A stretch of 57,595 nt of DNA from an uncultured Hyphomicrobiaceae bacterium (GCA_964650735.1 CAZYUT010000001.1:1-57595); one strand, 5' to 3'. Shown: positions 1 to 57,595, counted from the first letter of the stretch. Program-made: numbers and translations. Notes: generated by a model from the letters alone, not told the origin.

Positions 1-407
1 TCGGCAAGGCGAAGGTCGTGCGCGCCGGCGATGCGGTGACCATCGTGTCGTTCTCGCGCGGCATGGTCTATGCGCTGGAGGCCGCCGAGCAGCTCGCCGC
101 GGAAGGCTACGAAGCCGAGGTGATCGACCTGCGCACCCTGCGCCCGCTCGATATGGCCACCGTGATCGAATCGGTTAAGAAGACGAACCGCCTCGTCGTC
201 GTGCAGGAAGCCTGGCCGATAGCGTCCATCGCGTCTGAGGTTTGCGCGCAGGTGGCGCGTGAGGCGTTCGATCATCTCGACGCGCCGCCCACGCCCGTCA
301 CCGGCGCGGACGTGCCGATGCCTTATGCCGCCAACCTGGAGAAGCTGGCGCTGCCGAGCACCGAGCAGGTCGTCGCGGCGGCGAAAACGGTCATGTATGT
401 TGATTAG
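1..407 (+). CDS. pdhB: Pyruvate dehydrogenase E1 beta subunit, 5'-truncated by the window edge
   Basis: Transketolase C-terminal domain motifs EVIDLRTLRPLD and DVPMPYAANLEKLALP; frame is open from the window start; upstream of pdhC and lpdA. Confidence 0.96.
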   Translation, partial: GKAKVVRAGDAVTIVSFSRGMVYALEAAEQLAAEGYEAEVIDLRTLRPLDMATVIESVKKTNRLVVVQEAWPIASIASEVCAQVAREAFDHLDAPPTPVTGADVPMPYAANLEKLALPSTEQVVAAAKTVMYVD

Positions 408-437
408 TGCCGCGCCGGCGCGCGGGCAGGGGGGTGC

Positions 438-884
438 ATGCCAGAGGCCAGTTTGATTGATATCACGCAGTTGCGGATCATGGCCGCCGATACCGTGCTG
501 TCCGTGGTGTCCATCGTGTTCGGGATCATTTCGGCCTATATCACCGGACTGTTCTTCTTCCTGAACCGCGCGCCCCTCCTGCTGCGCTCGCTTGCTTTTG
601 CGCTGCTGAGCATCGCCATCTTTTTCGTTGGCGCGATTGCGCTGGCTGTCAGCCCCGTGGCTGGCGGTCTGGTTGGCCCGGGCCGCGCCATCGACCAGGC
701 GACCGCTGCAACGATATCGGCGATCCAGCGAGGCGACTTCACCCCGGCATTTTCGTTGATGGATATCCCGGTCGGCTACCTCGCCGGCCTGATCATCGGC
801 CTCGCACTGTTCGCGGCGGTTTATCTCGCACTGCTCTACATGACATTTTTCTACCGCTGGCCGAAAACAGATGCGCCAGCCTAA
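438..884 (+). CDS. Hypothetical 3-TM membrane protein (paralog A)
   Basis: 148 aa with three hydrophobic segments; G-rich SD (AGGGGG) before ATG; clear paralog of the next ORF (SAYI..L.FFL..AP..LR.LAF; VYLAL.Y.TF.YRW). Confidence 0.85.
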   Translation: MPEASLIDITQLRIMAADTVLSVVSIVFGIISAYITGLFFFLNRAPLLLRSLAFALLSIAIFFVGAIALAVSPVAGGLVGPGRAIDQATAATISAIQRGDFTPAFSLMDIPVGYLAGLIIGLALFAAVYLALLYMTFFYRWPKTDAPA

Positions 885-906
885 GCCATCGGCCCGGAGA
901 CCGCGC

Positions 907-1332
907 ATGGAGATGACATTCGGCGAACTTACGCAGGGGCGCATAGATGCGATGAGCTTCATCCTCGGCCTGTTCTCGATGTTCTTCACGATCTGCTCGG
1001 CCTACATTGCCGCGCTGTATTTCTTTTTGGGCGTCGCGCCGTTTGCCCTGCGCCTTCTAGCCTTCTTCGTGTTGACCGTCAGTTTCCTGTTTCTCGGCGG
1101 CATGGCGTTCACGGTCAGCGATCTGGTCGAAGTGGTCATCTCGAACTGGGAACAGGCCGACATTCCCTTCTACAGTCAGCAAACGGTGCGCGAATGGCTG
1201 ACGCATCTGGGCGGGAGCTTCCAATTATACTACATCGGCGCATTGCTCGGCTGGGGCTGTGCCTTTATCGTTTACCTCGCGCTTGCCTATCTGACCTTCG
1301 GATACCGCTGGCGACCCGCCGCCGCGCGATGA
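907..1332 (+). CDS. Hypothetical 3-TM membrane protein (paralog B)
   Basis: 141 aa from ATG 907 (GGAG at 896-899); three hydrophobic segments; paralog of 438..884. Confidence 0.85.
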   Translation: MEMTFGELTQGRIDAMSFILGLFSMFFTICSAYIAALYFFLGVAPFALRLLAFFVLTVSFLFLGGMAFTVSDLVEVVISNWEQADIPFYSQQTVREWLTHLGGSFQLYYIGALLGWGCAFIVYLALAYLTFGYRWRPAAAR

Positions 1333-1361
1333 TCAACCGATAAATCCGAACGGATAACACC

Positions 1362-2702
1362 ATGCCCATACCGATCCTGATGCCCGCGCTGTCGCCCACC
1401 ATGGAGGAGGGCAAGCTCGCGAAATGGCTGGTCAAGGAGGGCGACAGCGTCGCGCCCGGCGACATCGTGGCGGAAATCGAGACCGATAAGGCGACAATGG
1501 AGGTCGAGGCGGTCGACGAAGGCACGCTTGGCAAGATCCTCGTCGATGAGGGGACCGAAGGCGTCGCGGTGAACAAGCCGATCGCGGTGCTGCTCGGCGA
1601 GGGCGAGGACGAATCGGCGCTGGCAAGTTTCGACCCGAGCGGATCGCAGACCAAGGCCGAGCCGGAGCCAGCCGGGAGCCAGGCAGCCGGCGGGCCGGGC
1701 GAAGCCGCATCCGCAAGCCAAGGCGCTCAGTCCGCGCCGCAAGCCGCACAGTCGCCGAATGGGCAGGCCGGGCGCGTGCGCGCCTCTCCGCTGGCGCGGC
1801 GTCTTGCGCGCGCGCTCGGGCAGGAACTGGCGAAGCTGCACGGATCGGGGCCGCACGGGCGCATTATCAAACGCGATGTCGAAAAGGCTGCCAAGGGAGC
1901 GCCCGCGGCACCCGCGTCTGCCGCCGCAACGGCCGCGCCGGGTGTCCCGACCACCACGCCGAAGGCGATGACCGACCGGCAGATCATGGCGATGTTCGAG
2001 CCGGACAGTTACGAACTCGTCCCGCATGACAACATGCGCAAGACGATTGCTGAGCGCCTCACGGTCGCCAAGAGCACGATCCCGCATTTCTATCTGTCCA
2101 TCGACTGCGAACTCGACTCGCTCATGGCCGCGCGCCAGCGTCTGAATGCGCGTGCGCCGAAGGAAGGGGAGGGCGCTTACAAGCTGTCGGTCAACGATCT
2201 CATCATCAAGGCGATGGGGCTGGCGCTGCGCGATGTGCCCACGGCTAACGCGGTGTGGACCGACAGCGGCATCCTCATCTCGAAGCATACCGATGTGGCA
2301 GTCGCCGTCGCGGTCGAGGGCGGCCTATTTACGCCCGTTTTGCGCGACGTGGCGGAGAAGAGCCTCGTGCAGTTGTCCAACGAGATGCGTGATCTCGCAG
2401 ACCGTGCGCGAAAGAAACGGCTCGCGCCGCACGAATATCAGGGCGGCACGACGTCGATCTCTAACCTGGGCATGTATGGCATCCGCCGCTTTGATGCGGT
2501 GATCAACCCGCCGCACGCGACGATCCTCTCCGTCGGCCAGGCTGAGCGGCGTCCGGTCGTCAAAGGTAGCGAAATCGAAATCGCCACCGTCATGGCCTGC
2601 ACACTGTCCTGCGACCACAGGGTGGTGGACGGCGCGCTCGGCGCGCAACTGCTTGCCGCGTTCAAGGGCTATATCGAGGAGCCGGTGACGATGCTGGCCT
2701 GA
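1362..2702 (+). CDS. pdhC: Pyruvate dehydrogenase E2 dihydrolipoamide acetyltransferase
   Basis: Lipoyl domain ETDKA, E3-binding domain ASPLARRLA...GSGPHGRI, catalytic DHRVVDG. Confidence 0.97.
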
Positions 2703-2731
2703 CACGGGCCATAGACCAACAGGGGGCATGC

Positions 2732-4135
2732 ATGGCCGAAACATCCTTTGATCTTGTCGTTATCGGCGCCGGGCCAGGCGGCTATGTCGCTGCGATCCGC
2801 GGGGCGCAGCTCGGCATGAAGACGGCTGTTATCGAGCGCGAGCACCTTGGCGGCATCTGCCTGAACTGGGGTTGCATACCGACGAAGGCGCTGCTGCGCA
2901 CGGCCGAGGTGTATCATCTGATGCAGCATGCCGATCAGTTTGGTCTGAGCGCCAAGGATGTCGGCTACGATACCGAGAAGGTTGTCAAGCGCTCGCGCAA
3001 GATTGCCGGGAAGCTCGCGGGCGGCGTCGGCTACCTGCTCAAAAAGAACAAGGTGACGGTGATCGACGGCGAGGCCAGGCTGGCCGGCAAGGGCAAGGTC
3101 ACGGTCTCGGCCAAGAACGGCGGCCCGAACGAGGTCACGGCCAAGCACATCATCATCGCCACCGGCGCGCGGGCGCGCACGTTGCCGGGCATGGAACCGG
3201 ACGGCAAGCTCATCTGGACCTACAAGGAAGCCATGGTGCCCGACATCATGCCGAAATCCGTGCTGGTGATCGGCTCCGGCGCGATCGGCATCGAGTTCGC
3301 CAGCTTCTACCGAACGATGGGCGCGGAGACGACGGTCGTCGAGATCATGGACCGGATCGTGCCGGCCGAGGACGAGGAAATCTCCGCGCTGGCGAGAAAG
3401 ACCTTCGAGAAGCAGGGCATGACGATCCACACCGAGGCGAAGGTGGAAAAGCTTGAGCCCGGCAAGAACAAGGTCAAGGCGACGATCCAGACCGCGGACG
3501 GCAGAAGCGAGGAGCAGACATTCGAGCGGGTCATCCTCGCGGTCGGAATCACCGGCAATGTCGAGGGGATCGGACTGGAAAACCTCGGCGTAAAGGTCGA
3601 AAAGGGCCACATCGTCGTCGACGAGTGGAGCCATACGGGCGTCGAGAACATCTACGCCATCGGCGACGTGACTGGTCCGCCCTGGCTCGCGCACAAGGCC
3701 AGCCATGAAGGCGTCATCTGCGTCGAGAAGATCGCCGGGGTCAACAACGTCCATCCGCTCGACACGACGAACATTCCGGGCTGCACCTACTGCAACCCGC
3801 AGATCGCATCGGTCGGGATGACGGAGGCCGAAGCGAAAGCAGCCGGGCATGAAGTCAAGGTCGGCCGCTTCCCGTTCCAGGGCAATGGAAAAGCCTTGGC
3901 GCTCGGCGAGGATCAGGGCCTCATCAAGACCGTCTTCGATGCGGACACCGGCGAACTGCTCGGCGCGCACATGATCGGCGCGGAGGTCACCGAGCTGATC
4001 CAGGGCTACGGCATCGCCAAGACGCTGGAGACCACCGAGGCCGAACTCATGCATACGGTGTTCCCTCACCCCACTCTGTCCGAAATGATGCACGAGTCGG
4101 TCCTCGACGCCTACGACCGGGTCATTCACATTTGA
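2732..4135 (+). CDS. lpdA: Dihydrolipoamide dehydrogenase (E3)
   Basis: GAGPGG FAD motif, GGICLNWGCIP redox disulfide, HPTLSE. Confidence 0.97.
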   Translation: MAETSFDLVVIGAGPGGYVAAIRGAQLGMKTAVIEREHLGGICLNWGCIPTKALLRTAEVYHLMQHADQFGLSAKDVGYDTEKVVKRSRKIAGKLAGGVGYLLKKNKVTVIDGEARLAGKGKVTVSAKNGGPNEVTAKHIIIATGARARTLPGMEPDGKLIWTYKEAMVPDIMPKSVLVIGSGAIGIEFASFYRTMGAETTVVEIMDRIVPAEDEEISALARKTFEKQGMTIHTEAKVEKLEPGKNKVKATIQTADGRSEEQTFERVILAVGITGNVEGIGLENLGVKVEKGHIVVDEWSHTGVENIYAIGDVTGPPWLAHKASHEGVICVEKIAGVNNVHPLDTTNIPGCTYCNPQIASVGMTEAEAKAAGHEVKVGRFPFQGNGKALALGEDQGLIKTVFDADTGELLGAHMIGAEVTELIQGYGIAKTLETTEAELMHTVFPHPTLSEMMHESVLDAYDRVIHI

Positions 4136-4226
4136 TTGCGCAGAGCGTGCGGTCTACAACCTCGGGAATCCAAGTGGGTGTCTGTCTGGCCATTCGGCAC
4201 GTCCTGTGAGGTGGGGAGGGCTGAGA

Positions 4227-5378
4227 ATGCTGCGCGCGATCGCTGCACTGCTGCTCGCGGTTGCCCTGCTGCCGCTGTCGGCGCAGGCGCAAGATCTCTG
4301 GCGCGCGGGCGCATCGGTGTCGGTGGTCGCGCAGGGCGAGCCGGATGTCTGGGTGGCCGGCGCTTGGGTCAGCGTGCGCGGGCAGACGGCGCGCGATATC
4401 TGGGCCGCCGGTGCAATTGTCGAGATCAACGCGGAGACAGGGGCGGATGTCTGGGCGGCGGGCAGCCGCGTGACGATTGGCGGCCGCGTGGGCGAGGCGC
4501 TCACCGCCACCGGCGCGGAGGTTGACGTCTCTGCGCGCGTTTCTGGTCCGTCTCGTGTCGCCGGCGCGCGGGTGACGTTCGCGCCCCGTGCCGTGCTCAA
4601 TGGTCCGGTTCGCGGCGCCGGCGCGCTGGTCGATTTCCGCGCCCGCGGAAGCGGCAATATCAGTCTGTCCGGCGCGGAAGTCACCTTCGATGGCCAGACC
4701 ACCGGCGATGTCGTGATCCGCGCGGAAACAGTGCGCATAGGCGCGCAGGCTGAGATCGGCGGCAATCTGGAGATTTATTCAGATCGGCGGCCCGAAATCG
4801 CCCAGCAGGCGCGCATCGGCGGGCGGCTGGTGACGCTCGGGCTTGAGGATGCCGACTGGCCCGACGGCGGCGGTTTCCCCGCGCTGCTCGCTGGTCTGAT
4901 CGCGCCGGCGATCTTTGCCATCAGCGCGTTTATCCTCGGCCTGGTTGCCATCTGGCTGGTGCGTGGAGCAGTGGAACAGACCATCGACACCTTCATGGAG
5001 CGGCCGGGCGGCAGCCTGCTGCGCGGCCTGCTGACCCTGGTGGCGGTGTTTATCGGCGCGGGCGCGCTGGTGGCCCTGTTTGTCGGCTTCCCGCTGGGGC
5101 TTGCTGTACTGTTCACCGCGCCGGTGCTCATCATCACCGGGCTGGCGAGCGCAGGCCTGAGCCTTGGCGAATGGATCGCCAACCGCGCAGGCGAGCCGAC
5201 GAGCGTGGGCGGACGCATTGGCCTGATGGCGCTTGGCGTTTTCATCCTCGCGCTGGTCGGGCTTATTCCGATGGCCGGGGTGCTGCTGGTATTGCTGGCG
5301 ATCCTGATGGGCCTCGGTGCGGCGGTGATCACCGTGCTGTCGCGGCTGCGTCCGGAGACCCCGCCTGCGGGATATTGA
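4227..5378 (+). CDS. Membrane protein with signal peptide, bactofilin-like (polymer-forming) beta-helix repeats and a C-terminal multi-TM domain
   Basis: Signal peptide ending AQA; about 9 repeats of about 17 aa (DLWRAGASVSV, DVWVAGAWVSV, DIWAAGAIVEI, DVWAAGSRVTI...); about 5 TM segments; GGAGGG upstream of ATG 4227. Confidence 0.8.
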   Translation: MLRAIAALLLAVALLPLSAQAQDLWRAGASVSVVAQGEPDVWVAGAWVSVRGQTARDIWAAGAIVEINAETGADVWAAGSRVTIGGRVGEALTATGAEVDVSARVSGPSRVAGARVTFAPRAVLNGPVRGAGALVDFRARGSGNISLSGAEVTFDGQTTGDVVIRAETVRIGAQAEIGGNLEIYSDRRPEIAQQARIGGRLVTLGLEDADWPDGGGFPALLAGLIAPAIFAISAFILGLVAIWLVRGAVEQTIDTFMERPGGSLLRGLLTLVAVFIGAGALVALFVGFPLGLAVLFTAPVLIITGLASAGLSLGEWIANRAGEPTSVGGRIGLMALGVFILALVGLIPMAGVLLVLLAILMGLGAAVITVLSRLRPETPPAGY

Positions 5379-5402
5379 ACGGCGCGGCGCCCGGCCGCAT
5401 CC

Positions 5403-5431
5403 CTTTACCGCTTGAAGCGGGACGCCTATTT
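5403..5431 (+). promoter_or_regulatory. Putative sigma70-type promoter of lipA
   Basis: CTTTAC-N17-CTATTT resembles the rhizobial CTTGAC-N17-CTATAT consensus. Confidence 0.35.
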
Positions 5432-5477
5432 CTGAAACAATCATAGAGCGGGCGCGATTGAACCGCATAGGACAACC

Positions 5478-6467
5478 ATGGTCACAATTCTCGACACACG
5501 CGAGCAAGCTGCGCCGACCAATGACCGCGCCGCGCTGCGCCACCCGGAAAAGCGCAACCGGCCCGACACGCCGGTCCAGCGCAAGCCGGAATGGATTCGC
5601 GTCAAGGCGCCGGTCTCAGAGGGCTATCACGAAACCCGCAAGATCATGCGCGGGCTGAAGCTCGCCACGGTCTGCGAGGAAGCGGGCTGCCCGAACATCG
5701 GCGAGTGCTGGGAGAAGAAGCACGCCACCATGATGATCATGGGCGAGGTCTGCACCCGCGCCTGCGCCTTCTGCAACGTCACGACCGGCCGGCCTGCGCC
5801 GCTCAACCCGGATGAGCCCGCGCATGTCGCTGAAGCCGTCGCGGCGCTGGGCCTCAACCATGTTGTCATTACCTCGGTGGATCGGGACGATCTCGATGAT
5901 GGCGGGGCCGGGCATTTCGCCGCCGTCATCCGCGCCATCCGCGATACCGCGCCCGGGACCACGATCGAGGTTCTGACGCCGGACTTCCTGCGCAAGGACG
6001 GCGCGTTGGAACAGGTCATCGCGGCCCGGCCCGACGTCTTTAACCACAATCTGGAGACGGTGCCGTCGCTCTATCTGACTATCCGCCCCGGCTCGCGCTA
6101 CTTCCATTCCCTGCGGCTGTTGCAGCGCGCCAAGGAGCTTGATCCCAACATGTTCACCAAGTCCGGCCTGATGGTCGGGCTGGGCGAGACGCGCAACGAG
6201 CTTCTGCAGGTCATGGACGATCTGCGCAGCGCCGATGTCGATTTCCTGACGATAGGCCAGTATCTCCAGCCCACGCGCAAGCACGCCGCGGTCAACCGCT
6301 TCATCCCGCCGGATGAGTTCGCCGCGCTGGAGCGCACGGCCTACGCCAAGGGTTTCCTGATGGTCTCGGCAAGCCCGCTGACGCGCTCGTCCTACCATGC
6401 TGGCGAGGATTTCGCACGGCTGCGCGCCGCGCGCCAGGCGGCAAACGCCGGAGCGCAGCTGGCATGA
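5478..6467 (+). CDS. lipA: Lipoyl synthase
   Basis: [12 protein letters not shown] and radical-SAM CTRACAFC motifs; C-terminal RSSYHA. Confidence 0.97.
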
Positions 6468-6943
6468 CGCAGTTCCGCACCACCCGCCGCGTGGCGCATT
6501 CCGCCGACAACATGTTCGCCCTCGTGGCCGATGTGGAGCGGTATCCCGAGTTCGTGCCCCTGTGCGAGCGGCTGCGTCTCAACGAGCGAGAGCAGCACGC
6601 GGAGGGCGAAACGCTCGTGGCTGAGATGACCGTGGCCTATCGCTTCCTGCGCGAATCGTTCGTCACCCGCGTGCAGCTGCGCCCGGAGCAGCGATATATC
6701 CTCGCGGAGTATGTCGACGGCCCGTTCCGGTATCTGGAGAACCGGTGGACCTTCACGCCCATCGGCGCAAATAGCTGCGAGATCGGCTTCGATCTGGCTT
6801 ACGAGTTCCGCTCGCGGGCGCTGCAGATGCTGATGGGCCAGGTCTTCGATCGCGCTTTCCGAAAGTTCGTGACGGCCTTCGAGGCGCGCGCGGACCAGAT
6901 TTATGGCAAGGCCGACTGGCGGGTTCGCACCGAAAACGTCTAG
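6464..6943 (+). CDS. ratA: RatA/PasT (Coq10-like START/SRPBCC domain) protein
   Basis: [32 protein letters not shown]; ATGA overlap with lipA. Confidence 0.88.
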
Positions 6944-6948
6944 CCTGG

Positions 6949-7452
6949 CTACTGACGGGCGAGTTGTATTAGCCGGTCGAGCGCAGTCGCAACAGTGTGC
7001 TCACGCACCACATTTCGGCCCACATTGCCGAACTCGCAGCGCTCGACAAACACCTCCAAGCCGTCCGCGGTTTTGCGCCCAAAGCCAATGAACACCAGCC
7101 CGACCGGCTTTTCCGCCGAGCCGCCGCCCGGCCCGGCAATGCCTGTGATGCTCACCGCCAGATTGACGGGCGCGCGCGCAAGCACGCCCGCGGCCATCGC
7201 CCGGGCCACCGGCTCCGATACCGCACCATGCGCGGCCAGCAGGTCCGCATCGACGCCGAGCATCTCGACCTTTGCCGCGTTGGCATAGGTCACGAAACCG
7301 CGCTCGAACACGCTGGATGAGCCAGGCACAGCCGTCAGACACGCCGAGAGCAGTCCGCCGGTGCAGGATTCGGCCGTGCCGATCAGGAGCCCGCGTTCCC
7401 TGCACAGCTCGATCAGCACGCGCGCCTGTTCGCTCAGCCGGCCGTCTAGCAT
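6949..7452 (-). CDS. cinA: CinA-family nicotinamide mononucleotide deamidase (PncC)
   Basis: [24 protein letters not shown] motifs. Confidence 0.92.
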
Positions 7453-8636
7453 GTCTCCTCTCCGCTTGCCGGCACGGTCACGCTCGCGCTGGCCATCGCC
7501 GCAATACCCTCCCGGCGCCCGGTGAAGCCGAGCTGCTCGCTGGTCGTTGCCTTCACGCTAACCCGAGCAACTGCCACCCCAAGGATCTCCGCGATCGCCG
7601 CGCGCATGACTTCGCGATGGGGGCCGATCTTCGGTTCCTCGCAGATGAGCGTAACGTCCACATTTACGATGCGCCCGCCGCGCCGCGCGACCTCGCCAGC
7701 GGCGTGCTCCAGGAAAATGTGCGAGGCTGCACCGCGCCACTGCGGGTCGGAGGGCGGGAAATGCGCGCCGATATCGCCCGCGCCCACCGCGCCCAGGATC
7801 GCATCGGTGAGCGCGTGAAGACCCACATCGGCATCCGAATGCCCGGCCAGCGAGCGCTCATGCGAGATCGGCACGCCGCACAGCCAGACGGTGTCGCCGG
7901 GGCCGAAGGCGTGCACGTCGAAGCCTGTGCCCACCCGAGTCTCGGTTGGTTGCGCGATCAGGCTCTCGGCCAAGGCCATATCCTCCGGGCTGGTGATCTT
8001 CAGATTGCGCTCAGACCCCAGCGCCAGCGCGACCGGAATCCCAGCCCATTCCGCGATGCTGGCATCGTCCGTGAAGCTCTCATCCGTTGCCGCAGCCGCT
8101 TCATGCGCGTTGCGTATCGCCTCATAGGCAAAGCCCTGCGGCGTTTGCGCGCGCCAAAGGCCGGTTCGGTCCACCGTGGCTTCAATCATGCCACCTTGGC
8201 CGCGTTTGAGCGTGTCGGCAACCGGCATGGCCGCGACACCTGCGCCGCGCGCGCGCGCGCTGTCGATGACCCGCGAAATCACCTCAGGCGGCGTGAGCGG
8301 GCGGGCGGCGTCGTGAATGAGCACGATCTCGGGCCTGATCTCTTCGAGCGCCCGCAGGCCGTTGAGCACCGAGTGCTGCCGTTCCGCGCCGCCAGGGACC
8401 GGCGGCAGCAGCTTGGCCCGGTCGGGCAGGGCGCTTGCAGTCGACTCATAGAAGTCGCGATGCTCTTGCGCGATCACGGCCAGCACGCGATCCACCCGGG
8501 GATGTTCGCAAAACAACCGCAAAGTGCGCGTCAGCACCATCTGGCCGCTCAGGCGGGCATACTGTTTCGGCGGCGCGCCCGGCGTGGCAGCGCGCGTCCC
8601 GCGTCCGGCTGCGACAATCAATGCGGCGGTGGTCAC
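7446..8636 (-). CDS. ispDF: Bifunctional IspD/IspF (MEP pathway)
   Basis: AAGRGTR, IHDAARP, AQTPQ (IspD); GFDVHAF, HSDADV (IspF); GTG start. Confidence 0.96.
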
Positions 8637-8755
8637 GCTGGGCTCACTCCTGGTCTGAAGGGCCGCAATTTATGGCCGCACCGCCCGATTGCCAACGGAT
8701 TTGTCAGCGCGGTAAACCGGAGGAGAGCGAGGCGAGAACATTTGTTCTTGCAAGT

Positions 8756-8800
8756 TGCCTATTGAATAAGCGACCCATTGATGTGCATAATTTGGCAGCA
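8756..8800. promoter_or_regulatory. Two tandem NtrC-like sites upstream of dusB-ntrBC
   Basis: TGC-CTATTGAATAA-GCG (8756-8772) and TGC-ATAATTTGGCA-GCA (8784-8800) fit TGC-N11-GCA with AT-rich cores. Confidence 0.55.
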
Positions 8801-8814
8801 CTGATCGGAGTGGA

Positions 8815-9816
8815 ATGGTGGACCTGGCGATCCAGATCGGCAATTTGCGGTTGCGCAACAACGTGTTGCTTGCGCCGATGTCCGGCATAACGGACTGGCC
8901 GTTCCGCGTCATGGCGCAGGACTATGGCGCCGGACTGGTCGTCTCGGAAATGGTGCAGGCGCAATATCTGGCTGATCGCAAGCCTGACGTGCTGCTGCGC
9001 GCCGAGGGCAAGGGCATTTCGCCGTTTGCCGTGCAGCTCGCCGGGCGCGACCCTTACTGGATGCGCGAGGCGGCGCGGCTCGCGCAGGACATGGGCGCCG
9101 ATCTCATCGACATCAATTTTGGTTGCCCCGCGCGCAAGGTGACAAGCGGACTGTCGGGTTCGGCGCTGATGCGCGAGCCGGAACTGGCGCTCAAGCTGAT
9201 CGAGGCGGTGGTCGGCGCGGCGCGCGTGCCGGTCACGCTCAAGATGCGCATGGGCTGGGACCACGAGAGCCTGAACGCGCCGGGACTGGCCCGTGCGGCT
9301 TATGATGCGGGCGTACAGATGGTCACAGTGCATGGGCGCACGCGCTGCCAGTTCTACAAGGGCACTGCGGACTGGACGTTTATCCAGCGGGTCAAACAGG
9401 CTGTGCCGATCCCGGTCATTGTCAACGGCGATATTTGCAGCGTGGCTGATGCGCGCGAGGCGCTCAGGGCCTCCGGTGCGGACGGCGTCATGATCGGGCG
9501 CGGCGCCATCGGGCGGCCCTGGGTGTTGGGCCAGGTCGCGGCGGAGCTTGCCGGAAGGCACACGCCGGCAGAGACGCCATTGCAGCGGGCCTCCCAGATC
9601 GCGGCGCACTACGAACGGGCGATCGCGCATTACGGCAAGGCGCTTGGCGTGCGCTGTGTGCGCAAACATGTCGCCGCCTACATCGATCACGCGCCGGTGC
9701 CGGAATCCCAGCGCGCGCAGGCGCGGGCCCGCCTGATGCGCGAGCGCGATCCGGACCGGGTGCGTGATGCGCTGGCAGCGCTTCATGCCGAACCGATGAC
9801 GGAGTTGGCAGCATGA
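8815..9816 (+). CDS. dusB: tRNA-dihydrouridine synthase B (NifR3)
   Basis: LAPMSG, DINFGCP, TVHGRT, NGDI, GVMIGRG; first gene of the nifR3-ntrBC operon. Confidence 0.95.
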
Positions 9817-10982
9817 ATCCAAATCATCTCGCCCAGGTCGCGGGCGAGGAAACGCGCGATGGTATGCGGGGTGAAAGCGAACGCTTCACGGATTATGAAG
9901 CCCTGCTCAACGCCATGCCGCATCCGGTGCTTGTTCTCGGCCCAGAGAACGAAGTGCTGGCTGCAAATTTTCCTGCTGAGGTATTTTTCGGTGCGAGCGA
10001 GAACGTCCTGCGCCGGCGCGCGGCCGATGACCTCGTCGCCTTCTCCTGCCCGCTGCTCGCCCTGATCCGCCAGGTTCGCCAGACCCATGCGACCGTAAAC
10101 GAATACGGCGTGGAACTGACCATGCCGGACGGCGCAAAGGATCGCGTCGCCGACGTATTCGCTGCGCCGCTGATCGAGCATGACGGCCTGGTGATGCTCA
10201 TGCTCCAGCAGCGCACGATGGCGCAAATGATCGAACGCCAGCTTACCCATCGCGGTGCGGCGCGATCCGTTTCGGGGCTGGCGGCCGTTCTCGCCCATGA
10301 GATCAAGAACCCGTTGTCCGGCATCCGCGGCGCGGCACAACTCCTCGAAGCCGGCGCTCAGCCTGAGGATCAGCAACTCGCCCAGCTCATCTGCGACGAG
10401 ACCGAGCGCATCTGCAAACTCGTCGAGCGTATGGAGGTCTTCGGCGACGAACGCCCGCACAAAAGCGAGCCGATCAACATCCACACCGTGCTCGATCATG
10501 TTATGCGCATCGCGGAAAGCGGCTTCGCCCGGCACATCAAGTTCGTGCAGGCCTATGACCCATCGCTGCCGCCGGTGCCCGGCAACCGCGACAAGCTGAT
10601 CCAGGCGATCCTGAACCTCGTGAAGAACGCCGCCGAGGCGATCGGCCGGGACCGCGCCGACGGCCAGATCACGCTGGCGACCGCCTTCCGCCCCGGAATC
10701 CGCTTGAGCTTGCCGAACTCCAGCACGCGGGTGAGCCTGCCGCTGGAGATCAGCGTGATCGACAACGGCCCCGGCGTGCCCGAGGAAATTCGCAGTTATC
10801 TCTTCGATCCGTTCGTCACGACCAAGCCCAAGGGTACCGGCCTTGGCCTCGCGATGGTGGCGAAGATCGTCAACGACCACGGCGGCGTCATTGAATGCGA
10901 CACCGAACAGCGCCAGACAGCCTTCCGGCTGTTGATGCCGATGCATCACGAATCGCGGCGCGGCCGGGCGGCAGATGAGTGA
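9813..10982 (+). CDS. ntrB: Nitrogen regulation sensor histidine kinase
   Basis: PAS-like N-terminus, [10 protein letters not shown]-box, DNGPG, GTGLGL; exact start uncertain. Confidence 0.94.
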
Positions 10983-10990
10983 AGGGGACC

Positions 10991-12430
<1,440 letters not shown>

Positions 12431-12574
12431 TCACGGCTGCGGACGCGAAATGCGAGAATGGATTCGCCACAAAGGTGCATTGCGCAACACCGGACGTTAG
12501 CGCTAAGAAAACGACGCCATCGGGGGCCAAGGCGGCAAATCCGCCACATTTTTTGCCGATTTGGCTGGCAACCA

Positions 12575-12600
12575 TGTTCTCAAATTGCAACATTGTTGCA
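12575..12600. promoter_or_regulatory. Palindromic operator upstream of ntrY, candidate NtrX site
   Basis: Perfect TGCAACA-T-TGTTGCA at 12586-12600, overlapping an imperfect TGTTCT...GCAACA inverted pair, in an AT-rich island. Confidence 0.5.
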
Positions 12601-12797
12601 TCCAGTCATCTATTCGTCGCGTTTTCAGTTTCCCCGTGATGAACGGGCCGCGCGGTGTATGTCTGCGTCGCGGCGGCATTGGAAGGTTGAAACATGATCT
12701 GCGCGTGCCAGCGGCGCGAACCGCCTGTCGTGCTTCGTCGCCTTAGGCTCAAAACTTGTTCGCCTTGGTCGCCGGCTTTTCGCCGAGAGGGCCGGCG

Positions 12798-15137
12798 ATG
12801 ACGGTGGCGCGCCACGAAGAGGCAGCTGCCGCGTTTCCCGCGGGCGAGCCGCAGAAACGCGCTGGCCTCACCGGGCGGCGGATCGGCCTCGCCATCGTCT
12901 GCCTCGCGCTGTTCTCCGGCTTCTCGACCTACCTGATCCTCACCGGCCTCACGCCGATCATCCCGACGCATGGCGTTGTGGTCAGCATGCTCCTCGTGAA
13001 CGGGGTGCTGATCGCCGCGATGCTCGGCATGGTCGGCTGGCAGCTTCTGGGCCTGTGGCGGGCGCGCAAGCAGCAGGCGGCTGCCGCACGGCTGCACACG
13101 CGCATCGTCGGGCTGTTCAGCGTGATCGCGCTCATGCCCGCGATCCTGCTGGTGATTTTCGCCACGCTCTCACTGGATCGTGGTCTGGACAATTGGTTCT
13201 CGACCCGCATCCAGTCGATCATCGCCAACTCGATCGATGTGGCCAGCGCCTATGTCAACGAACAGGGACAGGTGATTCGCTCCGATGCGCTTGGCATGGC
13301 GCGCGAGCTTGAGTCTTCGGTTCAACTGCTCAGCGAAGACCCCGAAGCCTTCGAGAAGTTCCTGACGGCGCAGGCAGCGTTGCGGGCGATCCCGGTCGCC
13401 TATGTCATCGACGGCGCGCGCGAGCCGGTCGCCGAAGCCTCCAGCCGCAGCGAGATCGGCTTCCGGAAGCCGCCGCCCCAGGCGCTGGATGCCGCCGACG
13501 AGGGACGGATCGTCGAGTTGGCCCTTCAATCGGACGGCGCGGTCGGCGCGCTGACCAGGATTGCCGGGACCGAGGACCGCTACTTATACGTGATCCGCCC
13601 GGTGAACCCACGGGTTCTGGGGCACTTGCGCACGACCCGCGCCAACGCTGCGGAGTACAGTCAACTGGAGCAGCGCCGTGCGGGCATCCAGGTTGCCTTC
13701 GCCGCCATGTTCATCTCGATTTCGCTGACCTTCCTGCTTGCGGCGATCTGGGCAGGCTTGTGGTTCGCCGACCGGCTGGTTGCGCCGATCCGCCAGCTGA
13801 TTGACGCGGCCTACGCCGTCTCGCAGGGCAATCTCGATGTTGCCGTGCCGCCTGCGAGCAAGAAGGAAGACGACGTCGGCAAGCTGAGTACGGCTTTCAA
13901 CCGGATGACGGCCGACCTGCGCGCCCAGCGCAAGGAACTCGTCGACGCCAACCTGCAACTCGACGAGCGCCGCCGCTTCACCGAGGCGGTGCTGTCCGGG
14001 GTGACGGCGGGGGTCATCGGCCTCGACCGGAAAGGCAAGGTGACGCTGGTCAACCGCTCTGCGCTTGAACTGCTGGGCACGCGTGAGGACAGCCTCGTCG
14101 GCAAGCCGCTGGACAAGACGTTGCCCGAATTCGCCGAATTGATGGGCGAGGCAAAGAAGCAGGGGAAGAAGCCGGTCCAGACGCACATCAAGCTGCTGCG
14201 CGAGGACGGCGAACGCAACTTCGCGGTGCGCGTCACGCGCGAGGCCGCGCGGGATAAGGGTTACGGCTTCGTCGTCACTTTCGACGACATCACCGAGCTG
14301 GTGGTTGCGCAGCGCACGTCCGCCTGGGCCGATGTCGCGCGGCGCATCGCTCACGAAATCAAGAACCCGCTGACGCCGATCCAGCTCTCGGCCGAGCGCA
14401 TCCGGCGCCGCTACGGCGACCAGATCGAGGGCGACCGCGAGGTGTTCGACCGCTGCACCGATACGATCGTCCGGCATGTTGGCGATATCCGGCGCATGGT
14501 CGACGAATTTTCCGCCTTCGCGCGGATGCCGAAGCCGGTCATCGAGTCCAACGATGTCAATGATGTCGTGCGCGAGGCGCTGGTCCTGTTTCAGATGAGC
14601 AACTCGGAAATCGCCTATAAGCTAGACGTCGCCGATACGCCGGTCGTCGCCAATTGCGATCGGCGGCTGCTCACCCAGGCCATGACAAACCTTATCAAGA
14701 ACGCCAGCGAAGCTGTCGAAGCGGCGGCCCAGGCTCAGCGCGAGGCGGGCCGCGACTATGCCGGCCGGGTCACCGCGCGCGTCACGGCGCACGACCAGTC
14801 TGTCCTCATCGAAGTCATCGACAACGGCTGCGGCCTGCCGAAGGAGGACCGGCACCGTCTCGTCGAGCCCTACGTCACGACCAGGCAGAAGGGCACTGGC
14901 CTGGGCCTTGCCATCGTGCAGAAAATCGTCGAGCAGCATCAGGGGGCGCTTGATCTCGGCGATGCCGAGCCGGCAGCGGATACGGAAGCTGGCGCAACCC
15001 GGGGGGCGCGGGTCAGCATCACACTGCCGCTGAGCGAGGCGGGCATGACAGCCGCCGAAGGGCGATCGGGGTCTTCACAACAACGCGGAGCGCGCAAGAC
15101 CGCGCGCGAGAAGCAGGGAGTCTCTCATGGGATCTGA
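12798..15137 (+). CDS. ntrY: Membrane sensor histidine kinase NtrY
   Basis: N-terminal TM segments, periplasmic domain, [32 protein letters not shown]. Confidence 0.95.
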   Translation: MTVARHEEAAAAFPAGEPQKRAGLTGRRIGLAIVCLALFSGFSTYLILTGLTPIIPTHGVVVSMLLVNGVLIAAMLGMVGWQLLGLWRARKQQAAAARLHTRIVGLFSVIALMPAILLVIFATLSLDRGLDNWFSTRIQSIIANSIDVASAYVNEQGQVIRSDALGMARELESSVQLLSEDPEAFEKFLTAQAALRAIPVAYVIDGAREPVAEASSRSEIGFRKPPPQALDAADEGRIVELALQSDGAVGALTRIAGTEDRYLYVIRPVNPRVLGHLRTTRANAAEYSQLEQRRAGIQVAFAAMFISISLTFLLAAIWAGLWFADRLVAPIRQLIDAAYAVSQGNLDVAVPPASKKEDDVGKLSTAFNRMTADLRAQRKELVDANLQLDERRRFTEAVLSGVTAGVIGLDRKGKVTLVNRSALELLGTREDSLVGKPLDKTLPEFAELMGEAKKQGKKPVQTHIKLLREDGERNFAVRVTREAARDKGYGFVVTFDDITELVVAQRTSAWADVARRIAHEIKNPLTPIQLSAERIRRRYGDQIEGDREVFDRCTDTIVRHVGDIRRMVDEFSAFARMPKPVIESNDVNDVVREALVLFQMSNSEIAYKLDVADTPVVANCDRRLLTQAMTNLIKNASEAVEAAAQAQREAGRDYAGRVTARVTAHDQSVLIEVIDNGCGLPKEDRHRLVEPYVTTRQKGTGLGLAIVQKIVEQHQGALDLGDAEPAADTEAGATRGARVSITLPLSEAGMTAAEGRSGSSQQRGARKTAREKQGVSHGI

Positions 15138-16524
15138 CATACTCATCGTCGATGACGAAGCCGATATCCGCGAACTGGTCTCCGGCATTCTCGAAGACGA
15201 GGGACACATGACCCGCCTGGCCGCAAACAGCCAGGAAGCCCTGGGCGCGATCGAGGAGCGCAAGCCGTCGCTGTTGATCCTCGACATCTGGTTGCAGGGC
15301 AGCCAACTCGACGGTCTGGAAATTCTCTCCCGGGTCAAGGCGCAGCACCCCGATCTGCCGGTCATCATTATTTCCGGTCACGGCAACATCGAGACGGCGG
15401 TAACCGCCATCAAGCGCGGCGCCTATGACTATATCGAAAAGCCCTTCAAGGCTGACCGGCTTGTGCTGGTCACCGCGCGCGCGCTCGAAAACTCTAAGCT
15501 CAAGCGCGAAAACCGGGAGTTGAAAGAGCGAAGCGTGGTCAGCTTTGACCTCATCGGCAAGTCCAGTGTCATCAATCAGCTCCGCCAGGCAATCGACCGG
15601 GTCGCGGCCACCAACAGCCGGATCATGATCACAGGCCCGTCCGGCTCAGGCAAGGAACTGGCAGCACGCGTGCTGCACGGCCAGTCGCACCGGGCAGGCG
15701 GGCCCTTCGTCGCGGTGAATGCAGCGGCAATGGCTCCGGATCGCGTCGAGATCGAGTTTTTCGGCACCGAAGCCAATGGCGCGGCCCCGCGCAAGGTCGG
15801 CGCGCTCGAAGAAGCCCATGGCGGCACGCTCTATATCGATGAAGTGGCCGACATGCCGCTGGAGACCCAGGGCAAGCTCTTGCGCGTGCTCGTCGAGCAG
15901 AAGTTCCAGCGCGTCGGCGGCGGCCCGAAGGTCCATGTGGACGTGCGGATCGTCTCGTCCACTTGCCGCGATCTGCACGGTGAAATGAGCGCCGGGCGCT
16001 TCCGCGAAGACCTGTATCACCGCCTCAACGTTGTGCCGCTCGCCGTGCCGGGCCTTGTGGAGCGGCGCGACGATATCCCGCTGCTCGTCCACCATTTCGT
16101 TGGCCAGGTCAGCAGCGCGACCGGCCTTCCGCCCCGCCGGGTCGGCGATGATGCGATGGCCGTGCTGCAATCGCAGGACTGGCCGGGCAACGTCCGCCAG
16201 CTTCGCAATGTCGTCGAGCGGCTGATGATCATGACCGGCGGCGACCCGGACAAGCCCATTACGGCGGATATGCTGCCCGAAGACGTGGTCTCCGGCGCGC
16301 CGCTGTCGCCGAATGGCTCCGGCGGCGAGCACCTCATGTCGCTGCCGCTGCGCGATGCGCGGGAAATCTTCGAGCGCGAATATCTTATGGCTCAGATCAA
16401 CCGCTTCGGCGGTAATATCTCGCGCACCGCCGAGTTCGTGGGCATGGAGCGCTCGGCCCTTCATCGCAAGCTGCGCGCGCTCGGCGTCTCGGCCGGCGAA
16501 CGCGCCGCCCCCGCCCGGCACTGA
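15127..16524 (+). CDS. ntrX: Response regulator NtrX
   Basis: LDIWLQGS receiver, AAA+ domain lacking GAFTGA (as is usual for NtrX), HTH GMERSALHRKL. Confidence 0.95.
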   Translation: MGSDILIVDDEADIRELVSGILEDEGHMTRLAANSQEALGAIEERKPSLLILDIWLQGSQLDGLEILSRVKAQHPDLPVIIISGHGNIETAVTAIKRGAYDYIEKPFKADRLVLVTARALENSKLKRENRELKERSVVSFDLIGKSSVINQLRQAIDRVAATNSRIMITGPSGSGKELAARVLHGQSHRAGGPFVAVNAAAMAPDRVEIEFFGTEANGAAPRKVGALEEAHGGTLYIDEVADMPLETQGKLLRVLVEQKFQRVGGGPKVHVDVRIVSSTCRDLHGEMSAGRFREDLYHRLNVVPLAVPGLVERRDDIPLLVHHFVGQVSSATGLPPRRVGDDAMAVLQSQDWPGNVRQLRNVVERLMIMTGGDPDKPITADMLPEDVVSGAPLSPNGSGGEHLMSLPLRDAREIFEREYLMAQINRFGGNISRTAEFVGMERSALHRKLRALGVSAGERAAPARH

Positions 16525-16653
16525 TCCGCGCCAGCGCAACCCCTGCCAGACGGTCTCCTAGAGGGCTGACAAACCGGCGCATTTCCGGTAAACCGGCGTT
16601 TCGTCGTCCGGTTGTGGCGAGCGCCGCCACACCGGGGCGGCCGGGAACACATC

Positions 16654-18030
16654 ATGCGCATTCTCATTTGCGGCGCGGGGCAGGTCGGCTTCGGGATCGC
16701 TGAGCGCCTATCCGCCGAAAACAATGACGTCTCCATCGTTGATCAGGACCCAAACCTCGTCCGGCGCATGGGCGACCTTCTGGACGTGCGCGGTTTCGTC
16801 GGCAGCGCCTCGCACCCTGACGTGCTCGACCAGGCGGGCGCGCGCGACGCCGACATGATCATCGCCGTAACGCACTCCGATGAGGTCAACATGGTCGCCT
16901 GCCAGGTGGCCCACTCGCTCTTCGACGTGCCAACCAAAGTCGCGCGGGTCCGCGCGCAGAGCTACCTCGAGCCACACTGGAGCGATCTGTTCCTGCGCGA
17001 GAATCTGCCGATTGACGTTGTGATTTCGCCGGAGATCGAGGTCGGCGAGATGATCTTGCGCCGGCTGCGCATGCCCGGCGCGTTCGAAGTGCTTGGCTTT
17101 TGCGACAACGAAATTCTGGTCCTCGGCATCCGCTGTGAAAGCGACTGCCCGGTGATTGACACGCCGCTGAAGCATCTGGGCGAGCTGTTCCCGGACCTTC
17201 CGGCGATCGTGGTCGGGGTTTACCGCGATGGCAAGCTGTTCGTGCCGCGCAGCGACGATCAACTGCTTGCAGCCGATGAGGTCTATGTCGCCACGCTGGC
17301 GCCGCAGACGGAACGGGTGATGAAGATCTTCGGCCATGAGGAACGCCGCGCCCAGCGCGTGATCATCGCCGGCGGCGGGAATATCGGTCTGTTTGTCGCG
17401 CGCCGGTTAGAGCAGACGCAGCGCGATGTGCGCCTCAAGGTGCTGGAGTACAATCGCGAACGCGCCGTCCAGATCGCCGAGCAGCTCGACCGGGCCATCG
17501 TGCTGAACGGCAGCGCGCTGGACGAGGAACTGCTTCGCGAGGCTGGCGTGGAAAGCGCAGACATGATCGTGGCGCTGACCAATGATGATCAGGTTAATAT
17601 TTTGTCGAGCGTGCTTGCCGGGCGGCTCGGTTCAGCGCGAAACATGTGTCTGATCAACAGTACCGGCTACATGACCATCGTGCGCTCGCTCGGCATCGAT
17701 GCCTTCATCAACCCGCGCGGCGTCACCGTCTCGCGCATTCTCCAACATGTCCGGCGCGGGCGGATTCGCGCGGTGCAGACCGTGCTCAACGGGGCAGGGG
17801 AGGTGATCGATGCCGAAGCGCTGCCCACCTCGCCGCTGGTCGGGCGCGCGCTCAATGAACTCGACCTGCCGGACGGTATTCGTATCGGCGGCATCCGCCG
17901 CGGCCACGCGGTGATGGTGCCCAAAGCCGACACGGTCATCGAAGCTCATGACCGCATTGTCATTTTCGCCACCAAGGACCGCGTCCACGAAGTGGAGCAA
18001 CTCTTCCGTGTCAGCCTGGACTATTTCTAA
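16654..18030 (+). CDS. trkA: Trk potassium uptake NAD-binding subunit
   Basis: Two RCK domains with GAGQVG and GGGNIG. Confidence 0.95.
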   Translation: MRILICGAGQVGFGIAERLSAENNDVSIVDQDPNLVRRMGDLLDVRGFVGSASHPDVLDQAGARDADMIIAVTHSDEVNMVACQVAHSLFDVPTKVARVRAQSYLEPHWSDLFLRENLPIDVVISPEIEVGEMILRRLRMPGAFEVLGFCDNEILVLGIRCESDCPVIDTPLKHLGELFPDLPAIVVGVYRDGKLFVPRSDDQLLAADEVYVATLAPQTERVMKIFGHEERRAQRVIIAGGGNIGLFVARRLEQTQRDVRLKVLEYNRERAVQIAEQLDRAIVLNGSALDEELLREAGVESADMIVALTNDDQVNILSSVLAGRLGSARNMCLINSTGYMTIVRSLGIDAFINPRGVTVSRILQHVRRGRIRAVQTVLNGAGEVIDAEALPTSPLVGRALNELDLPDGIRIGGIRRGHAVMVPKADTVIEAHDRIVIFATKDRVHEVEQLFRVSLDYF

Positions 18031-18075
18031 CGGCGCAAACGGCGCCAGAGCACGGGGATATCCGGCGGGCCGGGC

Positions 18076-19545
18076 ATGAACGGCGCGCTCATCGTTTTTG
18101 TGCTGGGCTGGCTGCTACTGGGCCTTGTCGTGCTCATGCTGCCGGCAATAGCGCTGGCGGCCGGTGTGGCTGAGGCCGGGGCGCTCGAAGCGTTTCTGAT
18201 TTCTGGCGGCATCACCGGCTTCGCCGGGGGCGCTCTCGTGACCGCATTCGGCGGCCAGCGCATGGTCGCGGACCGCAAGCATGCCCTGACGATTCTGCTA
18301 TGCGCCTGGACAGGCGTTCCGGTGTTCGCCTCGCTGCCGTTTCTGATCCTCACGCCCATGACCTGGAACGCGGCGCTGTTCGAGTCGGTGTCCGCCTTTA
18401 CGACCACCGGCGCCAGCGCTTTCCCCCGGCTCGTGGATGTGCCGCAGAGCCTTATTTTATGGCGCGCGCTGCTGCAATGGGCCGGCGGCTTGCTGACGCT
18501 GATGAGCGCGATCGCGATCCTGCTGCCGCTATACGGCGGCGAAGACTTTGACCTCAGCCGGGCCGAGCGCGTAAGCGAGTCAGGCGGCAGCCGCAAGCAG
18601 AGCAATTATGCGCTACGCGTCATTCTGCCGCTATATACGGGCCTCACGCTCACCTGCCTGATCCTGCTGCTATTCGCCAATATTCCGGCTTTCGATGCGC
18701 TCTGCCTGACCTTGTCGACCGTATCGACCGGGGGCTTCATGCCCCGCGACGGCACCATCGCGCTTTACGGCTCCGTGGCGGCCGAACTGGTGCTTACGGT
18801 TTTCATGTTCCTCGGCGCGGTGAGCATCTTCTGGACCCACAAGTTGCTTGGCGGACGGTTCGTCTGGGCCGGGGGGAGCCGGGAGCCGATTTCCGTGATG
18901 CTGGCCGTCTTCGCTGGTGGTCTCGTGCTCGCAACCTTGTTGTGGCTGCGCTTTCCGGTGAGCGATGCCGCCTGGATACAGTATGTCCCGCTGGGGCTGG
19001 CCGCAGCCGCCTCGCTGGTGACGACCACAGGGTTTCCGATCAGCGAAGAGGTTTTCGAGTTGATTCCCTTCGTGCTCATCGTACTGGTCTGCGCAATCGG
19101 CGCGGGGCGGCTGTCCACGGCTGGCGGCATCAAGATTTCGCGGCTGGCGATGATGCTGTCTCAGTCCTATAACGAGTTGAACCTGCTGCTTTTTCCGCAC
19201 AGCATTCATCCAACCGTGCGCACCGCCGGCGCGCTGCGCCAGGTGACGATCGGAACGGTCTGGACGCTGTTCTTCCTGACGATGCTGGTCCTGGCGCTGC
19301 TGATCGTGATGCTATCGGCGACTGGGATGGGCTTCGAGGCGGCGATGCTCGCGGCTGTGACTGCGATAAGCAACGCTGGGCCCTTCTATGAGATCGGGCG
19401 GCTTGCGCATCTGCCGGCTGACGCCCCTGCCATCTGGGAGATGAGCCCGGTTGCACATGTGCTGCTCTGCGCAGCGATGATCCTGGGGCGGATGGAGTTA
19501 CTGGCTGTCCTGTCTTTGGCGCGGCTTTTGCTCCAGCGGGAATGA
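18076..19545 (+). CDS. trkH: Trk potassium uptake membrane subunit (divergent)
   Basis: Four pore loops FTTTG, VSTGG, VTTTG, ISNAG; STAGGIK; GRME. Confidence 0.88.
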
Positions 19546-19802
19546 CGGTCTTGCGCTGCTGGCGCAATCCGCACCCGGCGGGTTGTGCACCAATGCCGTC
19601 AAACAGACGTAATCTATTTGTCGAAATCTCGTGCGATACCTACCTACTCGAAAGGCCGGCGAGAGCAAGCGGCGCGAACAAGGCAACAAATGGAGAAGAA
19701 ACGCGCCTTTCGCAGTCCGGCTTCCTGAATTCCATCGTCGGGATCGGATACGTTAAACAGGCGGTCTCAAGGCCGCGCCAAAAAAAAGCGGAAAAAGACG
19801 TT

Positions 19803-20045
19803 ATGGCTTCAGATCGCGGTCAAACCCTGCAGGACACGTTTCTCAATCATGTAAGGAAAAATAAGGTACCGCTCACAGTGTTTTTGATCAACGGGGTCAA
19901 ACTGCAAGGTATCGTGACATGGTTTGATAATTTTTGCGTGCTGCTGCGGCGTGACGGTCACTCTCAACTCGTTTATAAACACGCTATTTCAACGATCATG
20001 CCGACGCAGCCGGTCAACTTGTCGGAGACAGAAGAAAAAGAGTGA
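19803..20045 (+). CDS. hfq: RNA chaperone Hfq
   Basis: [26 protein letters not shown]; 80 aa from ATG 19803. Confidence 0.98.
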
Positions 20046-21274
20046 GGAAAGACACGCAGACGATTTCGAACACGCAAAAAGACGCCCCCCGGCGGAATAG
20101 GCAGACCGAGCCGATGTCGACGGCCAAGCCGCGCACCGAAGCGGTCGTGCTCGCGCCGGCGCTGAAGGGACCGCGCGGAGCCGGCCGGGGCGATCCCCAG
20201 GCCCGGCTGGACGAGGCGGTTGGTCTTGCGCGCGCCATTGGCCTAAGGATCGCGCAAAGCCTGGTGGCCCCGGTGTCGCGGCCGCGCCCCGATACACTTT
20301 TTAGTGGCGGCAAGGTCGAGGAAGTGCGCGATCTGGTGGCGCAAATGCAAGCGCAGGTGGTGATCGTCGACCATCCGCTCTCGCCGGTGCAACAGCGCAA
20401 CCTGGAGCGCGCGTGGCAGGCCAAGGTGCTGGACCGCACGGGGTTGATCCTCGAAATCTTCGGCGAGCGCGCGCAGACCAAGGAAGGCCGGCTTCAGGTC
20501 GAACTGGCCCATCTGAGTTATCAGAAGTCGCGGCTCGTGCGGTCCTGGACCCACCTTGAGCGGCAGCGCGGCGGCCGGGGCTTCATGGGCGGTCCGGGCG
20601 AACGCCAGATCGAGGCGGACCGCCGGCAGATCCAGGGGCGCATCGACGTAATCCGGCGGAAGCTCGCCGAGGTGCGGCGCACGCGCGGGCTGCACCGCGC
20701 GGGCAGAAAGCGCAGCGCAAATCCAGTGGTCGCGCTCGTGGGCTACACGAATGCAGGCAAGTCAACGCTGTTCAACCGGCTGACAGGCGAGACAGTTACC
20801 GCCAAAGATCAGCTTTTCGCCACGCTCGACCCAACCATGCGCGCGGTCCGGCTTGCTGACGGGCGAACCGCGATACTCTCCGACACGGTCGGGTTCATTG
20901 CCGATCTGCCCACAACGCTGGTTGAAGCGTTCCGGGCAACGCTCGAGGAGGTCGTGGAGGCTGACGTGATCCTGCATGTCCGCGATATTGCCTGCGAGCA
21001 AACCGAGACGCAGAAGCGGGACGTCGAGGCTGTGCTGGACGAATTGGGAATCGATCCGGCTCCGGAGGCGGGCCGCGTCATCGAGGTGTGGAACAAAGCC
21101 GATCTGCTTACGCCGGAAGACCGTGCCGCGCTGACGAACCAGGCACAGCGGCGGGAGGCTGCGCCGGTGCTCATCTCCGCGACGGCAGGTGAAGGGATCC
21201 CGGAGCTGCTCGAGCAATTGGCAGGACGGTTTGCGCAACGTGCCGATGACGCCTATCGGCCCGCCGCCGAATAG
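20042..21274 (+). CDS. hflX: Ribosome-splitting GTPase HflX (short C-terminus)
   Basis: [29 protein letters not shown]; follows hfq; start uncertain. Confidence 0.95.
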
Positions 21275-21283
21275 AGCAGGGCA

Positions 21284-22147
21284 TCAGCCTTCGGGGCGCT
21301 CGGCCCGTTTGGCGGCGCGCCAGAGTTGCTCCAACTCATCCATCGATGCGTCGGACATGGTCCGGCCTGCCGCATGCAGCTGCGCTTCCATGTATTTGAA
21401 GCGCCGCGTGAATTTTCGCTGCGCGGCGCGCATGATCTCTTCGGGGTCCTGATCCAGGAAGCCAGCCAGCCGCGCCATCGTGAACAAGACGTCGCCAAGC
21501 TCCTCCGCGACCCGCTCCGGCGGCCCGCCGCCGACGATCTCGGCTTCCAGCTCGCCCAGCTCCTCGCGGATCTTGGCGAACACGGCTTCAGGCGATGACC
21601 AGTCAAAGCCGGCGCGCGAAGCCCGCCGGTGCAGCTTCCAGGCGCGGGTGAGGCCGGGCAGGGCCAGCGGAATGTCGTCCAGCGCGCTTTCGGGTTCCGG
21701 GCGCCCCTTCTGCGCACGTTCGCGCCGCTTCGTCTCTTCCCAGATACTGCGGACATCCTCCGGCCCTGCTGCCTGATGTCCGCCGAAAACATGCGGATGC
21801 CGCCGGATCATCTTGGCGGCAATGGCCTCAGCGACGTCATTAAAATCGAACGCGCCGCGCTCCTCCGCCATCTGCGCGTGATAGACCACCTGGAGCAGCA
21901 GATCGCCGAGTTCCTCGCGTAATTCCGGCATATCGTCTTTCGCGATCGCCTCGGCGACTTCGTAGGCTTCCTCGATGGTATAGGGCGCGATCGTCGCGAA
22001 ACTCTGCTCGCGGTCCCACGGGCAGCCGGTTTCGGGATCGCGGAGCGCCGCCATGACCGCGCGCAGCCGGTCGACGGGCGTCTTCGCCGCGGCGATCCGT
22101 TCGGCGGGCGCGCTCGGTGTGTCGCTGTCGTCGTCGTCGCGCGCCAT
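21284..22147 (-). CDS. mazG: Nucleoside triphosphate pyrophosphohydrolase
   Basis: GCPWDREQ, EEAYEV, EELGDLL, RRHPHVF; two MazG domains. Confidence 0.95.
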   Translation of the reverse strand: MARDDDDSDTPSAPAERIAAAKTPVDRLRAVMAALRDPETGCPWDREQSFATIAPYTIEEAYEVAEAIAKDDMPELREELGDLLLQVVYHAQMAEERGAFDFNDVAEAIAAKMIRRHPHVFGGHQAAGPEDVRSIWEETKRRERAQKGRPEPESALDDIPLALPGLTRAWKLHRRASRAGFDWSSPEAVFAKIREELGELEAEIVGGGPPERVAEELGDVLFTMARLAGFLDQDPEEIMRAAQRKFTRRFKYMEAQLHAAGRTMSDASMDELEQLWRAAKRAERPEG

Positions 22148-22175
22148 GGCTCCCTCAGACTGCGCCGGCCCGGCT

Positions 22176-22192
22176 GGTTAACCGCCCGTTAC
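22176..22192 (-). promoter_or_regulatory. CtrA-like box upstream of mazG
   Basis: Minus strand reads GTAA-CGGGCGG-TTAACC, one mismatch from TTAA-N7-TTAAC. Confidence 0.5.
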
Positions 22193-22247
22193 TCTCCGTT
22201 CCGCGATTCGCATAAGACACATTATGGAAAATTTCACTATGCCAGCG

Positions 22248-23783
22248 TCAGCCGCCGCCGGTTTCGGTCTCCTTCATCAGCATCCGCTCCAGCAGCCGCA
22301 CGCCGAAGCCGGCGCCCCAGCTCCGGTTGATGTCGGTGGACGGCGCGGAAAAGGCGGTGCCGGCGATGTCGATATGCGCCCAGGCCACGCCGTCCTGAAC
22401 GAAGCGCTGAAGAAACTGCGCCGCCGTAATCGAACCAGCCCAGCGCCCGCCGATATTCTTCATGTCCGCGACCTTGGAGTCGATAAGCTTGTCGTATTTC
22501 TTGGATAATGGCATCCGCCAGACTTTTTCGTCGGTTTCGGCCCCTGCATCGACCAGAGCATCGCACAGCGCGTCATCATTGGCGTAAAGCCCGGCGTATT
22601 CGTGCCCGAGCGCCACGATGATCGCCCCGGTCAGCGTGGCGAGCGTGACCAGCCGCTCGGGTTTCCAGGTTTCCTGCGCGTACCACATGGCATCGGCGAG
22701 GACCATCCGCCCTTCGGCGTCGGTATTGAGCACCTCGATGGTCTGGCCGGACATGGACTTCACGACATCACTGGGGCGCTGGGCGGTGCCGCTTACCATG
22801 TTCTCGGTCAGTCCGAGCACGCCGACCACATCCACAGGGGCCTGCTCCTTTGCGAGTGTGAGCATAAGCCCGGCAATGCATGCCGCGCCGCCCATGTCGC
22901 CTTTCATCTCTTCCATGCCTTGTGCAGGCTTCATGGAGACGCCGCCCGTGTCGAAACACACGCCCTTTCCGACGAACACGGTCGGCGGGCCCTCGGGCGC
23001 ACCGTCCCCTCGCCAGCGCAGGCTGACCAGCCGGCTGCCCCGCGCGCTCCCCTGCCCGACCGCCAGCAGCGCGCCCATGCCCAGCTCGCGCATCCGGTCC
23101 TCGTCGAGCACGTCCACCTCAAGTCCATGCTCCGCCAGCGCACTGACGCGATCAGCGAACTGCTCCGGCCCAAGCTCGTTCGGCGGTTCATTGACCAGAT
23201 CGCGCGCGAAATAGACGCCCTCTGAGATCGCGCGCAGGGGCGCGAACGCCGCTTCGGCGGCGGCGGGATCATCGCAATGGATCACGATCCGAGTGAGCGA
23301 GGGCATGACTTTGTCTTCGCCGTCACCGTCGTCATCGGTGTTTTTCTTGCTTTTATACTTGGTGAATTCATAGCTGCGCAGGAGCATGCCGAGCGCAACT
23401 TGGGCCGCGTGTGCAGGCTCCAACGTGCTGGTGTCGCTGGTCTCCAGCCACAGACCGGCGCGTTCGACGCCCGGATCGATCCGGCCGCGGATGAAGCCGC
23501 CAAGATTGATCCATGCCTGCGACGGCTCTGCGGTGATGCCGCCAGAGCCGACGACCACCAGCCGCTCGATGGCATCCAGCCCGGCGGGGGCCAGCAAATC
23601 GAAAGCGGTCTTGTTCTTGCCCTTGAATCTCGCGATGCCCGCCGCGCGGGAGAGCACGCCGCCTGCAGCCTTGTCCAATTCCACAGCGGTCGGCGCCAGG
23701 CTGGCGTTATCTCCGGCCATGACGATAACCGTTCCGCCAGGCTGTTCGTCGATGGAAGCGAAGGCAATCTCAAGATTCGACAA
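22248..23783 (-). CDS. pepA: Cytosol leucyl aminopeptidase (M17)
   Basis: VGKGVCFDTGG, MKGDMGG, NTDAEGR; likely TTG start at 23783 with GGAG 8 nt upstream. Confidence 0.94.
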   Translation of the reverse strand: MSNLEIAFASIDEQPGGTVIVMAGDNASLAPTAVELDKAAGGVLSRAAGIARFKGKNKTAFDLLAPAGLDAIERLVVVGSGGITAEPSQAWINLGGFIRGRIDPGVERAGLWLETSDTSTLEPAHAAQVALGMLLRSYEFTKYKSKKNTDDDGDGEDKVMPSLTRIVIHCDDPAAAEAAFAPLRAISEGVYFARDLVNEPPNELGPEQFADRVSALAEHGLEVDVLDEDRMRELGMGALLAVGQGSARGSRLVSLRWRGDGAPEGPPTVFVGKGVCFDTGGVSMKPAQGMEEMKGDMGGAACIAGLMLTLAKEQAPVDVVGVLGLTENMVSGTAQRPSDVVKSMSGQTIEVLNTDAEGRMVLADAMWYAQETWKPERLVTLATLTGAIIVALGHEYAGLYANDDALCDALVDAGAETDEKVWRMPLSKKYDKLIDSKVADMKNIGGRWAGSITAAQFLQRFVQDGVAWAHIDIAGTAFSAPSTDINRSWGAGFGVRLLERMLMKETETGGG

Positions 23784-24007
23784 AATGGGTGCTCCAACTT
23801 TCCTGATGGCCCGCACGGCGCGTCGCTGGTCATACGGGGCGCGCCAACGCACGGACCTCAAGGCTTGAGGTTGACCCACGAGTAAAACGTGATTTTCGAG
23901 GGGATGCAACCGCCCGCCGCGCCCTCGCGCGCCGAAAAACCGCCACGTTGGCATGGTCTGCAACGTCTCAAAACAAAGCAACAGTTCACCAGCCGCAAAC
24001 CCGCTCC

Positions 24008-25198
24008 ATGGACACGATCAGCCGCTACATCTTCAAACAGACGATCACAGCGATGCTGATGATCCTAGCGACGCTGACGCTGATCGTGTGGATGACCACG
24101 GCGCTGCGGCAGATCGACGTGATGACCGAGCAGGGTCAGGGTTTCCTGATCTTCCTCAAGATTACCCTGCTCGCTATCCCGAATCTCGTGACTATTGTTG
24201 CGCCCATCGCGCTGTTGATCTCCACCACGCACATTCTCAACCGTCTCCACAACGACAGCGGCATCATCATCCTGACTGCGGCTGGCGGAACTGTGTGGCG
24301 GCTGATGCGGCCCTTTCTCCTGCTCGCGGCAGCAGTGTCCGCCTTCGTCCTGATAGCCAACGCCTATCTCAGCCCGTACAGCTTGCGCATGCTGCGCGAC
24401 TACGTAACCGAGGTGCGCACCGACCTGATATCGCAGGTGATTCAGCCGGGAAATTTCGTCACGCCGGAGCGCGGCCTGACCTTCCATATTCGCGACCGCG
24501 AAGATGACGGAACGCTGCGCGGTCTCATGGTCGATGACTCGCGCGACAAGGGACAGAGCCTGACTTACCTCGCCGATCGCGGCCGGGTCATCGAGCAGGA
24601 CGGGCAGCCCTTCATCGTCATGCGCGAAGGCCACATCCACCGTGTCGATGCGGACCGGGAGGACATCCAGGTGATCGCATTCGACAGTTACATCTTCGAC
24701 ATCTCAGAGATGGGGCCGAAGCGCGGGCAGCAAAGCTACAAGGTCAACGAGCGCGTTCTGCCCGCGCTGCTGACCAAACAGGGCGACCACGACTGGCGCT
24801 TCGACAAGCAGCCGGGAGAGTTCCGCGCAGAACTTCATGACCGGCTTTCAACCCCTCTGTATCCGATCGCCTTCGTGCTTATCGCCGTCGCGATGCTCGG
24901 CTACGCACGCACCACGCGGCAGGGGCCGGGTCATGCGGTGGCCCTGGCCTTTGTCACTTGCGTCGCCGTGCGCGGGGCGGGATTGGCCATGAAGAATGTG
25001 GCGGTCCAGCAGGCCTGGGCCGTGCCTGTGCTTTACGCGATCCCGATCTGCGCGATCATCGGTGCGTTGATCCTCGCCCAGCGGAACATGCGCCCGCACA
25101 ATGCGCGTAGCTTCGAGATCAAGCCGCCGGCATGGCTGCGAACGCTTCCCTTACGAGTTCGCGGCGCGCGCGGCCGCAGCGTGGCCAGCGGCGGCTGA
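24008..25198 (+). CDS. lptF: LPS export ABC transporter permease LptF
   Basis: YjgP/YjgQ 3+3 TM topology, ELHDRL; divergent from pepA and followed by lptG and lptD. Confidence 0.88.
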   Translation: MDTISRYIFKQTITAMLMILATLTLIVWMTTALRQIDVMTEQGQGFLIFLKITLLAIPNLVTIVAPIALLISTTHILNRLHNDSGIIILTAAGGTVWRLMRPFLLLAAAVSAFVLIANAYLSPYSLRMLRDYVTEVRTDLISQVIQPGNFVTPERGLTFHIRDREDDGTLRGLMVDDSRDKGQSLTYLADRGRVIEQDGQPFIVMREGHIHRVDADREDIQVIAFDSYIFDISEMGPKRGQQSYKVNERVLPALLTKQGDHDWRFDKQPGEFRAELHDRLSTPLYPIAFVLIAVAMLGYARTTRQGPGHAVALAFVTCVAVRGAGLAMKNVAVQQAWAVPVLYAIPICAIIGALILAQRNMRPHNARSFEIKPPAWLRTLPLRVRGARGRSVASGG

Positions 25199-25216
25199 GG
25201 CGCAGGGGAAGCGGGC

Positions 25217-26302
25217 ATGGGAACGCTGGATTTTTATATCGCGAAACGGTTCGTCGTTTCGATACTCGGTGTGTTCGCCCTTTGTCTTGGGCTCATCTTC
25301 TTCATCGACTTCCTAGAGCTTCTGCGCGAAGGAAGCGAAAGAGACGGTGTGCCGCTGTTGGGGCTGGTGGCCATCGCGCTGCTGCGGTTGCCCAAGTTTG
25401 CGGAGCTCACCCTGCCCTTCGCGGTGCTGATCGGCTCGATCGCCGCCTTCATGGCGCTCAGCCGCACCTCAGAGCTGACGGTCGTGCGCGCCGCAGGCAT
25501 CTCGGCCTGGCAGTTCCTGCGACCCGGTCTCATCGTGGCGCTCGCCCTCGGCGTCCTGTCGACCGCAGCCTACAATCCGCTCGCCGCGTTCTCCAAAGCC
25601 GAGTCCGACCGGATGATCGGCAAGGTTTTGGGCGAGGAAAAAGACACGCTGTTGCGCGAAGACCGGCCCGCATGGCTTCGGCAGAACGGCGCCGATGGCC
25701 AGTCAATCATCTATGCCGGAAACGTCGCGGACAGGGGCCTGACCCTGAACGCGATTACGGTGTTGCAGTTTGACAGCAACCGCAAATTTCTTGAGCGTAT
25801 CGAGGCTGATGCCGCCCGCCTCGAGCCTGGGTATTGGGCGCTGGAAAATGCCCGCGTTACAAGTGAAATTAGCGGCACGCAGACATATCAAACCTATTTT
25901 GTCAGTACTCATCTTGAGCGGCAGCACGTGATGAACAGCGTAACCTCGGCGAAAGGCGTGTCGTTCTGGGAGTTGCCGCGATTCATTGAATTTGCTGAAC
26001 GGGCGGGACTAGATTCTGAGCGGTATAAACTTGAGTTCCAGCAGCTTCTCGCTCGGCCAATACTGTTGGCCACGATGGTGCTGATCGCCGCCACCTGCTC
26101 CCTTCGATCCTTCCGTTTTGGCGGCATTCAGACTATGGTCGTCACCGGAATAAGCGCGGGGTTCGCGTTCTTTGTGTTCTCCGAACTTTCGCGCAAGGTG
26201 GGGGTGTCTGGATTGGTGTCGCCGACGGTTGCCGCGTGGGCGCCAGTCCTCGTTGCGTGCTTCCTTGCAGCAACGGTTCTGCTTCATCAGGAGGACGGCT
26301 GA
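25217..26302 (+). CDS. lptG: LPS export ABC transporter permease LptG
   Basis: SELTVVRAAGISAWQ, C-terminal LLHQEDG. Confidence 0.9.
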   Translation: MGTLDFYIAKRFVVSILGVFALCLGLIFFIDFLELLREGSERDGVPLLGLVAIALLRLPKFAELTLPFAVLIGSIAAFMALSRTSELTVVRAAGISAWQFLRPGLIVALALGVLSTAAYNPLAAFSKAESDRMIGKVLGEEKDTLLREDRPAWLRQNGADGQSIIYAGNVADRGLTLNAITVLQFDSNRKFLERIEADAARLEPGYWALENARVTSEISGTQTYQTYFVSTHLERQHVMNSVTSAKGVSFWELPRFIEFAERAGLDSERYKLEFQQLLARPILLATMVLIAATCSLRSFRFGGIQTMVVTGISAGFAFFVFSELSRKVGVSGLVSPTVAAWAPVLVACFLAATVLLHQEDG

Positions 26303-26305
26303 GAA

Positions 26306-28591
26306 ATGCGCAGAGGCTTTGCTGAACGCATGGCTCACTCAGCAGGCATAATGTGGCTTGCACTCGCGCTGGTGCTCGTGGCCGTCAGTTCCGCGCCCGT
26401 TCCCGCTGGCGCGCAGGACAGCCTCATCGAGCAGTCGTTCGGCGAAGTGGACCCGCAGCAGCCGCTGCTGCTGCAGGCGGATAATCTCATTTACGACCGC
26501 AAGAATGACCGGGTCATTGCCGAGGGCAATGTCGAGGTCTACTACAACGATTACAGTTTGGTCGCCGACGAACTCATCTATGACCAGCGCGCCGGCACGC
26601 TCCAGGCGGTCGGCAATGTCCGTATCAAGGAGCCTGACGGCGCTGTCGTGAAGGCGGATCGGATCGATCTGACCGACGACTTCAAGGATGGCTTCGTCCG
26701 TTCGTTGCGGATTGTGACGTCGGACGAAGAGCGCATCGCCGCGCGGCGCGCTTACCGCGAAGCTGGTGAGACGACGGTGTTCGAACAAGGCGCCTACACG
26801 CCGTGCAAGGTTTGCAGCGACCCCTCAGGCGATGGTCCGCTGTGGCAGATCAGAGCACGCAAGATCATTCACGATAAGTCGGAAGGCAATATCTATTACG
26901 AGGACGCCACATTCGAATTCCTCGGCCTTCCGCTCGTCTACATCCCGTACTTCTATCACCCCGATCCAACGGTGACGCGGCGCTCCGGCTTCTTGACGCC
27001 AACCATCCGCCAATCGGACGAACTGGGTTTCGCCTACGAGCAGCCTTATTACTTCGCGCTGGCGCCCAACAAGGATCTGACGCTTGCGCCTGTGGTGACC
27101 ACCCAGGCCGGTACGCTGGTTAAGGCGGATTGGCGACACCGGCTTGAGACGGGACAGTACCGCGTGCTGCTTGCGGGCGCCTATAACGAAGACCCTTCTG
27201 AAGACGCTCCGACCGATAGCGATTTCCGCGGGACAATCGAAACCCAGGGGCATTTTCGCATTGGCAGCTTCTGGAACTGGGGCTGGGACATCACAGTCGA
27301 GTCGGACGATACTTTCCGGCGGTTTTACGACATCGACAACAAGACCGAGACCGAGCGGACATCGGAAGTCTTTCTTATTGGCCAGAGCGACAGGAATTAT
27401 TTCAGCGCGTACGCCTATAATTTCGGGACTTTAACGGCGCAGGATGACGCTGAAGATTTGAATGATCGTGACACGGTCGTGCATCCCGTGATCGACTACA
27501 ATTATATCGCGGATGGCCCGGTGCTTGGCGGCGAACTCGCCTGGGATACCAACGTCGTGTCGCTCACACGAGATGACGGTCCGGAATCGCATCGCATCGT
27601 AAGCGAGGTATCGTGGCGGCGGACTCTCACCGATCCGATTGGTCAGCGCATAACGCCTTTCGCGCAAGCCCGCGCGGATGTATACCGCTTTAGCGAATAT
27701 GCGTTCGTCGACGAGGACGAGGTGACACAGAACCGTCCGAGCGATACCTTCACCCGCCAAGTTGTGACGGGCGGCGCTGATTATCGCCTGCCGCTAGTGC
27801 GGCATTCGTCATGGGGATCGCAAGTTATCGAACCGGTCGCGCAGGTGATCTTCCGCGCAGACAACGAGGACGGAACACAGCCGCCGAATGAGGACGCACA
27901 AAGCCTTGTTTTCGACGACACGCTTCTGTTCGATATCGATAAATTCTCCGGCTACGACCGTCTGGAGACCGGCACACGGGCCAATTATGGCGTTCAGTAC
28001 ACGCTGCAGTCTCACTACGGCTTCAGCATGCGCGCCGTGGCAGGCCAAAGCTACCAGATCTCCGGCTCCAACGCCTTCGACGAGGGCACCGGTCTTGAGC
28101 AGACTTACTCGGATTATGTTGCCGGCATGTACTTTGACATCCCGAGTATGTTCAGGCTGGTCGCCCAGGCACGCTTCGACGAAGAGTCGTTTGACATGCG
28201 GCGTTTCGACCTGCGCGGGTCGGGCGGATATGGGCCGGTGCGCGGGGCGGTGACCTACGTAAAGGCGGATCCGCAACCTGGGCTCGGTGTGTTCGAGGAT
28301 CGCGAGGAACTGCTTGCGTCTGCCGCCTTGCAGGTGACTGACCTGTGGTCTGTCTTCGGCGATATCCGCTACAATTTCGAGATCGACGAAGCCATTGAGC
28401 AAAGCGTAGGCGTGAAATACGCCTGTGATTGCTTCATGATGTCGGTGACTTACACCCGTTCGGAGATCGAGGACCGCGACATCGAGCCGGAGGAAACGAT
28501 CCTGATAGGCTTCGAGTTCAAGAACCTTGGCGGAGCTGACGTACAGACCGATGTCACGGGCGGCTTCTCGGCCACGGATGGCGGCAACTAG
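26306..28591 (+). CDS. lptD: LPS assembly outer-membrane protein LptD (OstA)
   Basis: Signal peptide, OstA beta-jellyroll, YTPCKVC, RRSGFL, PNEDAQS, FSGYDRLE. Confidence 0.93.
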   Translation: MRRGFAERMAHSAGIMWLALALVLVAVSSAPVPAGAQDSLIEQSFGEVDPQQPLLLQADNLIYDRKNDRVIAEGNVEVYYNDYSLVADELIYDQRAGTLQAVGNVRIKEPDGAVVKADRIDLTDDFKDGFVRSLRIVTSDEERIAARRAYREAGETTVFEQGAYTPCKVCSDPSGDGPLWQIRARKIIHDKSEGNIYYEDATFEFLGLPLVYIPYFYHPDPTVTRRSGFLTPTIRQSDELGFAYEQPYYFALAPNKDLTLAPVVTTQAGTLVKADWRHRLETGQYRVLLAGAYNEDPSEDAPTDSDFRGTIETQGHFRIGSFWNWGWDITVESDDTFRRFYDIDNKTETERTSEVFLIGQSDRNYFSAYAYNFGTLTAQDDAEDLNDRDTVVHPVIDYNYIADGPVLGGELAWDTNVVSLTRDDGPESHRIVSEVSWRRTLTDPIGQRITPFAQARADVYRFSEYAFVDEDEVTQNRPSDTFTRQVVTGGADYRLPLVRHSSWGSQVIEPVAQVIFRADNEDGTQPPNEDAQSLVFDDTLLFDIDKFSGYDRLETGTRANYGVQYTLQSHYGFSMRAVAGQSYQISGSNAFDEGTGLEQTYSDYVAGMYFDIPSMFRLVAQARFDEESFDMRRFDLRGSGGYGPVRGAVTYVKADPQPGLGVFEDREELLASAALQVTDLWSVFGDIRYNFEIDEAIEQSVGVKYACDCFMMSVTYTRSEIEDRDIEPEETILIGFEFKNLGGADVQTDVTGGFSATDGGN

Positions 28592-28752
28592 AGCCGGCGC
28601 AAGTTTCCCGGCCAGAAATGCTGGGGAGTGTCGCCGCAGCAAGTTTGCGCCACACTCTTTTCAGACACAGTTGCGTGCTCTTGATGCGTTCCTCCACGCG
28701 GACAGCTTAGCGGTGGGGCGGCGCCTGAGGAAAACGAGACGGACCTGAACCC

Positions 28753-29835
28753 ATGACGTTTCGATCCATACTTGTGTCGGGCGCTGTAGCCCTTGCCTTG
28801 GCTCTGGCGCCGGCCGTCAGCGAGGCCAGCAACCTCAGCTACGTGGTGAAGGTCAACGGCGAGCCGATCACCTCCTACGACGTCTCACAGCGCCAGAAAT
28901 TCCTGGCATTGACCAGCGGCGCGCTCGGACGCCGGATGCGCGGTCTTCTGGACTCGCCTCAGACGCAGCAGGAATTTCAACAATTCATCCAGCAGCGGCG
29001 GCCGCAATCTCGCGCGGAAGCCCAGCAGCTCCAGCAGGAATTCGTGAACCGCCTGCAACAGCAAGTGATGGCGGACATCAACCGGCAAACCCGCGACGAA
29101 GCCATCGAGCAACTTATCGACGAGCGCTTGATGCTTCAGGAGGCAGAACGCCAGCAGGTCAGCGTAAGCGAGGCCGAGATCGATCAGCGCCTCACCCAAA
29201 TGGCCCAGGCGGGCAACCAGGATCGCACCGTGGAACAGTTTCTGGGCGCGTTCCAGAAGCAGGGCGTCGAAGCGGCGACCATGCGCGCGCAGATCAAGGC
29301 TCAGCTGGCCTGGCGAGACACCATCCGCAAGCTCTACGGCTTCCGCATTGCCTCACTGGTTGGCGCAAGCGATGACGCATCGGCGCAGACAGCGGCTGAA
29401 AACGCGCGTGAGACGGTATTTGACGTGCACCGGATCCGGCTGGCGGCCAGCGGCGGTGAAGGCGCGATCGCGCGGGCTTATGTGAAAGGCCAGTCGATCC
29501 GCAAGCAGTTCTCGTCTTGCAGCGACCTGAACAGCCTGGCCCAGCGTGCGGGCGGCGCGACACTGGAGCGCCACGCTGGAAAAAAGGCCGCCTTTTTCCC
29601 GCGCGATGCCCGGCCGCTGTTGCTGCAGGCCAGTGCCGGACAGATGCTGCCGCCAATGGTGTCCGAAGGAGGCGTTGACTTGTACGCCGTGTGCGCTAAG
29701 AAGGCTCCGGAAGTTGAAAACACGAATGACGGGTCCACTGACTCGCGTGCGGATCGGCGGCAGGAAGAATTCCAAATCTATGCCCGCCGGCACCTGAAGG
29801 ACCTGCGTCAGGACGCGCTGATCGAGAGGCGCTAG
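28753..29835 (+). CDS. surA: SurA-like periplasmic chaperone
   Basis: Signal peptide, [29 protein letters not shown]; located between lptD and pdxA. Confidence 0.82.
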
Positions 29836-29890
29836 AGACGTTTGGGCGCTTCAGCGCTGCGCGCGCTCCGTCCAGATCGGTTGTCGGACG

Positions 29891-30943
29891 ATGGCTGTAA
29901 CAAATCGCGCCGATCAGGCAGAGCCGCTCGCCTTGACCATGGGCGACCCTGCCGGCATCGGACCGGACATTGCCCTGAAGGCCTGGTCCTCGCGGCGCAA
30001 GAACCCGGTCCCGCCCTTCGCGCTCATTGCCGACCCGGTGCTCATCGCCCGGCGCGCTGCAGAGTTGAGTTGCGACGTAGTCGTTACGGAAATCGAAACA
30101 CCGCATCAGGCAGCCGAAACCTTTTCAGAGGCCCTGCCTGTTCTGCCCGTCTCAAAACCGGTCCGCTCGTTCGACGTTCAGCAGCCCGCGCCTGAGAACG
30201 CCCCGAGCGTGATCGCCGCGATTGAAATGGGCGTTGATCTTGTGCTTGCCGGCAAGGCCTCGGCGCTCGTCACAAACCCGATGTCGAAGGCGGTGGTCGC
30301 GGCAGCCGGCTTCGGTTTCCGTGGGCATACCGATCACCTCGGCGCCCTCGCCCACCGTCACGGTCTGAACGCGACGCCGGTGATGATGCTCTGCGGCGGG
30401 GGGCTTCGCGCCGTGCCGGTCACGGTCCATATCGCTCTGCGCGAGGTGCCCGAGGCGCTGACGGCCGAGCGCATTATCGAGGCCGGCATTATCACCTATC
30501 GCGCGCTCATCGAGGATTTCGGCATCGCCGAACCGCGCCTCGCGCTCACTGGCCTCAACCCGCACGCCGGCGAGGACGGCACGATGGGCACCGAAGAGCG
30601 CGATATCATCGATCCGGCCATCGCGGCGCTGGCGAATGAGGGGATCGACGCGCTTGGGCCGCTGCCCGCCGACACGGCCTTTCACGCCGAAGCACGCGCG
30701 CGGTACGACGCTATCCTCGCAATGTACCACGATCAGGCGCTGATTCCGGTGAAGACGCTCGCCTTCGACGAAGGGGTCAATGTGACGCTCGGCCTGCCCT
30801 TCGTGCGCACATCGCCCGATCATGGCACCGCCTTCGATATCGCCGGAACCGGCAAGGCGCGGCCAGACAGCCTGATCGCTGCGCTGAAACTGGCAGCGCA
30901 AATGGTCGAGACCCGGCGCGCCCGGAAAGAGGCGCCCGCGTGA
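29891..30943 (+). CDS. pdxA: 4-hydroxythreonine-4-phosphate dehydrogenase
   Basis: [35 protein letters not shown]. Confidence 0.96.
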
Positions 30944-31806
30944 GCACGCCCGACGGGCTGCCGCCGCTGCGCGAGGTGATCGCCGAACTTGGTCTGACCG
31001 CGCGCAAGAGCCTTGGGCAGAATTTCATCCTCGATTTCAACCTGACCCGGCGCATCGCCCGCGCGGCTGCGCCGCTTGAGGGCGTGACAGTGCTCGAGAT
31101 CGGCCCGGGGCCGGGCGGGCTCACTCGCGCGCTGCTGCTGGAGGGCGCCGCGAAAGTCATCGGGATCGAACGCGACCCACGTTGCCGGCCAGCGCTTGAA
31201 GCGATTGCGGCGCATTATCCCGGGCGGCTGGCGATCGTCGAGGGCGATGCGCTCAGCGTGGATCAAGCCGCGCTCGTGCACGACTCCCCCGGCCCGGTCA
31301 GGATCGTCGCCAACCTGCCCTATTCGGTAGCAACACCGCTTCTGGTCGGCTGGCTCTCGGCGGAGCCGTGGCCGCCCTGGTATGACCTGCTGTGTTTGAT
31401 GTTTCAGCGCGAGGTGGCCGACCGGCTGGTCGCTGCGCCCGGAAACAAGGTCTACGGGCGGCTGTCGGTGCTCGCACAGTGGCGCTGCGAGGTGCGCTTT
31501 GCCCTGACGCTGCCGCCGGCCGCCTTCACGCCGCCGCCAAAAGTGTCTTCGGCTGTCGTGACCCTGACCCCGCGCGCCGCCCCTGAACCGGCCTGCCGCC
31601 TGAAAAGCCTGGCCGCCGTCACCGCCGCGGCGTTCGGCCAGCGGCGCAAGATGCTCCGCGCCAGCCTGGCCCGGTTGGGCGTCGATGTCGAGGGGTTGCT
31701 GGCCGATGCGGCCATCGCGCCGACAGCGCGCGCAGAACAGCTCCGCGTTGCGGATTTTGCGCGGCTGGCCGCGGCTTATGACGCCCGCAAAGAAGCGAGC
31801 CGTTAA
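30940..31806 (+). CDS. rsmA: 16S rRNA m6,2A dimethyltransferase (KsgA)
   Basis: GQNF, EIGPGPG, NLPY, QRRKML. Confidence 0.96.
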
Positions 31807-32465
31807 AGATCATCCTGCAACTGCTGAACGAGGCGGGGAAGTCGTGTCTGCCGCTCGCGGCGCAGACGTTCTGCGCGCAGGATCGCGCGCAGACTTGCGA
31901 GGCTCTCATCGAGAGCATCGTTGACGATCACGTAACGGTAGTCTTGCCACGCGTCGATCTCGCGCGGCGCGCCGGCAAGGCGGTTCTCGATCGCCTGCTG
32001 GCTGTCGGTTGCCCTGCTGCAGAGCCGGTGGCGCAGCGCCTCTGCCGAGGGCGGCAGGATGAACACGCACACCACATCATCCGGCGCAGCCTTGCGCAGC
32101 TGCGCCCCGCCTTGCCAGTCAATATCGAACAGAACATCCGACCCGGCCTCCAGGCTCCGCTCGACTGGCGCCTTCGGCGTGCCATAGAGATTGCCAAACA
32201 CATTGGCCCACTCGAGAAGCTCGCCGCGGTCGCGCATCGCCGTGAATTCTGCGGGCGTGACAAAGAGATAATCGACGCCGTCGGTTTCTGTCGGGCGGGG
32301 CGGGCGCGTTGTCACGGAAATCGATGGGGCGATGCCGGTTTCGATCTCCAGCAGCTTGCGCGCGAGCGTGGTTTTGCCCGCGCCGGAGGGTGAGGAGAGT
32401 ACGAGCATCAGCCCTTTGCGTGGAGGCGCCTGGGGCGCGGGCGCGGTTTCACCGGTCTCGTGCAT
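31803..32465 (-). CDS. gmk: Guanylate kinase
   Basis: [26 protein letters not shown]; start is ATG 32465 or TTG 32480. Confidence 0.95.
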
Positions 32466-32536
32466 CTGCGATCCGCTCAAATATCAGAGGTTGAGCCACG
32501 AGCCATAGCGCGAACCGGACCGCAATCACAAGGCCC

Positions 32537-33814
32537 TCAACGGGGCGCCCGGACTGGAAGCGGTATCGATAATTGGGCCGAGACAGGCACGGCTTCCTCA
32601 GCCATCGCCGCCATGGCGCCGCCCGCCTGGGCGGCTTCGGCCTCTGCGGCCTCCTGCTCGGCGCGCATTTGCGCCTCGATCCGGCGCCACTCGGCCACGT
32701 TACGGTTGTGCTCGGCAAGCGTCTCGGCGAACGCATGGCCGCCCGTGCCATCCGCGACGAAGTACAGCGCTTCAGTTTCGGCAGGACGCAGCACTGCCTC
32801 GATGGCCGCGCGTCCCGGATTGGCGATCGGCGTGGGCGGAAGCCCGCGGATCACATAGGTGTTGTACGGCGTTTCCTTGACGATTTCGCTGCGATAGATC
32901 GGGCGGCCCAGCGACCCCTTGCCGCCGACCAGGCCATAGATGATGGTCGGGTCGGACTGAAGGCGCATGCCCTTGCGCAGCCGGTTGATGAAAACGCCGG
33001 CCACCTTCGAGCGCTCATCCGCGACGCCGGTTTCCTTCTCAACGATCGAGGCGAGGATGAGAGCTTCTTCCTTGGTTTGGATCGGCAGATCCGCGTCGCG
33101 CGTCGGCCAGACCTTCTCCACGAACTCGTCTTGCGCCGCACGCATACGTGCAATGATGTCGCTGCGCGGCGTGTTCCGCGCAAAGCGGTAAGTATCCGGC
33201 ATCAGGGAGCCTTCCGCCGGGACCTCCGCGATCTCGCCCGTCAGCTCATCCGTGGAGCGCAGCCGCTCGACCACCTGTAAGCTTGTCCAGCCCTCAGGGA
33301 TCGTCACCTGATAAAGGATCGCGTCGCCTTCGATCAGCGTGTCGAGCACAGAGCGCATCGTCGCGCCGCTCCCGATGGCATAGTCGCCGGCCTTCAGCTT
33401 GGCCTGTGCGCTGAAATAAAGGACCGCGGCCATGAAGATGCGCCGGTCGTGAATGATGCCTTCGCGTTCGAGGCGGCTGGCGATCGCGTTGACGCCCTCC
33501 CCGCGCGGGATCGTGATGACGGTGTCGTGCGCTAGCGGGCCGGCGCTGTCGAACTGCATTTTCGCATAGTAGAATGCGCCGACCAGACCGATCATGCCGA
33601 CGAACAGCGCGGTGAAGGCCGCGTTCATTAGCGCGATGAGCGGGCGCTGGCGCTGACGCTTGGGCTTGCGGCCCTTGGGGGCCTCGGGCGGCCGGTCGGG
33701 TTCCAGCGCTTCCGAAGGGCTGCGCGGCAGGACGCTAAAGTCGTTGCGCCCGCCGACATAGCTATCGGAGGCGAAACGCTCATCGCTGTCCCAGTCGTTG
33801 GAGCCAATCGGCAT
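32537..33814 (-). CDS. mltG: Endolytic transglycosylase MltG (YceG)
   Basis: Single TM, EGSLMPDTY, ASIVEKE, LQSDPT, YNTY..GLPPTPI. Confidence 0.93.
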   Translation of the reverse strand: MPIGSNDWDSDERFASDSYVGGRNDFSVLPRSPSEALEPDRPPEAPKGRKPKRQRQRPLIALMNAAFTALFVGMIGLVGAFYYAKMQFDSAGPLAHDTVITIPRGEGVNAIASRLEREGIIHDRRIFMAAVLYFSAQAKLKAGDYAIGSGATMRSVLDTLIEGDAILYQVTIPEGWTSLQVVERLRSTDELTGEIAEVPAEGSLMPDTYRFARNTPRSDIIARMRAAQDEFVEKVWPTRDADLPIQTKEEALILASIVEKETGVADERSKVAGVFINRLRKGMRLQSDPTIIYGLVGGKGSLGRPIYRSEIVKETPYNTYVIRGLPPTPIANPGRAAIEAVLRPAETEALYFVADGTGGHAFAETLAEHNRNVAEWRRIEAQMRAEQEAAEAEAAQAGGAMAAMAEEAVPVSAQLSIPLPVRAPR

Positions 33815-33926
33815 CGTGACGAACACCCTCGCGTTGCGGCGGCTCAATCGAAAACCGCACACAAATTTCCTGTTAAATATGGCAAGAGGGCGGTCGCCCC
33901 GCCCAGGGCATCGCGCCACCGCGCGC

Positions 33927-35213
33927 TCAGTCTGCGCGCCGGATGATCAACGAAGCGTTGGTGCCGCCAAAGCCGAAAGAATTGCTCAACACCGCGTCCA
34001 CGCGCGCCTTCTTCGCTTCGTGCGGGGTCAGGTCGATTGTTGTGGCGATCGACGGATTGTCGAGGTTGAGCGTCGGCGGGATGACGTCGTCGCGCAGCAC
34101 CAGCGTCGCGAAAATTGCCTCGGCCGCGCCAGCGGCGCCGAGCAGGTGGCCGACGGCCGACTTCGTCGAGGACATGATCAACCCGCTGGCCGCTTCACCG
34201 AACAGCCGCTCGACAGCGCGCACTTCGATCTCGTCGCCCATCGGCGTGGAGGTGCCGTGTGCGTTCACGTAACCGATTTCGCTTGGAGTCATGCCGGCAT
34301 TGCGCAAGGCGGCCTCCATGCAGCGATAGGCGCCGTCGCCATCTTCTGCAGGCGCGGTGATGTGATAGGCGTCCCCCGAGAGGCCATAGCCGACAATTTC
34401 GCCATAGATCGGCGCGCCGCGGGCCTTGGCATGCTCGTAAGCTTCGAGCACAACAATGCCCGCGCCTTCGCCCATCACAAAGCCGTCGCGGTCGCGGTCG
34501 AATGGGCGCGAGGCACGCTGCGGCTCCTCGTTGAAGTTGGTGGACAACGCGCGCGCCGCGGAGAAGCCAGCCACCGACAGCCGGCAAAGCGGCGATTCCG
34601 TGCCGCCGGCAACCATCACGTCGGCATCGCCAAGCGCCACCAGCCGGTAGGCATCGCCGATCGCGTGCGTGCCCGTGGAGCAGGCTGTGACGACCGCGTG
34701 GTTCGGTCCCTTGAAGCCGTAACGGATCGACACGTAGCCGCCAGCCAGATTGATCAGCCGGCCGGGGATGAAGAACGGGCTTATGCGCCGCGGCCCCTTC
34801 TCCGCCATCAGCAGCGAGGCATTCTCGATCCCCTGCAGCCCGCCGATGCCGGACCCGATCAGGACGCCCGTGCGGACCTGGTCCTCGTAGCGGTCCGGTT
34901 TCCAGCCTGCATCGCGAAGCGCCTGTTCCGTAGCCGCCATCGCATAGACGATGAAATCATCGACCTTGCGCTGCTCCTTCGGCTCCATCCAGTCGTCGGG
35001 GTTGTACTCGCCTTCGCCAGTGCCCTTGGGGATGAAGCAGGCCACCTTGCACGGCAGATCGTCGGTTGGAAACGCATCGATGCGGCGCGCGCCGCTTTCC
35101 CCCGCCACGATACGGCGCCAAGACGCATCGACGCCGCAACCCAGCGGCGAGACAAGCCCCATCCCGGTGATGACGACACGTCGGAAGGGAACAGATGGAG
35201 GCGTGTGGGCCAT
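33927..35213 (-). CDS. fabF: Beta-ketoacyl-ACP synthase II
   Basis: TACSTG, AHGTST, GHLLGAAG, SNSFGFGG. Confidence 0.96.
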   Translation of the reverse strand: MAHTPPSVPFRRVVITGMGLVSPLGCGVDASWRRIVAGESGARRIDAFPTDDLPCKVACFIPKGTGEGEYNPDDWMEPKEQRKVDDFIVYAMAATEQALRDAGWKPDRYEDQVRTGVLIGSGIGGLQGIENASLLMAEKGPRRISPFFIPGRLINLAGGYVSIRYGFKGPNHAVVTACSTGTHAIGDAYRLVALGDADVMVAGGTESPLCRLSVAGFSAARALSTNFNEEPQRASRPFDRDRDGFVMGEGAGIVVLEAYEHAKARGAPIYGEIVGYGLSGDAYHITAPAEDGDGAYRCMEAALRNAGMTPSEIGYVNAHGTSTPMGDEIEVRAVERLFGEAASGLIMSSTKSAVGHLLGAAGAAEAIFATLVLRDDVIPPTLNLDNPSIATTIDLTPHEAKKARVDAVLSNSFGFGGTNASLIIRRAD

Positions 35214-35324
35214 AAACGACTCACCAGAAGGATTGAAGGGAATACCCCGCCCGTGGATCACGGCCAGCGCAGAGACAATGGTCCGGGCTGGCCGGCCTGC
35301 GGTATTCCAGGCAGATCGCGAAAG

Positions 35325-35564
35325 TCACGAACCGGCGTTCTCTTCCAGGAACTTGATGGCGTCCCCGACCGTCTGGATGGTCTCGGCCGCGTCGTCCGGG
35401 ATTTCGCAATTGAACTCTTCCTCGAACGCCATGACCAGCTCAACCGTGTCCAGGCTGTCCGCGCCCAAATCGTCGATGAAACTGGCATTCGGCTGCACTT
35501 TTTCGACTTCGACGCCAAGATGCTCCACGACGATCTTTGTTACGCGTTCGGAGATATCGCTCAT
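35325..35564 (-). CDS. acpP: Acyl carrier protein
   Basis: [14 protein letters not shown] phosphopantetheine motif; 79 aa; GAGG SD. Confidence 0.97.
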
Positions 35565-35613
35565 TTTCGCCTCGCTGTGATGAGAATGTACTGAACAATA
35601 AGCCATAGAAGGG

Positions 35614-35642
35614 ATTTAGACTTGGGCCGGGCCGGCGCGCAA
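35614..35642 (-). promoter_or_regulatory. Putative sigma70 promoter of acpP-fabF
   Basis: TTGCGC-N17-CTAAAT on the minus strand, the same architecture as the rpsF promoter candidate. Confidence 0.5.
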
Positions 35643-35829
35643 CCCTTTACGCATTCTTGCTCCGCTACGGGGCGGATGGCGGCTGCGGCCCGTCAACGGG
35701 TGACGCGCTGCCCGCGCTGGGGCACAGGTCGTTAACACGTTTCCATTTTTCTGACCAGTCGTCCAGTTCCGTTCCCCTGCCCTGGCAACAGGAACGCTCG
35801 GCGGTCGCAGCAAAGCGGCTGTCATCGGT

Positions 35830-36567
35830 TCAGACCATCGCCATGCCGCCATTGACATGCAAGGTCTCGCCGGTGACGTAGCCGGCCTCGTCGCTGGCGA
35901 GATAGACCGCAGCGGCGGCGATGTCGCCCGGTTTCCCGAAGGTGCCGGAGGGAATGGCCGCGGCGATCGTCTCCACCTGCTTTTCGGTGAGTTCGCCAGT
36001 CATCGCGGTTTCAATGAAGCCCGGCGCAATGCAGTTGGCAGTGATGCCACGCGCCGCCACCTCGCGGGCAAGCGACTTGGTCATGCCGACCATCCCCGCC
36101 TTCGACGCGGCGTAGTTGCCCTGCCCCGGGTTGCCAACGACGCCAGAAATCGAAGCGATGTTGATAATGCGGCCGAAGCGGCGCTTCATCATGCCCCGCA
36201 ACGCGCCCCTGCAGATCAGGAAGGTCGCGGTCAGGTTCACCTGGATCACCTGGTCCCACTCCTCGTCCTTCATGCGCATAAAGAGGTTGTCGCGCGTGAT
36301 GCCGGCGTTATTCACAACAATATCGAGGCTGCCAAGCGCGTCTTCGGCCTGGCCCGGCAGGGCAATGACCGCCTCGCGGTCGGACAGGTCGCACGGAAGG
36401 GTCGCCACACGTTCGCCAAGCTGCGCGGCCAGATCGTCCAGGCGTTCCTTGCGCGTGCCGGACAACGCCACATGGGCGCCCTGGCGGTGCAGCGCCGTGG
36501 CCAGTTCCGCGCCAATGCCGCCGGTTGCGCCAGTGACCAGCGCGCAGCGTCCCGTCAAGTCGAACAT
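35830..36567 (-). CDS. fabG: 3-oxoacyl-ACP reductase
   Basis: TGATGGIG, NNAGITRD, YAASK, NGG. Confidence 0.96.
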   Translation of the reverse strand: MFDLTGRCALVTGATGGIGAELATALHRQGAHVALSGTRKERLDDLAAQLGERVATLPCDLSDREAVIALPGQAEDALGSLDIVVNNAGITRDNLFMRMKDEEWDQVIQVNLTATFLICRGALRGMMKRRFGRIINIASISGVVGNPGQGNYAASKAGMVGMTKSLAREVAARGITANCIAPGFIETAMTGELTEKQVETIAAAIPSGTFGKPGDIAAAAVYLASDEAGYVTGETLHVNGGMAMV

Positions 36568-36614
36568 CACCAGCCTCACCCTGCCTGCTCATTGCGCATC
36601 GCGGTGGCTTTCAC

Positions 36615-37571
36615 TCAAGCCCGTGCGCCGAAAGCCCCGCTCACTGCGGCGATATCCTCAGCGGTGCCGACGGATGCCGCGTCAAGATCGCGCGAGATGC
36701 GCCGGGCCAGCCCGCTGAGCACCTTGCCCGCGCCGATTTCGTAAACGCGGGCAATGCCCTCACCCGCGAGGAACTCAATGGTCTCGCGCCAGCGAACCGT
36801 GCCGGTGACCTGCTCGACGAGACGCTCGCGTAGCTCATCTGGGTCCGTGACCGGGCGGGCCAGCACATTGACGACCACCGGCACGCTCGGCGCCTTGAAC
36901 GTCACCTCCGAGAGCGCCTCGGCCATGCGATCCCCGGCCGGCTGCATCAACGCGCAATGGAAGGGGGCACTGACGGGCAGCAAGACGCTGCGCCGCGCGC
37001 CGCGCTCGCGCGCAAGCTCCACGGCGCGGTCGACGGCTGCCTTCGATCCGCTGATGACCACCTGTCCCGGCGCGTTGTCATTCGCCACCTGACACACATC
37101 GCTGCCGGCCGCCTCCCGCGCCACGTCATACACTTTGTCAAGGTCGAGGCCCATGAGCGCGGCCATCGCGCCCTCGCCGACGGGCACCGCCTGCTGCATG
37201 GCCCGCCCGCGCGTGCGCAGCAGCCGCGCCGCATCGGCGATGCTCAAGCTTCCGGCGGCGGCCAGCGCAGAATATTCGCCGAGCGAATGGCCAGCAACAT
37301 AGCGCGCCTGGTCGGCCAGCGAAAACCCGTGCTCATTCTCCAGCACGCGCATCACGGCCATCGATACCGCCATAAGCGCGGGTTGCGCGTTTTCGGTCAG
37401 CGTCAACTCGTGCTCCGGGCCGTCGCGCATCAGCCCCGACAAGTCCTGCCCGAGGACGTCGTCGACTTCCTCGAAAACGGCGCGCGCCGCCACGAAGTTG
37501 CGAGCGAGGTCAACGCCCATGCCGACGTGCTGGCTGCCCTGGCCGGGGAATGTGAATGCCGCCTGCGTCAT
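36615..37571 (-). CDS. fabD: Malonyl-CoA:ACP transacylase
   Basis: FPGQGSQ, GHSLGE, SAPFH. Confidence 0.96.
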   Translation of the reverse strand: MTQAAFTFPGQGSQHVGMGVDLARNFVAARAVFEEVDDVLGQDLSGLMRDGPEHELTLTENAQPALMAVSMAVMRVLENEHGFSLADQARYVAGHSLGEYSALAAAGSLSIADAARLLRTRGRAMQQAVPVGEGAMAALMGLDLDKVYDVAREAAGSDVCQVANDNAPGQVVISGSKAAVDRAVELARERGARRSVLLPVSAPFHCALMQPAGDRMAEALSEVTFKAPSVPVVVNVLARPVTDPDELRERLVEQVTGTVRWRETIEFLAGEGIARVYEIGAGKVLSGLARRISRDLDAASVGTAEDIAAVSGAFGARA

Positions 37572-37820
37572 CTGTTCCGGTTCGCGGTGGGATCGGGTGG
37601 TCCGGCTTGTTTGTTTTCTTCGTGGTTGTTGGCGTCGGATGAAGCGGCCTGCCGCAAACCCGCCCTTCCTGCGCGCAGCCTTCCAGCGCCGCGCGTTAAC
37701 CCTGTCGATGTGCGCTCAAAGACACTGTTTGCAGCCGGCTTGTCAAGACCGGCGCCATCTGCAGGCTTCAGCGGTTGACGGACGAACCTCGGCACTCCCT
37801 TCGTTTATGGCAATTTTTTG

Positions 37821-37849
37821 TTGCATCGCACCCCCCTGGCGCACTAAAT
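37821..37849 (+). promoter_or_regulatory. Putative sigma70 promoter of the rpsF operon
   Basis: TTGCAT-N17-CTAAAT preceded by an AT-rich tract. Confidence 0.5.
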
Positions 37850-37918
37850 ATCGCGTCAGTTTCGGCTGAAGGCTGAAAGGCCGCCATTCGGCGTGCCCGT
37901 GTCTTCACTCTTTTGACG

Positions 37919-37998
37919 GTCTTCCTTTGAGCCTTTCCGCAGTTCAGCACCGGGCTCGAAAGAGGCTTTGCGCCGAAACAAACCGAAAATGGAAAGGC
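37919..37998 (+). promoter_or_regulatory. rpsF 5' leader structure, S6:S18-binding-like
   Basis: GTCTT-CC-TTTGAGCC (37919-37933) pairs with GGCTCGAA-A-GAGGC (37953-37966), leaving an unpaired CC; alternative helix GCCTTTCC/GGAAAGGC covers the SD region. Confidence 0.55.
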
Positions 37999-38006
37999 GA
38001 TGGATC

Positions 38007-38468
38007 ATGCCACAGTATGAGCATGTGTTTCTCGCGCGGCAAGACGTGTCCGCGCAGCAGGCGCAGAGCCTGCTTGAAGACTTCTCCAAGATCATAACCG
38101 AGAACGGCGGTCAGGTTGCCAAGACCGAGTACTGGGGCCTGAAGCCGTTGGCCTACAAGATCAACAAGAACCGCAAGGCGCACTATCACATGATGAACAT
38201 TGAGGCTCCGCATGATGCGGTCGCTGAGATGGAGCGTCAGATGCGCCTGTCGAGCGATGTCATCAGGTTTCTGACGCTGCGCGTCGAGGAGCTGGATGAG
38301 AAGCCATCGGCAATGATGAAGCGTTCTGATGACCGGCGCGGTCCGCGCCGCGGCGGCGACAGGGGCGATCGCTTCGACAGAGGCGACAGGGGTGATCGCG
38401 GCGACAGGGGCGATCGTTTCGATAGAGGCGATCGGGGTGATCGCGGCCCGCGCGGAGGTCAGGAATGA
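38007..38468 (+). CDS. rpsF: 30S ribosomal protein S6
   Basis: [25 protein letters not shown]; long G/D/R tail. Confidence 0.97.
38354..38446 (+). repeat. Degenerate 9-nt tandem repeat encoding (G/F)DR in the S6 tail
   Basis: [30 protein letters not shown]; units such as ggcgacagg, ggcgatcgc, ggtgatcgc. Confidence 0.85.
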
Positions 38469-38713
38469 CGGATATTTCCCAGCTCCCGGTCCGGCGTCCG
38501 TTCCACCGGAGGCGCAAGACCTGTCCGTTTTCCGGTGAGAACGCGCCGAAGATCGATTACAAGGACATCAAACTGTTGCAGCGGTTCGTCTCCGAGCGCG
38601 GCAAGATCGTGCCGAGCCGGATAACCGCCGTTTCAGCCAAGAAGCAGCGTGAACTGGCACGAGCCATCAAGCGGGCGCGTTTTCTGGGTCTTTTGCCTTA
38701 CATCGTGAAGTGA
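38465..38713 (+). CDS. rpsR: 30S ribosomal protein S18
   Basis: [20 protein letters not shown]. Confidence 0.98.
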
Positions 38714-38790
38714 TCCGCCGGTCCGCGGCGGGGGGTTGGGACGGCGCCGGTGCGCCCGTCTCTAACCGCTAAAACAGAGCGGGACAGCTT

Positions 38791-39771
38791 GTGATGAACA
38801 ACCCTGCCGTTATCGGCGCGCTCGCCGGCTTGGTGTCTGCGCTGCTTTTCGTATCCGCCGCGGCCAGCGCGGTCGCAGCGGTCCTGCTCGTCTACATCAC
38901 CCCCTTGCCGCTGATGATTGCGGGGCTGGGCTGGGGCATTCGCGCAAGCGTGATTGGTCTTGGCGTGGGAATGCTGGCAGCGGCGGCGCTGTTCAGTATC
39001 AATGTTGCGCTCACCTATGCGTTCATGCTGGCAGGGCCGGCGGCGGCGCTGGTCTATCTGGCGCTTCTTAGCCGGCCGGACCCTCGCGGCCCCGGCGGGC
39101 TTGTCTGGTATCCGCCCGGCCGCCTGATCGCGTGGGCCGCGCTGATGGGCGGCGCGGTGGGCGGCGGCTCGGCAGTCGTGCTGGCTGCCGGCATGGGCGG
39201 TTACGAGACCGGCGTGCGCGAGCTTTTCAACCAGACGCTGTTGCCTGCGCTGCAAGAGGGCGAGCAGGAGCTTACCGACGAGCAGATCACCCAGACCATC
39301 CAGTTCATAGGCGCCATCCTGCCGGGCGCTGTGGCGGCCGTATGGCTGCTGATCATGCTGATCAATACATGGCTCGGCGGCAAGATCGCATCGGTTTCCG
39401 GCAATCTGATCCGGCCCTGGCCGACGCTTACGGATATGGAATATCCGCGATTTCTGCCGATAACGTTTCTTTTGGCGCTGATTGGCACAACGATATTTGC
39501 GGGGCTGACGGCGGCAATCGCCTCGTCGTTCGTTGGCGCGATCCTGCTGGCCTATCTCGTGATGGGACTTGCCGTGATCCATGTGATCACGCGCGGCAGC
39601 ACCTTCCAGCCGCTGATCCTTGTGCTGCTCTATGTGGGCATCGTGCTGGTCGGCTGGCTTGCGCTGCTGGTGGCGCTTCTGGGTGTGGCCGAGCCGCTGC
39701 TCAGGCTGCGTCAGCGCGTCCAGCAAAGACGGGATGCCTCCGGGCCTCCGAATGGACCGCGGCCAGATTAG
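38791..39771 (+). CDS. DUF2232 (YybS-like) integral membrane protein
   Basis: Multi-TM, PLPLMIAGLGWG, WYPPG; typical position between rpsR and rplI. Confidence 0.8.
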   Translation: MMNNPAVIGALAGLVSALLFVSAAASAVAAVLLVYITPLPLMIAGLGWGIRASVIGLGVGMLAAAALFSINVALTYAFMLAGPAAALVYLALLSRPDPRGPGGLVWYPPGRLIAWAALMGGAVGGGSAVVLAAGMGGYETGVRELFNQTLLPALQEGEQELTDEQITQTIQFIGAILPGAVAAVWLLIMLINTWLGGKIASVSGNLIRPWPTLTDMEYPRFLPITFLLALIGTTIFAGLTAAIASSFVGAILLAYLVMGLAVIHVITRGSTFQPLILVLLYVGIVLVGWLALLVALLGVAEPLLRLRQRVQQRRDASGPPNGPRPD

Positions 39772-39837
39772 GCGCGGGTCAGCGGCGAGCCGTGCTGCGT
39801 TTTATTGTTCCAGGATAAAAGAACGGAGAATGACGTC

Positions 39838-40464
39838 ATGCAAGTGATCCTATTGGAAAGGGTCGGCAAACTCGGCCAAATGGGCGATGTGGTCACGGTC
39901 CGCGATGGCCACGCCCGCAACTATCTGCTGCCGCAAGGCAAGGCCCTGCGCGCCACGAAGGAAAACATCGCCCGCTTCGAGCGTGAGCGCGCGCAGATCG
40001 AGGCGCGCAATCTGGAGCTGCGCAAGGAGGCCGAGGCGATTGCCGAGAAGCTCGATGGGCAGAGTTTCGTGGCGATCCGCCAGTCCAGCGACACCGGCCA
40101 GCTCTATGGATCGGTGAGCACGCGGGACATCACGGAACTGGTGGCGCAGACCGGCATCATGATCAACCGCAGCCAAGCGCTGCTCGACCGGCCGATCAAG
40201 ACGCTGGGCCTGCACCAGGTGCGCATTCAGCTGCACCCGGAAGTCGATGTGCGTATTACGCTCAACGTCGCGCGCTCGCAGGACGAGGCCGAACTTCAGG
40301 CGCAGGGGCAGGATGTGACGGCCATCCGCGAGGAAACCGAGTACGAGCACGTCTCGCGCGAGCAGCTTGAGGAGGAGTTGTTCGAGGAGGGCGTCCAGCC
40401 CGAAGGCGAGGGCGAAGCGGAACGGACCGGAGACAGCGGAGAGACCGAAACGCCTGCACAGTAA
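39838..40464 (+). CDS. rplI: 50S ribosomal protein L9
   Basis: [28 protein letters not shown]; acidic tail. Confidence 0.97.
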
Positions 40465-40514
40465 GATTTTGCCTATCCGAGCCAGGCTCAGCGCAGATTT
40501 CCCCTTATGGCGGG

Positions 40515-40540
40515 GGAACAAAAAGTTTGCTAACGTCGTT
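40515..40540 (+). promoter_or_regulatory. EcfG/SigT/RpoE2-type general stress promoter upstream of cfa
   Basis: Exact GGAAC-N17-CGTT (GGAAC 40515-40519, CGTT 40537-40540). Confidence 0.6.
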
Positions 40541-40608
40541 AACATGTATGCAGCGTCCCAGCGCTGTGGTTGGGAGCAATAAACGACGAGCAACACCGCG
40601 GGCCGAAA

Positions 40609-41862
40609 ATGTCTCCGCTCTGGTTACTGCTGGACCGGGTCGTAACCTCGGGTAATCTGATTTTCATTGACGCTGATGGCCGCAAGCACATCTTTGGCGA
40701 TAACGCCGGCCCAGAAGTCGTCGTAAGGCTGCAAGACAAAACCGTCGAATGGCGCATCGCGCTTGATCCTGGGCTGGCGATGGCCGAAGCCTTCATGGAT
40801 GGCCGTCTAAATCTTGAGCAGGGAAATCTTTACGACTTCCTTGAAATCCTGATTGAAAACACGAAGCGACGTTATCCGCCAGCCAGCAGCCGCATGCTCG
40901 ACCATATGCGTTACGCGACGCGGTGGATACGGCAGTACAATCCGGTCAGTCGCGCGGCGCGGAACGCTTCACATCACTACGATATTCCGCCGGAAATCTA
41001 CGACCTCTTCCTCGACCCGGACTGGCAGTACTCGTGCGCCTACTTTGCGCATCCCGACGTGGACCTCGCTGAGGCCCAGCGGGCCAAGAAGCGTCACATC
41101 ACGGCGAAGCTGCGGGTTTCGCCGGGCCAGGAGGTTCTGGACATCGGCTCAGGCTGGGGGGGCCTCGGGCTGACGCTCGCCAAACTGGCAAATGCGCGCG
41201 TCACCGGCATCACGCTCAGCAACGAGCAGCTTCGCCGTGCGCGGGATCGCGCGAAGAAAATGGGGCTGGATGGTCAAGTCCGCTTCGAGCTTCGCGATTA
41301 TCGCAAGGTTGAGCAGCAGTTTGACCGGATCGTTTCGGTCGGCATGTTCGAGCATGTTGGCGTGAACCATTATCAGGAATTCTTCAGTAAGGTTTGCAGT
41401 CTCCTCAGGGACGACGGAGTGGCGCTGCTGCATTCGATCGGGCGCTCCGATGTGCCGGGCATCACCAACCCGTTCATCGAGAAGTACATCTTCCCCGGCG
41501 GCTACATTCCATCGTTCAGCGAGGTTATCCCTGCCATCGAGCGCGCGGGACTGATCGTCTCCGATATCGAAATCCTGCGCCTGCATTACGCGCATACGCT
41601 GCGCGCCTGGCGCGATGCGTTCATGTCCCGGCGCGACGAGGCCAAGCGGCTCATGGGCGAGCGCTTCTGCAGAATGTGGGAGTTCTATCTGGCCGGGTCG
41701 GAGCTCGCCTTCCGCCATCAGGGGCTGATGGTGTTCCAGATTCAGCTCATCAAGCAGGTCGACGCGCTGCCGCTCACGCGGGATTACATGCTCGAGGGCG
41801 AGCGCCGCCTGCAGGCGATCGAGACCGGCGAGGGCCAGCGGCCGCGCCTTGCCGGAACCTGA
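40609..41862 (+). CDS. cfa: Cyclopropane-fatty-acyl-phospholipid synthase
   Basis: HHYD, YSCAYF, LDIGSGWG, SVGMFEHVG, YIFPGG, HYAHTL. Confidence 0.92.
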   Translation: MSPLWLLLDRVVTSGNLIFIDADGRKHIFGDNAGPEVVVRLQDKTVEWRIALDPGLAMAEAFMDGRLNLEQGNLYDFLEILIENTKRRYPPASSRMLDHMRYATRWIRQYNPVSRAARNASHHYDIPPEIYDLFLDPDWQYSCAYFAHPDVDLAEAQRAKKRHITAKLRVSPGQEVLDIGSGWGGLGLTLAKLANARVTGITLSNEQLRRARDRAKKMGLDGQVRFELRDYRKVEQQFDRIVSVGMFEHVGVNHYQEFFSKVCSLLRDDGVALLHSIGRSDVPGITNPFIEKYIFPGGYIPSFSEVIPAIERAGLIVSDIEILRLHYAHTLRAWRDAFMSRRDEAKRLMGERFCRMWEFYLAGSELAFRHQGLMVFQIQLIKQVDALPLTRDYMLEGERRLQAIETGEGQRPRLAGT

Positions 41863-42041
41863 GGGTCGGCGGGCGCGCAATGGATCCGCCGGCAAGCGAC
41901 CGGCTCAATGGGTTCGGCGATTCGCCACGGTCAATTTCTGGCGGCGCAAATCTCGTTGGATCTGTGCATATCGCGTATAGCGTGGACGTGGCGGCGATAC
42001 ATGCCACGCCGCGACGAGGAATCGCGATATGCCTTGATCCT

Positions 42042-43541
42042 ATGAGCACGAACCACGCAAATGCCGCACTTGCGCAGGACAACGCCCTGCCCTTCCGCCA
42101 GCCCCCGCACAATATCGAGGCGGAACAGGCGCTGCTGGGCGCGATCCTCATCAACAACAATGCTTTCGACCGCGTATCCGGCTTCCTCGCTGCGGAACAC
42201 TTCTACGATCCGCTGCATGCGCGCATCTTCGACACGGCCGCCAAGCTGATCCAGGCGGGCAAGCAGGCGACGCCGATCACGCTCAAGACGTTCTTCGAGG
42301 CCGAAGAGCCGATTGGCAGCCTGAGCGTGCCGCAATATCTCGGGCGGCTCGCCGCCAGCGCCGTGAGCGTGCTGAATGCACATGATTACGGGCGCACGAT
42401 CTACGATTTGTCGGTCCGCCGGAACCTCATCATCGTCGGTGAGGACATGGTCAACACGGCCTACGACTCGCCGGTTGACATGCCGCCGGAAGCGCAGATC
42501 GAAGATGCCGAGCAGCGGCTGTTCGAGCTGGCCGAAAAAGGCAAATACGGCTCCGGCTTCATGTCCTTTTCGACCGCGCTGACCGACGCCATCGAGATGG
42601 CCTCGCACGCTTATGAGCGCGACGGGCATCTGTCCGGCCTGTCGACGGGTCTGCACGATCTTGACCGGACTATGGGCGGGCTGCAGAAGTCCGACCTTGT
42701 CATCCTCGCCGGCCGCCCGTCGATGGGCAAGACCGCGCTCGCAACCAACATCGCCTTCAACGTCGCCCGCGCGCACCGTACCGAGATCGACGCCGCAGGC
42801 AATGACAAGACCGTCGACGGCGGCATCGTCGGCTTCTTCTCGCTGGAGATGTCCGCGGAGCAGCTTGCCACGCGCATCATCGCGGAGCAGGCCGAGATCC
42901 CATCCGAGAAGATTCGCCGAGGCATGATCGACGAGGCCGAGTTCCGCCGGCTGGTCGAGGTCACGCAGGCGATGCAGAGCATTCCGCTTTATATCGACCA
43001 CACCGGCGGCATTTCGGTCGCGCAGCTTGCCGCACGCGCGCGCAAGCTCAAGCGCCAGAAGGGGCTTGATCTCGTCGTGGTGGACTACGTGCAGTTGCTC
43101 TCCGGTTCCTCCAGACGCGCCTCGGACAGCCGTGTTCAGGAAATTACCGAGATCACCACGAGCCTCAAGGCGCTGGCGAAGGAGCTGGATGTGCCGATCC
43201 TCGCGCTCTCCCAGCTTTCGCGCCAGGTCGAACAGCGCGAGGATAAGCGCCCGCAGCTTTCCGACTTGCGCGAGTCCGGCTCGATCGAGCAGGATGCCGA
43301 TGTCGTCATGTTCGTGTTTCGCGAGGAATATTACGTGCAGCGCCAGGAGCCTTCGACCACCAAGGTCGAGGAGCACCAGAAATGGCAAGATGAAATGGAC
43401 CAGGTGCAGGGCATCGCGGAGGTCATCATCGGCAAGCAGCGCCACGGCCCGACCGGCACCGTGCGCCTGCAGTTCAGCGCCGACGTGACGCGCTTCTCCG
43501 ACCTGGCGCGCTCCGGGCAGGAACCGCATGGATGGCGCTGA
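42042..43541 (+). CDS. dnaB: Replicative DNA helicase
   Basis: PPHNIEAEQ, AGRPSMGKT, DYVQL, SDLRESGSIEQDAD, KQRHGP; no intein visible. Confidence 0.96.
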   Translation: MSTNHANAALAQDNALPFRQPPHNIEAEQALLGAILINNNAFDRVSGFLAAEHFYDPLHARIFDTAAKLIQAGKQATPITLKTFFEAEEPIGSLSVPQYLGRLAASAVSVLNAHDYGRTIYDLSVRRNLIIVGEDMVNTAYDSPVDMPPEAQIEDAEQRLFELAEKGKYGSGFMSFSTALTDAIEMASHAYERDGHLSGLSTGLHDLDRTMGGLQKSDLVILAGRPSMGKTALATNIAFNVARAHRTEIDAAGNDKTVDGGIVGFFSLEMSAEQLATRIIAEQAEIPSEKIRRGMIDEAEFRRLVEVTQAMQSIPLYIDHTGGISVAQLAARARKLKRQKGLDLVVVDYVQLLSGSSRRASDSRVQEITEITTSLKALAKELDVPILALSQLSRQVEQREDKRPQLSDLRESGSIEQDADVVMFVFREEYYVQRQEPSTTKVEEHQKWQDEMDQVQGIAEVIIGKQRHGPTGTVRLQFSADVTRFSDLARSGQEPHGWR

Positions 43542-44694
43542 GCAAACCCTGAGCGCGATATGGCCGCCATCGGGGGGGCGGATCACGCCTGATCCGCGCG
43601 ATACCGCGCTGCTGCTGATCGACCTCGATGCGCTGCAAGCGAATTACCGGCGGCTGCGTGACATGGCGCCCGGCGCGGAAACGGCGGCGGTCGTCAAGGC
43701 CGATGGCTACGGCCTCGGCGCGCTGGCTTGCGCGCGGGCGCTGGCGAAGGAGGGGGCGCGCACCTTCTTCGTGGCGACGCTTGCTGAGGCGCGCGATCTG
43801 CGCGCGGCGCTGCCAGAAGCGATCATCTATGTGCTCGACGGACTTGCGCCGGGTGCGGCGGAGCATTTCGCCTCCGCGCGATTGCGGCCCGTGCTCGGCG
43901 ACCGGGCGGAAATCGAGGAGTGGGCCAGTTATTGCCGCGCGGCCGGCTATGCGGGACCAGCGGCCATCCATCTTGACACCGGCTTCAACCGGCTTGGCCT
44001 CGATATGGCGGGCGTGAACGCGCTGGCCGAACGCGGTGACCGTCTGGACGCGTTCGACCTCGCGCTGGTCATGAGCCATCTCGCCTGCGCCGATACGCCG
44101 AACCACCCCAAGACAGATGCGCAGGCCGCGCTGTTCGATGAGATGCGCGCGCTGCTGCCCCCCGCCCCTGCCAGTCTCGCGGCCTCGGGCGGCATTCAAC
44201 TCGGTCCGCGCTATCATTACGACCTGACCCGCGCGGGCGTGGCGCTCTACGGCGGACAGGCGCTGGGTAACGCGCCGCCCATGCAGCCGGTCGTCACGCT
44301 TCTGGCGCGCATCGCCACGGTGCGCGAGGCCGAGGCCGGCGAAACGGTCGGCTACGGCGCGGCACGCACCCTCTCCCGCCCCTCGCGGATCGCTATTGTC
44401 ACCGCTGGCTACGCTGATGGCTATATCCGCCTGCTGGGCGGCAGCGACGCGCGGGCGGGCGCGCACGGCTTCATCGGCCCGCACAAGGTGCCGGTGCTGG
44501 GGCGCGTCTCGATGGACCTGACGGCCTTCGATGTCACCGACGTGCCAGGCGCGCTGGCGCGGCGCGGCGGCTGGATCGAGCTTCTGGGCCCAAGGCTCAC
44601 GGTCGATGAGCTGGCCGCCCATGCGCAGACCATCGGCTATGAAGTGCTGACGAGCCTTGGCCCGCGCTACACCCGCCATTATCTCGGCGGCTGA
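43528..44694 (+). CDS. alr: Alanine racemase
   Basis: AVVKADGYG PLP lysine, DTGFNRLG, SHLACAD, GYADG, GRVSMD. Confidence 0.95.
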   Translation: MDGAEQTLSAIWPPSGGRITPDPRDTALLLIDLDALQANYRRLRDMAPGAETAAVVKADGYGLGALACARALAKEGARTFFVATLAEARDLRAALPEAIIYVLDGLAPGAAEHFASARLRPVLGDRAEIEEWASYCRAAGYAGPAAIHLDTGFNRLGLDMAGVNALAERGDRLDAFDLALVMSHLACADTPNHPKTDAQAALFDEMRALLPPAPASLAASGGIQLGPRYHYDLTRAGVALYGGQALGNAPPMQPVVTLLARIATVREAEAGETVGYGAARTLSRPSRIAIVTAGYADGYIRLLGGSDARAGAHGFIGPHKVPVLGRVSMDLTAFDVTDVPGALARRGGWIELLGPRLTVDELAAHAQTIGYEVLTSLGPRYTRHYLGG

Positions 44695-44699
44695 ACCTG

Positions 44700-46067
44700 A
44701 TGGCCCGCGCCACAACGGTTTACGTCTGCCAGAGCTGCGGCGCGTCTTCCACGCGCTGGGCTGGCAAATGTGCAGCCTGCGGCGCGTGGAACGCCTTGAG
44801 CGAGGAAGCATCGGCCGCGCCATCCGGGGGCAAGCGCGCGCGCAAAAAGTCGGGCGGCGTCAAGCTGCTGCGCCTCGATGAAGGCGGCGGGCAGATCGCG
44901 CACGCTCCCACCGGCATCGGCGAGTTCGACCGCGTCCTCGGCGGCGGGCTGGTGCCGGGCTCGGCAGTGCTGCTCGGCGGCGACCCTGGCATCGGCAAGT
45001 CCACTCTCCTTCTGCAGACCGCCGCCGCCATCGCGGAGGCCGGGCAGAACGCGCTCTACTTCTCGGGTGAAGAAGCCGCGGATCAGATCAGCCTGCGCGC
45101 CGACCGGCTCGGCGTGGCTTGCGCGCCGCTTCGCGTCGCCGCCGAGACAAATGTCGAACGCATCCTCGCCACCCTTGAGTCCGAAGGCCCGGCCGATCTC
45201 ATCGTCATCGACTCCATCCAGACGCTATGGTCCGAAACCCTGGAATCCGCGCCAGGCACGGTCAGCCAGGTCCGCGCGTCGGCGCAGGCGCTTATCGCCC
45301 ATGCCAAGCGCAGCGGCTGCGCGGTGTTCCTCGTTGGTCATGTGACCAAGGACGGCCAGATTGCCGGCCCGAAGGTCGTCGAGCACATGGTCGATACGGT
45401 CCTCTACTTCGAGGGCGACAGCGCCCAGCATTACCGGCTGCTGCGCTCGGTCAAGAACCGGTTCGGCCCCGCCGGCGAGGTCGGCGCGTTCGAGATGCGC
45501 GGCAACGGCCTGCTCCCCGTCAGCAACCCCTCGCAGCTTTTTCTCGGTGAACGCACTGAAAGCGCGCCCGGCGCAGCGGTCTTTGCAGGCGTCGAGGGCA
45601 CGCGCCCGCTGCTGGTCGAGATCCAGGCGCTGGTCGCCCCCACCGTCTTCCCGTCGCCGCGCCGCGCGGTCGTCGGCTGGGACGTGGGCCGGCTGGCGAT
45701 GCTGCTCGCCGTGCTGGAGGCGCGCTGCGGCATTAGGCTCAGCGGCCACGATGTCTACCTCAATGTCGCGGGCGGCTTGCGGGTCGGTGAACCGGCGGCT
45801 GATCTCGCGGTCGCCGCTGCCCTCATATCGGCGCTTTCCGGCGTTGCACTGCGCGCCGATTGCGTTTATTTCGGAGAAGTCAGTTTGTCCGGCGCGATCC
45901 GCACGGTACGCCAATCCGATACAAGACTGCGCGAAGCAGCAAAGCTGGGGTTCGGCGCGGCCGTCGTGCCGGCGTCTGCTGAAATCGACGAGGGCTCATG
46001 CGGGCTGGATTTGGCGCGCGTGAGACATCTCAACCAGTTGGCCGCGCAGCTTGCAGGCGCGGGTTAG
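44700..46067 (+). CDS. radA: DNA repair protein RadA/Sms
   Basis: C4 zinc finger, GDPGIGKS, KNRFG, Lon-like C-terminus. Confidence 0.96.
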   Translation: MARATTVYVCQSCGASSTRWAGKCAACGAWNALSEEASAAPSGGKRARKKSGGVKLLRLDEGGGQIAHAPTGIGEFDRVLGGGLVPGSAVLLGGDPGIGKSTLLLQTAAAIAEAGQNALYFSGEEAADQISLRADRLGVACAPLRVAAETNVERILATLESEGPADLIVIDSIQTLWSETLESAPGTVSQVRASAQALIAHAKRSGCAVFLVGHVTKDGQIAGPKVVEHMVDTVLYFEGDSAQHYRLLRSVKNRFGPAGEVGAFEMRGNGLLPVSNPSQLFLGERTESAPGAAVFAGVEGTRPLLVEIQALVAPTVFPSPRRAVVGWDVGRLAMLLAVLEARCGIRLSGHDVYLNVAGGLRVGEPAADLAVAAALISALSGVALRADCVYFGEVSLSGAIRTVRQSDTRLREAAKLGFGAAVVPASAEIDEGSCGLDLARVRHLNQLAAQLAGAG

Positions 46068-46145
46068 CCAGCGCGTTCCACTTCGGTTTGAGGCCGTGAC
46101 GACGGGCACGTCGCGCCGTCGCGCATGGAGAGGGGTTTCGGGGCA

Positions 46146-46661
46146 ATGCCGATCCAGTGGCTCGATGTCATCCTGATCGTGATCATGTTCATCTCTGCGT
46201 TTCTGGCCATGCTGCGCGGGCTGACGCGAGAGATGCTGTCTATCGTCTCATGGGCGCTGGCCGCTGTTGCCGCGCTATTCGCTTACCCGGCCTACCGGGA
46301 CGTCGCGCGCCAATATGTCGAGCCGCCGATGCTGGCCGACGGCGTGCTGATCGGCACGGTCTTCATCGTCACGCTAATTGTCGTCAGCCTGATCACGGTG
46401 CGCATCTCCGATTACATTCTCGATAGCCGGGTGGGCGCGCTGGACCGGACGCTCGGCTTTGTCTTCGGGCTTGCGCGCGGACTGATCCTTGTCGTCATCG
46501 CCTACGAGCTTTTGAGCATGCTGGTGCCAAAGGACACGCATCCGCGCTGGGTCACGGAAGCGCGCTCGCTGCCCGTGATCGAGAGCACCGGCGCGGCGAT
46601 TATCTCGCTTCTGCCGGACAATCCGTCTTCGGTCTTCCGTGAGGACGGCGATCCCGGTTGA
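46146..46661 (+). CDS. cvpA: CvpA family membrane protein
   Basis: RGLTRE, LDRTLGFVFGLARG; directly upstream of purF. Confidence 0.9.
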   Translation: MPIQWLDVILIVIMFISAFLAMLRGLTREMLSIVSWALAAVAALFAYPAYRDVARQYVEPPMLADGVLIGTVFIVTLIVVSLITVRISDYILDSRVGALDRTLGFVFGLARGLILVVIAYELLSMLVPKDTHPRWVTEARSLPVIESTGAAIISLLPDNPSSVFREDGDPG

Positions 46662-46827
46662 TGTCCTCTGGAGCCGCGACTTGTTGCCAAGACACCGCCC
46701 GCGACCTGTGGAAGCGTCACAAAACTGACATTTTGACATTGCGTGCGGCGCGACAATGCGCATATTGGCAGTGTGCACATTGGGTCGTGCGCGACCTGCA
46801 GCTCCAACGGGTGATGGAGCTTGGCTG

Positions 46828-48282
46828 ATGGCCGCTGACAGCTTCCTGCATGACGACAAGCTCCGCGAGGAATGCGGGGTGTTCGGCATCTTCGGGCATG
46901 AGGATGCCGCGCCACTAACGGTGCTCGGGCTTCACGCCCTTCAGCATCGCGGGCAAGAGGCCGCCGGCATCGTCACCTATGACGGCGAGCATTTTCATTC
47001 CGAACGCAGGCTCGGCCTCGTCGGAGACCAGTTTACCAAGAAGTCTGTTGTCGATCGGCTTAAGGGCCAGGCCGCTGTCGGGCATGTGCGCTACTCGACC
47101 ACGGGCGAGACAGCCATGCGCAATGTCCAGCCGCTGTTCGCCGACCTCTCCGGCGGCGGCTTCGCGCTGGCGCACAACGGAAATCTGACCAATGCGCTCA
47201 AAATACGCCGGGAGTTGATTGCGTCCGGCGCGATTTGCCAGTCGACTTCGGACACCGAAGTGATCATGCACCTGGTCGCCCGGAGCCGGAAGAAACGCCT
47301 GGTCGAGAGGCTCATCGACGCGCTTGTGCAGATCGAAGGCGGGTATGCGCTCGTTGCCGTGACCAACAAGAAGCTGATAGGCGCGCGCGATCCGCTGGGC
47401 TTGCGCCCGCTGGTGCTCGGCAAGCTGGACGGCGCCTATGTTTTGGCCTCTGAAACCTGCGCGCTGGATATCATCGGCGGAGAATTCGTTAGAGAAGTTG
47501 ACAATGGCGAGGTGGTCGTCATCACGAAAGACGGCATTGAAAGCCACCGGCCGTTCCCGCCGCGCGCCCCCCGGCCCTGCCTATTCGAATATATCTATTT
47601 CGCCCGCCCTGATTCGATCATCGGCGGGCGCAGCGTTTATGAGGTCCGCAAAAGGTTCGGCGGACAGCTGGCGATGGAAGCTCCGGCCAATGCCGATTTG
47701 GTCGTCCCGATCCCCGATTCCGGCGTGCCTGCTGCGATCGGCTACGCCCAGCGTTCCGGCCTTCCCTTCGAACTCGGCATCATCCGCAACCAGTATGTCG
47801 GCCGCACCTTCATCGAGCCGGAGCAGCGGATCAGAAAGCTGGGCGTGAAACTGAAACACAGCGCCAACAGCGCTGCCATTCGCGGCAAGCGGATCGTGCT
47901 CATCGACGACAGCATCGTGCGCGGCACCACCTCAATCAAGATCGTGCAGATGATGTATGAAAAGGGCGCCGCAGAAGTCCACATGCGCGTGGCCTGCCCG
48001 CCGATCATCTATCCCGATTTCTATGGCATCGACACGCCGGAAAAAACGAAATTACTGGCGTCGCATCACTCGCTCGACGAGATGCGCGATTTCATCGGCG
48101 TGGAAAGCCTGGCTTTCCTGTCCGTGGACGGCATCTATCGCGCCCTCGGGTATGATGGGCGTGACGCGGTCAACCCGCAATTCGCCGATCACTACTTCAC
48201 CGGCGACTACCCCACGCCGCTCGTCGATCAGGATGACAACCAGCTCCACCGCCAGCTTTCTCTGCTGGCCGAAGCAAGCTGA
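46828..48282 (+). CDS. purF: Amidophosphoribosyltransferase with N-terminal propeptide
   Basis: EECGVFG, LQHRGQE, GHVRYST, DDSIVRGTT. Confidence 0.96.
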   Translation: MAADSFLHDDKLREECGVFGIFGHEDAAPLTVLGLHALQHRGQEAAGIVTYDGEHFHSERRLGLVGDQFTKKSVVDRLKGQAAVGHVRYSTTGETAMRNVQPLFADLSGGGFALAHNGNLTNALKIRRELIASGAICQSTSDTEVIMHLVARSRKKRLVERLIDALVQIEGGYALVAVTNKKLIGARDPLGLRPLVLGKLDGAYVLASETCALDIIGGEFVREVDNGEVVVITKDGIESHRPFPPRAPRPCLFEYIYFARPDSIIGGRSVYEVRKRFGGQLAMEAPANADLVVPIPDSGVPAAIGYAQRSGLPFELGIIRNQYVGRTFIEPEQRIRKLGVKLKHSANSAAIRGKRIVLIDDSIVRGTTSIKIVQMMYEKGAAEVHMRVACPPIIYPDFYGIDTPEKTKLLASHHSLDEMRDFIGVESLAFLSVDGIYRALGYDGRDAVNPQFADHYFTGDYPTPLVDQDDNQLHRQLSLLAEAS

Positions 48283-48287
48283 GCCCC

Positions 48288-49034
48288 ATGTCAGACGCGA
48301 CTGCCCCGCAATCCGCGGCCAAGCGGCTAGCCGGACGCACCGCCGTCATTACCGGCGCTTCCCGCGGGATCGGCCGGGCGGTCGCACTAGGCTTCGCGCG
48401 GGAAGGCGCGCATGTCATCGCCGTGGCGCGGACCAAGGGCGCGCTGGAAGAGCTTGATGATGAAATCCGCTCGCAGGGCGGCGCGTGTTCGCTGATTGCG
48501 CTTAACCTGAAACATGGCGGTAAGGTCGACGCGCTCGGTCCCACGCTTTACCAGCGCTGGCAGCATATCGATATTTTCGTGGCCAATGCCGGCGCACTCG
48601 GCGTGCTGACGCCGGTCGCGCATATCCAGGACCGGGACTGGGATGAGGTGATGGCCGTCAATGTGACGGCGAACATGCGCCTGATCCGCACGCTCGACCC
48701 GCTTTTGCGCCGCTCCGACGCGGGCCGCGCGATTTTCGTCTCGTCAGGCGTGGCGGCAGCGCCGCGGGCCTATTGGGGCGAATACGCTGCCTCCAAAGCC
48801 GCGCTGGAGGCGCTTGCTCTGACCTACGCCGCGGAAACCGCCTCGACGCCGGTGCGCGTCAACATCGTCAATCCGGGCCGCACCCGCACAGCGATGCGCG
48901 CCGCCGCCTATCCGGGCGAGGACCCGGCCACGCTGAAGCCGCCGGAGGCCGTCGTGCCGCTGTTCATCGATCTCGCCAGCCCAGACTGCGAGGCGACCGG
49001 CCAGCGCTTCGATTTTGAGAATTACGCAGAGTGA
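48288..49034 (+). CDS. SDR family NAD(P)-dependent oxidoreductase (YciK-like)
   Basis: TGASRGIG, YAASK, RTAMRAAAYPGED. Confidence 0.88.
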   Translation: MSDATAPQSAAKRLAGRTAVITGASRGIGRAVALGFAREGAHVIAVARTKGALEELDDEIRSQGGACSLIALNLKHGGKVDALGPTLYQRWQHIDIFVANAGALGVLTPVAHIQDRDWDEVMAVNVTANMRLIRTLDPLLRRSDAGRAIFVSSGVAAAPRAYWGEYAASKAALEALALTYAAETASTPVRVNIVNPGRTRTAMRAAAYPGEDPATLKPPEAVVPLFIDLASPDCEATGQRFDFENYAE

Positions 49035-49053
49035 TAATGACAGTGGTGTGGTA

Positions 49054-49857
49054 TCAATCCGGCAGTTCGATCATCATGCCGTCATAAGCTGGCTCGATCC
49101 CGCGCGGCAGCTCTCGCAAGAGCGCGTTGAAGTCCAGGTCATTATGCATGTGCGTCAACACGGCGTGCGGCACCTCCAGCCGGCCGATCCAGTCCAGCGC
49201 CTGCTCCACCGTGAAATGCGCCGGGTGCGCGGGCGCGTGACGCAGGGCGTCCACCACCCAGACCTCCAGACCATCCAGCAGCGGCAGCGAACTGTCCGGC
49301 AGCCCGCTGATATCGCTTGAATAGGCCAGCCCGCCAACGCGAAAGCCCAGCGATACGATGTTGCCGTGAAGCTGGGCGAACGGCATGGCCTCGACCGGCC
49401 CGCCAGCCCCGTCGATGCGCACCATCTCCCCCGGCCGGATCGTGTGCGGGCGCAGGATCGGCGGATAGGCGCTGCCCTCCGGCGCGTGAAAGCAATAGTG
49501 AAAACGGTGCTCAAGCGCCGCGCGCGTGACCTCGTCGAAATAGACATCAAGCCGTTCGCGGCGGCGGAACACGATGGCCCGCAGGTCGTCGATCCCGTGG
49601 GTGTGGTCGGCGTGGTCGTGGGTGTAGAGCACGGCGTCGAGCCAGGCGACGTCATGGCGCAGCAACTGCTCGCGCATGTCGGGGCAACTGTCGACCAGCA
49701 CGGCCGTTGTTCCGTGATCGCCGACGCGCTCGATCAGCAGCGAGCAGCGCGTGCGGCGGTTGCGAGGCTCGTTCGGATCGCATTTGCCCCAGTCGCCGCC
49801 AATGCGCGGCACGCCGCCCGAAGAGCCGCAGCCCAGGATCGTGAAGCGATATGGCAT
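49054..49857 (-). CDS. MBL-fold metallo-hydrolase (PhnP-like)
   Basis: LGCGSSGGVP, THDHADHTHG. Confidence 0.9.
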   Translation of the reverse strand: MPYRFTILGCGSSGGVPRIGGDWGKCDPNEPRNRRTRCSLLIERVGDHGTTAVLVDSCPDMREQLLRHDVAWLDAVLYTHDHADHTHGIDDLRAIVFRRRERLDVYFDEVTRAALEHRFHYCFHAPEGSAYPPILRPHTIRPGEMVRIDGAGGPVEAMPFAQLHGNIVSLGFRVGGLAYSSDISGLPDSSLPLLDGLEVWVVDALRHAPAHPAHFTVEQALDWIGRLEVPHAVLTHMHNDLDFNALLRELPRGIEPAYDGMMIELPD

Positions 49858-50672
49858 CAGGCCACCCGGCCTTCGGGCACGGGCATCTTCGCCGCATCGC
49901 GCGGCAGGCGGCTGAACAGCCGATAAACATTCTCCGTGGTCGCGCGCGCGACGTCGTCTTCGCTCACGCCCTTGACCTCGGCCAGCACCCGCGCCGTGTG
50001 GCGTACATAGGCCGGCTCGTTGCGCTTGCCGCGATGGGGCACCGGCGCGAGATAAGGCGCGTCGGTCTCGACCAGCACGCGGTCCATCGGCACGCTCGCG
50101 GCGATCTCGCGCAATTCATCCGCCCGCTTGAACGTCAGCACGCCGGAGAACGATACGTAAAGCCCGAGGGCAAGCCCCCGCCGCGCCAGTTCCGGGCCAG
50201 ATGTGAAGCAATGTAGAACGGCGCTGAACGCGCCCTTTCCCATCTCGTCTTCGAGAATCGCGGCGGTGTCGTCCTCGGCCTCGCGCGAATGGATGACGAG
50301 CGGCAGGCCGGTTTGCCGCGCCGCCTCGATATGACGGCGGAAGCCCGCCTTCTGATCCTCGACGGCGCTGAAATCATAGTGGTAATCCAGCCCCGCCTCG
50401 CCGATCGCTACGACCTTGTCGCGCTTCGCCGCCGCCAGAATGTCCTCCAGCGGCACGTCCTTCTCTTCGGTCGCGTAATGCGGGTGCGTACCGGCCGAGC
50501 AGAACACATCTTCATAGGCCTGCGTGAGCGCATGGATCTCATTGAAGCGGCGCATCCGCGTGGAGATCGTGATCATCGGGCTGACGCCGGCCGCGCGCGC
50601 CCGCGCGATCACATCGTCACGCTCCGGCCCGAAGTCGGGAAAGTCCAAATGGCAATGACTGTCGATAAGCAT
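49857..50672 (-). CDS. tatD: TatD family hydrolase
   Basis: DSHCH, GEAGLDY, IHSR, HCF, ETDAPY; ATG overlaps the metG stop (TAATG). Confidence 0.93.
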   Translation of the reverse strand: MLIDSHCHLDFPDFGPERDDVIARARAAGVSPMITISTRMRRFNEIHALTQAYEDVFCSAGTHPHYATEEKDVPLEDILAAAKRDKVVAIGEAGLDYHYDFSAVEDQKAGFRRHIEAARQTGLPLVIHSREAEDDTAAILEDEMGKGAFSAVLHCFTSGPELARRGLALGLYVSFSGVLTFKRADELREIAASVPMDRVLVETDAPYLAPVPHRGKRNEPAYVRHTARVLAEVKGVSEDDVARATTENVYRLFSRLPRDAAKMPVPEGRVA

Positions 50673-52237
50673 TACTGAGCGGGTTGTGTTTCGTCCTGTT
50701 CGACAAAGCGCGGGAAGACCGGCTCGGGGTTCGGCAGCGCGGTGCCCGCAGCCAGCCGGCCGGCCTCGCCCAGATAGGCGAAACTCCGCGCATTTTCCGG
50801 CACGGCGAGCTGATCGAGCAGCTTGCCAGCAGCCTCCGGCACTAACGGCTGCGCCAGGATCGCGACCTGGCGAACCGCTTCCGCCGTGGCGTAGAGCACC
50901 GTGCCCATGCGCGCCGGATCGGTCTTCTTCAGCGCCCAAGGCTCCTGGGCGGCGAAATAGCGGTTTGCCTCGCCCACGACATTCCAGATCGCTTCGGCGG
51001 CCTTGTGGATCGCCTGGGTCTCCAGCGCCGTGCGCACCGTCACGAGCATTTCATCCGCCAGGTCCACGAGCGCACGGTCTGCCTCGGTGAAATCGCCTGG
51101 CTCGGGCAGCTCGCCGGCGCAATTCTTTGCAATCATGCTCAAGGAACGCTGCGCCAGGTTGCCCAGATCATTCGCCAGATCAGCATTGATGCGGTTGACG
51201 ATTGCCTCGTGGCTGTAGCTGCCGTCCTGTCCGAAAGGCACCTCGCGCAGCAGGAAGTAGCGGAGCTGATCGACACCGTAGACCGAGATCAGGGCGAACG
51301 GATCGACCACGTTGCCAACCGACTTCGACATCTTCTCGCCGCGGTTGAAAAGAAAGCCGTGCGCGAATACCCGTTTCGGCAAGGGCAAATCCGCTGACAT
51401 CAGGAATGCCGGCCAATAGACCGCATGAAAGCGCAAGATGTCCTTGCCAATGACATGCAGATCGGCCGGCCAGTAACGCTTGTAGGTTTCGCTTTCGGTA
51501 TCAGGATAGCCGACGCCGGTAATGTAATTGGTCAGCGCATCCACCCAGACGTAAATGACATGTCCCGGCGCATCGGGCACGGGAACGCCCCAATCCAGTG
51601 TGGTGCGCGAGATCGACAGGTCCATCAGCCCGCCTTCGACGAAGCTCACGACCTCGTTGCGGCGCTCCGGCGGGAGGATGAAATCGGGCCGGTCGGCGTA
51701 GAGCTTGAGCAGTTCATCGCCATATTTCGACAAGCGGAAGAAGTAGGTCTGCTCCTCGGTCCATTCCACCGGCGTGCCGGTTGGCCCGCGCCGCACGCCG
51801 TCCTCGCCGAGTGCCGTCTCGCTCTCGGCGTAGAAGGCTTCGTCGCGCACCGAGTACCAGCCGGCATAGGTGTCCAGATAGATGTCGCCCTCGGCCTCCA
51901 TACGCTTCCAGATATGCGCGACGGCTTCGTAATGGCGCGGCTCCGTGGTGCGGATGAAGTCATCATTGGAGACGTTGAGCGCGCGGCACATCTCCTCGAA
52001 TTTCGGCGTATTGCGGTCGCCCAGTTCGCGCGGGGTAATGCCCTCTTTCTGAGCCGTCTGCTTCATCTTCAGACCGTGTTCGTCGACGCCGGTCAGGAAG
52101 AAGACGTCGTGCCCATCCAGACGGCGGAAGCGCGCCAGCGCGTCGGTCGCAATCGCCTCATAGGCGTGACCGATGTGCGGCGCGCCATTCGGGTACGAAA
52201 TCGCTGTGGTGAGATAATAGGCCGGCTTTGCAGTCAT
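50672..52237 (-). CDS. metG: Methionine--tRNA ligase (short form)
   Basis: PHIGH, KMSKS, YVWVDAL. Confidence 0.96.
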
Positions 52238-52246
52238 CGGTTGTCG

Positions 52247-53335
52247 TCAAGCCCCGGTTCCAGCGCCGCGCGCCCGCTGTGCGGCATCCTCAATCTCGGC
52301 GAAGAGCCGCATCAGCGTGACGCCGCGGTCCAGGTTGAGCGTCTCCGCTTCCCAGCGCAGACGCTTTCCTGTGTCCCACACCTCCATCCATCGCGCAAGG
52401 CTGTGGGGTGCGAACACGCCGGCGCGGTCGGGCGATCGCGCCGTTTGCCGGATTGCAGCGGCGAGCGCATCCCCAACAAGATCAAAAATGAGATCGTAAC
52501 CCAATCCGGACTTGGCATCGCCCGCTGCCGCGATCAACCGGAAGACATCGCGGTCATCGAAGCGCGGGAGGCGCTCGAAGATCTGGCGGATCAGGGCGTA
52601 GGCTTCTGCTCCGCCGCCTGAAATCAGCTCCAGCGCCCGGCGCGGCCGGCCATTGGCGGCGGCGAGGATCGGCTCCAGCGCATCTAGCTCCGGTACATCG
52701 ACGCCAGCCGCCGCACAGGCCGCTTCGATTGCCTTGCGCGTCTGCTCGCCGCTCAACGGACCAAGCCGCAGCCGCTCGCAGCGCGAGGCGATTGTCGGCA
52801 GCAGGCGGCCCGCGCTTGTGGCAATCAGGAAAAACAGAGTGCGCGGCGGCGGCTCCTCCAGCGACTTCAGCAGCGCATTCGCCGAACTGGCGTTCAGGTT
52901 GTCCGCGCTGTCCACGATCACCACGCGCCAGCCCTCGCCCGCCGTCGTTCCCAAAAACCGTTTCAGCCGTCGAACGTCATCGACCGCAATCTGCGTGCGC
53001 AGCTTTTTGGACTGCGGATTGACCGTCCGCCGCACGACCATGAGCCGGGGATGTGCCTGGGCCACGATCAGCCGCCGCGCCTGAGCGACCGTTTCGACGC
53101 CAAGCGCCAGCGCCTCGGCCGCGAAGTTATAAACCAGCGTGGCTTTGCCGATGCCTGGCGGCCCTGCAACGATCCAGCCATGCGCGATGCGCCCGCTCTC
53201 AAGCCTTTCGCTCAGCCGCGCGCGTTCATTCGCGTGCCCGACAAGGCCGGTGGTCTCGCGCGGATGCGGCCAGTCGCCGAGCCGGTCGGCTTCCAGCAGC
53301 GGCGCATCGGCGGTCTGTCGGAGGGCTCTGGCCAT
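52247..53335 (-). CDS. holB: DNA polymerase III delta-prime subunit
   Basis: GPPGIGKA, ANALLKSLEEPP, TIASRC; between tmk and metG. Confidence 0.92.
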   Translation of the reverse strand: MARALRQTADAPLLEADRLGDWPHPRETTGLVGHANERARLSERLESGRIAHGWIVAGPPGIGKATLVYNFAAEALALGVETVAQARRLIVAQAHPRLMVVRRTVNPQSKKLRTQIAVDDVRRLKRFLGTTAGEGWRVVIVDSADNLNASSANALLKSLEEPPPRTLFFLIATSAGRLLPTIASRCERLRLGPLSGEQTRKAIEAACAAAGVDVPELDALEPILAAANGRPRRALELISGGGAEAYALIRQIFERLPRFDDRDVFRLIAAAGDAKSGLGYDLIFDLVGDALAAAIRQTARSPDRAGVFAPHSLARWMEVWDTGKRLRWEAETLNLDRGVTLMRLFAEIEDAAQRARGAGTGA

Positions 53336-53338
53336 AAT

Positions 53339-53962
53339 TCAGGGGTTCAGGCGCTCCTCGACGATCTTCCAGATTTCCGCCTCAACCGAGTCCGGTTCGG
53401 CGGAGGCGTCAACGACCGCGCAGCGCCACGGCTCACATCGCGCAATGTTGAGGAATTCGGATCTCAGATTCTGGTGGAAAGCCAGCGGCATCTTCTCGTA
53501 CCGGTCTTTCTCGCTCTCTTTCAGCCGTTGGAGCGCCTGTTCCGGCGGCAGGTCGAGGATCAATGTGAGGTCCGGGCGCGTCGGCCAGACGATGGTGCGC
53601 TCGAGCGCCTCCAGGACCGACAGCGGCACCTCGCCGCCTGCGCCTTGGTAGGCGCGCGTCGAGTCGGAAAAGCGGTCGCAGACGACCCATTTGCCATCCT
53701 GGAGCGCAGGGCGAATGGTGATTTCGAGATGGGAATGGCGCGCGGCGTAGAACAGCGCGGCCTCGGCGAGCCCGCCGAACTGCTCGATCTTGCCGCACAG
53801 CAGCAGCTCGCGTATCTGCTCGGCCCGGGGCGACCCACCCGGCTCGCGCGTGAGCACGACCTTGTGACCACGCGCTTCAAGCCGGTCGCGCAGGCGCTTC
53901 GCCTGGGTGGACTTCCCGGCGCCCTCTCCGCCTTCCAGCGTGATGAATTTCCCTGCCGCCAA
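53339..53962 (-). CDS. tmk: Thymidylate kinase
   Basis: EGGEGAGKST, TREPGG, DRFSDST.AYQG; TTG start. Confidence 0.95.
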   Translation of the reverse strand: MAAGKFITLEGGEGAGKSTQAKRLRDRLEARGHKVVLTREPGGSPRAEQIRELLLCGKIEQFGGLAEAALFYAARHSHLEITIRPALQDGKWVVCDRFSDSTRAYQGAGGEVPLSVLEALERTIVWPTRPDLTLILDLPPEQALQRLKESEKDRYEKMPLAFHQNLRSEFLNIARCEPWRCAVVDASAEPDSVEAEIWKIVEERLNP

Positions 53963-54015
53963 ACCTGCCGTCCCGTGCCGCGCATGAGCCGGGCGCGCAC
54001 TGCCCGCAGCGGCCC

Positions 54016-55191
54016 TTATAGCAGCCAGCCAAAGGCCAGCATCAGGATAGTGTCGAACCCGCGTGAAATCACGCCGCCTTTGTCCACATTTTCGGCGGCA
54101 TACAGCGGTGCGCTGTTGCTAATGCCCTCGTCCGTGGTCACACGGATTTCCGCGACCCGCTCGCCTGCCTCGATCGGCGGGTAGAGCGGGCCGATATAGG
54201 CGATTTCAGCCGAGATGCGCTCGCGATCGGTCGTGCGCGGCAGCAGGATCAGCACATCCCCCTTGCCCTTGAGGTCAACGAAACGGCTCTCGCCGCCCCA
54301 CACCCGCGCCGTGCCAACAATCTCGCCAGCATCGAACAATTTAAATTCCTGGAAGCTGCGCAGGCCCCAGTTCAGCAGCCGGACCGCCTCATTCCGCCGC
54401 GCGCTGCGCGTCTCCAGCCCATTAACCACGGCAATCATACGCCGGCCATCGGCCTCGGCCGAGGCCACGATGCCATAGCCAGATTCACTCGTGTACCCCG
54501 TCTTCAGACCATCGGCCTGGTCCATGCGGACGAGTTGATTGCGATTATAAAAACGATGCCGTCGGTATTTGAACTCTGGCTCGGCAAAGTAGCCATAGTA
54601 TTGCGGGTATTCCTGGATGATGTGGCGCGACAGCTCGGCCAGATCGCGCGCTGACATATAGTGGTTAGGGTCGGGCAGGCCAGTGGAATTGATGAAATTG
54701 GAGTTTTCCAGCCCAAGTTCGTCGGCATAATCGTTCATCAGACGAGCAAAACCATCTTCCGAACCCGCCAGCCCTTCGGCAAGCACGATGCTTGCATCAT
54801 TGCCCGACTGGATGACGACGCCGCGAACCAGTTCCTCCACCGTCACCGACGAGTTGATCGGCGCGAACATGGCCGAGGTGCCGGATGGCGCGCCGCCCGT
54901 GCGCCAGGCGTTTTCGCTGACAACAAACTCGTCGTTGAGATCGAGGCGGCCTTCCTTCAGCGCCTTGAACACCACAGCGAGCGTCATGAGCTTGCTCATG
55001 CTCGCCGGCGGCATGCGCTCATCGCCGCGCTTGTTGTAGAGGACCGCGCCCGTGGCGTAATCCATCAGGAAGGCATAGGGCGCGTCGCTCTGGAACGCCG
55101 CGCGAGCCGGATCGGCCGCGAAAGCGGTCATCACAGCCAGAACCCCTGCCCCAATCGCCACGAAGATCTTGCGCAACGTCTTGCCCCGCAC
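54016..55191 (-). CDS. dacA: D-alanyl-D-alanine carboxypeptidase (PBP5/6 family)
   Basis: Signal peptide; SMSK, SGN, KTG motifs. Confidence 0.92.
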   Translation of the reverse strand: MRGKTLRKIFVAIGAGVLAVMTAFAADPARAAFQSDAPYAFLMDYATGAVLYNKRGDERMPPASMSKLMTLAVVFKALKEGRLDLNDEFVVSENAWRTGGAPSGTSAMFAPINSSVTVEELVRGVVIQSGNDASIVLAEGLAGSEDGFARLMNDYADELGLENSNFINSTGLPDPNHYMSARDLAELSRHIIQEYPQYYGYFAEPEFKYRRHRFYNRNQLVRMDQADGLKTGYTSESGYGIVASAEADGRRMIAVVNGLETRSARRNEAVRLLNWGLRSFQEFKLFDAGEIVGTARVWGGESRFVDLKGKGDVLILLPRTTDRERISAEIAYIGPLYPPIEAGERVAEIRVTTDEGISNSAPLYAAENVDKGGVISRGFDTILMLAFGWLL

Positions 55192-55260
55192 TCCAACGCC
55201 CCTGTCTCATAACGCACTCATGGGATGGAGACAGACTTAACACCAGCAGGCCAGCGAAAA

Positions 55261-55989
55261 TCAACCATCGCGCGGGGGTTCAGGGCGCGTCACGCGTTCC
55301 GGCTCAACTGCGCCAAAACGGGTCGGCTGGTCTGCATACCATGGTTGCGATGCAAGAAACGCTTGCTCGAAACTATCGTCGCCATCCAGCGGCGCTGGGC
55401 GCAGGAATTTGACGCGAACCGGTCCGGTCCCCTGTGCGTGGATGCCGAGCAGCTTTGCAGCGCGCCGCGACAGATCGATGATACGGTTGCGCGCGAACGG
55501 CCCGCGATCATTCACCCGCAGGATCAGCGAGCGCCCATTGCCCATATGCGTCACCTTGACATAGCTCGGCAGCGGCAGCGTGGGATGCGCCGCCGTAAGC
55601 GCGTCCATGTCATAAATCTCGCCATTCGCCGTCTTGCGGCCATGGAACATCTCGCCATACCAGGACGCGATCCCGGCTTGGTCGTAGTCCGGATCTTCGC
55701 GCGGCACGACAGTCTCGCCAGCCGCCACGTAAGGATCGCCGATCTTGCGCACGCCGCCGCCCTTGGGCACCGGCTCACCGAGGGCCACCACGCGCGGGCT
55801 GAGCTTTTGCGTTTCGTCCACCGGCGGGTTGCCGCTGAACACGCGCGCGCGCGCGGATTGCCGGCCGGTTTCCCCGCCGGAGCTCGCCAGGCTGAGCGAC
55901 ATCGCTGAGGGCTCAGGACCGGCGCAGCCAGCGAGCAACAAACCTGAAACCAAAAATGGAGCAGTACGCAGAACACCTGGAACACGCAT
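55261..55989 (-). CDS. rlpA: RlpA-family lytic transglycosylase lipoprotein without SPOR domain
   Basis: Lipobox LAGC, GIASWYG, TAAHPTLP, VNDRGP, IIDLS. Confidence 0.9.
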   Translation of the reverse strand: MRVPGVLRTAPFLVSGLLLAGCAGPEPSAMSLSLASSGGETGRQSARARVFSGNPPVDETQKLSPRVVALGEPVPKGGGVRKIGDPYVAAGETVVPREDPDYDQAGIASWYGEMFHGRKTANGEIYDMDALTAAHPTLPLPSYVKVTHMGNGRSLILRVNDRGPFARNRIIDLSRRAAKLLGIHAQGTGPVRVKFLRPAPLDGDDSFEQAFLASQPWYADQPTRFGAVEPERVTRPEPPRDG

Positions 55990-56216
55990 GAGAGCTTTCT
56001 CGACCAAGACCGAACCTGCTAGAGAGGGCGTGCCCCGAAATGGGCCGCGGTGGTAGGAATCTGTAACCAAACAACCTCAGCGTGCCGTAAAGCGCGCTCC
56101 GTCAATTTTAACGATCCGGAGACTTCGTGATTCGCGGGGCAAAGCTGTGGCCAGCTTCGGGCGGCTACAGAAATCTTGTCGCGGGCCCCACGAGATGGAC
56201 AAGAGGACGCCGACGG

Positions 56217-57455
56217 GTGGACAGACCCACAACCGAAGCCGGTGATGCGAAGCTCAAGCGCACCGTCACGCTGGTGCCGCTGACGCTGTACGGCATCGGC
56301 GTCATCGTCGGGGCCGGGATCTATGTGCTGATCGGGGAAACCGCGGCGCGCGCAGGGTTTTATACGCCACTGGCCTATCTTGCTGCGTCGATGCTCGTGG
56401 CGCTGACGGCTGCCTCCTACGCGGAGCTGTCAACCTCGTTTCCGGTCAGCGCGGCCGAGACCGCCTATATTCGCGCGGGCCTGCGCATCGAATCGCTTGC
56501 GACGCTTGCGGGTTTGCTGGTTTGCGCATCCGGCATCATCTCGTCCGCCACGCTGGTGCAGGGCGGCGCGGGCTATGCCTCATCGCTGACCGGCCTGCCG
56601 CCCCTGGCGCTGGCCGTCTTTTTCGCGCTGTTCCTCGGGGCGATCGTCGGGTTGGGGATCGAACTTTCCGTCGGCGTGATTGCCACGATCACTGTCGTCG
56701 AGGTCGGTGCGCTGGTCCTGATCGCCGGGCTGGGACTGGGGAACGTCGACGCCGTTCGAGCCGGGGTTGCCGCGCATTACACGCCGCTCGACATGAGCGC
56801 CGCCGTGGGCGTGATCTCCGGCGTGCTGCTCGCCTTCTTCGCCTTCATCGGCTTCGAGGACATGGTCAATATCTCGGAGGAGGTGAAACAGCCTGAGCGG
56901 ACAATGCCGCGCGCGATCGCGCTGGCGCTGCTTTGCGTCACGATCGTTTATATGGCCATCGCGCTGGTGGCGGTCATCTACGTCGATGCGGGCGAACTGG
57001 CCGGGTCGCGTGCGCCGCTGAGCCTCGTTTTCGAGCGGGTCACCGGCTTGCCGGGCGGGGCGATCAGCGTCATCGCGATATTCGCCGCGCTTGGCGGCGT
57101 GGTCGCGCAGATCGTCATGTCCACGCGCATTCTTTACGGGCTGGGGCAGATGGGCAAGCTGCCCAGCTGGTTCGGCGTCGTGCATGCGCGCACGCGCACG
57201 CCAATGAATGCGACGGTGCTTGTCGTCGCAATCATCGTGGTGCTGACCGTCCTGCTGCCGACGCGCGAACTCGCCGAGACGACTGCCGCGGGCACGCTCT
57301 TTGCGTTTTCCTTCGTGAATCTCTCGCTGTGGCGGATGAAGGGGCGGCCGGATTATCGCTCGGGCGGGTTCTCCGTGCCGCGCATCGTGCCGTTGCTCGG
57401 GGCCGTGCTCTCGATGTCGTTCTTGGTGAACGAGTTGGTCCGGCGCGCGTTTTAG
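56217..57455 (+). CDS. APC-family amino acid permease
   Basis: IVGAGIY, YAELS, FFAFIGFE, EEVKQPERTMPRAI; about 12 TM; GTG start after AGAGGA. Confidence 0.9.
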   Translation: MDRPTTEAGDAKLKRTVTLVPLTLYGIGVIVGAGIYVLIGETAARAGFYTPLAYLAASMLVALTAASYAELSTSFPVSAAETAYIRAGLRIESLATLAGLLVCASGIISSATLVQGGAGYASSLTGLPPLALAVFFALFLGAIVGLGIELSVGVIATITVVEVGALVLIAGLGLGNVDAVRAGVAAHYTPLDMSAAVGVISGVLLAFFAFIGFEDMVNISEEVKQPERTMPRAIALALLCVTIVYMAIALVAVIYVDAGELAGSRAPLSLVFERVTGLPGGAISVIAIFAALGGVVAQIVMSTRILYGLGQMGKLPSWFGVVHARTRTPMNATVLVVAIIVVLTVLLPTRELAETTAAGTLFAFSFVNLSLWRMKGRPDYRSGGFSVPRIVPLLGAVLSMSFLVNELVRRAF

Positions 57456-57595
57456 AGCACTTTCAGCAAAAGCCTGTCCCGGACTTGATCCGGGATGGGC
57501 ACCGGTTTTGCGTCCGGAGCCAAAGGCGGGCGCGAAGCGACGAAAGTGCGACAAAACAAGGACTTAGAGCCTGTTCAGCGATTCGGATTTCGTTG
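57452..57595. repeat. Palindromic intergenic mosaic repeat (RIME/Bru-RS-like) with a nested REP-like hairpin; truncated by the window end
   Basis: TTAGAGC direct repeats at 57452 and 57564; nested stems GCACTTTC/GAAAGTGC, GCAAAA/TTTTGC, TCCCGGA/TCCGGGA. Confidence 0.75.

Follow-up and report, generated by a model that had tools for sequence, protein, structure and literature searches.

A lineage-restricted family of predicted three-helix membrane proteins with two paralogous genes inside the pyruvate dehydrogenase operon of an uncultured Hyphomicrobiaceae bacterium

Introduction

In the stretch of DNA from an uncultured Hyphomicrobiaceae bacterium that we analyzed (57,595 nucleotides, hereafter the window), two short ORFs, which we call A and B, lie between pdhB and pdhC of the pyruvate dehydrogenase (PDH) operon, and the question they raise is what kind of proteins they encode and whether these have anything to do with PDH. 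An earlier note, made from the sequence alone, had read them as tandem paralogs of no recognised family, each with three transmembrane (TM) helices, and had suggested that they form a heterodimer tied to PDH, for example a carrier for pyruvate, another monocarboxylate or a cofactor, or else a membrane anchor or regulator of the complex. Here we follow up that note computationally, from the reality of the two genes through the range, architecture and genomic contexts of their family to the role that the pair may have.

Results

Layout of the locus

The window and its contig both begin inside pdhB, and the genes and spacers of interest are all on the plus strand:

3..407, plus strand, 3' part of pdhB (PDH E1 beta, C-terminal transketolase domain; Pfam Transketolase_C, E = 1.2e-42)
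408..437, plus strand, pdhB-A spacer of 30 nt with a G-rich, Shine-Dalgarno-like run in its sequence
438..884, plus strand, ORF A, 148 residues, a divergent extra paralog of the three-helix membrane family
885..906, plus strand, A-B spacer of 22 nt with GGAG in its sequence
907..1332, plus strand, ORF B, 141 residues, ortholog of the single pdh-slot gene of related genera
1362..2702, plus strand, pdhC (PDH E2, dihydrolipoamide acetyltransferase; Pfam Biotin_lipoyl, E3_binding and 2-oxoacid_dh)
2732..4135, plus strand, lpd-like ORF, 467 residues, 29 nt past pdhC

Orthologs of the pdhB fragment (69-95% identical) precede the family gene or pdhC in relatives. The ORF at 2732..4135 is presumably lpd, to judge from its position, and segments 62-98% identical to it come after pdhC in related loci. 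With measured gaps of 30 nt (pdhB-A), 22 nt (A-B) and 29 nt (B-pdhC), the two ORFs are placed as the earlier note had described them, on one strand and closely spaced between pdhB and pdhC, and the Shine-Dalgarno-like sequence that it saw before each of them is likewise present, as G-rich or GGAG motifs 5-11 nt upstream of the ATG in both A and B. A longer version of ORF B, starting from an ATG at 871, is unsupported because the starts of homologs align with 907. Scanned by consensus, positions 1..6600 contain nothing like a sigma-70 promoter, and the three gaps from pdhB to pdhC contain no terminator-like site; without such sites the arrangement would agree with co-transcription of pdhB-A-B-pdhC. 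The sequencing runs that contain the stretch were seven DNA runs from two studies, with no RNA runs among them.

A and B are paralogs under purifying selection

A BlastP comparison of A with B gave 50/144 identities (35%, E = 7e-20), so the tandem paralogy that had been proposed from an alignment by hand is real; the first 70 columns of the BlastP alignment contain the same 31 identities as had been counted in the N-terminal part, and the C-terminal match reported earlier (VYLAL.Y.TF.YRW) is present in it too. ORF A carries a 6-residue insert before TM3. The nearest relative (genome G001) has the same pdhB-A-B-pdhC order, with A and B each 95% identical at the amino acid level, and relative to this genome dN/dS was 0.085 for A and 0.065 for B, values close to that for the 3' part of pdhB (0.068). 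A and B are thus under purifying selection. Both proteins also match every one of the 17 columns that are invariant in a family alignment of 17 sequences.

Many long spurious ORFs occur in high-GC DNA, and on this ground A and B might be taken for non-coding chance frames in a GC-rich spacer, but that reading is refuted by the dN/dS values (0.065-0.085), by the conserved alignment columns and by the 209 homologous clusters with conserved motifs (see below). The confident AlphaFold2 model (pLDDT 87) also speaks against it, and we regard its chance of being correct as negligible.

Size and taxonomic range of the family

A word-indexed search with clustering at 90% returned 35 relatives, which were called 'hypothetical' wherever they were named, and a profile search of 1.84 billion representatives identified 209 clusters at E ≤ 1e-3, of which 116 reached E ≤ 1e-10. 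With few exceptions these clusters are stand-alone proteins of about 135-150 residues, the full-length homologs ranging from 130 to 160 residues. Several longer homologs (P0059, P0075, P0095, P0142 and P0153) were considered as possible fusions and rejected, as they look like frameshifted or chimeric gene calls.

When genomes were sampled at one per species (genome_contigs), 127 places were found to encode a relative. The loci that we kept, the best 80 of 127, include many from Hyphomicrobium, and the proportions of genomic contexts given below depend on this sample accordingly. The titles of these best 80 of 127 name Hyphomicrobium, Filomicrobium, Rhodomicrobium, Dichotomicrobium, Hyphomicrobiaceae and Hyphomicrobiales, the remainder being one 'Bacterium MnTg02' and unclassified Alpha- or Pseudomonadota MAGs. 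The family was present in 15 of 301 genomes in an even sample of the window's order, spread over a handful of families, and in 18 of 40 close relatives of the window's genome (15 of the 24 from the same family and 8 of the 10 from the same genus); the two genus mates with no match are 79% and 83% complete genomes. Judging from these searches, the family is small and confined to Hyphomicrobiaceae-like lineages.

Searches for a known family or fold

Searches with A and B against Pfam, NCBIfam, PADLOC and PHROGs found nothing better than E = 0.04. In a Pfam hmmscan at E ≤ 1, A had two weak, unrelated matches (best E = 0.13) and B had none, and the MPC (PF03650), MtN3_slv and PQ-loop models were not among the Pfam matches of either protein. 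Searching 86 family members singly against Pfam likewise brought up no recurring family; the top one, 8xMP, matched 5 of the 86 (best E = 0.1), Phage_holin_3_6 matched only 2 of the 86 (best E = 0.027), and MPC, MtN3 and PQ-loop were absent among the families matched by at least two of the 86 members (25 listed of 51 matched). The best PHROGs matches of A and B (E = 0.09-0.5) were to families of unknown function. Pfam found no lipoyl, peripheral-subunit-binding, catalytic or TPP/transketolase domain in A or B, and the same scan detected such PDH domains clearly in the flanking pdhB and pdhC.

Structure-based searches gave a similar picture. A PDB sequence profile search matched only de novo designed TM bundles (E = 0.009-1.8), and Foldseek found no PDB match at E ≤ 0.001 for the models of A and B. 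A wide VIA-align search with the B model returned spectrin repeats, ribosome recycling factor domains and designed bundles at Z scores of 9-11.2, which fall below the value of about 13 that VIA-align gives as background for helical bundles. The top 50 VIA-align rows were mostly soluble helical bundles and held no MPC or semiSWEET, the lack of such a row not amounting to an exclusion. The ESM Atlas yielded only unnamed 'hypothetical protein' clusters. Literature searches on 8xMP and octameric membrane proteins found nothing relevant among the matches listed, and those on a membrane-protein gene at pdhB-pdhC in Alphaproteobacteria, or on PDH in Hyphomicrobium, found nothing on such a gene; passages of PMC6067878 held nothing relevant to such a gene. 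The earlier statement that A and B belong to no recognised family therefore holds, with no explaining match in Pfam, NCBIfam, PHROGs or PADLOC and none in the Foldseek comparison of the predicted structures, and these results support that A and B represent an undescribed protein family, with neither a Pfam or NCBIfam model nor a characterised relative.

Predicted architecture, conservation and topology

Kyte-Doolittle analysis showed three hydrophobic spans in both A and B, and the AlphaFold2 models of the two proteins have three long helices that agree with these spans, so that both methods predict the three TM helices per protein that had been proposed. The B model, built from an 86-sequence alignment, scored a pLDDT of 87.4 and a pTM of 0.77, with helices at residues 5-41, 46-83, 92-100 and 104-131, of which the three main ones are long (28-38 residues). 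The A model, built from 17 sequences, was weaker (pLDDT 72), with helices at 3-41, 47-75, 87-98 and 112-137. From these models together with the family, PDB-profile, Foldseek, VIA-align and ESM Atlas searches, the monomer would be a generic, long, antiparallel three-helix bundle with a hydrophobic middle.

The invariant residues lie in helices 1-2 (S-A-Y-I, L, L, P, L, F) and at the end of helix 3 (Y, A-L, T-F, Y-R-W), and the motifs of the family are SAYI..L..F in helix 1, A-P in the helix 1-2 turn and Y..AL...TFFYRW ending helix 3. Residues conserved in at least 90% of the 86-sequence alignment are Y33, L37, F40, T130, F131 and W135, and all positions conserved in at least 75% of members fall in the half of the bundle that adjoins the C-terminus and the turn between helices 1 and 2; sequence and length vary in the opposite half and in the helix 2-3 loop.

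Charges averaged segment by segment over the 86 members gave an acidic N-tail (mean K+R 0.41, mean D+E 2.6, net -2.2), a net charge of about +1 for the 6-residue helix 1-2 turn and again for the start of helix 2, -1.0 for the long helix 2-3 loop and +0.7 for the C-tail. The number of K+R residues was higher on the side of the turn and C-tail in 43 of the 86 members and equal in 24, and the hydrophobic helices are nearly free of charged residues save for a conserved Arg at the start of helix 2. Because of the acidic N-tail and the basic helix 1-2 turn, the positive-inside rule provides moderate evidence for a topology with the N-terminus out and the C-terminus in. The conserved half of the bundle would then lie in the cytoplasmic leaflet, with a predicted cytoplasmic exposure limited to the turn (6 residues) and some 10 residues of the tail.

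Genomic contexts of the family

The positions of the family gene in the best 80 of 127 loci were as follows:

Between pdhB and pdhC, 17 loci
Between a carboxynorspermidine synthase-like gene and nspC, 24 loci
Directly upstream of nspC, with the synthase gene further up, 9 loci
Elsewhere, after unrelated genes, 30 loci

Among these best 80 of 127, the family gene is thus directly upstream of the carboxynorspermidine decarboxylase gene (nspC) at 33 loci, and at 63 it adjoins no pdh gene. Neighbors were named from Pfam and NCBIfam: the decarboxylase matches TIGR01047 (nspC) above the equivalog cut-off, and the synthase-like gene has Sacchrp_dh domains and matches NF043000 with an E-value of 6e-122, which is below that model's strict cut-off. 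For the 30 loci classed as elsewhere, 22 sampled neighbor ORFs placed a range of genes upstream, including a Na/Ca exchanger (Na_Ca_ex), MgtE, an amidase, an Fe-S protein, c-type cytochromes and unknowns, and several of these loci overlap the co-directional upstream gene by 4 nt. In a rough count from stop to stop, restricted to upstream ORFs of 100 residues or more, the family gene starts within 40 nt of the stop of an upstream co-directional ORF, or overlaps it, in 56 of the best 80 of 127 loci. Across lineages and unrelated operons, then, it is found immediately downstream of a co-directional ORF, often with an overlap of 1-4 nt.

A search with one 134-residue query, the window's PdhB fragment, found no PdhB at E ≤ 1e-10 in four of five Hyphomicrobium genomes in which the family gene sits between the synthase gene and nspC; the fifth has only paralogs of 42-46% identity. 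This fits the lack of PDH activity in Hyphomicrobium that is, to our knowledge, described in older literature. In the window's own genome (90.7% complete), queries with the synthase and nspC found no match.

Closer to the window, 18 relatives have a match, and in 16 of them, which span several genera, the family gene occupies the interval between pdhB and pdhC (the pdh slot), one being a contig end that shows pdhC only. Among loci of this type are those of Rhodomicrobium, Dichotomicrobium and a member of another family in the order. On the protein tree, the pdh-linked rows, save the long-branch L087, fall in one clade (27 pdh-linked of 38 rows, SH-aLRT 99), and context is strongly clustered (7 changes versus a mean of 43.6 after shuffling), the pattern to be expected if inheritance was mostly vertical and relocations were few. 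The stability of the slot in the window's family would, contrary to a passenger role, also fit a lineage-specific function related to PDH. The second recurrent position, between two enzymes of one pathway, could in the same direction hint at a shared logic; the carboxynorspermidine pathway, like PDH, releases CO2.

The pdhB-pdhC junction as a permissive slot

Five genomes of the same family that lack the family gene (G012, G018, G019, G021 and G024, 95-100% complete) retain pdhB with pdhC after it. In G012 the slot is empty, with 66 nt separating the two genes; the slot holds a 153-residue ORF with a GFA domain in G019, a 92-residue ORF free of long hydrophobic stretches in G018 and G024, and a 114-residue ORF in G021. 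At another locus (L031), pdhB and the family gene are separated by a gene for Uma2, a putative restriction endonuclease. In these bacteria, then, the junction of pdhB with pdhC is a permissive slot where unrelated small genes gather, and this is the simplest explanation for the presence of a membrane-protein gene there.

Copy number and the origin of A

Tandem A and B genes were found in only one of the 18 relatives with a match, G001, with 16 of the relatives carrying a single copy, and the only two-copy locus among the best 80 of 127 (L022) is G001's own, the other 79 being single. A further genome, G129, carries one copy in the pdh slot and a second outside it on a different contig. Going by these counts, the family is nearly always single-copy, with the tandem pair confined to the window's genome and G001. 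The earlier proposal of a heterodimer tied to PDH is consequently mostly unsupported: the stable slot in the window's family (16 of 18 relatives with a match) is in its favor, but the pair occurs in two genomes, 63 of the best 80 of 127 loci are away from pdh, and the gene-neighborhood survey found homologs to be mostly solitary and unlinked to pdh genes.

Several comparisons bear on which of the two genes is the extra one. In six genus mates there is only a 63-78 nt spacer between pdhB and B, with no A, and in most of these the 3' end of that spacer matches the 3' part of the window's A-B spacer; the identity of B within the genus is 73-99%. A genome of a sister genus (G011) has, ahead of a full B, an ORF of about 70 residues that keeps the N-terminus of A (66% identity) and its last helix (53%); it has an internal deletion, lacks the middle and several invariant residues, and is thus a decaying remnant of A. 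Because A is absent in the six genus mates and decayed in G011, A is an extra, dispensable paralog and B the ortholog of the single slot gene.

The closest relatives of A are in G001 (95%) and then in G025 (47-48%), a genome from another family of the order in which the family gene has a different context, downstream of an M24 peptidase gene. In a quick tree A groups with the G025 copy (SH-aLRT 95), outside the B clade, which comprises 14 rows, all pdh-linked (SH-aLRT 99). An AU test on 145 alignment columns, run without two long or gappy rows (L087_1 and L100_1), did not reject A and the B clade as a single clade (p = 0.554). Both an old duplication in situ with repeated loss and an acquisition by recombination are possible origins of A on these phylogenetic data.

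Discussion

We consider it somewhat probable (roughly 55%) that A and B, selected and diverged paralogs of a lineage-restricted membrane-protein family, are passengers in the pdh operon and have a function independent of PDH. The pair is likely to be an operon passenger because its relatives sit in unrelated operons and in genomes with no PdhB match. Expression would come by read-through of whichever operon hosts the family gene. With modest confidence, we suggest that the protein is a small inner-membrane scaffold or adaptor rather than a solute carrier, and that it would act at the inner-leaflet or cytoplasmic face, where the conserved residues are predicted to lie. It would probably self-associate as a homo-oligomer, and its function would not depend on PDH. 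Mixed A/B oligomers may form where both proteins exist, but cannot be the normal state of the family.

An alternative that we find unlikely, yet less so than the others, is that the slot gene is a PDH accessory in this lineage, a membrane anchor or regulator that docks PDH through the conserved motif on the cytoplasmic face, with A and B forming a mixed anchor. The recurrence of the pdhB-X-pdhC arrangement, where X is the family gene (16 of 18 relatives with a match, 17 of the best 80 of 127 loci), its tight spacing free of promoter- or terminator-like sites and the clustering of conserved residues on the predicted cytoplasmic side would all suit such a role, but the family persists in unrelated operons and in genomes where PdhB was not found, genera of the same family that lack the gene keep pdhB-pdhC with the slot empty or otherwise filled, A has been lost repeatedly, and a turn of 6 residues and a tail of about 10 are all that is predicted to be exposed to the cytoplasm. 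The carrier reading fares considerably worse. Under it, A and B would pair into a six-helix heterodimer that carries pyruvate, another monocarboxylate or a cofactor, analogous to MPC1/MPC2 or the semiSWEET dimer, and the likeness is evident in that those systems also consist of small three-TM protomers that pair, and that A and B are adjacent paralogs with three TM helices each in a pyruvate-consuming operon. Neither protein has a Pfam match at E ≤ 0.1, though, and the carrier models are absent from their weaker matches and from the recurring ones listed for the 86 members; Foldseek found nothing at E ≤ 0.001, and MPC and semiSWEET are absent from the structural matches listed, including the top 50 VIA-align rows. 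The helices of the A/B family, at 28-38 residues, are far longer and their membrane core is devoid of charged residues; and whereas the two paralogous MPC subunits always occur together, the A/B family is single copy by rule, has the pair in two genomes only and also occurs in genomes where no PdhB was found. We rate this reading as highly improbable, slightly behind the two that follow.

The many unrelated upstream neighbors with overlaps of 1-4 nt, the patchy distribution across the order and the fact that the slot has also drawn a Uma2 endonuclease gene could be explained by a mobile or selfish cassette that lacks a promoter and integrates both within operons and at the 3' ends of genes. 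Defined ends for such a cassette are unsupported because flanks of loci of different context share no DNA motif: blastn-short comparisons between contexts gave eight matches, three of them with identical offsets in the two upstream flanks and the other five all involving a single locus (L100), and none indicated a common flank motif. The strong clustering of context on the protein tree (7 changes, versus 43.6 on average when shuffled), the absence of a recombinase gene among the neighboring ORFs put to Pfam and a purifying selection equal to that on pdhB are also at odds with a cassette, which makes it very improbable. We give just as little credence to the speculative view of the family as a portable membrane tether, in which the invariant A-P turn and TFFYRW would capture the product of the upstream gene at the inner membrane. 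The protein would be translated directly after that gene, whose product is PdhB in the window, carboxynorspermidine synthase in Hyphomicrobium and an amidase, a peptidase or a transporter at other loci, and the A/B pair would be a two-subunit version; if true, this would mean membrane-localised PDH, and polyamine synthesis at the membrane, in Hyphomicrobiaceae.

Other known systems share single features with the family. KdpF, CydX, AcrZ and MgtS are small accessory membrane proteins encoded in the operons of the complexes that they serve, with one TM helix and a fixed partner. They resemble A and B in that a short membrane-protein gene is coupled, tightly or through translation, to a larger upstream gene, and some upstream neighbors of the family are indeed transporters (Na_Ca_ex, MgtE); they differ in that the A/B family has three helices and about 140 residues, and in that the partner encoded upstream differs from one lineage to another (soluble PdhB, carboxynorspermidine synthase, amidase, M24 peptidase, Fe-S protein, cytochrome c). 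Class I holins have three TM helices with the N-terminus out and the C-terminus in, and so share with the family the predicted number and orientation of helices as well as a basic C-terminal tail, but there was no PHROGs match at E < 0.09, Phage_holin_3_6 matched only 2 of 86 members, no phage genes were seen among the neighboring ORFs put to Pfam, and the family sits in housekeeping operons. The best alignments of the B model, to the spectrin repeat, domain I of ribosome recycling factor and de novo bundles, cover 101-131 residues at an rmsd of 2.8-4.8 with 4-10% identity; these bundles are soluble and the Z scores lie below the helical background, pointing to a shared architecture only and no family relation.

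The analysis delimits a coherent, selected orphan family in the budding, prosthecate Hyphomicrobiaceae-like lineages, which is a modest finding suited to a DUF-type definition. It also illustrates that a position inside a central-metabolism operon is insufficient for assigning function, as the same membrane-protein gene is nested as well in a polyamine-synthesis operon of genomes with no PdhB match. If the link to the upstream enzymes were real, it would represent a novel means by which soluble metabolic enzymes are brought to the membrane.

Variation between pdhB and pdhC

At one locus in another genome (L031), pdhB and the gene of the ORF A/B membrane-protein family are separated by an inserted gene for a putative restriction endonuclease of the Uma2 family (E-value 3e-19), which overlaps the membrane-protein gene by 4 nt; the gaps at loci L007 and L011, at about 540–590 nt, are similar to this Uma2-bearing gap. 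The E1 beta subunit PdhB carries an N-terminal lipoyl domain at L031 and in the pdhB ORFs of the other pdh loci: the region matched by residues 1-88 of the window's PdhC lies in one ORF with the E1 beta C-terminus, about 1 kb upstream of it. Such a lipoyl domain has been described before in PdhB of alphaproteobacteria.

L031:3932-5377, + strand, pdhB, PdhB (E1 beta) with N-terminal lipoyl domain
L031:5396-5992, + strand, Uma2-family putative restriction endonuclease gene

Genomes of the same family that lack the membrane-protein gene have other small ORFs in the pdhB-pdhC gap instead. The 92-aa ORF is conserved in two genomes (L105 and L106) and has no long hydrophobic stretches; neither it nor the 114-aa ORF had a Pfam match.

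L103:1034-1492, - strand, GFA-domain protein ORF, 153 aa
L105:1209-1484, - strand, 92-aa ORF
L106:1211-1486, - strand, 92-aa ORF
L104:1150-1491, - strand, 114-aa ORF

Two protein search matches look composite: P0095 (197 aa), in which an N-terminus that looks NuoJ-like by eye leads into the C-terminal half of a family protein, and P0059 (294 aa), in which a frameshifted family gene is followed by a CxC...CxxC stretch resembling, again by eye, that of the GFA ORF. Each is probably an artefact of assembly or gene calling; in P0059 there is a hint that a gene of the family and a GFA gene can be neighbours. In the sister-genus genome G011 the full B copy is preceded by an in-frame remnant of the A type, from which about 75 codons have been deleted internally and several invariant residues are gone.

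L016:1266-1466, + strand, A-type remnant in G011, about 70 aa

Genes downstream of pdhC

The lipoyl synthase gene lies directly 3' of the pdh-lpd cluster, so that a gene for making the cofactor accompanies those of the complex that depends on lipoate. Between lpd and lipA is a 390-aa ORF with a signal-peptide-like N-terminus, some 200 residues of short Gly/Ala/Val-rich repeats that by eye resemble a beta-helix, and a C-terminal third that is hydrophobic; Pfam and NCBIfam scans of it gave no match.

Window 4206..5378, + strand, 390-aa ORF
Window 5478..6467, + strand, lipA, lipoyl synthase gene (Radical_SAM and LIAS_N)

Since only 29 nt separate the end of pdhC from the start of lpd in the window, whereas this junction spans about 0.9–1.3 kb in several relatives (loci L031, L045, L058, L074, L086 and L089), the comparison suggests that the pdhC-lpd junction is a second variable slot with extra genes.
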